From NCBI RefSeq assembly GCF_964213995.1, contig NC_135808.1:23188001-23252000 (forward strand): 64,000 bases of DNA. The letters run 5' to 3'. Each line of letters begins with the position of its first letter. Position 1 is the stretch's first letter. Below the pieces are notes generated by a model. It had not been told where the DNA came from, made no database searches, and was given only the letters and a program-made list of their open reading frames with translations. The translations under genes and the position numbers were made by a program. Origin of the DNA: Mustelus asterias (lineage: Eukaryota). Below, one piece after another: positions 1-64,000 of this stretch.

Positions 1-479
1 GTTAGGGAAGAGAAAGGACTTGGGAGTGGGTACCCCTAATAATTATGTGTATCATGATTAAGTTAGTTACGTGTATTTCTCCTTCACTTCCTTGTGTCTT
101 TTCTTATTGAATACACAGTCATTTTATTTCATTTAAAATCACCAGGACGTCCTTCTCTGGTTCTCAGATCCTTCCTCAAAATAGACCAAATAACAAAATA
201 CAGTTCAGAGCAGGTCTTTCAAGATACCCATCTGGAACCTGAAATAACTGTAGCATCTAATATTAGCCGTGCCATTAAAAATGAATTAGTTAACAAACTT
301 GTTAAAAACTAGCTAACAGGCCTTTAGAGAGATACCACAATGAAATGAAACAAATGCAAATACAAACTATCAAAGAAATTTTCCTGCAAATGATGATGCT
401 CTTCTTGCCACTGTTCGGGTACTAAAATGAAACCCCAAGGTCTATTGTGAAGTTCGACTAGTCTCCAAGAATTTGCCAT

Positions 480-3330
480 TTTGGCATTAATGTGAGAAGA
501 AGATGTTTCACACCAGGTCTGATTCTATTGATGCTGGGAAGCTATTATCGAAACAACCTTTATTTAACAATACAGTGTAACTATAACAAATGAATCAGTT
601 ATCATTTAACATTTGAACAATACTTAAACATGGAAGGATAGATTGTAAACTAGTTCCAATTCAAGCAATGTTCCTCTTACAGACTTAAAATCCCCTTCAA
701 ACTCAATTAGCAAGCAACACACACTTAGGTCCTGGAACATGCTGACAGCCTGAGAGCTTTTGGAACACCTCTGGAAAGAGAGAGAGAGAGAGAGACCGCA
801 CAGTTATGGTCAGCAAATTGTTTCATTTTGTTTTGTAAAAAAAAAGAAACCTAGCACTGGCTTTCCTGCAAGCATAGCTCCTCTTATTAATTACATGGCT
901 GTCAATAAATCGAATCAAAACCCGACTCTGAAAGTCCAAGTGAAGCCTAAGTAAAGAAAAATACATTAACTATGTTTAGACAAAACACAGCATTAGCTAA
1001 AGTTTGTCATTATCCTACATTCTCAACATTTGACCTGCCGGTTGCCCAGACAAATTGGCACCGTATAAAACTGAGTCAACTTATAAACATACCACTTACA
1101 AGATGCATGATAAAACAACAATTCTTCAAGGCTCGTCAAACCTCCCTCCTTAAAAAATGAAACAACAGCATGAAAATTCGGCTTCACTTAGCACAATCTA
1201 TAGTTTTTACACTGATAGTACTCTGTGAATGGAGAAAGAATGACGACAGTGTTGTCAACAACAATAATGGCAATATTGGCTTCAACAAGCAATGGTTACT
1301 AAGAATTAAGCATTCGAGGATTTTTGGTCAAGCTATAACAGATGCAAGCTGTAAAGCTGCTGTTTCTGTGGTCTGATCTTTGAACTATGGCCTGAAACTT
1401 CCTGTGCGAACCAAATGTGGTGGAATGTTTGGATAAGGCTAGACTCTGGTATTTAGATTTTCTCCTATACATATATGGATTCGGCCAATGTGACCTACAT
1501 GACATTTGAACTAAGAATTGTGGAATTATTTGTGTGTACATCCATTGGCCAGGACGAACGAAGTGATCGGTTGCTTGATGCACCATTCGCTGACTGCCAC
1601 AGAACTTATTGGAAGGTTTGGGCAGTTTGCAGATTAAGAGATATTCAGCCCTTTATCTCCAGCGAAAACTCAGATCAGCTGTCGCAAGTGTGCCCTGAAA
1701 AACACCTTCAGAGAATGACCACAGGGACAGATTCTACATCGGGAATGGACCTGGCCATTATGATCTAAACCGGATAGTATATGGTTTCAGTTAAAAATGT
1801 TCAGTTGAGAGTTAATGTTCAATGAAACAATTAAAGTGTTGCAACTGTCGTAAGTTTAAGTTTGGTAACTAAAATATTGAATGAATGGAAATTTGCTTAA
1901 GAGAATCTGGGTCGACTCCGGTCCTTGGCTTGTCCCATTAAACTAAATGTTTGGAAAGAGTTTAAATTAATGGCTCAACAACAACTCTATAAAGTATATA
2001 TACATTTTATTGCAACGAAGTAGACAAATTTAATAGTAGTATGCTCGAACTCACTTCTTTTCCAACATTGAACATTCCTTCTTCATTCATGAAAAGTAAT
2101 AAGAAAACGTTGGCAATCGCATTCCCTCTTCCTGCCACCTGTATAATTTTCAAATGAAGTGGCTGTAAAAATAAACTCCATTTCAACATTTTTTCTATTC
2201 TCATCGTTAAATTTCTCCAGGAACTTCGATGCATTATTGTCAGTATAACTATCGTTTCTGATGAATCGCTGGCAACATAAATGTTTAAAAGTTGCAATGC
2301 CAAGCCGAGCTCAATGGGCGGGGCTTTCCGCCCGTGCTCGCCCCTAAAACGGAGAATTCTAGCCAAGGCCAACGGACCTTTCCATGCCCACCAGCGCCTC
2401 CCCGCCGCCGCCCCCGCCGCCGCCCCCCCCCCCCCCCCCCCCGCGCCGCCCTCGCTACAATTCCCGTGGTTGATGGGAGGGGAAGTTTCCCTCAATGCAT
2501 CTTTCTCAATGATGGATATTGAGCTTTCTGGGAAAATGCTCAAAATATATTTCTGTTCTTTCATCTTTTAAACAGCAGCAACACCCAAATCGCTTGCATC
2601 AATGGCCACATAGAATGTTTTTGCATAACTTGGTGTCGGCTGAACGGGTACTGTGGTTAACATATCTTTCAGATTGTCAAATGCCTGCTGACATTTTCTG
2701 TGAATTTCCAGCAGGTCTATCAATGAGGCCAACACAGTGCGAAGATTTGGCACGAATTCATTGTAAAAACCATTCACACTCAGTAATCTCTGTATTTCCC
2801 TTTCCGTCGATGGTATAATCCTGACTATTGTCCTAACATTGTCTTTGAAGTTTGGTGGCAGCATTCCAACACTCCCTGTGCTTTTGGCTGATACAGAGTT
2901 GATTTAAACTTCTTGACTTTTAAGCATTCCATAATTTCCCTGAATAATTTAAACCGCTAAATGACCTCGGACTGGAACATTATGCGCGACCTGCAAACAC
3001 CTCCTTTGTTTAACACGCCGGTAATATAACTTGATGAATCTCTGCCCATTTTCATCCGCCTGAACATGTAAATATCTCGACTTCATCACTAGGACATCAT
3101 TTTTAATAATGGCACCAGCAAACCGTCAGATTAATCTTCTGTGTGTGATTCCTCTTGCAACTGCTTCATCTCTTCATTTTTCTGGTGTAATTCTGCCACC
3201 TTTCCTGAACTAAAGATATCCGCTTCAGCTCTTGTTCTTTCTCAACCATCTGGTCAAAAAACAATTCTGAAAACAAAACGTTAATCTCCTTATCTTTACT
3301 CATTCATTTCTCCTCCTCTCGTCTCAACCT
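480..3330 (-). mobile_element. Highly degenerate LTR retrotransposon (Gypsy-like) remnant
   Basis: ORF 2568-2864 ends FYVAIDASDLGVAAV (RNase H-like). The adjoining 480-1045 is LTR-like. Boundaries are approximate. Confidence 0.5.
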
Positions 3331-3359
3331 GTGTCTTTGTGAACTTTATTGACAGTTTG

Positions 3360-3726
3360 ATTTTTATTTGTGTCACAAGCAGGCTTACAATTACACTGCA
3401 ATGAAGTTACTGTGAAAACCGCCTGGTCACCACACTCAGTTGCCTGTTCGGGTGCACTGAGAGAGAATTTCGCATTCCCAGTGCAACCTAACTAGCAAGT
3501 ATTTGGAACTTTGCGAGGAAACAGAGCACCCGGCGAAAACACGCATAGATATGGCGGGAGGGGGTGGGGGCAGGGAGGGTGGGGCGGGGGGAGGCGTGGG
3601 GGTGCGGGGGGCGCGGCGCGGGCAACATGCAGACTCCGTGCAGACAGTGACCCAAGCCGGGAATCAATCCCGAGTGCCTGGCGCTGTGAGGCAGCAGTGT
3701 GAACCATTGTGACATCCTGCCGCCCC
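3360..3726 (-). mobile_element. tRNA-derived SINE with alternative tail and GC-rich insert
   Basis: Same head as HE1-like copies; tail gtaacttcattgcagtg...aagcctgcttgtgacac. Confidence 0.7.
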
Positions 3727-5934
3727 TTTACTTCAGCTGCACTTAATTCTACTGTTCAGCCAGGAATTTACTTCTGAAGCTGAGTAGTCCTCTCTGGGTG
3801 GCAGCAATGTGGCCTTGGATGTACTGCCCTCCTCAAATGTTGCAATTTGTTCCATAAGTCAAGTGGGGCAATTGATTCAATGTATTTTTAAAATGATGCA
3901 ACAACTCCAAGCAATTTTATCACTCGGAGTCATACAGAACCTCAAACCAAACATCACTTCACATTGTTACAGCCTATTCTCATTGTTCAGGGGAAGGTGG
4001 TGTTGAACCATCTTAGGACGCTACTGCAGTTCAGCTGGCAGTTCGTCAGGGAGTATCAGGATGCGAATGAAGTAACCGTAGGAACAGTGAAATAGGTCCC
4101 AATCTATATGGTGTGTGGTTTGGAGATGTCATTGCAGGTGATTTGATTCCATGCAGTTGCTGACCTTCTCATTCCAGATGGTAAAGTTATTAGCTTTGGA
4201 CTGAGCTGCAGACAGAGAGACGAAAGTTGTTCCAGTGCATCCTGTATATGTGCACACCATAGCAACCGTGCACTGGTGAGGATGGATTGAACCTTTATGG
4301 TGACTGAATGGGTCACGTCCTGTGTCGTGAGGAACTTTTTGAGTGTTGGTGGAATCACTTTCATCCGAGCAAATGGAGATTGTTCAATCAGACTCCTGAC
4401 TTGTGCCTTGCAGAAGGTGGACTGTGTTTGAGGAGCCAGGTTGTGATCTGCTCACTGCAGCATACCCAACTCCGGCTGCACGTGTATCCACAGAATGATG
4501 GCACTTCAGAGACGCTTCCGAAATGATGGTCATTGCCTGGCACTTGTGTGTCACAATGTGATATTCCACTAATCAGCCCATGTCAGAATTGTGACTATTC
4601 CTATGGAAGCGGACTTCTTCAGTATTTGAAGTCGCATGAAGAGTACTATGAATTGGTGAACTACTAGCCAACACTCCGGTTTAGATCCCATGATGGTAGA
4701 GAAGGTAGACAATAATGCAGCCGAAGATAGTTGGCCCTAGAACACTATGCCTTGAATTCAGATCTTTGCCCATGTTTGACCGCGGCTATAATTAGGTCAG
4801 GAGCCAAACGGTTCCGGCAGGGCCCACACTGAGCAGAAGTGAGCAAGTTTATGTTGAGCACGTCCTGATTGATAGCGTTGTCACAAATATCTTGAATCAT
4901 TGCTGAGGACAAAGATTAATTGGCCGGATTGAATGATTTCTCCTCTTTGTTGACCGGAACATTGGACCTCAGTGATAGAGCATGCAGGCCTGAGAGCCTG
5001 CTCAACCATTCACTAAGATCATCGGGCGATCTCACCTTCACTTTGCCATCTGCCCCCTCCCCACTCACTCCTATAACCCTCGACTCTAATGTCTATCAAA
5101 GATGTGTCCAACTCTGTCTTGAATAAAGGCGATGACCCAGATTCCATTGCACTCTTGTGAAGAACATTCCAGATAAAAATGACAAATTGAGTGAAAACAA
5201 ATTCGCCTAATCTCCACCTGAAATGCTTGGCCACTTATTTATAAATAGTGTTCCATAGTTCTGTTCTCTCCCAAAGGTGCCGCCTCAGCAATGCCATGCA
5301 CAGTTGCAGTAATATTTTCCTACATTTATATTCCATTCCCCCCGCAATAAACACCAATATTATATATGCTTTCCGAATCACTTGCTGAATCTGCAGGTAC
5401 CTTTGCTTTATGCATGTAGCAGGACACCCCAGTCTCTCTGTCCCTCCGAGTTTTGCCAACTTTCTCCATTTAAATTATATCCTGCCACGTGGACAAATTC
5501 CTATTTCCAACATTGTACTCGAGCCATTTTATGCCCGCTCACTTCACCAGACTTCAAAATGGATCCCTTTGATTGCAGGACATGTCTTGGAAATTGTCAG
5601 TTAAGTTCACCCTTCCCCGAGTGCCCACGCCTGCGATCTGGAAATGAAAACCCTGTTTTCAGGGTTTTCACACCACCCTTTGAGACATGAGTTGAATGTT
5701 CTAATGAGCTCTGTATCACATGCCCACTTTGCCTCTGGCCATGAGCGGGCAGCCAGCGCGACATTCAGAGCACCCGATTTGAAGGTAATTTGAGGGAAAA
5801 GATGAAATTCATTCTGAAATCCGTTGCAAGCTTTTTGTAGCAACTCAACTCTCCGATCCACGCCCAACAACCCTGCCCTGCCGCCCCCCCCCCCCCCCCC
5901 CCCCCGACCCTTCCCCACTCCCCGCCACTCCTTT

Positions 5935-6258
5935 CTACAGCGCCAGGGACCCGGTTTTGATTCCGTTCTCGGGTCACTGACTGTGTAGAGTCTGCACATT
6001 CTCACGGTGTCTGAGTGGGTTTCCTCCAGGTGCCCCGCTAACCTCCCACAGTCGAACGTTGTGCAGGTTAGGTGGATTGGCAACTCTAAATTGCCTGTCA
6101 GTGTTCAAACATTTGTAGATTAGATGGATAAGCCATGGTAAATGTGTGGGGTTGCAGAGATAATGTGGGGAAAGGGCTGGGTACGGTACTCTATCAGAGA
6201 GATTCGGTGCAGAATCGATGGGCCGAATGGCCTCCTTCTGCACTGTCGGGATTCTATG
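5935..6258 (+). mobile_element. tRNA-derived SINE
   Basis: Body cactg..tgtgtagagtctgcacattctc and a CR1-like tail. Confidence 0.75.
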
Positions 6259-6596
6259 AAATACTGTTACTGTCTGCTGTATCACCGTCTAATTTTCTTT
6301 GCAGCTTCCGTGTCGTCAAGAATTGTACCATCCTTGCATTTTTATGTGCATTTATTTATTTGGATATTGTCTCTTTTCTGTTCATCCTCCACAGCTGTTC
6401 TGGTTGGAAGCTACACCTCTTGATCTTTCGGGCCATAAGCTTGTTCTGAATCATGTTGAATTCATTTATTTGCATCTTCTTATTTCCTAGCATTTTAAAC
6501 ATTATCAGATTTCACACTTTGAGTGGACAGTGTTTGAGATTTGGCATCCTCCTGATCTGAGCCTCGGATCTTAATGTCTGTTTTGCACATTATCAT

Positions 6597-6942
6597 AGAA
6601 ATAGAAAGAATTATAGAAACCCTACAGTGCAGAAGGAGGCCATTCGGCCCATCGAGTCTGCACCGACCACAATCCCACCCAGGCCCGACCCTCACATATT
6701 TACCTGCTAATCCCTCTAATCTACGCATCTCAGGACTCTAAGGGGCAATTTTTAACCTGGCCAATCAACCTAACCCGCACATCTTTGGACCCTGGGAGGA
6801 AACCGGAGCACCCGGAGGAAACCCACGCAGACACGAGGAGAATGTGCAAACTCCACACAGACAGTGACCCGAGCCGGGAATCGAACCCGGGACCCTGGAG
6901 CTGTGAAGCAGCAGTGCTAACCACTGTGCTACCGTGCCGCCC
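6597..6942 (-). mobile_element. tRNA-derived SINE (HE1-like) with CR1-type tail
   Basis: A box TAGCACAGTGG, B box GGTTCGATTCC, and a 3' end gggccgaatggcctccttctgcactg..ttctat resembling the LINE tails. Confidence 0.88.
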
Positions 6943-7483
6943 GTCGCCGTCTCCCCACTTACCCCCACCACCGTGCTTCTAAACATTCCATTAATTGAAT
7001 TCTATTCGAAGACAAGGAATGGGAACCAACTGGTTGGAGTCATACCTTGCACAAAACAAGATGGTTGTGATGGTTGTATGTCAATCACCTCAGTTCCACG
7101 TCATCTCTGCAGGATACACTCAGGGTGCAGTTCCAGGCCTTACCATATTCAGCTGCCTCCTTCTGTCAGCTTCCTTACATTAACTGGAAATGTTTGCTGA
7201 TGATTGCACAATGTTCAGCGCCATCCAGGACTCTGCAGATACTGAAGCTTTAACTACCTAAATGGAGCAAGACCTGAACAATGTATAGGCTTCAGTTGAC
7301 AGCTGGTAAGAATCGCCTCTCGTAAGTTCCAGGCAATGACTATCTCCAACAAGAGTTAGACCATAAGACCATAATACCATCAGAGCTTACCTCACAATCG
7401 CCCCTAATGTTCAATTGTATTTCCATCGCTGAATCCCCCACAAGCAACATCCTGGGTTTTCGATTGATGAGAGATTGAACTAT

Positions 7484-9521
7484 TAGAACAAAGAACAAAG
7501 AACAATACAGCACAGGAACAGGCCCTTCGGCCCTCCAAGCCCACGCCGCTCCCCGGTCCAGGATTGAATCCTGAATCCAGGATCCCCGCCCAATTTTCCA
7601 GCCTATCTACATACCAATATCCTATCCACCGAGCTGTCCCTCACAGTTACGATGCTTTGTTCATTACAACCTATTAACTCACCCCCACCCCCCCCATTCC
7701 AGACCATGTGATCTCCAGGGAGAGGCGAAAACCCAGAGTGAAAAACCCCAGGGCCAATATGGGGAAAAAAAAAATCTGGGAAATTCCTATCCGACCCCCT
7801 GAGGCGATCGAAACGAGTCCAGGAGATCACAATGGCCCTGATCGGAAAATGCTTCCCAACCCTAGTCATTTCCACTTCCACGAACACCATATGAATTCCC
7901 TGCCCCCGAGACAGGTTCTCAACTATCCGCAGTCTCGCTCTGTACTGGCACCAGCAAGATGATCATAGAATGAAGCCTTGAAACGAGAAACAAGGAACAA
8001 TTAGCCCGCGCCGCTCCCTGGTCCAAACTAGACCACTCTTTTGTATCCCTCCTTCCCACTCCGTTCATATAGCTGTCTAGATAAGTCTTAAACGTTCCCA
8101 GTGTGTCCGCCTCCACCACCTTGCCCGGCAACACATTCCAGGCCCCCACGACCCTCTGTGTGAAATATGTCCTTCTGATATCTGTGTTAAACCTCCCCCC
8201 CTTCACCTTGAACCTATGACCCCTCGTGAACGTCACCACCGACCCGGGGAAAAGCTTCCCACCGTTCACCCTATCCATGTCTTTCATAATTTTATACACC
8301 TCTATTAAGTCTCCCCTCATCCTCCGTCTTTCCAAGGAGAACAACCCCAGTTTCCCCAATCTCTCCTCATAACCAAGCCCCTCCATACCAGGCAACATCC
8401 TGGTAAACCTCCTCTGTACTCTCTCCAAAGCCTCCACGTCCTTCTGGTAGTGTGGCGACCAGAACTGGACGCAGTATTCCAAATGCGGCCGAACCAACGT
8501 TCTATACATCTGCAACATCAGACCCCAACTTTTATACTCTATGCCCCGTCCTATAAAGGCAAGCATGCCATATGCCTTCTTCACCACCTTCTCCACCTGT
8601 GACGTCACCTTCAAAGATCTGTGGACTTGCACACCCAGGTCCCTCTGCGTCTCTACGCCCTTTATGGTTCTTCCATTTATCGTGTAGCTCCTCCCTACAT
8701 TATTCCCACCAAAATGCATCACTTCGCATTTATCAGGATTGAACTCCATCTGCCATTTCCTTGCCCAAATTTCCAGCCTATCTATATCCTTCTGTAGCCT
8801 CTGACTATGTTCCTCACTGTCTGCAAGTCCTGCCAGTTTTGTGTCGTCTACAAACTTACTGATCACCCCAGTTACTCCTTCTTCCAGATCATTTATATAA
8901 ATCACAAACAGCAGAGGTCCCAATACAGAGCCCTGCGGTACACCACTAGTCACAGGCCTCCAGCCGGAAAAAGACCCTTCCACTACCACCCTCTGTCTTC
9001 TATGACCAAGCCAGTTCTCCACCCATCTAGCCACCTCCCCCTTTATCCCATGGGATCCAACCTTTTTCACTAGCCTACCATGAGGGACTTTGTCAAATGC
9101 TTTACTAAAGTCCATATAGACAACATCCACGGCCCTTCCTTCGTCAACCATTTTGGTCACTTCTTCAAAAAACACCACCAGGTTAGTGAGGCATGACCTC
9201 CCTCTCACAAAACCATGTTGACTATCGTTAATGAGTTTATTCCTTTCTAAATGCGCATACATCCTATCTTTAAGAATCTTCTCCAACAACTTCCCCACCA
9301 CGGACGTCAAGCTCACCGGCCTATAATTACCCGGGTTATCCTTCCTACCCTTCTTAAATAACGGGACCACATTGGCTATCCTCCAATCCTCTGGGACCTC
9401 ACCTGTGTCCAGTGACGAGACAAAGATTTGCGTCAGAGGCCCAACGATTTCACCTCTCGTCTCCCTGAGCAGCCTTGGATAGATTCCATCAGGCCCTGGG
9501 GATTTGTCAGTCTTTATATTC
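7484..9521 (-). mobile_element. CR1-clade LINE (shark HER1-like), 5'-truncated, RT ORF 7919-9370
   Basis: PGNYRPVSLTS, DFSKAFDKVPH, GVPQGSVLGP and FVDD motifs; (TTCTTTG)n tail at 7485-7505. Confidence 0.95.
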
Positions 9522-10416
9522 TAGCCATACAAAAACTGTGGCAACAAGAACAGGTCAGAGGGTAGGAATGCTGTAATGAGTAATTAACCTCCTGAATTCC
9601 CAACGCCTGTCCACCATTGACAGGTCACACATCAAGAGTGTAATGGCATACTGTCCATTTGTCAGGGTCAATGCAGCTCCAGAAATGCTCAAGTAATTTG
9701 GCCTCATCCAGGACTGAGCAGCAATTTGATTGATCCCACTTCCATAAATATTCACTCCCTCCACCACCGACACACATTATAAGTTGTGCGTACCAAAATG
9801 CACTGCAAAGATTCACCAAGCTTCTTTTGGCAGCACATTTCAAACCCACCACCACTTCCGTCCAAGGAAACAAGAGAAACTGATACCTGGGAGCACCTCC
9901 ACTTGGAGGTTCCCCTCCAAGCCACTTAACATCCTGATTTGGCCATATGTCGCAGTTTCTTCACAGATGAACACGCTGGAACTCCATTCCTAACAACGCT
10001 GTTGGCGTTCCTCCACCTCAGGGACGGCAGCGGTAAGAAGGCAGCTCACCACCATCTTCTCAAGGGCAAGTGTGAGTGGGTAATAAATGGTGGCCTCGTG
10101 AACCATGCCCAGACCCCATAAATGACTTAAAAAGCACCATGCCCTCCAAGTCAACTACGTGCCTGAATTTAATAGTTTCTTATTGTACAAGCATTTTCAT
10201 GAAGGAAGTGTATTTGGGCCAAAAAGCCTCACTTGTCCTTCTGCTATGAAGTTTCATTCACATATTTCCTGTTCTTCTCCCCGAGATCAATTACTTTACA
10301 TCCAAACGTTTCCCTTTTAACAGTGTTGCTCAGAGCATAATTTCTAACTGCCTTTCTACTCTTTTCTCTTTCGTTTGTTCTTGATCAACTCATTTTTTCT
10401 TCATTGTTTCCTGTAC

Positions 10417-11563
10417 ATGCAGATGTATGGGATTGGGGGTGATGCAGAAAATGCAGATGTATGGGATTGGGGGTGATCTAGGAAATTGGATCAGGAATTG
10501 GCTAGCGGATAGGAAACAGAGGGTGGTGGTTGATAGTAAATATTCATCATGGAGTGCGGTTACAAGTGGTGTACCTCAGGGATCTGTTTTGGGGCCACTG
10601 CTGTTTGTAATATTTATTAATGATCTGGATGAGGGTATAGTTGGGTGGATTAGCAAATTTGCTGATGACACCAAAGTTGGTGGTGTGGTAGACAGTGAGG
10701 AAGGGTGTCGTAGTTTGCAGGAAGACTTAGACAGGTTGCAAAGTTGGGCCGAGAGGTGGCGGATGGAGTTTAATGCGGAGAAGTGTGAGGTAATTCACTT
10801 TGGTAGGAATAACAGATGTGTTGAGTATAGGGCTAACGGGAGGACTTTGAATAGTGTGGAGGAGCAGAGGGATCTAGGTGTATGTGTGCATAGATCCCTG
10901 AAAGTTGGGAATCAAGTAGATAAGGTTGTTAAGAAGGCATATGGTGTCTTGGCGTTTATTGGTAGGGGGATTGAATTTAGGAGTCGTAGCGTTATGTTGC
11001 AACTGTACACAACTCTGGTGCGGCCGCACTTGGAGTACTGTGTGCAGTTCTGGTCCCCACATTACAGGAAGGATGTGGAGGCTTTGGAGAGGGTGCAGAG
11101 GAGGTTTACCAGGATGTTGCCTGGTATGGAGGGGAGATCCTATGAGGAGAGGCTGAGGGATTTGGGATTGTTTTCGCTGGAAAGGCGGCGGCTAAGAGGG
11201 GATCTTATTGAAACATATAAGATGATTAGAGGTTTAGATAGGGTGGATAGTGATAGCCTTTTTCCTCTGATGGAGAAATCCAGCACGAGGGGGCATGGCT
11301 TTAAATTGAGGGGGGGTAGTTATAGAACCGATGTCAGGGGTAGGTTCTTTACCCAGAGGGTGGTGAGGGATTGGAATGCCCTGCCAGCATCAGTAGTAAA
11401 TGCGCCTAGTTTGGGGGCGTTTAAGAGATCCGTAGATAGGTTCATGGACGAAAAGAAATTGGTTTAGGTTGGAGGGTCACAGTTTTTTTTTAACTGGTCG
11501 GTGCAACATCGTGGGCCGAAGGGCCTGTTCTGCGCTGTAATGTTCTATGTTCTATGTTCTATG
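10417..11563 (+). mobile_element. CR1-clade LINE 3' fragment, RT ORF 10427-11467
   Basis: GVPQGSVLGP, FADD and RPHLEYCVQFWSP motifs; (TTCTATG)n tail; 27-bp tandem duplication at the 5' junction. Confidence 0.95.
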
Positions 11564-12116
11564 TATATTTAAGTATGTATATTTGTTCATGGGATGTAGG
11601 CATTGTCAATCACTAATTGCAATCGAATGAACTGACGTGCTGCGGCCATTTCAGAGGACAGTTAAGTGTTCATTACATTCTTGTGAATCTCGATTCACAT
11701 GTTGGACAGACTATGTAAGGACGGCAGACTTCCTTACCTGAAAGGATATTAGTGAACTGATGGGTTATTGTGACAACTCATGATAGTTCAATAGCCAGCA
11801 TTACTTACACAAGGTTCAATTCCAGATTTAGTAAATAATTGAATTTTGTTTCCACCAGCTGCCATGGTTGGATTTCAGTAGATATCACCACAGCATTAAC
11901 CGAGGCCGTTGGATTATGAGGCAATTAGGTCAACATCGCCTCCCATATTCGCTGTTTAACTTCTTTCACCTGGGCACTCTCTTTCACCTCCTGGTTTAAT
12001 CTCTTCGTAACCACCTTATTTTCTTTTTCTGCGAGGACACTACTCCCAGTCCCATTAACGTGGCGACGCTGCAGTCCCAGGCTGTCCAAATGTTATTGTC
12101 TGTGCCCCATGACATG

Positions 12117-13920
12117 AGAAACATAGAAACATAGAAAAACTACAGCACAAAACAGGCCCTTCGGCCCCACAAATTGTGCCGAACATATCCCTGCCTTTTA
12201 GGTCTACCTATAACCCTCCATCCTATTAAGTCCCATGTACTCATCCAGGAGTCTCTTAAAAGACCCTATTGAGTTTGCCTCCACCACCATTGACGGCAGC
12301 CGATTCCACTCGCCTACCACCCTCTGTGTGAAAAACTTCCCCCAAACATTTCCCCTGTACCTACCCCACAGCACCTTAAACCTGTGTCCTCTTGTCGCAG
12401 CTATTTCTACCCTGGAAAAAAGCCTCTGAGAGTCCACCCGATTTATGCCTCTCAACATCTTATACACCTTTATTCGGTACCCTCTCATCCTACGTCTCGC
12501 CAAGGAGAAAACGCCGAGCGCCCTCAGCCTATCCTCATAAGGCATGCCACTCAATCCAGGCAACATCCTTGTAAATCTCCTCTGCACCCTTTCAATCTTT
12601 TCCACATCCTTCCTGTACTGAGGCGACCAGAACTGAGCACAGTACTCCAAGTGGGGTCTGACGAGGGTCTTATTTAGCTGCATCATTATCCCCAGACTCC
12701 GAAACTCGATCCCTCGATTGATAAAGGCCAGCACACCATACACCTTCTTAACCACCTCCTCCACCTGCGGGGCCGATTTTAGAGTCCTATAGACCCGGAC
12801 CCCAAGGTCCTTCTGATCCTCTACAGTACTAAGAGTCTTTCCCTTTACATTGTACTCTTTCATCCCATTTGACCTGCCAAAATGGACCACGACGCATTTA
12901 TCTGGGTTGAAGTCCATCTGCCACTTTTCCGCCCAGTCTTGCATCCAATCTCTGTCCCTCTGTAACTTCTGACATCCCTCCAGACTATCCACAACCCCAC
13001 CAACCTTCGTGTCGTCGGCAAACGTACCAACCCATCCCTCCACTTCCTCATCCATGTCATTTATGAAAATGACAAACAGCAAGGGTCCCAGAACAGATCC
13101 CTGGGGCACACCACTGGTGACCGACCTCCATTTAGAAATAGACCCATCTATACACACTCTCTGCCTCCTTTGGGCAAGCCAGTTCTGGATCCACAGGGCA
13201 GCAGCCCCTTGGATCCCATGCCCTCTCACTTTTTCTCGAAGCCTTGCATGGGGCACCTCATCGAACGCCTTGCTAAAATCCATATAAACCACGTCTACTG
13301 CTTTCCCTTCGTCAATGTGTTTAGTCACATTTTCGAAGAACTCCACCAGGCTCGTAAGGCACGATCTGCCTTTGACAAAGCCATGCTGAGTATTCTTGAA
13401 CATACTAAACCTCTCTAAATGCTCATAAATATTGTCCCTCAGGATCTTCTCCATCAGCTTACCAACCACTGAGGTTAGACTCACCGGTCAGTAATTTCCT
13501 TGGCTATCCCTATTGCCCTTCTTGAAAATAGGAACCACATCCGCAATCCTCCAATCCTCCGGCACCTCTCCCGTCTCCATCGACGACGCAAAGATCATCA
13601 CCAGAGGCTCTGCAATCTCTTCCCTCGCATCCCACAGTAACCGGCGTACATGCCATCCGGACCCGGCGACTTATCTATCTTGATGCCATTCAAAGATTCC
13701 AGCATAACCTCTTTGTTAAAGTCCACATATTCAATCTTTTCAGTCCACCGCAAGCCCGCAGTACATCCACCCAGGTCCTTCTCCTCTGTGAAAACCGAGG
13801 CAAAATACTCATTAAGCCCCTCTACCATTTCTACTGGTTCTGTACAGACTTTCCCGCCTTCACCTTTTATAGGCCCTATTCCTTCACGCCTCATCCTTTT
13901 ACTCTTCACATATTTATAGA
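12117..13920 (-). mobile_element. CR1-clade LINE, 5'-truncated
   Basis: RT ORF 12204-13484 and upstream ORF 13598-14017 (KSPGPDG); (TTTCTATG)n tail. Confidence 0.95.
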
Positions 13921-14274
13921 AATGAGATAATCCTTTGCCAAACCATTTATTCAGTGACTCTTTTACCTGGATAATCTTTAGATCACTCTGATAGGTTTCA
14001 CGTGACTCGGCTAACAATTAAGATATTATCACTGTTGAGGTCATGTTTCGATTTAGCTCCTACTTTGTTGTCTTCAAGCAGGATCTTTCTCCTATTCTTT
14101 TCATTCTTCTTGATGGGTCACAGTGATTGGATGTTCCTCCCGAAAGTTCACGTTGTTCTCCAGCCATGATGGAACCTTCGGAGACCTGGCACTGGTTCGC
14201 AAATGCAAGCCTTCCTGCTCCCAATTACATTGCAGAAAATAATTCGTTTTAGTGGCTCTATTAACTTGTGGGTT

Positions 14275-14700
14275 CGTGTTAGTTGGAGGGATTGTATTAG
14301 TTTGAGGGTCTGTATTTGAGCATCTATATTACTTTGAGGGGCTATATTGGTTGGAGGGACTGTTCTGATTTGAGGGTCTTTATTCGTTTGATGTCCTTTA
14401 TTAGTTTTAAGGACTGTAGTGTTTGAGGTGCTGTAGTTGATTGAGGGTCTTTATTTTTTGCTGATCTTGCTTCGTTTGAGGGACTGTATCAGATTGAGGT
14501 TCTGTATTCGTTTGAGGGACCATATCAAGATGAGGCAATCTCCCCGTGTGAGGGACTGTATTCGTTGAAATGTTGTCCTGATTTGATCGGCCACTGTAAG
14601 TTTGGGGTATTGTATCCTTTGAACTGCTCCATCATTTCGAGCAATTTCAAGCAATATTAGCTGAAGTTGCTGCATTATATTCAAGTCCTGTATTCGAGTA
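14275..14700. repeat. Degenerate ~21-bp tandem repeat
   Basis: Recurrent tttgagggNctgtatt motif at roughly 21-nt spacing. Confidence 0.7.
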
Positions 14701-17700
14701 CTGTGTTTGTTAAATTCTGAAACAAAAGACTAAAATTCACACTCCAAAAGCTTGGAAATTGTTGACCAAATGAGCACATCAGAATGAAGGATATCACTGA
14801 AACAATACGATTTCTAGATATGGGACTGTTGGAGTTTGAAGACATGTACCATCTGCTTTGAAATTACAGATCCCTTTTCCTTTAGCCAGTTAATGTTATC
14901 AAAATTGTCTCGATTTTAGAATTTTCCAACGGGATCTCAGTAGTAAATACATATTGCCATAACAGGAGTGTGACTCAGCTTTCCAAACCTGTTTTTTGTT
15001 TCTTTCTGCGACTTAAAAATAAATGAAAACAACTTGTATAATTTGGTATCCTTAAACTCCCTGTGGGGATTTCATGGGTGTATAATTGAAAGGCACCGAG
15101 GATGTATCACTCAGAGTTTAATTCAACGGGTAGATCATATCAGAGTATACTATGGAATCATTTGAGATTATCAGAAAAATATACCACATGATTCTTGCTG
15201 TCATCGGTGTCCCGGGTAAGTGAGTATGACCTTTGAAGTTGTGTTTATCTATGAGTATGAGTTTGTCTCTGGTTTTACACTGATTTGATGGTCACCATTA
15301 TACAAGCACAAAATCAACGATGTTTTAAGTCAAGTGGCCTTGAAGTACCCCAAGGGTTTTATTATTTTATGTCCACTGAAAGTAAGACACCGAGTATTTG
15401 CTCATAGTGGAACACTTTGTACAACACAATAGATTTTAGCACCGTGAATTAGCAAAGTGAAGCAAATACTTGGAGTATCTATCACCGTAGCATTGTACCG
15501 AGTATGATTCTTAACTGGAATAGAACACTTGTCACTAGAGAATTGAACTGTGTGGGTCACTGATTGGAGTGGAACTCCTGACCTCATTTACCATGTAATA
15601 CTGGGAGCATGTTTCATTGTGCAATTGTACTGAGTGTGGTCTCTAACTGGAATGGAACTCCTTACACCAGTAACCACGCACAGCTGGCAATATTTGTCAT
15701 TGTGGAACTGTACTGAGTGGGTTACCTTTCTGAGTGGAACCAATTGGTTTCCCTCTTAGAACTGCTGTTTCAGGTGAATGATCTCTCCTTTGCATGGAGA
15801 CGTCTCTATGATTCACAAAGGTAATCGATGACAACGGAGCAAATCTTTGCTGTTGTATTTTCTAATACTTGGATAGAGCAGAATATGTTGATATTGATGA
15901 AAAAAGAGACAGGTGGTGTGTTTTTGTTCTGCATTCCTCAGAACACTTTGCATTAATATCCACGTCAGGAGTATGCCCTGATGTCTGCAAGACAAAAAGC
16001 TGCATCATCTCATTTTATTTCAGCAACACTTTAGTTCTGTACGGCCAGATGACTAATTATATTCGTACTGCTCTGTTCCATTCTGAACTGTATCAACAAG
16101 AGCTCATTGTAACTGTTTACTCAGAGGTTCACAGGAGGGCAGTATTGGCACTATTCCCTATTCTGACGATTATTAATTAACAGATAGCTGAGCCTCCAAC
16201 TGAGGTTTTACCTTCTCATTATCCATTCATCAAATCTTTCCTCCCTTATCAATATTTAATTATTATTCAGATTTTTCCTTCAATGTATTCACAATTGTTT
16301 AGTGTTGAATTGGAGAAGGTCATCAATTTCAATTTTCCTCCCCTGTCATCTCTGATTGTATGAGTTCAGCACCTACATTCAAAGGATTGCTACCAACCAG
16401 TTACCCTTTACAAATAATGGGCAAAAAGGTTGTTTTCTGATCCAAGACCTGGCATGCATTCCGACAAGACAGTCCAGTTACAACCATTTCTTAAAACCCG
16501 CGGGTGGGAGGCAGTTGATACAGCTGCTAAGGACCTGAGGGCAGGCTTCCCAAATGCATCACTCACCCATGGGTTTGGGATTCTTCCCAGCGTGTTCCCA
16601 TATAATGCCCCAAAAATTCAACAGGTCAGGATATCCTCGCAAACTTTGAAGTGGTATTAGGCTCCTCAGTGTCATAGAAACCCAATTCCAAATGCAGAGG
16701 TAGTTCAGTCACGGGGCTTCGATTACCACTTAATACTGCAATTGTCAAGGATCTGTTGCTTTTATGTATCGTAAACTTCTTATATTACACAATTGCAGGA
16801 ATTAATCCCGAAGAATATAATGATTCTTCATACACCTTTAAGGAAGTTGCATATGTGCTGGTTCAAGACCTTAATGAAATACCCAGTTATATGAATTATT
16901 CAATTTACAAGTAAAGAAAGGAAAAGAGGGAAACCCCTCCATACTTCAATCAATTGAATGCTATCAAGAATCGTTTTGAATCAAAAAGTGCCCCTAATAG
17001 CAGTTGTGTCTGTGGGGGAAAAGGGCTTTAATTCATTTTGAAGCCAGATGGTGATTTATGGAACAAGGTGATGTTCTTTCAATCAATAACATATTTGCTT
17101 ACATAATGGAACATTGCATTGTTGTTTTTCCTGAAGGATAACGTACAGTAATGTTAAAATAAATGTCTCTTTGCACAACATAGGTTAACTAATTGACTCA
17201 TGAACTTCCCCCTCAAAGAGGAAATGTTTCTTTGTAATCTTTTGATTCGAGTGATTAAACACGACAACTAACAGACAAATCAAGTCATGTCAGGAAATCC
17301 TGATAATGTGAAAATCAAGGAAATTTAATAATTGAGAATATGTTCCGCTGCCTGTAAGCATTTATTTCTACAGATACGGAAACTGTGCAGTTGCAGAGAA
17401 ATCTTTGCTGATGGAACTAGTGATTTTGTCATGATGATAAATCTAAAAAAAACTTGTAACACACATGTTGAGCAGAAAACTTAGTAACAATGGAGAATAG
17501 AATGCCAAGGTGTGAATAAACATGTTTGAGGATTAAAGGAGGAGATGAGGTTTGAACTTTACAATTGCATTCGAAATCGTGAACTCATGAGATGAATGTA
17601 ATTTAGAGTGACTTCTGAGGAGGTCAGTTCAGATAAAGGATGATCAAAATGGGAATCAGTATGTTGGGACGCATGCAATTTAGCTGTTGGGAGAACTCAG

Positions 17701-17929
17701 TCTGCAGAAGGAAAAGCTGTGTGAACTCCCATCAAACTCTGTCTGTTGGAAAGTCTGTTTGGCAAACTGTTTCTTTTGCCCTACGCCAGAAGAAATCCCA
17801 AAAGTTATAACTGCCTGGTGTGGTAACCATGACTGTATTTTGCCAACAGAAATAGCTCTGAATTTATGGAAGATAGAAGGATTTGGAACTGGATACAGAT
17901 AAAAACTTTGTGTGTGGTTATTAAATTCG

Positions 17930-19740
17930 TGAAGTGTATTTCTCGTTCACTTTCTTGTGTGTTCTGTTATTAAATACACCGTCATTTTATTTAATTTAAA
18001 ATCACTGCAGAGACGTTTAGGGCATCCTTCTTTGATTTTCACATCCTTCCTCACAGTTTGCCAAATAACAAAAAAACAGTTCAGAGCAGGATTTTCAAGC
18101 TTCCCATCTGGAACTTGGAATAATCGTAGGGTCTAACATTAGCTGTGCCGTTAAAAATGAACTAAGTAGCAAATCAAATAAAAACTAGCTACCAGTCCTG
18201 TAAAGGGATACCACAACAAAATGAAACATTTGTAGATAAAAACTATCAACGTAATATTCCTGGAACTGATAATGCACTTCCAGCCTCTGTTCGGGTACTA
18301 AACAGCAAAACCAAGCGATGTCATAAAGTTCGACTGGACTCCAAGTATTTGTCATTTTGGTATTAATGTGAAAATAAGATGTTTCACACTAGATATGATT
18401 CTATTGATGCTAGGAAGCTATTACCGAAACAACCTTTATTTCACAAATGAATCAGTTAACATTTAACATTTGAACAATACTTAAACGTGGTAGGATAGGT
18501 CTTATACTCGTTCCAATTCAAGCAATATTTGCATTACAGGCTTAAAACACCCTTCAAATAAAACTGGCAAGCAACTCGTACTTATCTCCTGGAACTTGTT
18601 AACAGTCTGAGATCATTTTGAACACCTCTGAAGAGAGAGAGAGAGAGACCTCTCAGTTTTGGTCAGTAATTCTCAATTGTTTGAAAACAAAAATGAAACT
18701 AAAGCACTGGCTTTCCTGCAAGTATAGCTCCTGTCTTTAATTACATGGCTGTCAATCAACCTAATCAAAACCCTTCTCTGAAACTCAAAATGAAACCTAA
18801 GTAAACAAAAATGCATTAGCTGTTTAGGCAAAACACACCATCAGCTAAAATTTGTCATCCTACATTCTCAACATTTGAGCTGCCGGTTGCAGGGGGAGGA
18901 AAATGTGCTCATTCCTGCTGCAAATGAACAGGGACTGCTTTAGTATTTGAGGAGTCATGAGGAGCACTGTGAACTGTTAGCTAACCCATTTAGGTCCCGT
19001 GATGTCAGGGAAAGTTAACAACGATGCAGTTGAAGATAGTTGGGCCTCGAACATTATGCCTTGAATTCAGTTCTTTTGCCCATATTTGACCGAGGCTGCA
19101 TGAGATGTTAAAGTTTATTTATGATGGTTTATTTATGAGTCACATCTGGTCAAAAATGGTTACTGATAACGGAACCTTAATCTCCTTAAGTAATACATTA
19201 ACACTGCAAAGTGAAATTCCCCTTTTCGCCATAGTACAGCACCTGTTCGGGTCAAAGCACCTCACCTGTATGTGTTTTAGAATGTAGATGGTATCCGGAG
19301 CATCCGGAGGAAACCCATGCAGACACGGGGAGAACTTGAAGTCTCCACACAGACCGTGAACAAAACCCGGGATTCAAACCCGGGTCCCTGGCGCTGTGAA
19401 GCAGCGGTGCTAACCGCTGTGCTACTGTACGACTGCGCTAATTATGTCCGGAGCCGAGTAGTTCTGGCAGAGCAGCAATGAGCAAGAAAATGCTGAGTAA
19501 GTCCTGATTGGTAGTGTTGTCAGAAACATCTTCAATCATTGCTGAGGAGATTGATTAATTGACCGGATTGAATGACGACTGCTCTTTGTGGTCTCCCATC
19601 AAAATTGATCGGTTTTTTTTACAGAACATGTCTTGGAAATTTTCAGTAAAGTTCACTCTTCCCCGATTACCCATGCCTGTGATTGAAAATGAAAACCCTT
19701 TATATCCCACAACACCCTTTGAGTCATGAGTTCAAAGATC
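17930..19740 (+). repeat. Old segmental duplicate of 70-5700 (with internal deletions)
   Basis: 17935-18890 aligns with 73-1044, 19020-19100 and 19435-19590 with 4710-4950, and 19625-19735 with 5580-5695. Confidence 0.85.
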
Positions 19741-19744
19741 CTAC

Positions 19745-20497
19745 GCCCCACCCCCCACCCCCCCCAACAACCTCCCCACCCCCCCACCCCCCTCACCCCC
19801 CTACCTCCACCCCACCGCCAACCCCACCCCCCCACCCCCCCCACACCCCCACCCCCCAACACCCCCACCCCCCCCCACCCGCCCCGCCACCACCCCCCCA
19901 CCCCCCCAACACCCTAACCCCCCCACCCCCCCACCCCCCCAACTCCCAACCCCCCGCACCCCACCCCACCTCCCACCCCACAGCCAACCCCACCCCCCCA
20001 ACACCCCCCCACCACCCCACCATCCCCCCACCCCACCACCCCCCCACCCCACCACCCCCCCCCACCCCACCACCCCCCCCCACCCCACCACCCCCCCCAC
20101 CCCACCACCCGCCCCACCCCCCCACCCCCCTGCACCCCCCCACCCCCCCAACCCACCCCGCCACCACCCCCACCACCCCACCACGCCCCCACCCCCCCAC
20201 CCACCACTCCCCACCCCCCAACTCCCCACCCCCCCCACCCACCCCCCCCACCCACCCCCCACCCACCCCCCCACCCACCCCCCACCCACCCCCCACCACC
20301 CCCCCACCATCCCCCCACCATCCCCCCACCACCCCCCCACCATCCCCCCACCACCCCCCCACCATCCCCCCACCACCCCCCCACCATCCCCCCACCACCC
20401 CCCCACCATCCCCCCACCACCCCCCCACCACCCCCCCACCCTCTCCACCCCCCCACACCCCCCACCCACCCCCCCACCCCCACCCACCCCCCCCCCT
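19745..20497. repeat. C/A low-complexity tract (G-rich on the minus strand)
   Basis: About 750 nt of almost pure C runs separated by A. Confidence 0.95.
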
Positions 20498-23400
20498 TTG
20501 CAGGAGACACGTACCCTTGCAATACCCCAAAACATGTACTGGAGGATCGGAATGCCCCCTCCCCCAAGTTCCCCAGTGTTACAATGTAACAGGTGATAAC
20601 ATTATATATGTTGTAATGTGACCTTGGATAACAAGTTGTAAGTGACAGCTGACCCAGTAAACCATATAACTAATAACAGAATGATGTTGTAATCAGCTGA
20701 CCAGCTGACTCAGTATAAATAAGAACCTGTTGCAAATTGTCAGATTGCTTGTAAGGGCCCAGGGTAAGGCCTCAAGTTTGGAGTAATGCAGTTTCTTTAT
20801 TAAAACTTTTCTTTGATTTATAAGTTGGAGTAAGGAATGTTCTATTTTTTATTGTCTACACAGGAAGAGATCCTTCTGGATCAACACCCAAGAGCTGCTC
20901 AGTATTTTTAAACTCCCAATCGACAATTAGCCCACACCTGGAACCAACCGAATCTCCATTTTGAATCGGAGTCTTCAGTTGGTTCAGGTTTTATGAGCAG
21001 AATAGTTACCCAGGAAATGTTAGAAGAATCACTACCACTTCCAATTTTCCACCGCAATGGTGATGCGATTACCCCACCTCACAACCCTGTGACAATGTGA
21101 CTCCTATTCCCACTGACAACCCCACCTCTCCGTCCCGTCTACATGAGACCCTGATCATCTGACTCCCACGATGTCCCATCTCCCTGTACCTCTAACTTTG
21201 CAAGTCCCTGAACCACAACCCCCTAAATTGCTTGACTAGCCTCCACCACATGTATTCCCTGATGTCCCCCCTAATCAACTGACTCATCACCCTCCCTCCC
21301 CCCCCGCCCCCACACTTACTTTACATACTTAAATTCCCACCTGCAAAATGGGTGGAAGATACAGATTTACAGCAGGTGGAACCATAAAATGGGAATATGG
21401 ATTCACTCCTCTGATAATGCTCTTCCACACAGAATTGACCCTGCAGCAGCTATGGTGCACATTGGCCGATTTTAAGGAAGGATGGATGGACCATGAAGAG
21501 ATAATCCCATCTACAATATCACATATCAGCTGACATTGAAACCAGGAAGGAATACATTCCTGTCCAGTAATCAGCCATTAAGTTGTGATGCCATGGTTGT
21601 CGGCTACTATGACGTCAACCCCACTGCCTTACCCAAGCTCTTCTGTTTATGTATGGTCCATTCAGCAGGTCTTATGCAGACAGGAACCCACCCCTCCACC
21701 CTCAATGGAGTGATTGGAAAAGAACAAGAGAAATAGAGATAGAAGATGGAGTGTGTGGTGGGGTGGGGATGGAGGGGTGGTGGGGGTGTATGCAGGTTGA
21801 ATCAAATATCTCCAAAAGTCAAATATTCAGAATACTGCAAACAAAATGTTGACATTTGCAGCATTCCATCTTTTAAGCAAATATTGTTTCTATCTGAGCC
21901 GGTATGAGTAGCTGAGTGGAGGTGGAGCAAAGCATGCCCTGGCGATTCTTTTAACCCCCCATTTACATTGTGGGGACTGGAATATCTCACCGGCGGGAAG
22001 GGCGAGAACATTTAGCCACATGGTTGCTCTTCCCATCATGTCCTGTAGGGGACCTTGTAATTCTCTTCCTCCCCACTGTCCGTATCCAAATATCGACCTC
22101 CACCCCTCCAACATGACCAGTACCATCACGACAACTGGAGGTATTTTTATATCCTCAGTCATTCAGTTGATTGAATGTTCCAAACATGAAATCTAAGCTC
22201 CAGTACTCGCCTCTGGTCTGCTATCAGTTGTTTTGTTTATTAAGTTGTTGAATAATGGATGGAAATGGATATTTCACCACACTCTTGAACTGCTCTCTAA
22301 ACTTGAACTGAGTCACACCATAAATAAATGAATTTGTACAGCAATTTAAATTCAGAAGCACCACTCCAACTGTGCAAGAATGTACATAAGATTACTGTGA
22401 TACACATGGTTAATTCCTGTAATAATATAATATCAGAAATGTATAACATATAATAACCACAAAAGTATAAAGCTGCCAGATATGGTGAAGAGTAAGATCA
22501 TGGACTTCCTTCTGCACTCCATCTCTGGGTCACTGCCATTCTCTCCCTTGTTCCAACCCCTCAATGCCTTACGGGCTCGACTGGTCACCAGAATGTACCT
22601 GACTGTCAGAGCGTTGAGCAACAGTATTAAAACAATGGGATCAATGTGGTTAAAATGTTATCAAACCAACTATATGCCACCCATGCAGGATCGGTCTAAT
22701 AACTAAACTTTTCATTACAGAACCAGGGAACATTGTCAATTATCTCTCCAGGTTCAAATCTAAAGTACATGGTCATATCTTTTAAACAAAGCAGAATGCA
22801 AGTTTTTGTTCGAATCATGGCTGCTGTTTTCTCAGTGCAGGATTTTATCTTCAACTTCTGATCACAAATGACCACAAATCGATCAAATGAGAACATAACA
22901 GTGAACCAGACTGCAGCTGTATGTCAGGATGAAGGTAATACTACACACGGGGTGATTTCAAGGAAAGATGTGGGGAAATATTAGGAACCAAACCAATATT
23001 GTATGATTATAGTATGATTGCAGTGATAATTAGCAGTAGATCCGCTGTTGCATGGCAACCAGGTAGCGAGTGGTGCAGGTGGAGAGGCCGCATTTTCCCC
23101 GCCACTAGATTAACTGCAAGAGACAGGACAAAAAATATTGATCTGTCTCCATGCCCGATGGTTGGAGGCGAATCTGGTGTTCAGATGCTAATAATTACGT
23201 TTCCAACCTGACGCCATCCACTTTTGGTTATATTGGTGATGGGGGAGAAACAGCCCAAATTGTTCAACTTTTTAATTAGGTTGGCAGGCAGTGATATAAT
23301 CAGTTCCACATGTACACGTTGTCATGTTCCCCAGGCCTCATACAATGAAACAGCCCCCACCTTCAATGGCGAAAAGATTAACTTAATATAAGGCAGGTCC

Positions 23401-24134
23401 ATTCAAAATTCTGATGGCAGCAGGGAAGAAACTGATCTTAAGTCGGTTGGTAAGTGACCTCAGATTTTTGTATCTTTTCCCCGATAGAAGAATGTGGAAG
23501 ACAGCATGGGGTGCATGGGGTCCTTGATTATGCTGGCTCCTTTTTTCTGAGGCAGCGGGAAGTGTAGACGGAGTTAATGGATGGGAGACTGTTTTCCATT
23601 TGAAAATTGCGCTGAGGAAAATATCTGGTTCACTAATGGCCTTCGTGGGAATAAATCTGATCTGTTTATTTGTTTGGACTCACATATGACTCCAGAATCG
23701 CTGCAATGTTGTTGACTCTTAAAGTGCTCTTGAATGTAGCCTATCAAATCACAGAGTTCAAGTACAATTAGGGATGGGCAATACATACTTACCCAGCCAA
23801 TGAAGCTCACATCCCATAAATGAAATAGAAAGACTTCAGCATTAATGGAGCAAGTCCTGGAAGGATGTTGGGAGGAAATCTAATCAAGAAAGGTGGGGTA
23901 GTCAGTGCATTCATAGTAAACGTTGGGGAACAGCCATTCCACTGAAATGGAGATGGACAGTTCGGGAATCAAATAAGATGAATCACATGAAGATGGGCCG
24001 AGTGTCCTTCTCTGCATTGCAGGGACTCTATAAAATACTAAACAGGTTAGATTAAGAGGGACTAAGAGCCATTCTGCCCATCGTAGGGGGTTTAATTACT
24101 GACAGAAACAAATTGGACTGGGCAGTTTCAGTAG

Positions 24135-25431
24135 TGTAAATGGATACAACATTGGCCTGGTAACAGAACAGTAAGAAGTCTCACAACACCAGGTTAAAGT
24201 CCAACAGGTTTATTTGGTAGCAAATATCATAAGCTTTCGGAAAGCTTATGGTATTTGCTACCAAATAAACCTGTTGGACTTTAACCTGGTGTTGTGAGAC
24301 TTCTTACTGTGCTTACCCCAGTCCAACGCCGGCATCTCCACATCCTGGTAACAGAAGACAGAGGGTGGGTGTGGAGGGTTGTTTTTCAAACTGGAGCCCT
24401 GTGACAAGGGTGTGCCTCAGGGATCAGTTCTGGGTCGACTGTTATTTGTCATTTATATTAATGATTTGGGTGAGAATATAGGAGACATGGTTACTAAGTT
24501 TGCAGATGGCACAAAGATTGGTGGCATAGTGGACAGTGAAGAAACTTATCTCGGATTGCAACAGGATCTTGATCAATTGGGCCAGTGGGCTGACGAATGG
24601 CAGGTGGAGTTTAATTTAGATAAATGCGAGTTGATGCATGTTGGTAGATTGAACCAGGGTAGGACTTGTTCAGTTTTTGGTAGGGCGTTGGGGAGAGCTA
24701 CAGAACAACGAGATCTCAGGGTATATGTTCCTGGCTCCTTGAAAGTGGAGTCGCAGGTGGACAGAGTGGTGAAGAAAGCATTCAGGATGTTTGATTTCAT
24801 TGGTCAGAACATTGAATACAGGAGTTGGGACGTCTTGCTAAAGTTGTATAAGACATTGGTAAGGCCACACTTGGAATACTGTGTACATTTCTGGTCACCC
24901 GATTATAGAAAGGATATTTTTAAACTAGAAAGAGTGCAGAAAAGATCTACTAGGATGCTACCGGGACTTGATGGTTTGCGTCATAAGGAGAGGCTGGATA
25001 GACTGGGACTTTTTTCTCTGGAGCGTAGAAGGCTGAGGGATGATCTTATAGAGATCTGTAAAATAATGAGGCACATAGATCAGCTAAATAGTCAATATCT
25101 TTTCTCAAAGGTAGGGGAGTCTAAAACTACAGAGCATAGGTTTTAATGTGAGAGGAGAGAGATACAAACGTGTCCAGAGGGGCAATGTTTTCACACAGAG
25201 GGTGGTGAGTGTTTGGAACAAGCTGCCAGAGGTAGTAGTAGAGGTGGGTACAATCTTGTTTTTTTGAAAGCATTTAGACAGTTACATAGGTGGGATGGGT
25301 ACTGAGGGATATGGGCCAAATGTTGGTCATTGGGACTACCTTCGGGGTTTAAAATAAAACGGTGGCATGGACAATTTGGGTTGAAGGTCTTGTTTCCATG
25401 TTGTAGACCTCTATGACCTCTATGACTCCAT
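24135..25431 (+). mobile_element. CR1-clade LINE fragment, interrupted by the Penelope palindrome
   Basis: ORF 24379-25146 has RT motifs; tail ctctatgacc/ctccatg. Confidence 0.9.
24169..24343. mobile_element. Palindromic Penelope pLTR fragment inserted in a CR1 LINE
   Basis: Near-perfect inverted repeat over 24169-24309, centred about 24239. The 13-bp TSD is CCTGGTAACAGAA (24156-24168, 24344-24356). Confidence 0.88.
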
Positions 25432-26619
25432 GTAAGTGCAATTTTGTTCTATGCAGCTGGATTATTAATTACGAAATCAACAGTTCTTTCATAATATTGC
25501 AGATATTGAAGTGACTTACTCATGAAGAAGTGCTCTGTTAATCTAATTATTAACATTTTAATAATGTTTATGCTTACTGTCCTCACACTGATATCTATGT
25601 CTTGAAGGCCGATATCTATGCTCATCCTGAGAGAAAAAGCCTCATTGAGTTAAGGGTGGAAATTGGTGTTTGTTACATATGTGAAATACAGAATTACTAG
25701 TCTGTCAAATTAATCCGTAACAGGAATGGATACCCCCAGTCCGATGAAACTGAAAGAAAATCAAATACAACACTCATAACCACAGAACAATGTTGGAATA
25801 AAAACTACAATTGATACTAAAATGATTAGCACACAGTGTTTGCAGCAACCATACTTACTGGAACCCCAGAATCCCTCTAGTGCAGAAGGAGACCATTCAG
25901 CCCATTGAGTCTGTACCGACTCTCTGAAGGAACATCTTGTACTCCTCACCCTTCCGCCCTTTCCCCTTAACCCCATTCTCAATGGCCAATTCATCTCGCT
26001 TGCACAGCTTTAGACATGAAGGGGCAATAGAGCGTCGCCAACTCACATAATCAGACCTTTGAGTGGACCCACCATATATTAAGCTAATCTTTCTCGACAC
26101 CCTAGCTGTGACTATAAGACTACATTCTGCACCCTCTCCTTTCCTTCTCCCCTATGTATTCTATGAATGGTATATTTTGTCCGTATAATACGCAAGAAAA
26201 AAATACCTTTCACTGTATCCCAATACATGTGACAATAATAAATCAAATCAGATAAAAACTGGAGCACTGGGATGAAGCGCACACAAACATGGGGAGAACA
26301 TGCAAACTCTGCACAGTCAATGTAGCAGCAATTCATTTTAATGCTTACTGTCCTCAGACTGATATCTATGTCTTGAACGTGTTATCCAACAGTTATCTGC
26401 TCTTAAATAGTTGAATCGATTTCTCTTGGTATATTTTGAAATGAGACAGAGCAATATCAATACATTTCAGTGGAAGCATCTCATCAAACAACTGGACAAG
26501 TCTCCTATGTTACCTTTGGTTACATTGATAACTACTAAGATAGATCCATGGAGTAGAGAGAACGATTCGTCACCTCAACCAATGATACAAAAATGAATCA
26601 GCTTGTACTGCTCCAGTTA

Positions 26620-28320
26620 GAGTCATAGAGTCAAAGAGTTTTATAGCATGGAAACAGGCCCTTCGGCCAACTTTCCAATGCCGCCCATTTTTAACTCCTA
26701 AAGCTAGTCCCAATTGCCCGCATTTGGCCCATACCCCTCTATACTAACCTAACCCATGTAAGTCTCTAAACGCTTTTTAAAAGACAAAATTGTAACCGTC
26801 TCTATTACTACCTCTGGCAGCTTGTACCAGACACTCACCACCCTCTGGACCCTTTTGTATATTACCCCCTCTCACCATAAATCTATGCCCTTTAGTTTCA
26901 GACTCCCCTACCTTTGGAAAAGTATATTGACTATCTAGCTGATCTACGCCCCTCATTATTACATAGACGTGGATAAGATCACCCCTCAGCCTCCTACGCT
27001 CCAGAGAAAAAAAGTCGCAGTCTGTCCAGCCTTTCCTTATTACTCAAACCATCAAGTCCCGGTAGCATCCTAGTTAATCTTTTCTGCACTCTTTCTAGTT
27101 TAAAAATATCCTTTCTATAATCGGGTGACCAGAAATGTACACAGTTATCCAAGTGTGGCCTCACCACTCTCTTGTACAACTTCAAAAAGACGTCCCAACT
27201 CCTGTATTCAATGTTCTGGCCAATTAAACCAAGCATGCCGAATGCATTCTTCACCACTCTGTCCACCTGTGACTTCATTTTCAAGGAGCTATGAACCTGT
27301 ACTCCGAGATCTCTGATATATAACTCTCTCAAAGCCCTATCATTAACTGAGTAAGTCCTGCCCTGTTTCGATCAACCAAAATGCATCACCTCGCATTTCC
27401 CTAAATTAAACTCCATTTGCCATTCATCAGCCCACTGGCCCAATTGATCAAGATCCCGTTGCAATCCTGGATAACCTTCTTCACTGTCCACTGCGTCACC
27501 ACTCGTGGTGTCATCTGCAAACTTAGTAACTATGCCTACTAAATTCCCATCTAAATCGTTAATATAAAAGACAAATAACAGTGGACCCAGCAATGATGCC
27601 TGAGGCACACCGCTGGTCACAGGCATCCAGTTTGAGAAACAACGCTCGGCAGCCACCAGCTGTCTTCTGTCAAGTAGACAATTTTGTATCCATTTCGCTA
27701 CCTCACCCTGGATCCCGTGAGATTTAAAATTGTGCAACAACCTACATGTGTTACCTTGTCAAAGGTCTTATTAAATTCCATGTCGATAACATCACCTGCA
27801 CTGCACTCATCTACCTTTTTGGTTACCCCCTCCAAAAAACTCAATTAAGTTTGTGAGATACAATTTTCCACTCACAAAGCCATGCTGACCATCCCTAACC
27901 AGTCCTTGCGTCTCTAAATGCCTTTAGATCCAGTCTTTCCAAATACCTTCTCAAAACTTAACAACTACGTATGTGAGGCTCACCGGCCTGTCGTTCCCAG
28001 GCTTTTCCCTGCAGCCCTTTTTAAACAAAGGCACAACATTTGCCACCCTCCAATCTTCAGGCACCTCATCCGTGACTATCAGTGATTCAAATATCTTCGT
28101 TAGGAGACCCGCAATTTCCTCTGTAGCCTGGGATACTCTTCGCCAGGTCCCGGGGATTTATCTACCTTGATGCGCTTTAAGACTTCCAGCACCTCCTTCT
28201 CTGTTGTAAGTTCTCCTCAAGACAGCACTATTTATTTCCCCAAGTTCCCGAACTTCCATGCTTTTCTCAACAGTGAATACTGAGGAGAAATTTTCTCTTA
28301 GGATCTCACCCATCTCTTGA
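26620..28320 (-). mobile_element. CR1-clade LINE, frameshifted
   Basis: ORF pieces 26994-27332 and 27372-27740 have GVPQ and FADD motifs; (ACTCTATG)n-like tail at 26620. Confidence 0.9.
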
Positions 28321-29486
28321 CGTCAGGATGTGAACCCCAAAACACCAACACCCAGAGAGAGAGAGAGACATCAGGGTGTGAACCCCAAAACACCAACACC
28401 CAGAGAGAGAGAGAGACATCAGGGTGTGAACCCCAAAACACCAACACCCAGAGAGAGAGAGACATCAGGGTGTGAACCCCAAAACACCAACACCCAGAGA
28501 GAGAGAGAGAGAGAGACATCAGGGTGTGAACCCCAAAACCCAGCACACACAGAGAGAGAGAGAGAGAGAGACATCAGGGTGTGAACCCCAAAACACAAAC
28601 ACCCAGAGAGAGAGAGAGACATCAGGGTGTGAACACCAAAACACCAACACCCAGAGAGAGAGAGAGACATCAGGGTGTGAACCCCAAAACACCAACACCC
28701 AGAGAGAGAGAGAGAGAGACATCAGGGTGTGAACCCCAAAACACCAACACCCAGAGAGAGAGAGAGAGAGAGACATCAGGGTGTGAACACCAAATCACCA
28801 ACACCCAGAGAGAGAGAGAGAGAGACATCAGGGTGTGAACCCCAAAACACCAACACCCAGAGAGAGAGACATCAGGGTGTGAACCCCAAAACCCAGCACA
28901 CACAGAGAGAGAGAGACATCAGGGTGTGAACCCCAAAACACAAACACCCAGAGAGAGAGAGAGACATCAGGGTGTGAACCCCAAAACACCAACACCCAGA
29001 GAGAGAGACATCAGGGTGTGAACCCCAAAACACCAACACCCAGAGAGAGAGAGAGAGAGAGACATCAGGGTGTGAACCCCAAAACACCAACGCCCAGAGA
29101 GAGAGAGAGAGAGAGACATCAGGGTGTGAACCCCAAAACACCAACGCCCAGAGAGAGAGAGAGAGAGAGACATCAGGGTGTGAACCCCAAAACACCAACA
29201 CTCAGAGAGAGAGAGAGAGAGAGACATCAGGGTGTGAACCCCAAAACACCAACACCCAGAGAGAGAGAGACATCAGGGTGTGAACCCCAAAACAACAACA
29301 CCCAGAGAGAGAGAGAGAGACATCAGGATGTGAACCCCAAAACCCAGCACACAGAGAGAGAGAGACATCAGGGTGTGAACCCCAAAACCCAACACACAGA
29401 GAGAGAGAGAGACATCAGGGTGTGAACCCCAAAACCCAACACCCAGAGAGAGAGAGACATCAGGGTGTGAACCCCAAAACACCAAA

Positions 29487-29521
<35 letters not shown>

Positions 29522-29640
29522 GACATTTAGGTATGAACCCAAAATATCAACACCACAGAGAGAGACATCAAGCCATGAACCCCAAAACACCCACTGTCAC
29601 ACATAGAGAAACATCAGGGTATGAATCCCAAAATGTGAAT
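28321..29640. repeat. ~50-bp minisatellite with internal (GA)n
   Basis: Unit catcagggtgtgaaccccaaaacaccaacaccca(ga)n, about 25 copies. A single-copy homolog lies at 55381-55420. Confidence 0.97.
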
Positions 29641-29679
29641 TCTAAACTGAGAGCAAGAGCTCCACCGAGCTTGACATTG

Positions 29680-30386
29680 CCCCTCTTGCACTCCATCACT
29701 CACTGACACAGGGTTAATGCCCAGTACCCAGCCTGGCATTGCCCCTCTCATACCCCATCACTCACTGACCAAGGGTTAATGTCCCAGTACCCAGCCTGGC
29801 ATTGCCCCTCTCACACCCCATCACTCACTGACTCAGGGTTAATGCCCCAATACCCAGTCTGACATTGCCCCTCTCACACCCCATCACTCGCTGACCCAGG
29901 GTTAATGCCCCAGTATCCAGCCTGGCATTGCCCCTCTCACACCCCATCACCCAGGGTTAATGCCCCAGTACCCAGTCTGACATTGCCCCTCTCACACCCC
30001 ATCACGCACTGACCCAGGATTAATGCCCCAGTACCCAGTCTGACATTGCCCCTCTCACACCCCATCACTCACTGACCCAGGGTTAATGCCCCAGTACCCA
30101 GCCTGGCATTGCCCCTCTCACACCCCATCACTCACTGACCCAGGGTTAATGCCCCAGTACCCAGCCTGACATTGCCCCTCTCACACCCCATCTCTCAGTG
30201 ATCCAGGGTTAATGCCCAGTGCCCAGCCTGGCATTGCCCCTCTCGCATCCCACCACTCACTGACCCAGGGTTAATGCCCCAGTACCCCATCTGGCATTGC
30301 CCCTCTCACACCCCATCACTCACTGACCCAGGGTTAATGCCCCAGTACCCAGCCTGGCATTGCCACTCTCGCACCCCATCACTCAC
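29680..30386. repeat. 63-bp minisatellite (class I intron 1 type)
   Basis: Unit cccagggttaatgccccagtacccagcctggcattgcccctctcacaccccatcactcactga, about 11 copies here and about 2.7 copies at 55445-55610. Confidence 0.97.
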
Positions 30387-30435
30387 CTGCAGACACCTCT
30401 CCACACAGAAGGACCAGCTCTATCAGTCCAATCAT
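30387..30435 (-). pseudogene. Orphan MHC class I leader exon of a truncated paralog (MIGLIELVLLCGEVSA)
   Basis: It differs from 55611-55659 at one synonymous base and keeps the GTGAGT donor. Flanks are paralogous to intron 1 and the promoter. No alpha1-3 exons were found downstream in the window. Confidence 0.85.
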
Positions 30436-30866
30436 TGCTGCATCCTTCAGATTGGAAGAAACCTTTGGAGGAAACTCTTTTTCAAAGAAAGGGGATCTTC
30501 TCAACTTGTTCCTTCTGTCTTTTTCTGTTCACCCGAAGCCGCAATCGGATTAGACACAAAACAGGTTGGCAAACTTCCTCAATATTCAGAATTCTCCAAA
30601 CAGGGAAATACAACTGGTTATATTATGTTTGCTCAGTGGTTAGCACTGCTGCCTCACAGCGCCAGGGACCCAGGTTCAATTTCAGCCTTGGGTGACTGTC
30701 TGTGTGGAGTTTGTACATTCTCCCTGTGTCTGTGTGGGCTTCCTCCGGGTACTCCTGCTTCCTCCTGCACTCCAAAGATGTGCAGGTTAGGTGGACTGGC
30801 CAAGCTAAATTGCCCCTTACTGTCCAAAGATGTGTGCGATAGAGGATTAGCCATGGTAAATATGTA

Positions 30867-32143
30867 ACACACGCATCTCCATTAAGGACGGTCACCTCAG
30901 CACCTCACTGTACCGCAAACCCACGGATAACCTCATGATGCTCCACTTCTCCAGCTTGCCCCCTAACACGTAAAAGAAGTCATCCCCTACGGAAAAGCCC
31001 TCAGAATACACAGGATCTGCTCGGATGAGGAGGATTGCAACAGACACCTCCAGATGCTGAAAGATGCCCTCATAAGAACAGGATATGGCGCTCGACTCAT
31101 CGATCAACAGTTCCGTTGCGCCACAGTGAAAAACCGCAGAAGACAAACACGGGACACGGTGGACAGAATACCCTTCGTCGTCCAGTACTTCCCCGGAGCG
31201 GAGAAGCTACGGCATCTCCTCCGGAGCCTTCTACATGTCATTGATGAAGATGAACATCTCGCCAAGGCCATCCCCACACCCCCACTTCTTGCCTTCAAAC
31301 AACCGCACAACCTCAAACAGACCATTGTCCGCAGCAAACTACCCAGCCTTCAGGAGAACAGTGACCATGACACCACACAACCCTGCCACAGCAACCTCTG
31401 CAAGACGTGCCGGATCATCGACACGGATGCCATCATCTCACGTGAGAACACCATCTACCAGGTACACGGTACCTACTCTTGCAACTCGGCCAACGTTGTC
31501 TACCTGATACGCTGCAGGAAAGGATGTCCCGAGGCATGGTACATTGGGGAAACCATGCAGACGCTACGACAACGGATGAATGAACACCGCTCGACAATCA
31601 CCAGGCAAGACTGTTCTCTTCCTGTGGGGGAGCACTTCAGCCGTCACGGGCATTCAGCCTTGGATCTTCAGGTAAGCGTTCTCCAAGGCGGCCTTCACGA
31701 CACATGACAGCGCAGAGTCACTGAGCAGAAACTGATAGCCAAATTCCGCACACATGAGGATGGCCTAAACCGGGATGTTGGATTTACGTCACATTATCAG
31801 TAACCCCCACAGCTTTCCCCCTGATCTTGCAGAATCTCACTAGCTGTTCTGTCTGGAGACAATACACATCTCTTTAACCTGTGTTGAATGCTCCCTCCAC
31901 CCACATGGTCTGTACCTTTAAGACCTGGCTGGCTGTAGAGATTTGCATTCTAATTAGTATTCTGTAACTTGATTTCTGTGTCTGTGCATTGTTGGAGATC
32001 AGATATCCACTCCATCTGACGAAGGGGCAGCGCTCCGAAAGCTTATGGTATTTGCTACCAAATAAACCTGTTGGACTTTAACCTGGTGTTGTGAGACTTC
32101 TTACTGTGCTTACCCCAGTCCAACGCCAGCATCTCCACATCAC
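30867..32143 (+). mobile_element. Penelope-like retroelement, 5'-truncated: RT C-terminus, GIY-YIG endonuclease and pLTR
   Basis: ORF 31054-31707 contains NVVYLIRC...WYIGET...LRQRMNEH (GIY-YIG). After a premature stop the frame continues to the GLN motif. The upstream frame has TSLYRKPTD. TSD is AAATATGTA (30858-30866, 32144-32152). It sits inside a SINE. Confidence 0.92.
32012..32048 (+). ncRNA. Minimal type I hammerhead ribozyme in the Penelope pLTR
   Basis: CCAU CUGACGA A GGGGC-AGC-GCUCC GAAA GC UU AUGG. It has the core CUGANGA and GAAA, stem I CCAU/AUGG, stem II, and the palindromic AGCU in place of stem III as in PLE minimal hammerheads. Confidence 0.75.
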
Positions 32144-33843
32144 AAATATGTAGGGTTACAGGGATGGGGCCTGGGTAAAGATGCTCTGTCTGAGATTTGG
32201 TGCTGACTTGAATGGGCTCATTCTATGATTCTAACATCATCAGTTGCCGGGTAGAATGAGCCAAAATGAGTTTAATACAGTGACATAGGGAAGGACATGA
32301 AGAAGAGCAGCAGATCTGAGCTGACCATTCAATTAGATCACTACTGATCTCAACCCCAGCTTCTGACTATAATATTATTACCCAATAAAAATCTATCACT
32401 CTTACATTTGAAAGCTCCAATTGTTCAAATTTTTTTGTGCAGAGACTGGATGTGGATTTCACACTGCTGAATCATTTTAACATTATAAACATTTCGATCA
32501 GATCATCCCTCAACATTCTAAACCCTAGGGAATAAGTTTTTCCATGCTGTCAAACTTTATACTTTATTGTGAAAAGCCGATCCTCTAAAGCACATCTCTG
32601 CAGAGTGAATTGATCTGTTTGCCCTTTGTCAGTGCTCAGGAGCTGGGGTTAATATTGTTGCATGAACAGAGGATTGGTTAATGGACAAGAAACATTGATT
32701 TGTCATAAATGGGCCATTTTCAAGTTCGCCAACACTAGGATCAGTGCTGGGACAATCAGCCATTTACAATCTTTATTCGTGACTCAGACCAAGAGGCCAA
32801 GTGTAATGTATCTAAATTTACAGCAGCGACAAAGCTCGGTGGAAATGAGGAGAGATTGACTCAGTTAGGATTGTGTTCGCTGGAGTTTAGAAGAATGAGG
32901 AGGATCTCATGAAAACCTATAAAATTCTAACAGGAAGAGACAGGCGAGATGCGGAAGGATGTTCCCGATGGCAGGGGAGTCCAGAACCAGGGTGTCCTAT
33001 TCGAAGTATATGTGGAAAACTATTGAGGACTGATTATGAACATCCTGGGGATTACCATTGACCAGAAATTGAACTGAACCAGCCATATAAACACTGTAGC
33101 TACAACAGTGGGTTAGAGGCTGGGAATTTTGTGGATAGTTTAAATTTTAAGTTTCTGTTTCACTATCACAAATAGGCTTATATTAATACTGTAATGACGT
33201 TACTGTGAAAGTCCTCCAGTTGCCACACTCCAGTGTCTGTTCGGGTACACTGAGGGAGAATATAGCATGGCCAGTGCATCCAACCAGCACATCTTTCATA
33301 CTGTGGGAGGGAAACGGAGCTCCCGGAAGAATCTCATGCAGATACAGGGAGAACGTGCAGACTCCGCACAAACAGTGAACCAAACAAAGAATCGAAGCAG
33401 GGTCCCTGGCGTTGTGCCACCAACCCCAGTAACTCACCTCTTATGCAAGATGCTCTTTTGGAGGGTGATGCGCTATTCAGACACGAGGCTCGAAGTTCAG
33501 TAAATGAAGGCTTTTATTTACTGTTAATGAAGCTACCAGAACTTATATACACTATCCCAGACTGAAGGGGTCCCGGCCAGAGCAGGGACTCTTATACCTC
33601 TCCCAGGAGGCGGAGCCTGACTGGGATGTGCCACAACACTACAATACAAAGGTGTAACAACCCCACCCTAACCCAACAGCAACAATAGCACAATCCAACA
33701 GTAACATATGTACATCCTTGTAGTCCTGGCCATCCCCTGGCTCAGCACTATCCAGTGGGAACCAACGATGGTTCACCACATTCACACCTCCTTTGAAAAC
33801 AAAGGCCAGCGGGGTACAAAAACCAGAATAAAATGTCAGCAGT

Positions 33844-36426
33844 CTATAAGTTCAGACGGTCAGGGGGACCGCACCATCGTTGTGACCTCCTCAATACCGG
33901 CGGTGACACCGGAGAAGGCACTTGCGGTGGCGTTCTCCCCAAAACGGCATCCAGCTGTTCTTCCACGGACTCACAGGCCGGTTGACCCTGAGGTGACGGT
34001 AGTCCAGGGGATCCTGACACACCCTGCGGTGGCGACCATCTTCTGGGCTCAGGCAAGCTGTACATGGGAGTAAAATGGTTAAGCAATGGTCCCGATGCTG
34101 CCCGCGCCGTGTCCGGGGAAGAAATGAGAGATAATGGGTTTGTTACTGGGGGTATGGGAGCAACAGGAGTTGCTACGTCCCCTGCTGGCGCCAGGTCTTG
34201 GATCGAGACCGTGTCCTCTTGCCCATCAGGGTATGCCACATAGGCATACTGAGGGTTGGCGTGGAGGAGATGGACCTGTTCGACCAACGGGTCGGACTTG
34301 CGGGCCCTTACACGTCGCCGTAGGAGGACGGGTCCTGAGTACGTCAACCAAGACGGTAAAGAGATCCCCGAGGAAGACTTCCGAGGGAATGAGAACATCC
34401 TCTCGTGGGGAGTAGCATTGGTTGCCAACGGGAGGGAGCGAATAGAATGGAGCGCATCAGGCAGCACCTCTTGCCAACGGGAGACTGGAAGACCTTTTGA
34501 CTTCAACGCCAATAAGACAGCCTTCCAGACTGTAGCATTCTCGCGTTCCACCTGTCCATTACCCCTAGGGTTGTAACTCGTAGTCCTACTAGAGGCAATC
34601 CCGTATGAGAGCAGGAATTGCCTCAAGTCATCGCTCATGAACGACGAGCCCCTGTTGCTATGGATGTAGCTGGGGTACCCGAACAGGGTAAAAAGATCAC
34701 GGAATGCCTTGATAACCGTGGCAGCGGATGTATCCGAGCAGGGAACAACAAAAGGGAACCGAGAGTACTCATCAATGATGTTTAGAAAGTACACGTTCCG
34801 ATCTGTTGAGGGAAGGGGGCCCTTAAAATCAACACTCAGTCTCTCGAAGGGACGAGTGGCCTTGACCAAATGTGCCCGGTCAGGTCGGTAAAAGTGCGGT
34901 TTGCATTCCGCGCAAATCCGACAGCTCCTTGTTACCGACCTGACGTCCTCCACCGAGTAAGGCAGGTTGCGGGCTTTTACAATGTGGTAGAGCTGAGTGA
35001 CCCCAGGATGGCACAGATTATTATGGAGGGCGTGCAAACAATCCTCCTGAATACTAGCGCATGTTCCACGCGAGAGGGCATCCGAGGGCTCATTGAGTTT
35101 CCCTGGACGATACATGATATCGTAGTTATAGGTGGAGAGTTCAATTCTCCACCACAAGATCTTGTCATTCTTGATCTTGCCCCTCTGCGTGTTGTTAAAC
35201 ATGAATGCCACGGACCGCTGGTCCGTGATCAGGGTGAACCGTTTTCCCGCCAAGTAATGGCGCCAGTGTCTGACGGCCTCCACAATGGCCTGGGCCTCCT
35301 TTTCCACCGCTGAATGCCGAATTTTGGGGCCTTGGAGGGTGCGGGAAAAAAATGCGATGGGCCTGCCCGCCTGGTTAAGTGTGGCGGCCAGGGCGAAATC
35401 AGATGCATCGCTTTCCACCTGAAAGGGGATGGACTCGTCTACCGCGTGCATCGTAGCTTTCGCGATGTCGTCTTTCAATTTCTTGAAGGCCAATCGGGCC
35501 TCTGGCGTTAGGGGAAAAGTCGTGGACTTAATGAGCGGACGGGCTTTGTCCACGTAGTTGTGAACCCACTGCGCATAATAAGAGAAGAAGCCTAAGCATC
35601 TTCTCAGTGCTTTTGCACGAGCAGGTAAGGGAAGTTCAGCAAGGGGGCGCATACGGTCTGGATCAGGGCCAATGACCCCGTTTTCCACCACGTATCCTAG
35701 GATGGCTAAACGGCGCGTACGGAACACACACTTCTCCCTGTTGTAGGTCACGTTCAGGCGAGATGCAGTGCGTAAGAAGTTCAGGAGGTTTGTGTCGTGG
35801 TCCTGCTGCTCATGGCCGCAGATGGTGACATTATCCAGGTATGGGAAGGTAGCCCGCAGCCCATTCTGGTCCACGGTTCGGTCCATAGCACGCTGGAAGA
35901 CCGAGACCCCATTGGTGACAACAAAGGGAACCCTGAGAAAATGGTACAAGCGACCATCCGCCTCAAAAGCCGTGTATTGTCGGTCCTCTGGGCGAATGGG
36001 GAGTTGGTGGTAGGCAGACTTGAGGTCTATGGTGGAGAACACCTGTTACTGCGCAATCTGATTGACCATATCAGATATGCGCGGGAGGGGATACGCATCC
36101 AGCTGCGTATATCGGTTAATGGTCTGACTGTAGTCAATGACCATCCGGGGTTTGTTCCCGCTCTTGACCACCATGACCTGTGCCCTCCACGGACTAACAC
36201 TGGGTTGTATGATCCGTTCTTTGAGGAGCCGCTGAACCTCAGATCTAATGAAGATCCGATCCTCAGTGCTGTAACGCCTACTTTTAGTCGCGATGGGCTT
36301 GCAGCCTGGCACAAGATTCTGGAACAGGGAGGGTGTGGTGATCTTCAGTGTCGAGAGACTACAGGCGCGTTGGGCAATTTGGAGGCTGCTGCTGTTTTCC
36401 CACTGCCAGTGAAGGGAATGGCCCAC
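33844..36426 (-). pseudogene. Gypsy pol (RT-RNaseH-integrase), disrupted
   Basis: RT motifs PRMVIDY, FSTIDLKSAYHQ and YLDN; RNase H motifs ESDAS and EKEAQA; integrase HHCC zinc finger and D-(N)-E core. There is an in-frame stop at 36046-36048 and a frame change from gag-pro near 36365. Confidence 0.92.
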
Positions 36427-37825
36427 CGTACTGTAGGATTACACTCCTCAAGTGGACCATGAAGTTTAGTCCGAGAAGTATTGGCGCGCAAAGATACGGC
36501 AACACAAGGAGCTTGAAGCGCTCGTAAGCTGTGCCTTGTACTTTCAAGGTTACCACGCAACTCCCTAGCACGGCAACAGACCGGGACCTTGATGCCATAG
36601 AGATTGTCTGTTTGGCAGGTTGAATCTGGAGTCCACACCTCTTCACAGTGTCTGGGTGGATAAAGCTCTCAGTGCTCCCGCTGTCAAACAGACAATAAAT
36701 CACATGATTATTTACCTGGATATTCATCATTGAACGGTCGAGTCTATGAGGCTTGGCCTGGTCCAGGATGATCGACGCCACCGTTGGTTCATGACCGCCA
36801 CTGCAGGCAGCTGAAATCGATGCGGAGGACCCCTGCTGGTCGTTCGTGGTCAGTGTCGACCAACATGGCTGCCGCCATGAATCGCACGTGGGCGAGGGCG
36901 CCAAACTCAGCCACCCCTGGTGGTCATACTCCTCCGACTCCGTTGACCGTAATGGCGTCGTCCTGGTCTCGCACGTGGACGAACCCCGCGACGACTTCGA
37001 CGATGATGATCCCAGCTCTGAAGAATCGCAGGCCGCACTGCCGTTCCTGGGTTTCGATTGGCACACTTTTGCATAATGCCCTTTTTTACCGCATGCTGTG
37101 CACAATACAGCTTTAGCGGGACACTTTTGCCGGGTATGCTTCGCTCCTCCACAGAAGCAGCACCGCGGGCTGCACGGGGCTGCAGCCGTCGTCTGGCCCG
37201 AATGGGAGCACGCCATTACACAGCATTTCGAACCCGAGGGGCGAGGAGGGATTTGCGACTGCTCCTGCAAAGTTGTCTCCACGTGGTCCTCTGGATATAA
37301 GACTAAGCTCTTTGAAGCCGACTCGAGCATCTCTGCTAACTCGATGGCCTGGGTAAGATTAAGGTTACCCTTCTCCAACAGTTTAAGTCGAATGTACGAC
37401 GATCCGACCCCGGCCACAAACGCATCTCGGGCGAGGTCGTACATGCTCTGCTCAGCCGACACAGCTTTGCAGTCACAGCCCCTGGCTAGCTGTAGGAGCT
37501 CATTGGCATAGTCCTCCATCGTTTCGCCAGACTGCCGTCGTCGAGTGGCTAGGAGGTAACGAGCGTGTATCTCGTTAGGTGGTTTTGTATAGCGCTTCTT
37601 TAGAAGCTCGAGGGCCTTTGGGTAATTAGTGGCCGCACAGATCGCGAGGTAGACAGTGTCGCTTACCCTCGCATGGAGGACCCGGAGTCTGTCATCATCT
37701 GTGGTGACCGCTGCGGAGGCTGCCAGGTAGTCTTCAAAACACTTCAGCCAGTGGTTGAAGGTGTTAGAAGCGCCCACCGCACGTGGATCTAGCGTAAGGC
37801 GTTCCGGCTTGAGAATTTGCTCCAT
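36359..37825 (-). CDS. Gypsy gag-protease ORF
   Basis: Two CCHC zinc knuckles (CCFCGGAKHTRQKC, CTACGKKGHYAKVC) and an aspartic protease motif LFDSGS. Confidence 0.9.
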   Translation of the reverse strand: MEQILKPERLTLDPRAVGASNTFNHWLKCFEDYLAASAAVTTDDDRLRVLHARVSDTVYLAICAATNYPKALELLKKRYTKPPNEIHARYLLATRRRQSGETMEDYANELLQLARGCDCKAVSAEQSMYDLARDAFVAGVGSSYIRLKLLEKGNLNLTQAIELAEMLESASKSLVLYPEDHVETTLQEQSQIPPRPSGSKCCVMACSHSGQTTAAAPCSPRCCFCGGAKHTRQKCPAKAVLCTACGKKGHYAKVCQSKPRNGSAACDSSELGSSSSKSSRGSSTCETRTTPLRSTESEEYDHQGWLSLAPSPTCDSWRQPCWSTLTTNDQQGSSASISAACSGGHEPTVASIILDQAKPHRLDRSMMNIQVNNHVIYCLFDSGSTESFIHPDTVKRCGLQIQPAKQTISMASRSRSVAVLGSCVVTLKVQGTAYERFKLLVLPYLCAPILLGLNFMVHLRSVILQYGGPFPSLAVGKQQQPPNCPTRL

Positions 37826-38521
37826 ACTTGCTCTCTTTTTTTTTCTCCGACGAGAGTTTAACGACAGTAAATAAAATTGATGCGCTATTCAGACACGAGG
37901 CTCGAAGCTCAGTAAATGAAGGCTTTTATTTACTGTTAATGAAGCTACCAGAACTTATATACACTATCCCAGACTGAAGGGGTCCCGGCCAGAGCAGGGA
38001 CTCTTATACCTCTCCCAGGAGGCGGAGCCCGACTGGGATGTGCCACAACACTACAATACAAAGGTGTAACAACCCCACCCTAACCCAACAGCAACAATAG
38101 CACAATCCAACAGTAACATATGTACATCCTTGTAGTCCTGGCCAGCCCCTGGCTCAGCACTATCCAGTGGGAACCAACGATGGTTCACCACAGAGGGTTG
38201 GTGCAAGTGGTGCAGCCGATGGGCCGAATGGCCTCCTTCTGCACTGAAGGATTGAGTTGTGTTGAGACAACCAATAAAGAGAGACGGGGGGGAAGGGGAG
38301 GGCGCGGTTGTTGATGTTCTGTGAAGTCCGTGTTGAAGTTGGAAGATTCTGGGTGAACTGAGGCAGTTTGATGCTGTTGTCCGGATTGTAACCGCGGGGA
38401 GACAGACCTGGGGCAATGCCATTGAGATGATGGAAAATGAGCTGCGGGATTGACTGTTGTCGGAAAGAGAGAAAGTTAAAATAAGTTTCAAATCAAAGCC
38501 GTGACTGAAGCGGATCCCCGG

Positions 38522-38590
38522 CTTCCGGGTGGGAGAAATTAAACAGGGAAATTCCAGTGAAATAGAAATTAGAGTGAGTGAAAGGAAATT
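38522..38590. promoter_or_regulatory. Candidate NF-kB and IRF/ISRE cluster
   Basis: GGGAAATTCC (38546-38555) is directly followed by AGTGAAATAGAAA and GTGAAAGGAAA. An ETS-like CTTCCGG lies at 38522. The neighbourhood is CpG-richer, with CCAAT at 38271. Confidence 0.45.
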
Positions 38591-39689
38591 CAGATTGTGT
38601 CCCCAGAATTCAGAAAATAAAACAAGTTTTACTTTTTAGGTTGAAAAAATGTGTACAAGTTTTGGAATTGAAACACACTCTGTTGGAAACTCCGCCCTCT
38701 GTTGTTTCAATGTAACAATCTTCAATGTTTCCTTTTCTGTTATTTGTGAAACGCGATTTTCCCTTAATTTCAACAACAGACATTGGTGAAGAAAGAAGAT
38801 GTGATGGAATTTGTTTTATCCCCTTTTAAAAGACACGTTTTTAACGTTGAAAAGATCCAGAGTGAAACTTGAAGTGCTGTGAGAAAGAATTGTGTGTACA
38901 GATGTGAGTGTGTAAACGTCCTGTTAGTGAATGAGGAAAGGCTGTGTGAATGCTCTGTGTTGCTGTTCCTTCAGACCGGCTCCAACTCTGATGTGTTTTC
39001 CTGAAAATGGTGAGGTCGAAAGGGGAAATAATAGTTAAAAGTTTTGAAACTGGAAACTTGTTACCGGCTACAATGAAACTCTATTGAAACGGGTGAAACA
39101 TGTGGGATTTCCAATCCAGATACAAATTCACATCTGTCAGAGTGGGGTCGTTTCTTAAATTTTGACGGTGTAATTTTGAATTGAGGAGCGGAATTTAAGG
39201 TGATTGTTGATGGATTATTCTTGTGTTTAAAATCTCCATAAAACTCACCCTGGGGAACAATCGGGACTTTATCTTCTAATCCATTTTGCTCCAAGGTTTT
39301 TATTCGGAAGTATCCCGTTTGAAATGGCGAATCCACAAGATTTGAAGAAATATCTTTGTTCTGCTGAAACCGCCATTTCTCTGAGAACATTGTAACCCAG
39401 TCACTTTCTGAAATCGCCGTGACAGTGAATTCCTTCACCAATTAGAATTAACGCATTCAGCTCCGAGCAGGATGAGCCTTTTGTGTTGGTTTTATAAACA
39501 CACACACGCGCAGGTGACAATTGCGTCCAGTACTGAAAAGTGTAACAATATTTCCAGCAGCTACAAGAATTTGGAAACATTTGCAGACACCGATTTGATA
39601 CAAAGGCTCTGATATTTCAAAGATGTTTATTATTTCCCAAGAGTACTTGGGAATGGGAGATCTTGACGTTAACACACTAACCAATTAAG

Positions 39690-39995
39690 TTTAAGTTTGT
39701 TTATTAGTGTCACAAGTAGGCTTATATTTACACTGCAATGAGGTTACTATGAAAACCCCCTGATCGCCACACTCTGGCGCCTGTTGGGGTACACTGAGGG
39801 AGAATTTAGCATGACCAATACACATTACCAGCTTGTCTTTCAGACTGTGGGAGGAAAACCGGATAGCCGGAGGAAACCCATGCACTCACAGGGAGAACAT
39901 ACAGACTCTGCACAGTGATCCAAGGCGGAAAAAGAAGCCGGGTCCCTGGTGCTGTGAGGCAGCAGTGCCATTCACTGTGCCACCTTGCCGTCCCA
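39690..39995 (-). mobile_element. tRNA-derived SINE (alternative-tail type)
   Basis: Head and tail are shared with 51523-51830 and 60240-60546. Confidence 0.75.
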
Positions 39996-41024
39996 TAGCA
40001 CTAATTTCGAGAAACATGAAAGGGCAGACAAAATTGGAATTGATCAATTCAATACTTATGAATTAATACTTTAAAGCATTAAAGGAGAATTAAAATACAT
40101 CTTAGCTCCTTTCACTGAATATTAAGAAATAAAATATACAGTGGGCTGTCTGGGCAAGGCTACAGTTATGCAGAAGAATTGGGAACATGAACATTGCACG
40201 GCCTCCACCTCGATCCTGCTGGGTAATTTCAGAAGACATTTAATGGTCAACCACATTGCTGTGGGTCTGTAGGCCAGACCAGATAGAGACCGCAGATTTC
40301 CTTCCCGAAAGAACATTAAACAAGATAGGTTTTTACAGCAATCAACAATGGCTTCCTAGTCATCATTAGACTTTTAATTCCAGATTTTATTCTTTATTGA
40401 CTTGAAATTCCACCCTCTGCCTTGGTGGGATTCAAATCCAGGTTCCCAGAGCTTTCTCCTGTGTCTCTGGATTCCTAGTCCACTGACAATACCTCTACAC
40501 CGCCGACAGCCCAAACTCCACCTGGACGTACTGGACATGTGTCACGCACCTGGATGTGTGGTGGGTTATCAAAATCAGGAATTACTGCTTGGGGAGGTGG
40601 AACTGGACAGGATCACGAAAGTTACTTGTTGTCACCGTCCTGCACCTTCCAGGTCTTAATCTGGAATGAGAGGCTGGAATGGGAAAAGAACATTGTGATC
40701 CAGCTAAAGAGATGTGCAAAGTATTCATTTAATCTTAACTAATAAACCCCCATGTGGTAACTTTTTTCTAAAGTCCATATAAGTATATCGATCACATTTT
40801 CCCATCACCATGTCTGTTATCATCTCAGTGAATAGTCAGAGCTTTGACAAGCACCATCTTCCCTTTTAAAATACGTGTTTGCTGCTAATTTATTGCTATT
40901 AATTTCTCTTGATGTGCATTTTTCGTAAAATGTTTTTAAAAGTCTTAAAATGTTCCCCACTGCAGTGGTGTTACCCTACCCCATTGATGTTAGTTTTGTA
41001 CTGAAGACTTTACAGAGGCAGGAA

Positions 41025-41371
41025 GTGAAAAAATAAATCACATTTATTGTAGAAATTGCAGCAATGTTACAGACTGCAGTAACAGGTGACTGAGTTGGCA
41101 GTGAGTGAACCAGACAGATTCCTAGAATCTGTGTCAACAGGGCAGATCAGAATAGCTTATGAAGTGCAGATCAGAATAGCTTATAAAGTGCAGCTCCAGA
41201 TAGAGTAATTCCTGACAAACCATCGCCACAGTTCCATTTACACAGCGTCACATATGTAGTGTTTAAATGAGTCAGTCGCTGTCATCTCGATGAAATCACA
41301 TCCTTCCTGATTCTCTCATCCACTCCTGCTGCTGATCTTGGGGACTGGTGTCTCTGGGGCACTGGAGAACA
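41025..41371 (-). other. Candidate terminal 3'UTR exon of the class I gene
   Basis: On the minus strand a pyrimidine tract and CAG acceptor end at 41372, AATAAA is at 41043-41048, and a U-rich stretch follows. A donor follows the exon 7 stop, so some downstream exon is expected. Confidence 0.4.
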
Positions 41372-41834
41372 CTGGGGATGAGAAAGAAATATGTCACTAT
41401 AGAGGGAGGCAAACCCAGCAGAGCTGGAACACCCCCCCAACAAAACCCATCAGATCCACCTGACCCTCACAAATAGCAGCAGCCAAATCCATCAGACCCC
41501 TCATGCCTAACACTGCAGAAACCTGGAAGAGTACAGAGAGAAAAGGGGTGAAATTGAAAGAGAAACCAGGAAAGTAAAGAAAGGCATAAAAAATGCTGCC
41601 AAGAAAAAACAAAGAACCTCCAAGGATGCACATGTAGAGAAAAGGATAAGGAAAGAGTAAGGCCTTGTGGAGCCCAATAAGAAGTGCATGTGAGAGGGTG
41701 GGGAATGTGGTGAGGTTGTGAATAAATACATTGCCCCTGTCTTTGGGAAACATGGAGCAATGCTGACATTGCAATGAAGGAAGAAGTGTGTGAATTACTG
41801 CATAAGAGATTACATATTAATGGATTTTACAACT

Positions 41835-43345
41835 TTGAAAGATGGTGAATCACCGGGTTAAAAGAAACAAGGGAGGAAATTGCAGAGGCTCTGACCATCA
41901 GAATCATTCCTCCTGGGCTACATGAGTGTGGAAGAAGATTAAAGGACTGTCAATATCACACCATGGATTGAAAAGGGAAGAAGGGGCAATCTGAGTAATT
42001 AGACACCAGTTAGTGTAACTTCGCTGGTGGGAAAATTATTGAAATCAATTGTGAGGAACAGCATAAACCTTCATTTAGAAAGGCACAGATTAGCATGGAT
42101 TTAAGGGGCGTTCATCTCAGGCTAAACTGATTGAAAATTTGGAAGAGGTGAGAAGGATGGGTTGATGAGGACAGTGAGGTGGATGTGGTCAACATAGATT
42201 TTAATGTTTTAGACAAGGTCCCACATGGCAGGCTGGTCAGAAATATAAAAACACATTGAGATCCAAGAGACAATGACAAATCAGACCCCAAATTAGCTCA
42301 GTGGCAGGAAGCAAAGGGGTAAGGGGGTTTATTGCGACTGGAATGATGTTACCAGTGGGGAATCCATGGGGCCCAGCTCTCACTCCCTCACTTTTTGTGG
42401 TTCATGTGAATGATTTAGATTTAAATGTAGGGAGAATGATGAAGAAGTTTAGAGATTTAGAAATATTGTCCGTATGGGTGACAATGAGGAGGAGAGCTTC
42501 AGACAGCAGGAAGATCGAGATGGACTGGGCAGTTGGGAAGAACAGTGGAAAATGGAATTCAATCCGGAGCAGTGAGAGGTGATGGATTTCAGGAGGAATA
42601 ACAAGGCAAAGGGAATCCCCAATAAATGGGAGGATAATGACGAATGTGGAGGAACAGAGGGACCCAGGAGTGTATGTCCACAGATTGGGAAAGGTGTCAG
42701 GACAGGTTGATAATGTAGTTAAGAAGGTATATTACATGCTTTCCTTTATTAGCCAAGGCACAGAACAGAGTGGTTTTGCTACAACTGCAAATAACACCAG
42801 ATAGACGACAGCTGAAGCATTGCAGACAGTCTGGTCAGCACATTACACAAAAGATGTGATTGTACTGGAGCGAATGCAGAGGAGATTGTTTAACGTGGAC
42901 AGGACTGGAGAATGTTCACTGTGAGGAAAGAGTGGATAGGCTGGAATAGGATTCTGTAGAATAGAGGAGGCCGAGGGGAGATTTAATTGGGGTGGATATA
43001 ATTATGAGGAGCCACGGTAAATAGAGATGACACGTTTCCCTTAGCAGAGGGTCAAAAACCAGGGGCCACAGATTTAAAGTAATTGGTAGAAAGATCGGGG
43101 GGAAATGTGGAAAGAGTTTTTCACCCAGAGGGTGGGAGGGACCCGGAACTCACTGTCTGAAAGGATGGTAGAGGCAGAAACTCACACCACGTAGCACTCA
43201 CACCATGTCGAGTTGAGGAGCTGTGACCTACAGAGCTGCAGACCGAGTACAGGAAGGTGAGATTAGGCTGGAGAGCTCTTCGCGAACAGGCAGGGACATG
43301 ATGAGTTGAATGAGCTTGCTGTCAAACATAAATTTTATATCATTC
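41835..43345 (+). mobile_element. Old degenerate CR1 LINE
   Basis: Recognisable RT-coding remnants (gacaaggtcccacatggcaggctgg, ttcacccagagggtg) without a long ORF. Confidence 0.7.
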
Positions 43346-43883
43346 AACTTTCCACTCATTCAACACCAGCAAAACCCATCAAACCCCAAACAGCAGCAAA
43401 ACCCATCAGAGCTCCAAACACCAGCTAAACCCATCAGACCCCCAAACACCAGCTAAACCCCTAAGATTCACTCCGTTTCCCAAACATCCAGAAAAAGATC
43501 AAACCCATCACAATAAGTTAAATGTTAAATCCTGTGGGAGTGACACAGCCCAGTGACCAACTTCAGGGAAAAGTCTTGGGAATTCCAACTTCCTTAAGGA
43601 AATTGAGCAGCTGAGAGGAGGCTGTCCAGGGTGAGATGTTTCCGGATGTCTCGACACCTCAACACCCACAATGTCTCCACCCTCAGACTGTACAGGAGCA
43701 GCCGTCTCCAGAAGGCCAGTCTCAAAGCTCAGTGTTGGATTGGATGAGCTGCTCTTTAGTGACGATACAGCGAGAGACAGACACTGAGCTCACATCCCAC
43801 CCACCAGATTGTACAGCTAAATCCAGCGGGAATATCCCAGTTAGAAGGATCAACTCCCGATATTTATTCACACAATTCATACC

Positions 43884-43930
43884 TCAGGAACCTGCGGAGG
43901 AGCTGGTTGTGGAATCCCCTTTATCAGAAG
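43884..43930 (-). CDS. MHC class I exon 7, cytoplasmic tail end (TSDKGDSTTSSSAGS*)
   Basis: tttgacag|CTTCTGATAAAGGGGATTCC...GGTTCCTGAG|gtatga. The 48-nt exon (43883-43930) encodes a Ser-rich SD-containing tail with a stop just before the donor, as in other class I genes. Confidence 0.78.
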
Positions 43931-44171
43931 CTGTCAAAGGAAGGAGAGGCATTAAAAATACTGTTGGTCATCAGACAGAATCAGTGCATGAGATATGGAG
44001 AGATAAAGATAGAGAGAGAGAGTGAGAGAAAGGAGAGAGAGAGAGAGAAAGAGAGAAAGAGAAAGCAATTTATAAGTTATAAGTTCATTTATTGGTGTCA
44101 CAAGTAGGCTTACATTAACATTGCAATTAAATTACTGTGAAAATTCCCTCGTTGCCTGTTCGGGTAGATAC

Positions 44172-44507
44172 NNNNNNNNNNNNNNNNNNNNNNNNNNNNN
44201 NNNNNNNNNNNNNNNNNNNNNNNNNNNNNNNNNNNNNNNNNNNNNNNNNNNNNNNNNNNNNNNNNNNNNNNNNNNNNNNNNNNNNNNNNNNNNNNNNNNN
44301 NNNNNNNNNNNNNNNNNNNNNNNNNNNNNNNNNNNNNNNNNNNNNNNNNNNNNNNNNNNNNNNNNNNNNNNNNNNNNNNNNNNNNNNNNNNNNNNNNNNN
44401 NNNNNNNNNNNNNNNNNNNNNNNNNNNNNNNNNNNNNNNNNNNNNNNNNNNNNNNNNNNNNNNNNNNNNNNNNNNNNNNNNNNNNNNNNNNNNNNNNNNN
44501 NNNNNNN
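44172..44507. other. Assembly gap (336 N) in class I intron 6
   Basis: Run of N. Confidence 1.
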
Positions 44508-44593
44508 AGAGAAAGACACACACACACTATTTGACACAGAATCAATGGTGATTCACACAGTTACGCAGAGATGATGTTTGATGATCAGCTTAC

Positions 44594-44626
44594 TATTTGC
44601 AGGATTGTAGTCACTCCTCCCTCTCC
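44594..44626 (-). CDS. MHC class I exon 6, cytoplasmic tail (GRGRSDYNPAN in phase 1)
   Basis: ttttacag|GGAGAGGGAGGAGTGACTACAATCCTGCAAATA|gtaag. This 33-nt exon carries the YxxA motif typical of class I exon 6. Confidence 0.8.
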
Positions 44627-44739
44627 CTGTAAAACAAGGAATGTTCAGTGAGTGACGAGACTGAGAGAAAATCAGAGACAGAGGCTGGAACTCTCGCTCG
44701 CTCTGAGCCCCTACAACACAATTCTGAAATCCTCACTCT

Positions 44740-44912
44740 CACCCTGACCGGGACCCTCACTCCCACAGTGAACCGGGACCCTCACTCCCCCTCTGACCCG
44801 GGACCCTGACTCCCCTCTGACCCGGGGCCCTGACTCCCACACTGACTGAAGACCCTCACTCCCACACTGACTGAAGACCCTCACTCCCGCACTGACCCGG
44901 GACCCTCACAGA
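44740..44912. repeat. ~24-bp minisatellite in class I intron 5
   Basis: Unit ctgacccgggaccctcactccc(cac), about 7 copies. Confidence 0.85.
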
Positions 44913-45139
44913 TACCCTGAACTCGTCATTCAATCTGAGACCCTTCCCACAATTCACAGACACTCCCCCTTTATCTTGAGCCCTTTACCCTCCCTATCCC
45001 AATCCTGCGACTCTCCCACCCACTCTGTGCTCCCCCCCACACCAACCTGAGACCCACAGCCTGAGCCCCCCCACCCTGGAATACTCTCCCACAATCCCTC
45101 CCCCCAGTGAGGAGCTGCTCTTTTCCCTCCAATTCCTAC

Positions 45140-45233
45140 CTTTCTTGTTGTAGATGAATGATGAGAGCGATGAGCACGAGGACCCCGACCACAATCCCGA
45201 CAGTAACAGCAACCTGGGAGCGAGACTTGGGTT
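45140..45233 (-). CDS. MHC class I exon 5, connecting peptide and transmembrane segment, apparently frameshifted (94 nt)
   Basis: Acceptor aacag|AA follows a long pyrimidine tract. It reads EPKSRSQVAVTVGIVVGVLVLIALII then HLQQE. The expected FIYNKK(G) stop-transfer end lies in another frame just before donor AG|GTAGG. Confidence 0.85.
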
Positions 45234-45709
45234 CTGTTCGAGAGAGAATCAGAGAGACTGAGTGAATCAGGAAGAGGGAAAAGTGAGAATCAGAGAGAGA
45301 GAGAGAATGTGAGAGGAAGAGAGGAGAGAGAATGAGAGAGGAAGAGAGGAGAGAGAACCTGAGAATGATGGAGAGAGAGTGAATTAGAGAGCGAGAGAGA
45401 CAATCAGAAAACATAGAATACCTGACTCAGAACCTGGCCATTTGGCCCATCTAGTTGATGCTGGTGTTTATGCTCCATTTGATCCTCCTCCCATCATCCC
45501 TCATCGAAACTGACCATCTTAACTATATATTTCCTCCTCATTCATTCCCCTTAAACTATACTGTTCACTTCAACCACTCCCTGTGGCAGCGAGCTCCACA
45601 TTCACATCACTCTTTGAGTAAAGAAGTTTCTCTTGAATTCCCTATTGGGTTTCTTGGTGACCATCTTGTATTGCTGACCCCGAGTTACATTCTTCCCACA
45701 AGACCATCA

Positions 45710-46032
45710 TCATAGAAACCCTACAGTGCAGAAGGAGGCCATTCGGCCCATCGAGTCTGCACCGACCACAATCCCACCCAGGACCTACCCCCACATACTT
45801 ACCCACTAATCCCTCTAACTACGCATCTCAGGGACAATTTTTAACCTGGCCAATCAACCTAACCTGCACATCTTTGGACTGTGGGAGGAAACTGGAGCAC
45901 CCAGAGGAAACCCACGCAGACACGAGGAGAATGTGCAAACTCCACACAGACAGTGACCCGAGCCGGGAATCGAACCCAGGATCCTGGAGCTGTGAAGCAG
46001 CAGTGCTAACCACTGTGCTACCGTGCCGCCCA
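45710..46032 (-). mobile_element. tRNA-derived SINE (HE1-like)
   Basis: Near-identical to 6597-6942. Confidence 0.88.
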
Positions 46033-46034
46033 AG

Positions 46035-47150
46035 AGGAAACATTCTTTCTGTGTCCAGTCTATAAAAACCTTTCCTAATTTTAAATCTTCTATTAGGTCA
46101 ACCCTCAGCCCTCTGTTTTCCTGAGAGCAGAGACCCAGCCAGTCAATCCTTCACTGAGATCTCCACCCACTCATTCCTTGAATCATCTCTGTAAATCTTC
46201 TCTATGTCCTCTCCTGTGAGTAAAAACCCTTCTGTAAAATGGTGACTGGAACTGCACACAGTCTGTAAATGTGGTCTAATCATGATTTGATAACAGTTTA
46301 GCAATAACTTCCGTGCTTTACAATTCTATCCCTCCAGAAATAAAGACTGATTTTCCATTTATTTTGTTCATGGCCTTGCCTAACCTGTTGCGGATTGGTT
46401 TAGCTTAAACAGAAATCCCTTTGTTCCTCAACCCCATCCAGCCCGGCACCTCCCAAGTAATAAGTGACCTCCCTATTCACCCCTAATAGAAAACTACCTC
46501 ATGTTTATCTGTGCTGAACTCCATTCACCAATTATTTGCCCATTCTACAAGTTTATTAATGTTCTATTATTTTGTAGCATATCGAATGATTCATCCCAAT
46601 TTGGTGACCTGAGCAAATTGAGAAATTGTGTTTCGATTCCAATGTCCAAATAAGTGAGTGTAAAGTGTGAACAGCGGTGATTCCAGCATTGATCACTGCG
46701 GAACACCATTTCCCACCTTCTGTCACTCCTGGTGAACCTTCCTTGCACTCTCTCCAAAGCTTCTACGTCCTTCCGATAGGGTGGTGTCCAGAACAGCACA
46801 AAATACTCCAAATACGGCCTAATCAAGGTTTTATATGGCTGCAACATGATTTCCCAACTCTTGGACTCAATGCCCCAGCTGATAAAGGCAAGCATGCCAA
46901 ATGATTTCTTAATCACCTTGGCCATTTGTGTTGCCACTTTTAGGTAACTGTGGACCTGCACACCCAGATCCCTCTGTATGTTAATGTACCGAAGAGTTCT
47001 ACTATTTACAGTATAATTCACACCTACATTTGAACCTCCAAAATGCATCACCTCGGATCAATCCAGATTAAACTCCATCTCCCATTTTTGTGCCCAAGTC
47101 TCCAATCTATCTATATCCTGTTGTATCCTCTGACAATCCCCGACACTATC
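46035..47150 (-). mobile_element. Degenerate CR1 LINE fragments
   Basis: ORF 46545-47051 contains QRDLGVQVH and RPYLEY...ERVQ. Confidence 0.75.
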
Positions 47151-47394
47151 ACTGTCAATTGTCAGAAAAAAAATCATCTGGGTTCAATAATGTCCTTTGG
47201 GAAAATAATCTGCCGTCCTTACCTGGTCTGGCCTACATGTCACTTCAGATCCACAGCAATGTGGTTGACTCTCAAATGCCCTCCGGACAAGGGCAACTAG
47301 GGGTGGGCAATAAATGCTGGCCAGTCAGCAACACCCACGTCCCACAAATGAATTTTTAAAATTTAGCAAGGACTGGTCCTTTTTAAGTCCACGG

Positions 47395-50280
47395 TCAAAT
47401 CTTTTTTTGTGGCACTGGGAGAGTCTCGAAAAAAAAATCATTGTCATTACAGACTCTTCCACTGGGGATCCCACCGATCGGATATCTGCTAACGATAGTC
47501 GGCTCAAAGCCTCCTGGACAGTGTTCCAATTGGTAATTGTAGGCGGTCAGTAATAAAGCCCACTGCTGGATTCGGGCTGATGTTATGGGCAACACTGCCT
47601 TGTCCTCTTTAAACAGTCCCAGGAGTGGCTTGTGGTCTGTGTCTTAATGACAAATTTCTGCCCATAATGGAGCTGGTGGAACCTTTTCACTCCTAATATC
47701 ACCGCCAACCCTTCTTTTTCGACATAGGCTTTTTTGCAATAGTCAAGGTCCTGGGAGCATAAGCAATTCCACTCTGTTTGGCTACCGATGTGCCAAAGCC
47801 ACCTTGAAGCCATACAAGGATGTGTCGCAGGTCAGTAATAGTTCTTTCCTGGGATCATAATGCGCCAGAATATTAAAAGAGGAAAGTTGTTGCTTTACTT
47901 TATTGAAAGCCAAGGATTGACTGGAAGACGACTCTCAAGGCTGATCTTTTTTTAGTAGGTGGTGTAATGGAGCCAGGATGGAGGCAAGATTGGGTTTAAA
48001 TTTCCCAAATAGGTTATTGTTATGAAGCAGAGGTTGATCCCCCTCTGAGAACTAAGGCCCAATCACTCAAAGAGGAGCACCTCGCCATAATCTGTAAAAG
48101 TGAGTGTGAAGTGGTACAATCTGCTCTTCAGCAACTTTTACTGGTTCAATCAAAATAACTCCCTGACACACACTCTCAAAAATCAACAAGTAACAATTTA
48201 TTTATCTAACTAACAGTGAACAAGTTAACTAAACTATTAACAAACTGAATAAAACGTTTCAAATGGAACGCTGTTCAGATAAATACAATTCCCACTTATT
48301 AACAAAGTTTTTGTGTCTTCCGGAATATTTGGGCTTTCTCTGTTGATTCTTCTGCCTGGAACTTCTTTCTTCTTTGTACCTTTGCTATTGAGATGGAGCT
48401 TTCTCTTGGGGGAACCTGGATTACACATTTTTTCCCTTCGTAGGCGTACACCTGCCTTGAAAAATTGACTGAGAACTTCCTCAAGGTTCTTTAAGTGTTC
48501 CTTTTTTTTCCAGTTAAGAGGATGTCATCCAGATATATAGCAACCTGAGGGAGGCTTTGCAAAATGTTCTCCATCGTTCGCTGGAAGGTTGAGCAGGGTG
48601 ACTATACCCCAAATGGCAGACAAGTGGATCGCTCAGGGCCCTTCTGAGGATGAATTGTTGAATATCTCTGGGAATCGTCATCTAGTTGTAATTGTAAGTA
48701 AGCGTGACTCATATCAAGTTTCACAAACAAGTGTCATCCTTCCAACCAGCTGCAAGAAACAGTTTACCGTTTGTTTAGGATCCCCGCAAACATGGAATGA
48801 TCCATCTGGCTTCAAAATTGGTAAGACTGGTGCTGCCCATTCCACAAATTGGACTGGTTTGATGATCCCTTCACGTTCCAGTCTTTGGATTTCTGCTTCA
48901 ACTTTTACCCGTAAGTCAAATGGCGCTGGGCGGGCCTTGCAAAATTGTGGAATCACTTCCTTGTCAACAGGTAAGGTCGCCTTGGCTCCTTTGATTGTCC
49001 CAAGACCTTCCTCGAAAGCTTTAGCGTACTTAGGCAGGACTTCACTTCGGCAGCCTTTCTCTGGCTGAAGATGTTGAGCCAAGGTGGATTTCTTGCAACC
49101 AATTTCACACCATTAGGCTTCCCCATGCCCTCACTACAATCATTGGTAACCGAACCAGCTGCCTTTCATGGGAGACAGGGTCAGAGGTTCCACTCAAAAT
49201 TCAGAAAGGTTCCCCGATACAGGTTCCCTATCTTGCTGAGGTCTTCAGTAACAATAAACACTCGAGTCCATAGTGAATTTTATGGAACGCTGATTCTCTG
49301 AACACTGATACTGCCGCACCGATAGCAACCTCCATTAGTACCAGATGTCCACTTAACCAGACGTTAATCTTGATTTGATCTGATTTGGACGTCGATATGC
49401 AATTTAATTGCTCTAAATCAGATGTAGGTGGATCTTCCCAGGGTGTGAACACTCCTGGATACCGGGCTGCAAGTTGCTTTACTAATTTTAAGTCCTGTAG
49501 GACACCTTTGCTGTTGCTATCAGGTAGGACTTGTGACTGTTTGGTCGAAGTTTGGCTTTGCTTTGGGCAGACCTGGAGTTACGTGTATCTGGATACTTCC
49601 TGAGGGAGGCTATGTAATTGCCTGCTCTCAAATAGTGGTCCCTGAACTCAGCCGGACTGGCGTGGGTGTCCACTTCGGGATAGGTTGCAACTCATATGTT
49701 CCACATGCAGCATTTTCCAATGGTAAAACCTGCTGTAGCACCTGTTTGAAGTCCAGTTGTGCTTCAGCTAATAGGCATTCTTGAATAGTCACATTATTAA
49801 TACCGCACACCAGACAGTCTCTAAGCATCTTAAGAGTTAAAATAAATTCACATCCTTTCGTCAGTTGTCTTAACCTAGTTACGAAACCCGTAACAGATTG
49901 TTTAGTATAAACAATACTGTTTCAAAATTAGAGGTGGCTTGGGGTTGTAGCATTCTCCAACTACCTCAGGCAATTCTTGAAAGGTTTTGGTATCTGGTGC
50001 CTCAGGGAAAGTTTAACTCCAAATGACAGCAAACGCTCAAGCACCACAGCATTCACAGCACCCTTTGTTTTTCATCTGCCATAATGTCATTTGCCCGAAA
50101 AAAATAATGCATGTGATCCACACCTTGGGCCCAGTTCTCGACAGCAGGGTTGAACGAGACTAGTTTTCCAAACAAAGGAATGATGCAGAAGAATGGCTTA
50201 TCCCAACTTCGGCCAAATTTTACAAGTCCCATCAGGGTCGTCACTGAAATAACTCCCACGAGGCTGGTGTCCCTTCACCA
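47395..50280 (-). mobile_element. Degenerate Gypsy internal region (gag-pol remnants) in class I intron 4
   Basis: Fragments LRDCLVCGINN (gag), EIQRLEREGIIKPVQFVEWAAP (RT), EKEGLAVILGVKRFHQ and ARIQQWALLL (RNase H), with many stops and frameshifts. Confidence 0.85.
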
Positions 50281-50299
50281 AATTTAGATTCATTAACAT

Positions 50300-51482
50300 A
50301 GCGTCATAGAGTCATAGAGGTTTACAGCATGGAAACAGGCCCTTCGGCCCAACTTGTCCATGCCGCCCCTTTTTAAAAAATCTCCTAAGCTCATCCCAAT
50401 TGTCCACATTTGGCCCATATCCCGCTATACCCATCGTACCTATGTAACTATCTAAATGCTTTTTAAAATACAAAATTGTACCCGCCTGTATACTACCTCT
50501 GGCAGCTTGTTCCAGACACTCACCACCCTCTGTGTGAAAACATTGCCCCTCTGGACACTTTTGTATCTCTCCCCGCTCACCTTAAACCTATGCCCTCTAG
50601 TTTTAGATTCCCCTACATTTGGGAAAAGATATTGACTATCAACCTTGTCTCTGCCCCTCATTATTTTATAGACTCTATAAGATCACCCCTCAGCCTCCTA
50701 CGCTCCAGAGAAAAAAGTCCCAGTCTATCCAAACTCTCCTTATAACTCAATCCATCAAGTCCTGGTAGCATCCTAGTAAATCTTTTCTGCACGCTTTCTA
50801 GTTTCATAATATCCTTTCTATAATAGGGTGACCAGAATTGCACACAGTATTCCAAGTGTGGCCTTACCAATGTCTTATGTAACTTCAACAAGACATTCCA
50901 ACTCCTGTATTCAATGTTCTGACCGATGAAACCAAGCATGCCGAATGCTTTCTTCACCACTCTGTCGACCTGTGACTCCACTTTCAAGGAGCTATGAACA
51001 TGTACCCCAAGATCACTTTGTTCTGTAACTCTCCCCAATGCCCTACCATTAACTGAGTAAGTCCTGCCCTGGTTCAATCTACCAAAATGCACCAGCTTGC
51101 ATTTGTATAAATTAAACACCATCTGCCATTCGTCAGCCCACTGGCCCAATTGATGAAGATCCCGTTGCAATTGGAGATAACTTTCTTCACTGTCCACTAT
51201 GCCACCAATCTTCATGTCATCTGCAAACTTACGAACCACGCCTCCTATATTCTCATCCAAATCATTAATATCAATGACAAATAACAGTGGACCCAGCACT
51301 GATCCCTGAGGCACACCGCTGGTCACAGGCCTCCAGTTTGAAAAACAATTCTCTACAACCATCCTCTGGCTTCTGTCAAGAAGCCAATTTTGTATCCATT
51401 TAGATACCTCACCCCAGATCCCGTGAGATTTAACCTTATGCAATAACCTACCATGCGGTACCTTGTCAAAGGCCTTTGTAAG
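50300..51482 (-). mobile_element. CR1-clade LINE 3' fragment in class I intron 4
   Basis: ORF 50661-51497 has KAFDKVPH, GVPQGSVLGP and FADD; tail (actctatg)n. Confidence 0.93.
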
Positions 51483-51522
51483 CAACAAAGTAAGCAACTC
51501 TCAGACAGGTACTTCCTCATAC

Positions 51523-51830
51523 TGGTGGCACAGTGGTTAGCACTGCTGCCTAACAGCACCAGAGACCTGGGTTCAATTACCGCTTGGGTCACTGTCTGTG
51601 CAGAGTCTGCACATTCTCCCCGTGTCTGTGTGGGTTTCCTCTACGTGCTCCGCTTTCCTCCCACAGTCCAAACGTTGTGCTGGTTAGGTGCATTAGAAAT
51701 GCTAAATTCTCCCTCAGTATACCCGAACAGGTGCCGGAATGTGGCGACTCGGGGATTTTCACAGTAACTTCATTGCAGTGTTAATGTAAGCCTACTTGTA
51801 ACACTAATAAATAAACTTCAAACTTTAAAC
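51523..51830 (+). mobile_element. tRNA-derived SINE (alternative-tail type)
   Basis: ggtggcacagtggttagcactgctgcc...gggttcaatt...aataaataaactt. Confidence 0.8.
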
Positions 51831-52579
51831 CCAGAGTGCTAGTAACGCTGACACTCCACATTATGAACACATGCAGGGCTCCCTGATTGGACAATCCATT
51901 ACTGGCTTAATTTGGGAGCGAGTATTCTAAGAGGTCCACATCGTGGGCCTTGTTAAAGTCACTGCAGGTGGACCATCCTATAATCCATCAACCTCCCCTT
52001 GAAAGAAACCTTCCATTAGACTGCTCATTCTGGACACATGTAAAACCCTCACATTTTTTTTATTGTGATCGGGCCCTGAACCCTCTTCCTTCTCCTTATC
52101 CTCCGTTCACTGTGTGAGTGCAGAGGGGTCAATGTTGTGAAACTTTTCTCATGTGTGTATTTTCATCTTACCTCAGGTTTACTGTGCAAGTTATTCACAG
52201 AGAATAGGAACACTCCAAATTTATGGGTTGGGGAAAAGATGCCACCATTTATAAAGAGGGAGCTCAGAATTTAAAACAAAACTGACTGTTAGTGGACGAG
52301 TCGTGAGGGGGGAAATCAGGGCAGTTCATACTGACAACCCCCCACCGCCTGTAACACAGGATTCACTGGGTCCTGCCATATTGTAATATCCCAGGATAAA
52401 CTGGGCCCATTCGTACTATAATATCCCAGGAGACAATGGGGCCTGTGGCACAGTAAAATCCCAGTAATCCCAATTCCTGTCCCCAAATGGTGGCACCATG
52501 GTATATAATGTATTGAAGATTAATATATCTTTCCCTCGCTCTGTATCCTGGGCCTCAGGCTGTCAGAGAATCAGAGAAA

Positions 52580-52890
52580 TATAGAATCCATTCAGTACAG
52601 AAAGAAAGATGCCATTCAGCCCATCGAGCCTGCACAAACAACAATCCCACCCAGGCTCTATCCACGTGCCCCCATGTGTTTACCCTGCTAATCCCCCTGA
52701 CACTAACAGGCAATTTAGCATGGCCACTCTACCGAACCTGCACATCTTTGGACTGCGAGAGGAACCGGAGAACCTAGAGGAAACCCATGCAGGCACGGGG
52801 AGAATGTGCAAACTCCACATAGACAGCGGCCCAGGGCTGGAATTGAACCCGGATCCCTGGCACTGTGAGTCAGCAGCGCTAATCACTGGG
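52580..52890 (-). mobile_element. tRNA-derived SINE
   Basis: HE1-like body and tail, diverged. Confidence 0.7.
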
Positions 52891-52990
52891 CCTCAAAGCC
52901 CTGTCCTCGGCTGACAGCTCAGCACCGACCCTCACTCCTGTGATCCTGGTCTGAGGCTGGGTCCTCTCTAACAGTGAGAAACAATCTTAC

Positions 52991-53254
52991 CGTAAATCAC
53001 CACCAGTGTCTCCTTCATCCCGCTGTGTTCCACCCGACAGGAATACTCGGCCTGGTCCTCTGGATCAAACTCTACCCATTTCCGGATCTGGTAGGTGCTG
53101 TCGTGATTGGGTAAGATCCCACTGGACAGAGTCTCATCAATCACCACTCCATCTCTCCACAGATTCACCTCGATGTCTTGAGGGTAAAACCCGGTGACGA
53201 CACAGGACAGCCGGTTAGAATCACCCAGACGGGTAAAGGACACGACGGGGGAAA
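52991..53254 (-). CDS. MHC class I heavy chain exon 4, alpha3 Ig C1 domain
   Basis: Acceptor ctctcag|TT. Protein LSCVVTGFYPQDIEVNLWR...LPNHDSTYQIRK...YSCRVEHS carries C1-set motifs. Length 264 nt, donor G|GTAAGA. Confidence 0.96.
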
Positions 53255-53319
53255 CTGAGAGAGAAAGAAAGAGGAGTCAGTACAGGAACCTCGAGATAGA
53301 GAGTCCCGGCATCACCCCC

Positions 53320-54508
53320 TTCACCGACTCTCACTCCCCCCTCACTCACCGACTCTCACTCCCCATTTCACTCACCGACTCTCACTCCCCGACTCTCACT
53401 CCCCCTTCACTCACCGACTCTCACTCCCCCCTCACTCACCGACTCTCACTCCCCCCTCACTCACCGACTCTCACTCCCCCCTCACTCACCGACTCTCACA
53501 CCCCGACTCTCACTCCCCCCTCACTCACCGACTCTCACTCCCCCCCTCACTCACCGACTCTCACTCCCCCCTCACTCACCGACTCTCACTCCCCCCTCAC
53601 TCACCGACTCTCACTCCCCCCTCACTCACCGACTCTCACTCCCCCCCTCACTCACCGACTCTCACTCCGCCCCCTCACTCACCGACTCTCACTCCCCCCT
53701 CACTCACCGACTCTCACTCCGCCCCCTCACTCACCGACTCTCACTCCCTCCTCACTCACCGACTCTCACTCCCTCCCTCCCTCACCGACTCTCACTCCCC
53801 CCTCACTCACCGACTCTCACTCCCCCCTCACTCACCGACTCTCACTCTCCCCTCACTCACCGACTCTCACTCCCCCCTCACTCACCCCGCCCTCACTCAC
53901 CGACTCTCACTCCCCCCTCACTCAGCGACTCTTGCTCCCCCCCTCACTCACCGACTCTCACTCCCCCCTCACTCACCGACTCTCACTCCCCCCTCACTCA
54001 CCGACTCTCACTCCCCCCTCACTCACCGACTCTCACTCCCCCCTCACTCACCGACTCTCACTCCCTCCTCACTCACCGACTCTCACTCCCCCCTCACTCA
54101 CTGACTCTCACTCCCTCCTCACTCACCGACTCTCACTCCTCCCTCACTCACCGACTCTCACTCCCCCCCCTCACTCACCGACTCTCACTCCCTCCTCACT
54201 CACCGACTCTCACTCCCCCCTCACTCACCGACTCTCACTCCCCCCTCACTCACCGACTCTCACTCCCCCCTCACTCACCGACTCTCACTCCCCCCTCACT
54301 CACCGACTCTCACTCCCCCCTCACTCACCGACTCTCACTCCCTCCTCACTCACCGACTCTCACTCCTCCCTCACTCACCGACTCTCACTTCCCCCCCCTC
54401 ACTCACCGACTCTCACTCCCTCCTCACTCACCGACTCTCACTCTCCCCCTCACTCACCGACTCTCACTCCCCCCTCACTCACTGACTCTCACTCCCCCCT
54501 CACTCACC
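53320..54508. repeat. ~24-bp minisatellite filling class I intron 3
   Basis: Unit ctcactcaccgactctcactcccc, roughly 45-50 copies estimated from length. Confidence 0.97.
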
Positions 54509-54780
54509 GACTGTCAGTAATTTTTGTCCGTACTCCAGATATTTCCTCAGCCACTCGATACACTCCACTTCCAGGTAACGTTTCCATCTCTGGTTAATGA
54601 CCGTGCTGCCCTCCCACTTTTGTTTGGTGATCTCTCCCCAAGGGACGGGGGTCACCCACACCAGAAGATCCTTATCAAAACTGATAAAATCTCGTCCATC
54701 CCACCCGTACTGGTTGAATCCAGTCGTATTCCCATCATCACTCAGGTCACAGCCGGTCATCAGCTGGTGTATGTGGATCC
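54508..54780 (-). CDS. MHC class I heavy chain exon 3, alpha2 domain
   Basis: Acceptor ccacag|GG. Protein GIHIHQLMTGCDL...WDGRDFISFD...TKQKW...RYLEVECIEWLRKYLEYG has the Cys101/Cys164 pair and T143, K146, W147, Y159, Y171 equivalents. Length 273 nt, donor G|GTGAGT. Confidence 0.96.
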
Positions 54781-55113
54781 CTGTGGATTAGAAAGATAAC
54801 CTGCCAATCAGGGCCAGTCCCAATAAAAGCTGCACTCACCATGAACCCACCCAAACAGATCCGTTCCCACTGGAGGTCCAGCCACCACACACACACACAC
54901 ACACACACAGCCAATCCGGCCCCATCCAACTGGAGGCAAAGCCACCAAACACACACAATCAGATTCAGTTGACCAACAGACCTTACAGAGCTCATGCACA
55001 ACCTCAGTTAATCAGCCCCCAGTCCCAGATCCTGATCCGCTCCCAGTTTCTCCCACTCTGACCCAGACGCCCTGCATCCTGAGAAAGAGGCTGAGTGCTG
55101 GGAGTTTGAAGAC

Positions 55114-55374
55114 CTCCCGACTGGTTGGTTCGATACATGAGGGTCTGAATATTATCTTTGAAACATCGTTCCACCTCCTGTGCGAGCTTCTTCTTCTGTT
55201 CCCAGGACTCAAACCCCTCGCTCTCCACCATCCACTGCTCCCGGGGGATCAGCTCCCTCCGATCGCTGTCGTACAGAACAAACTGGACACCGTCCACATA
55301 ACCGACACCCACAAACTCCGGGAAATCCGGGATCGGAGTCATTCCCGTGAAGAAATACCGGAGAGAGTGAGAGC
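55114..55374 (-). CDS. MHC class I heavy chain exon 2, alpha1 domain (shark UAA-lineage-like)
   Basis: Acceptor tttcag|GC. It translates as GSHSLRYFFTGMTPIPDFPEFVGVGYVDGVQFVLYDSD...QTLMYRTNQSG, with the class I N-terminus GSHSLRY and the N86 glycosylation site NQS. Length 261 nt, phase 1-1, donor AG|GTCTTC (weak). Confidence 0.95.
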
Positions 55375-55610
55375 CTGAAATAGAGAGAGAGACATCATGG
55401 TATGTACCCCAAAACATTAATTTTAAACTGAGAGCAAGATCTCCACCCAGCCTGGCATTGCCCCTCTCACACCCCATCACTCACTGACCCAGGGTTCATG
55501 CCCCAGTACCCAGCCTGGCATTGCCCCTCTCACACCCCATCACTCACTGACCCAGGGTTAATGTCCCAGTACCCAGCCTGGCATTGCCCCTCTCACACCC
55601 CACCACTCAC

Positions 55611-55659
55611 CTGCAGACACCTCTCCACACAAAAGGACCAGCTCTATCAGTCCAATCAT
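55611..55659 (-). CDS. MHC class I heavy chain exon 1, leader peptide (MIGLIELVLLCGEVSA)
   Basis: The minus strand reads ATG ATT GGA CTG ATA GAG CTG GTC CTT TTG TGT GGA GAG GTG TCT GCA G|GTGAGT. This is a 49-nt phase-1 exon ending in a V-S-A signal cleavage motif, 236 nt upstream of the alpha1 exon. An in-frame upstream ATG at 55674 would add MREAA. Confidence 0.9.
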
Positions 55660-55772
55660 TGCTGCTTCCCTCATGTTGGGGGAAACATTTGGAGGAAACT
55701 CTTTTTCAAAGAAAGGCCATTTTCTCAACTCACTCCTTCTGTCTTTCCCTGTTTACACTGAGCCTCAATCTG

Positions 55773-55836
55773 ATTGGACACAAAATAGGACTGAACCAAT
55801 CAGAATAAAGAGATTCAGTGAGTCATCAGTCTCCGG
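55773..55836 (-). promoter_or_regulatory. MHC-type proximal promoter: X1/X2 box, Y box (inverted CCAAT) and a second CCAAT
   Basis: The minus strand reads CCGGAGACTGATGACTCA (55836-55819), 15 nt, then CTGATTGG (55803-55796), with CCAAT at 55777-55773. Motif order and spacing match the MHC SXY module, 140-180 nt upstream of the ATG. Confidence 0.7.
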
Positions 55837-55850
55837 CAGAATAGACACAA

Positions 55851-56025
55851 TGTGGAGATGCCGGCGTTGGACTGGGGTGAACACAGTCAGAAGTCTCACA
55901 ACACCAGGTTAAAGTCCAACAGGTTTATTTGGGAGCAAATACCATAAGCTTTCGGAGCGCTGCTCCTTCGTCAGATGGAGTGACCACTGTTGGACTTTAA
56001 CCTGGTGTTGTGAGACTTCTTACTG
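55851..56025 (-). mobile_element. Penelope pLTR fragment with inverted arm, inserted in the class I promoter
   Basis: It matches the 3' end of element 30867-32143. Inverted arms of 39 bp lie at 55884-55922 and 55987-56025. The 13-bp TSD is agaatagacacaa / agaagagacacaa (55838-55850, 56026-56038). Confidence 0.88.
55942..55978 (-). ncRNA. Minimal hammerhead ribozyme, same strand as the class I gene
   Basis: The minus strand reads CCAU CUGACGA A GGAGC-AGC-GCUCC GAAA GC UU AUGG, with a perfect stem II. Confidence 0.75.
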
Positions 56026-56848
56026 AGAAGAGACACAAACAAGTTGCGAAACTGCCTCAAGGTTTAGAACTGTCCAATCAGGTAAATACAGCTGCTGACA
56101 TCATCAGTTGCCGGGTCGAATCAGCTGAAAGGAGTTTGATACAGTGACAGAGGGAAGGACATTCAGAACAGCAGCAGGTCTGAGCGAACCATTCAGTGAG
56201 ATCACTGCTGATCTGGACCCCAGTTTCTGACTATAAACCATATCCTCAGATATCATTACCCAATAAAAATCTGTCACTCTGAGATTGAAAAGCTCCAATT
56301 GTTAACTTTTTATTGTGGAGAGACTGGATGTGGATTCCACACTGCTGAATTATTTTAGCATTCTAAACAAATCGATCAGATCACCCATCAACATTCTAAA
56401 AGCTGGGGAATAAAAACCCCTTTTATTTCACCTCCTTTTATTATTCTGGTGATCAGAACTGCACCCCCTCCAAGACCAATCTCCCCTTCCTGAGGTGTGG
56501 TGTCCAGAACTGAACACAGTGACTCCAGAAAGTGTCTGTTAAACTGAAGCTTCACTTCCATCACTTTATATACCAGCCCCCTCCAGATAAAGTTCAATGT
56601 GCCCTTAGAGAGAATGGTGAAATGGGCAGACACAAATACAATGCAGAGAAGCGTTTTAAGTGATGCAGTTTGAAGGGAAGAAAATGAACAGTTAATCTAA
56701 ACTGAATGGGACGGTTATAAAGGGATTGTGGGAACAGAGAGACCTGAGTGAATATGATGGTGGCAGGAAGGTGTGATAAGACTATTAAAGAAGCATCTGG
56801 ACCCCATTGCTTTATAAATAGCAGCACAGATTACAAAAGCAAGGAGGT

Positions 56849-57477
56849 TGTGGAATTGCATGAACTAAAGAATAGCATGATGGGAAAATTGGTACAATAT
56901 AAGAAAGACTGACTCTGCAGAACATAAAACATGACTGACCTCCATGTAAATCTGATAAAGCTGATTTCATATAACTTATGACGTGAATGAGATCAGTGAA
57001 GGTCAAGCTCTTCCAATTTCCTGACCTCTAAGGCCCGATAAGATTGATTCCTCATAGCCGAAGACTATAGGAGTAAATAAAACAAGATAAGGTCAGGGAT
57101 GACGGAAATCACCGACCTTCGTCTGTTACATCAATGGGCAAGATAAGGGTTTGAATGATGCGACAAAAGGTTCTGGGAGGTCAACAGGTTATAACATGAT
57201 TAATGGTATTGCTTATACTTCTATTAATGATCGAATTCCTGAATAAGCTGTGGTCACGCTAACTGATAATGATTATGTATAAATACTGAACTGTTTCTTT
57301 CTGTAAGCGTGGACTTGGGGAGGAATTAGCATGTTATAATAACTGCTCTCTGAACCCAAATTTCAGCCAAAAACTGCATGCAGTCTTTTCGTAAATAAAG
57401 GCTTGTTATTTTGTCTGAACAAACATTGTTGAGTTTTTCTATCACAGTCAAGAAGCAGGAAAGTTTCCACTTCAACA
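56849..57477 (+). mobile_element. Solo LTR (629 bp)
   Basis: TG..CA ends and a 4-bp TSD AGGT (56845-56848, 57478-57481) split a LINE remnant. TATA-like gtataaat near 57277 and AATAAA near 57394. Confidence 0.75.
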
Positions 57478-58546
57478 AGGTCACGCTGAACATTAATGAA
57501 CTATTGGTTCGATCCGAGCTGAAGCATTGTGTCCACTTCTGGTCACAATGTTTCAGGAAGGATGTCGAGGCCTTGGAGAGGGTGCAGAGGAAATTTGGTG
57601 AAATATTGGAGATGAGAAACTTCTGACTGACAGTAGGAGTAATTCAATGTGTTGAGACAATCATATCTTCCAAAAACAAACGTGGAAAGACATTGCATTA
57701 TCTGGGTAATGGATAATGACCTGCATTTTTTTTTAAGAAGGCCATAGGTTCTCCTTGGACAGGGAGCCAGCCTGCCTTCACCTGAGCTGTGTGGTACTTG
57801 AGGAAGAGATGTTTGTTTGTTCTGAACTGGAATCACTTTAATTGATGGGGAATAAAATGGAAAAACAGAGGCTAGTGATGATCTGGAAATCACATGGCAG
57901 GGACAGACTTTAAGTTTTGAACCTGTTGGTTTTGAACTCAGTCTCTTTGGGGAATAAGTTGAGAAATGGAGACGGCCCGACCTGATTCTCTCTCTGTCTT
58001 GCCTCAAATTGTGTCTGGTTCACAACCTGCTGCCAGAGAATCCTCATCTGAGTGTAACCTGTCTGCATTTTGGACCTGCAAAGCTGAAACAGGAAGAATT
58101 GATCCAGATCCATATTCTCCTCCGTGCCAATGCTCTGTTGGTGTGAAACTCCAGACATCCACTGGTCTTCAGATGAGTGAACACCAGCTCAACAGCATTG
58201 ACCCCTTTCAAACTTTATTCTTCATTTTAAAAAAGCCTATCCTCCAAAGGCCGTCTCTGCATAGAGACCCGATCTGGTTGTTCTTTAATTGCACAGAAGT
58301 TGAGAGCAATGTATTTGCATGAATAGGTAATTGGCTAATGGACAGGAAACATTGATTTGGCATAAATGGGGCATTTACAAGTTGGCCAACTGTGACTAGT
58401 GGAGTGTCACTAGGATCAGTGCTGGGACAATTAGTCATTTACAATCTTTATGTGTGACTCAGACCAAGAGACAGAGTGTGATGGATCAAAATTTGCAGCA
58501 GCTACAAAGTTAGGTGGAAATGAGGAGAGATTGAGTCGGTTGGGAT

Positions 58547-59387
58547 TGTGATGTTAGTGTACCTTTAAGAAAGTTTTTTTTAAAATCATGATCTCTGCAA
58601 CTCTTACATCTTCAATAGTTAATTTGCTGCTGGTTTGATTGGAGATGTCCTTTTATTGCTACTTCAATTGCTTAAATGGGTCTGTTTATTTGAACTCTGG
58701 GTTGTTTTGTGATTCTGCATTGCTAGGAGGATGGTCATGTGTTTTTGGACAGTTATATTTCTTTCCAGTGAATTTAAGGTTTCATTTTCTGTTTGGCTGC
58801 AGTGAGAGTTGAGTTTTAGAAGGGGAGCAAGCTGAAAAGAAGTCTCTCTCTCTCTCTCTCTCTCTGGTTTTGGAAATTCTGCTTGTCAGCTGAAAGCAAG
58901 GTCTTGTCTTTCTGAAGGGGAGAAATCTGCTGTTGGTGGCTTGCCGAGAGTCCCTGGTGTTTGTGGAAGCTGTTCAGACTTCAAACTGTTTTGAGTCTAT
59001 CCAGGGAACTGCAGACTTCATCCAAAGGACTCAAGTCCAGTATCACATGAGCATTAGACTGTGCTGTGTTAACCCCGTGAACAGGGTATTTTGTCTACGG
59101 GATTGGTTTGATTGGAACACATTAGATATATTTGTTAAGGATGATACATTATAGCGGTTGTTTTGTTTCTTGTTTGTAATTGATAAGAGTTCTTGCTAAT
59201 TTTCTGACTGTACAGATTAACTATATTCTTAAATAAACTTTGTTTGATAAAAGCTCCCAAGTGGGTCATTTGAATCATATCTGAAGGGAAGCCTATCATG
59301 ATTTTCCTTGCCAAGTTGATGATGCAAAACTTATGATCCAGGTGAGCTCCATAAATCTCTTTCTAGTTTCTGACCTCAAGCACAACA
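58547..59387 (+). mobile_element. Solo LTR-like insertion
   Basis: TG..CA ends and AATAAA near 59232. It is absent from the paralogous site near 32870, where the flanks are contiguous. Confidence 0.6.
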
Positions 59388-60239
59388 GATTTGCTGGAGT
59401 TAAGAAGAATGAGGGGCATCTCATAGAAACCTATAAAATTGTAACAGGAAGAGACAGAGCAGGTGCAGGAAGGATGGTGGGGGAGTCCAGAACCATGGGT
59501 TGTCCTCTAAAGATAAAGGGTAAACCATTGAGGACTGAGATGAAGAGAAATATCTTCACCCAGATAGCGGTAAGCCTGTGGAATTCATTACCACAACAAG
59601 CAATTGAGGCTAAAACATTGTTTATTTTCAAGAAGGAGGGGCGAAGGGGATCAATGGTGGAGACTGGATCAGGCTATTAAGTTGGAAGATCAGCCATGAT
59701 AATAATCAATGGCAGAGCAGGATTGAAGGGCCGAATGGCCTACTCCTGTTCCTCCTTTCTATGTTTCTATGAAACGCAAACTGTATGGAGGACATGGAGA
59801 GAGCTGCAAAGTGATGTGGAGAAGTTAATCAAATGGGCTGCAAGGTGGTAGATGGAGTGTAATGTGGGTGGATGTGGGGGTTAGACTGTGTCTCTGTACG
59901 GATGTCACTTTGCTAAACCAGCCTGCCAGTCGCCCTTTACATTGAAGCAAGCCCATCCTTCACCAAGAGCGTCCCACTTTGCTACACCATGCAAGGGAGA
60001 AATAAAGAGAGGGCAGAGTGAGAAACAGAGTCAGAGTGAGTCTTGACTGTGAGGCACAGATGATCAAACAAAGTATTGGTTCCAGGAAACCTTGTAAAGT
60101 CTGTTTCTTACCGAAAAAAAAGTTCTATCGAAGAGGCAGTCGCATCTCTTTGTGATATTGTTTCGGAGACAAGCACAATATTAATCTAACACTCAGCCTC
60201 CCTAACCTGCTGAAATATCTGCAGATTTGAAATGTTTTT

Positions 60240-60546
60240 TAAAGTTTATTTTAAAGTTAGTTATTAGCCACAAGCATGCTTCCATTAACACTGCAATGAA
60301 ATTACTGTGAAAATCCCCAAGTTGCCACACTGCGGTGCATGTTCGGGTACACTGAGGGAGAATTTAGCATGGCCAATGCACCTCAGCAGCACATTTTTCA
60401 GACTGTGGGAGGAAACCGGAGCACCCGGAGGAAACCCACGCAGACACGTGCAAACTCCGCACAGACAATGACCCGAAGCCGGATTTGAATCCAGGACCCT
60501 TGCGCTATGAGGCAGCAGTGCTAACCACTTGCCATCGTGCTGCCCA
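60240..60546 (-). mobile_element. tRNA-derived SINE (alternative-tail type)
   Basis: Same organisation as 51523-51830, inverted. Confidence 0.78.
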
Positions 60547-61626
60547 TAACTGATTCTGTGTAAGGATATTTCTGAGACCAGGGCACATTTATTTACTTAT
60601 TAATTCAGGTGAAATGAAGTCAAACAGTTTTGTCTGTGGGTTCAGTGAATGCACACGGCATAATGACTGTGTCTTTGAGTTGAAATGTGGATTCCTGTTT
60701 CACACAGTTGGAAAGCACTCAAACTGCTGGTATGTGGCAGAGGACACAGCTGTGGGGGCTATTCAACTTTGCTATCAAGGATGGAAAAGTAGAACACTTC
60801 TTTTAAAATGAGTCACTTGTATGCAGTCTACAAGGAACACAGAAACTCCTCCAGGTAGAATCATAGAGGGAGAATGTGCAAACTCCACATAGAGTCATGC
60901 AAACTCGGATTGGACCCGGGTCCCTGGTGCTGTGAGACAGCAATGTGCCACCGTGCCACTCCTTTAAAGCACAACCAGGAAAGCAAATGGTACTTTGGTC
61001 TTTATTGTAAAGGGATTACAGAACAGAATAAATCAGCCTTGTGACAAATGTACACACCATTGTTAACACCACACCTGTAATTTGTGTCAGTGTTTTTCTG
61101 GCAGATGTACAGAGAATGTTTATTTGGAATGATTGGGATTTGTTTCATGAGGAAAAGTTGAGCAGGTTGGGGATTTTTTCATTGGAGTTTAGAACAATGA
61201 GAGGTAATCTCACTGGAAAAGATTAGACTCTGACAGGGCTTGATAGGGTCGATAGTGAAAGATTCTTTCTGTTGGTGGGCAATAAAACATGAGGGCAAAG
61301 CCTCAGGGTAAGAGGTGAATCATTTAAGATGAGGAGAAATTTCTTCACTCAAAGGGTTGTGAACCTTTGATTCTCTACCCCAGAGAATTGTGGATGCTTC
61401 ATTACTGAAGATATTGAAGAGAGACAGATTTGTGGTGTCTCAGGGAATGGAGGTGTCCAGAGAGTAGGACTGAAATTGAGATGAGGCAGAAGATTAGCCA
61501 TGATTGTATTGAATGATGGGACAGTCTCATGAGGATGAACGGTCTATTCCTGCTGTTATCCCTCATGTTCTCTCCTGACTGAGGGTTAATATCTAACCCC
61601 GGCACTCCCTGCTCACACCCCATCAT

Positions 61627-61675
61627 CGATCGAAATCACTGCACACAGAGGGACCAGCACATTCCGTCCAAAAAT
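61627..61675 (-). pseudogene. Degenerate third class I leader-exon relic (ATG changed to ATT, donor lost)
   Basis: The + strand gcacacagagggaccagcacattccgtccaaaaattgttgc aligns to ccacacaaaaggaccagctctatcagtccaatcattgctgc. It is flanked by one intron-1 repeat unit (gggttaat...ctcacaccccatca) and 5'UTR-like sequence. Confidence 0.6.
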
Positions 61676-61744
61676 TGTTGCTTTCTTCACCAGGTTGGAA
61701 GGGGAAATCTGTGGAAAAAAATTTCCAAGTGAGTGTCTCCCAGC

Positions 61745-62490
61745 TGCATCCTGTACTGCTACTGTGGCTCTCAGTCTGAGCTGTGTCCTGTACTGATACT
61801 GTCCCTCTCAGCCGGTGATCTGTGTCCTGTACTGATACTGTCCCTCTCAGTCTGAGCTGTGTCCTGTACTGATACTGTCCCTCTCAGTCTGAGCTGTGTC
61901 CTGTACTGATACTGTCCCTCTCAGTCTGTGAGCTGTGTCCTGTACTGATACTGTCCCTCTCAGTCTGAGCTGTGTCCTGTACTGATACTGTCCCTCTCAA
62001 TGTGTGAGCTGTGTCCTGTACTGATACTGTCCCTCCCAGTGTGTGAGCTGTGCCCTGTACTGATACTGTCCTTCTCAGTCTGTGAGCTGTGTCCTGTACT
62101 GATACTATCCCACTCAGTCTGAGCTGTGTCCTGTACTGATACTGTCTCTCTCAGTGTGTGCATTGTGTCCTGTACTGATACTGTCCCTCCAGTGTGTGAG
62201 CTGTGTCCTGTACTGATACTGTCTCTCTCAGTGTGTGACCTGTGTCCTGTACTGATACTGTCCCACTCAGTCTGAGCTGTGTCCTGTACTGATACTGTCT
62301 CTCTCAGTGTGTGCATTGTGTCCTGTACTGATACTGTCCCTCCAGTGTGTGAGCTGTGTCCTGTACTGATACTGTCCCTCTCAGTGTGTGACCTGTGTCC
62401 TGTACTGATACTGTCCCTCTCAGTCTGAGCTGTGTCCTGTACTGATACTGTCCCTCTCAGCCTGTGAGCAGTGTCCTGTCCTGATCTCAA
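61745..62490. repeat. 37-39-bp minisatellite
   Basis: Unit gagctgtgtcctgtactgatactgtccctctcagtct(gt), about 19 copies. Confidence 0.97.
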
Positions 62491-64000
62491 TTCCTGTTCC
62501 TGTTAAATTATGTAAACAGCAACTGGACACCAAATACCATTGAAGAATTCAGAGCCGCAATTCTCCCAAAAAATTTTAAGTTTAGACTTTGCGGGAAAAC
62601 TGGTGCAGATCACGCCAGTTTTTTCAGTGCAACTTCACACTTGACTCTCCCACACTCTGTGCAATGCAGAGGTCCCAATCGGGAATATCATTAAAAGCTC
62701 GGGGGGGCGGGGCATAGTCACACCGGAGGCTGACAATTCCGGAACTCTGCGCATGCGCAGTAGCCCCGATCTGTCATTCTCCCAATCACTGGCTCGCCCG
62801 GGACCCTCGCAGTGCTGCCCCTCCAGCTGATGCCCCCCTCCAGCAGTGATGATAACCCCACCCCAGCAGACCTCCTCCCCAGCACACACCCAGACTGATC
62901 CCTCAGGCCACCCTGATCGCTCACCTCCCTCTGGCCTCCCTCACGGCTCAGATGGTGCTGCTTATCGAACGCTGGGAGATGTGCGCACGGCGGAACGCAT
63001 GCGCAAATCCCGTGAGTCGACCAACAAGCAATTCTCTCAATCCGCTGTGCTAAGAAATTCGTGTGGCGGGATGGGAGAATCACTCCCCCCGGGATACAAA
63101 CAGGACACAGCTTGTCGAGTCCTGTTTGAAACGTTACTGTGTTTGTTCAGGAATGAATCGATTTGAAAAAGTGAAGAGAGTTGATCGGGCAGAGTTCAAT
63201 TGAAAGGTAAAATGGTGCACAAAGAAACAGTATTTGGAGATTTGATGCTTGGATCAGAGTAGGGAAATTGGAATGTTTGGGAGAAAGTCGACAGGAAGAA
63301 ACAAATAGTGAGAGATCACGGAGATGTGAGACCAAAGATTAGATTATTGAATCAGGATGAAGAAATGGATGTCGCTGCTTTTCAGAAATGGGCTGTTGAT
63401 GTCTGGTTGGTGGAATATCAGAAGCAGGTTAGAAAAAGAAATTTAAGAAACTCACAGTAAAGTTTAAAATACTGTGTGAACAACCGGGTTGTTTATGTTC
63501 AGAGATATCCTGATTTGTAAACAAACAACTGTTCCTTTTACTTTAAGAATATTTCTCCATTCTGTGCACAGATCTAAAGGATGTGAAGCAACCTGTGTCC
63601 ATGTGGGTGACACGGTGGCACGGTAGTTAGCACTGCTGCCTCACTATACCAGGGACCAAGGTTCGATTCCGGCTTTGGCCAACTGTCAGTTTGGATAAGA
63701 TGCTCTTTCGGAGAGTCAGCTTGGAGGTGATGAGCTAAACGGCCTCCTTCTGCACTGTAGGAATTCTGTGGATTCTATGTGATGGAAGAGGTGAACAAAA
63801 TTCAGGCTCAGGCTGATAAGTGGAAGATTACATTCACAACCACAACTGCCAGGCAATGGCCATCTCTAACATTAGTGAAGCTAACTATCTCTCCTTGACA
63901 TTTGGAGTTACAGAATTGTTCTGGTGTTGACAGAGGCTATTTAGCCCATTGTCCTATAATTTTCAAGTTGAAGAAGTTTGTAAAAGTTTTGGAATTGAAA

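What the first reader, a model, noticed from the sequence alone, without database searches (positions are those of the whole stretch)
43884..45233. Frameshifted TM exon: only the TM-skipped (soluble) class I isoform keeps the conserved tail in frame
Seen: exon 5 is 94 nt, entering in phase 1 and leaving in phase 2. The usual juxtamembrane FIYNKK is out of frame with the hydrophobic segment. Splicing 5 to 6 gives ...LIALII-HLQQERERE E and a TGA at 44613-44611, which loses YNPA and the Ser-rich tail. Exons 6 and 7 are still intact in phase 1, so splicing exon 4 directly to exon 6 is in frame. Known: class I exons are normally phase 1-1, and exon-5 skipping yields secreted class I. Inference: this is a recent pseudogenising lesion, a tail-less membrane form, or a gene biased to soluble product. 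The stop lies about 65 nt before the exon 7 donor, so NMD is possible.
Basis: partly seen in the sequence, partly recalled or inferred. Interest (0 to 1): 0.72.

Follow-up and report, generated by a model that had tools for sequence, protein, structure and literature searches.

The report
Dying shark MHC class I duplicate
An 11-base deletion shifts the reading frame of the membrane-anchor exon in one copy (and its near-identical twin) of a shark immune gene family of about 50 copies; the same copy has a damaged splice signal further upstream and all 12 genes of its branch carry breaks, so it is likely an ordinary decaying duplicate rather than a gene built to make soluble protein.

Summary
The frameshift is there as described. 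Exon 5 is 94 nt, splicing 5 to 6 stops at 44613-44611, and 4 to 6 is in frame. It is an 11-nt deletion: 46 of 50 TM exons in the cluster are 105 nt, and only this gene and its twin 407.6 kb away are out of frame.

The gene is a shark non-classical class I (UBA-type) copy. All 12 genes of its groove clade carry lesions, against 5 of 34 other genes.

The frameshifted exon keeps 19 hydrophobic residues, so its product would be a tail-less membrane protein, not a secreted one. A +4 acceptor in exon 6 could also restore the tail. No RNA evidence was obtained. RefSeq does model the exon 1-7 product.

Verdict: most likely a pseudogenising duplicate (0.75). This scan noted the cluster earlier on other DNA; three look-ups showed no note of this lesion.

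The parts
55843..56030 (-). 188-nt repeat insertion in the promoter, between an S-like motif (56046-56041) and the X-like box (from 55839); 8-nt target-site duplication TTGTGTCT
   Evidence: this insertion is shared only with the twin and the copy at 23.67 Mb; S/X/Y labels are recalled consensus
55611..55674 (-). Exon 1, leader, 64 nt, intact, donor GTGAGT
55114..55374 (-). Exon 2, alpha1, 261 nt, open; Ser where nurse shark 6LUP has the groove tyrosine (Y59 numbering recalled)
55108..55113 (-). Damaged intron 2 donor GTCTTC, from a 4-nt deletion of GTGAGTCTTC
   Evidence: 40 of 46 exon 2 copies have GTGAGT
54834..55062 (-). Cryptic donors in intron 2: weak in-frame ones after 55063 and 55057 (+17 or +19 aa), a strong one after 54840 that lies beyond a stop
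   Evidence: weight matrix recalled, approximate
54508..54780 (-). Exon 3, alpha2, 273 nt, open
53321..54516 (-). 25-nt minisatellite filling intron 3
52991..53254 (-). Exon 4, alpha3, 264 nt, open, both cysteines present
45140..45233 (-). Exon 5, TM, 94 nt; 19 hydrophobic residues remain before the frameshift
45156..45157 (-). Junction of the 11-nt deletion (paralogues carry GTGGCTGTCGT here)
44594..44626 (-). Exon 6, 33 nt; premature TGA at 44613-44611 in the shifted frame; possible +4 acceptor (exon start 44622) that restores the frame
43883..43930 (-). Exon 7, 48 nt, Ser-rich tail, stop 43886-43884, donor-like GTATGA
43863..43868 (-). AATAAA just behind exon 7, present in 5 of 38 copies, all in this clade

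Best explanation
This gene carries an 11-nt frameshift in its membrane-anchor exon and a 4-nt loss at its intron 2 splice donor, and it is likely a decaying, dispensable duplicate in a tandem cluster of shark non-classical (UBA-type) class I genes. Shown: the two deletions, a promoter insertion, breaks in all 12 genes of its clade, and 25 complete seven-exon paralogues without a lesion. Inferred: the weak donor GTCTTC would send many transcripts to intron retention or to the strong cryptic donor beyond a stop, giving no groove-bearing protein. Transcripts that do splice correctly would encode a 323-aa protein anchored by 19 hydrophobic residues with an 11-residue foreign tail. The donor loss and the promoter insertion likely came first, and the TM deletion was then tolerated because the gene no longer mattered.
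For: TM exon in frame in 48 of 50 copies. Donor GTCTTC in 3 of 46 exon 2 copies, scoring -1.0 against 6.0-12.4 for the gene's other six donors (matrix recalled). Groove tree: a clade of 12, support 100/99, 12 of 12 with lesions of different kinds: exon 2, 3 or 4 frameshifts, lost acceptors, missing exons. Outside the clade 5 of 34 genes with exons 2 and 3 have a lesion (a sixth was an alignment artefact). The sister at 23.65-23.67 Mb shares the donor loss and the promoter insertion, has an intact TM, and has its own exon 3 frameshift and two lost acceptors. The twin differs by 8 substitutions in 12,864 nt, one of them Tyr to Asp in exon 2. RefSeq P0036 (4 accessions, same C-terminus) starts inside exon 3.
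Against: Exons 1-4 have no stop or frameshift, the disulfide cysteines and proximal X/Y-like boxes remain, and only one recalled peptide-anchor residue differs from 6LUP. RefSeq models the exon 1-7 product through the GTCTTC donor under 3 accessions (P0035); the evidence behind those models was not seen. GT itself is kept, and two weak in-frame cryptic donors exist. The 12 clade members are about 5 independent lineages, multiplied by block duplication, so 12 of 12 overstates independence. The sister's exon 5 shares two variants with a non-clade gene, so conversion may have repaired it and the order of lesions is not proven. Nine non-clade leaders, most on coding-intact genes, also lack the S-like motif.
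Confidence: 0.75

Rival explanations
1. An expressed, tail-less membrane class Ib, working like HLA-G1. The weak donor is still used, the new AATAAA makes exon 7 terminal so the message escapes NMD, and the protein sits long on the surface because it lacks the YNPA motif.
For: 19-residue hydrophobic run, mean hydropathy 3.21 against 3.48 for an intact paralogue (scale recalled). RefSeq P0035 equals the exon 1-7 product. With exon 7 terminal the stop is 17 nt from the last junction (exon coordinates). PMC3021195 passages: HLA-G's short tail prolongs surface half-life.
Against: Damaged donor, promoter insertion and a fully broken clade. The other AATAAA-bearing copies, apart from the twin, are frameshifted genes.
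Confidence: 0.13
2. A gene biased to soluble product: exon 5 inclusion is removed by NMD, and exon 5 skipping gives a secreted 313-aa class I with the full tail.
For: 4-to-6 splicing is in frame. The stop is 65 nt before a donor kept in 34 of 38 copies. A private T-to-G change at -6 slightly weakens the exon 5 acceptor tract. Soluble class I is known in salmon (PMC2846915 passages).
Against: The in-frame skip follows from exon phases that paralogues share. No exon-5-skipped model is among the 3 members of this gene's protein cluster. No independent out-of-frame TM exon occurs among the other 48. The one clade member that lacks exons 5-6 is frameshifted in exons 2 and 4. The intron 2 donor lesion lies upstream of this isoform too.
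Confidence: 0.07
3. The deletion is an assembly or consensus error.
For: Contigs of runs X1-X3 show only the 105-nt form at this site, 0 of 3 with the deletion.
Against: The same deletion stands in two assembled copies that differ by substitutions. It is 11 nt of non-homopolymer sequence. Those contigs also lack this gene's private substitutions at 45229 and 45239, so they are collapsed family contigs.
Confidence: 0.05

Closest known systems
Elasmobranch UBA non-classical class I lineage (PMC10751288; nurse shark AAC60347; horn shark O19480 = P0017)
   Same: Multicopy tandem cluster (49 alpha3 hits in 21.6-24.7 Mb). Alpha3 matches 62 of 73 residues of the UBA reference printed in the paper's supplement (counted by eye). 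Ectodomain 204 of 266 identical to P0017.
   Different: This copy has a frameshifted TM exon and a damaged intron 2 donor, and its whole subclade is broken.
Mouse H2-Q10 (PMC2483932, passages)
   Same: Non-classical class I with a small frameshifting deletion in the TM exon (13 nt there, 11 nt here).
   Different: In Q10 the remaining segment is polar and the protein is reported as likely secreted and liver-expressed. Here 19 hydrophobic residues remain, and expression is not shown.
Human HLA-G1 (PMC3021195, passages)
   Same: Premature stop in exon 6 that leaves a membrane anchor and a short tail.
   Different: HLA-G is an expressed gene with known functions. Here the tail comes from a frameshift in a young duplicate with other lesions.
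Salmon Sasa-ULA, ZBA and UHA1 soluble class I (PMC2846915, passages)
   Same: Fish class I genes with no TM, or with a spliced soluble variant.
   Different: Those are expressed and lack or splice out the TM. Here the TM exon and both of its splice sites remain.
TM-exon lesions in the BALB/c class I family (PMC2189523, abstract passage)
   Same: A few of many paralogues (4 of 35) have frameshifts or stops in exon 5; here 2 of 50.
   Different: Mammalian cluster; the lesions there leave no membrane-spanning segment.

Membership tests
Elasmobranch UBA class Ib | Multicopy cluster on the chromosome that holds the other class I-like genes | tested here: met
   49 close alpha3 hits in 3.1 Mb; more distant hits mostly on the same contig
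Elasmobranch UBA class Ib | Close sequence match to a named UBA reference | tested here: met
   alpha3 62 of 73 to AAC60347, by eye from the supplement passage
Elasmobranch UBA class Ib | Groups with UBA in a tree with UAA, UCA, UDA and UEA references | not tested
   the trees held only this genome's paralogues
Elasmobranch UBA class Ib | Cluster flanked by c4 and rxrb | not tested
   feature from PMC10751288
Unprocessed (duplicated) pseudogene | Disabling lesions against intact paralogues | tested here: met
   TM frameshift, donor loss, promoter insertion; 25 complete lesion-free paralogues
Unprocessed (duplicated) pseudogene | Nearest sister copies collect further, different lesions | tested here: met
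Unprocessed (duplicated) pseudogene | No functional protein made | not testable with these tools
   needs copy-specific RNA and protein data
Q10-type secreted class I | Frameshifting deletion in the TM exon | tested here: met
Q10-type secreted class I | Remaining segment too short or polar to anchor | tested here: not met
   19 hydrophobic residues, mean hydropathy 3.21 (prediction only)
HLA-G-like tail-less class Ib | Premature stop soon after an intact anchor | tested here: met
HLA-G-like tail-less class Ib | Surface expression; lesion shared across individuals | tested here: inconclusive
   collapsed contigs cannot show the deletion; expression not tested

The most novel reading that the evidence does not exclude
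One copy of a dying subfamily has been turned into a soluble-output gene: the frameshift routes exon-5-containing messages to NMD, so exon 5 skipping yields a secreted shark class Ib with its full tyrosine- and serine-bearing tail. It would be a cartilaginous-fish counterpart of Q10 and Sasa-ULA, made by a splicing filter rather than by loss of the anchor.
Probability: 0.06. Interest if true: 0.5.

Novelty: new member of a known kind. Interest (0 to 1): 0.13.

Why it matters
As a pseudogene it matters little. It is one more case of birth and death in a class I cluster, though it shows a whole 12-gene groove clade decaying while block duplication keeps copying it, and it flags a RefSeq protein model (P0035) that runs through a damaged splice donor. 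If the soluble or tail-less product were real, it would be a secreted or endocytosis-deficient class Ib in the oldest lineage with MHC. One paper search (shark, soluble MHC class I, alternative splicing; 15 listed) showed no such shark report, but two key shark class Ib papers were not held.

Tried and rejected
No RNA holder was listed for 43600-45600, which is no evidence on expression. Contigs of X1-X3 showed only the 105-nt form and X12 laid nothing; the contigs are collapsed, so this says nothing on the deletion. Splice-junction counts from RNA runs were not obtained, so exon 4-5, 4-6 and 2-3 usage stays open. No alternative exon 5 donor scoring above 2 restores an open frame, and no exon 5 acceptor gives the TM in frame with exon 6. 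An exon 8 was looked for and not located: paralogues share about 520 nt behind exon 7 with no clear boundary, so the intron that NMD needs is unproven. The apparent +4 shift in the gene at 24.35 Mb was an alignment artefact and was dropped from the count. Two Fisher tests are not used: one carried that artefact and treats duplicated copies as independent, the other used ad hoc lineage counts. Searches (ORF list; no coordinates in headers) and the motif test (wrong pattern, redone) led nowhere. PMC8454915 and PMC7002201 were not held; PMC2187603 gave only a reference hit; PMC6523485 passages held nothing on soluble forms. No structure was predicted and no dN/dS was computed.

Full report
Observation. 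The gene lies on the minus strand with seven coding exons of 64, 261, 273, 264, 94, 33 and 48 nt. Exon 5 (45233-45140) is the only internal exon that is not a multiple of three. Spliced in order, the exons give 323 aa ending LIALIIHLQQEREREE, with TGA at 44613-44611, 65 nt before the exon 7 donor. Skipping exon 5 gives 313 aa with the normal tail.

Setting. The window is G000:C8:23188001-23252000. An alpha3 search gave 88 matches, 49 of them close copies within 21.6-24.7 Mb. Proteins from a contig of the same length are labelled Mustelus asterias. Alpha3 matches 62 of 73 residues of the nurse shark UBA reference in the supplement of PMC10751288 (by eye), and the ectodomain is 204 of 266 identical to horn shark O19480. 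PMC10751288 (passages, supplement hits) and PMC12562908 (passages) describe UBA as an expanded non-classical family. The UBA label was first suggested by earlier notes of this scan; I tested it by similarity and cluster layout, not by a tree with all lineages.

The lesion. About 0.9 Mb of targeted DNA from the cluster was assembled, so exons outside it may be missing from the counts. Of 50 TM exons, 46 are 105 nt, one 102, one 99 and two 94. The 94-nt form is an 11-nt deletion between 45157 and 45156. The second carrier lies 407,588 nt away in a duplicated block of more than 115 kb, 99.1-99.9% identical. Over the gene the two differ by 8 substitutions in 12,864 nt with no indel. Whether that block is a young duplication or an uncollapsed haplotype is not settled; either way the deletion is in two distinct assembled sequences. 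Contigs of three runs showed only the 105-nt form, but they also lack this gene's private substitutions, so they are collapsed and do not test it.

The intron 2 donor reads GTCTTC where its nearest paralogues read GTGAGTCTTC, a 4-nt loss. Of 46 exon 2 copies, 40 have GTGAGT, 3 GTGAAC and 3 GTCTTC. With an approximate, recalled matrix the site scores -1.0, against 6.0-12.4 for the gene's other donors. The strongest alternative in the intron (10.1, after 54840) lies beyond a stop; two weak ones would add 17 or 19 residues in frame. The same three copies carry a 188-nt repeat insertion in the promoter that moves an S-like motif away from the X-like box. PMC4374748 (passages) reports that the S box and its spacing matter for NLRC5 in mouse. 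This point is weak: 12 of 41 leaders with an X-like box lack the motif, 9 of them outside the clade.

The clade. A tree of exons 2 and 3 from 46 genes puts this gene in a clade of 12 with support 100/99. All 12 carry lesions: four an exon 4 frameshift, three an exon 2 frameshift with a lost exon 3 acceptor and no later exons in the DNA fetched, one frameshifts in exons 2, 3 and 4, one frameshifts in exons 2 and 4 with exons 5-6 gone, and three the donor loss. These are about five independent lineages. Of the 34 other genes, 5 have a lesion and 25 are complete and clean. The third donor-loss copy has an intact TM, which suggests that the TM deletion came later. Its exon 5 may have been overwritten by conversion, though, so the order is likely, not proven.

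What it would make. The frameshift falls after 19 hydrophobic residues (mean hydropathy 3.21, against 3.48 in an intact paralogue), so the default product is predicted to stay anchored, unlike mouse Q10 (PMC2483932 passages). An AG 4 nt into exon 6 would restore the tail with the TM kept. NMD needs an intron behind exon 7; the donor is kept in 34 of 38 copies, but no exon 8 was located, and an AATAAA at 43868-43863, in 5 of 38 copies, could end the message there.

Against the pseudogene reading. Exons 1-4 are open, and only one recalled peptide-anchor residue differs from nurse shark 6LUP. RefSeq lists the exact exon 1-7 product under three accessions (P0035) and a form starting in exon 3 under four (P0036); none of the 3 members of that protein cluster skips exon 5. 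The evidence behind these models was not seen, and no RNA data were obtained here.

Verdict. A real lesion in an ordinary decaying duplicate (0.75); tail-less membrane form 0.13; soluble-biased gene 0.07; assembly error 0.05. TM-exon frameshifts in a few paralogues are known from the mouse class I family (PMC2189523 abstract), and soluble fish class I from salmon (PMC2846915 passages). Interest 0.13.

Noticed in passing
window 30450-30387 (minus): Orphan class I leader exon with CTG in place of ATG and no proximal promoter match; the twin block has the same, and a copy at 24.37 Mb keeps ATG.
   Followed up: partly
G000:C8:24379469-24391559: Clade member with exons 5 and 6 deleted outright, so exon 4 is followed by exon 7; it is frameshifted in exons 2 and 4.
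   Followed up: partly
G000:C8:22.52-23.81 Mb and 24.35-24.69 Mb: The cluster is built from a block of about 410 kb repeated several times with near-identical genes; true duplication or uncollapsed haplotype is not settled.
   Followed up: partly
G000:C8:22942667, 23358492, 24560414: Three truncated clade members (exons 1-3 only); RefSeq-labelled proteins P0002 and P0032-P0033 join such an exon 3 to the next gene's exon 2, giving an alpha2-alpha1-alpha2-alpha3 chain.
   Followed up: no
G000:C8:22662870, 23069105, 23487560, 24688123: Four partial genes have a GC donor after the TM exon.
   Followed up: no
window 33847-37888 (minus): Long ORFs of 509 and 733 aa that look like gag and pol of an LTR retrotransposon (label recalled from motifs).
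   Followed up: no
window 55445-55610: 63-nt tandem repeat, 2.6 copies, at the start of intron 1.
   Followed up: no
G000:C8:23647988 (L053): Its exon 5 shares two variants with the non-clade gene at 23.30 Mb while its flanks are clade-type, a likely short gene-conversion tract.
   Followed up: partly
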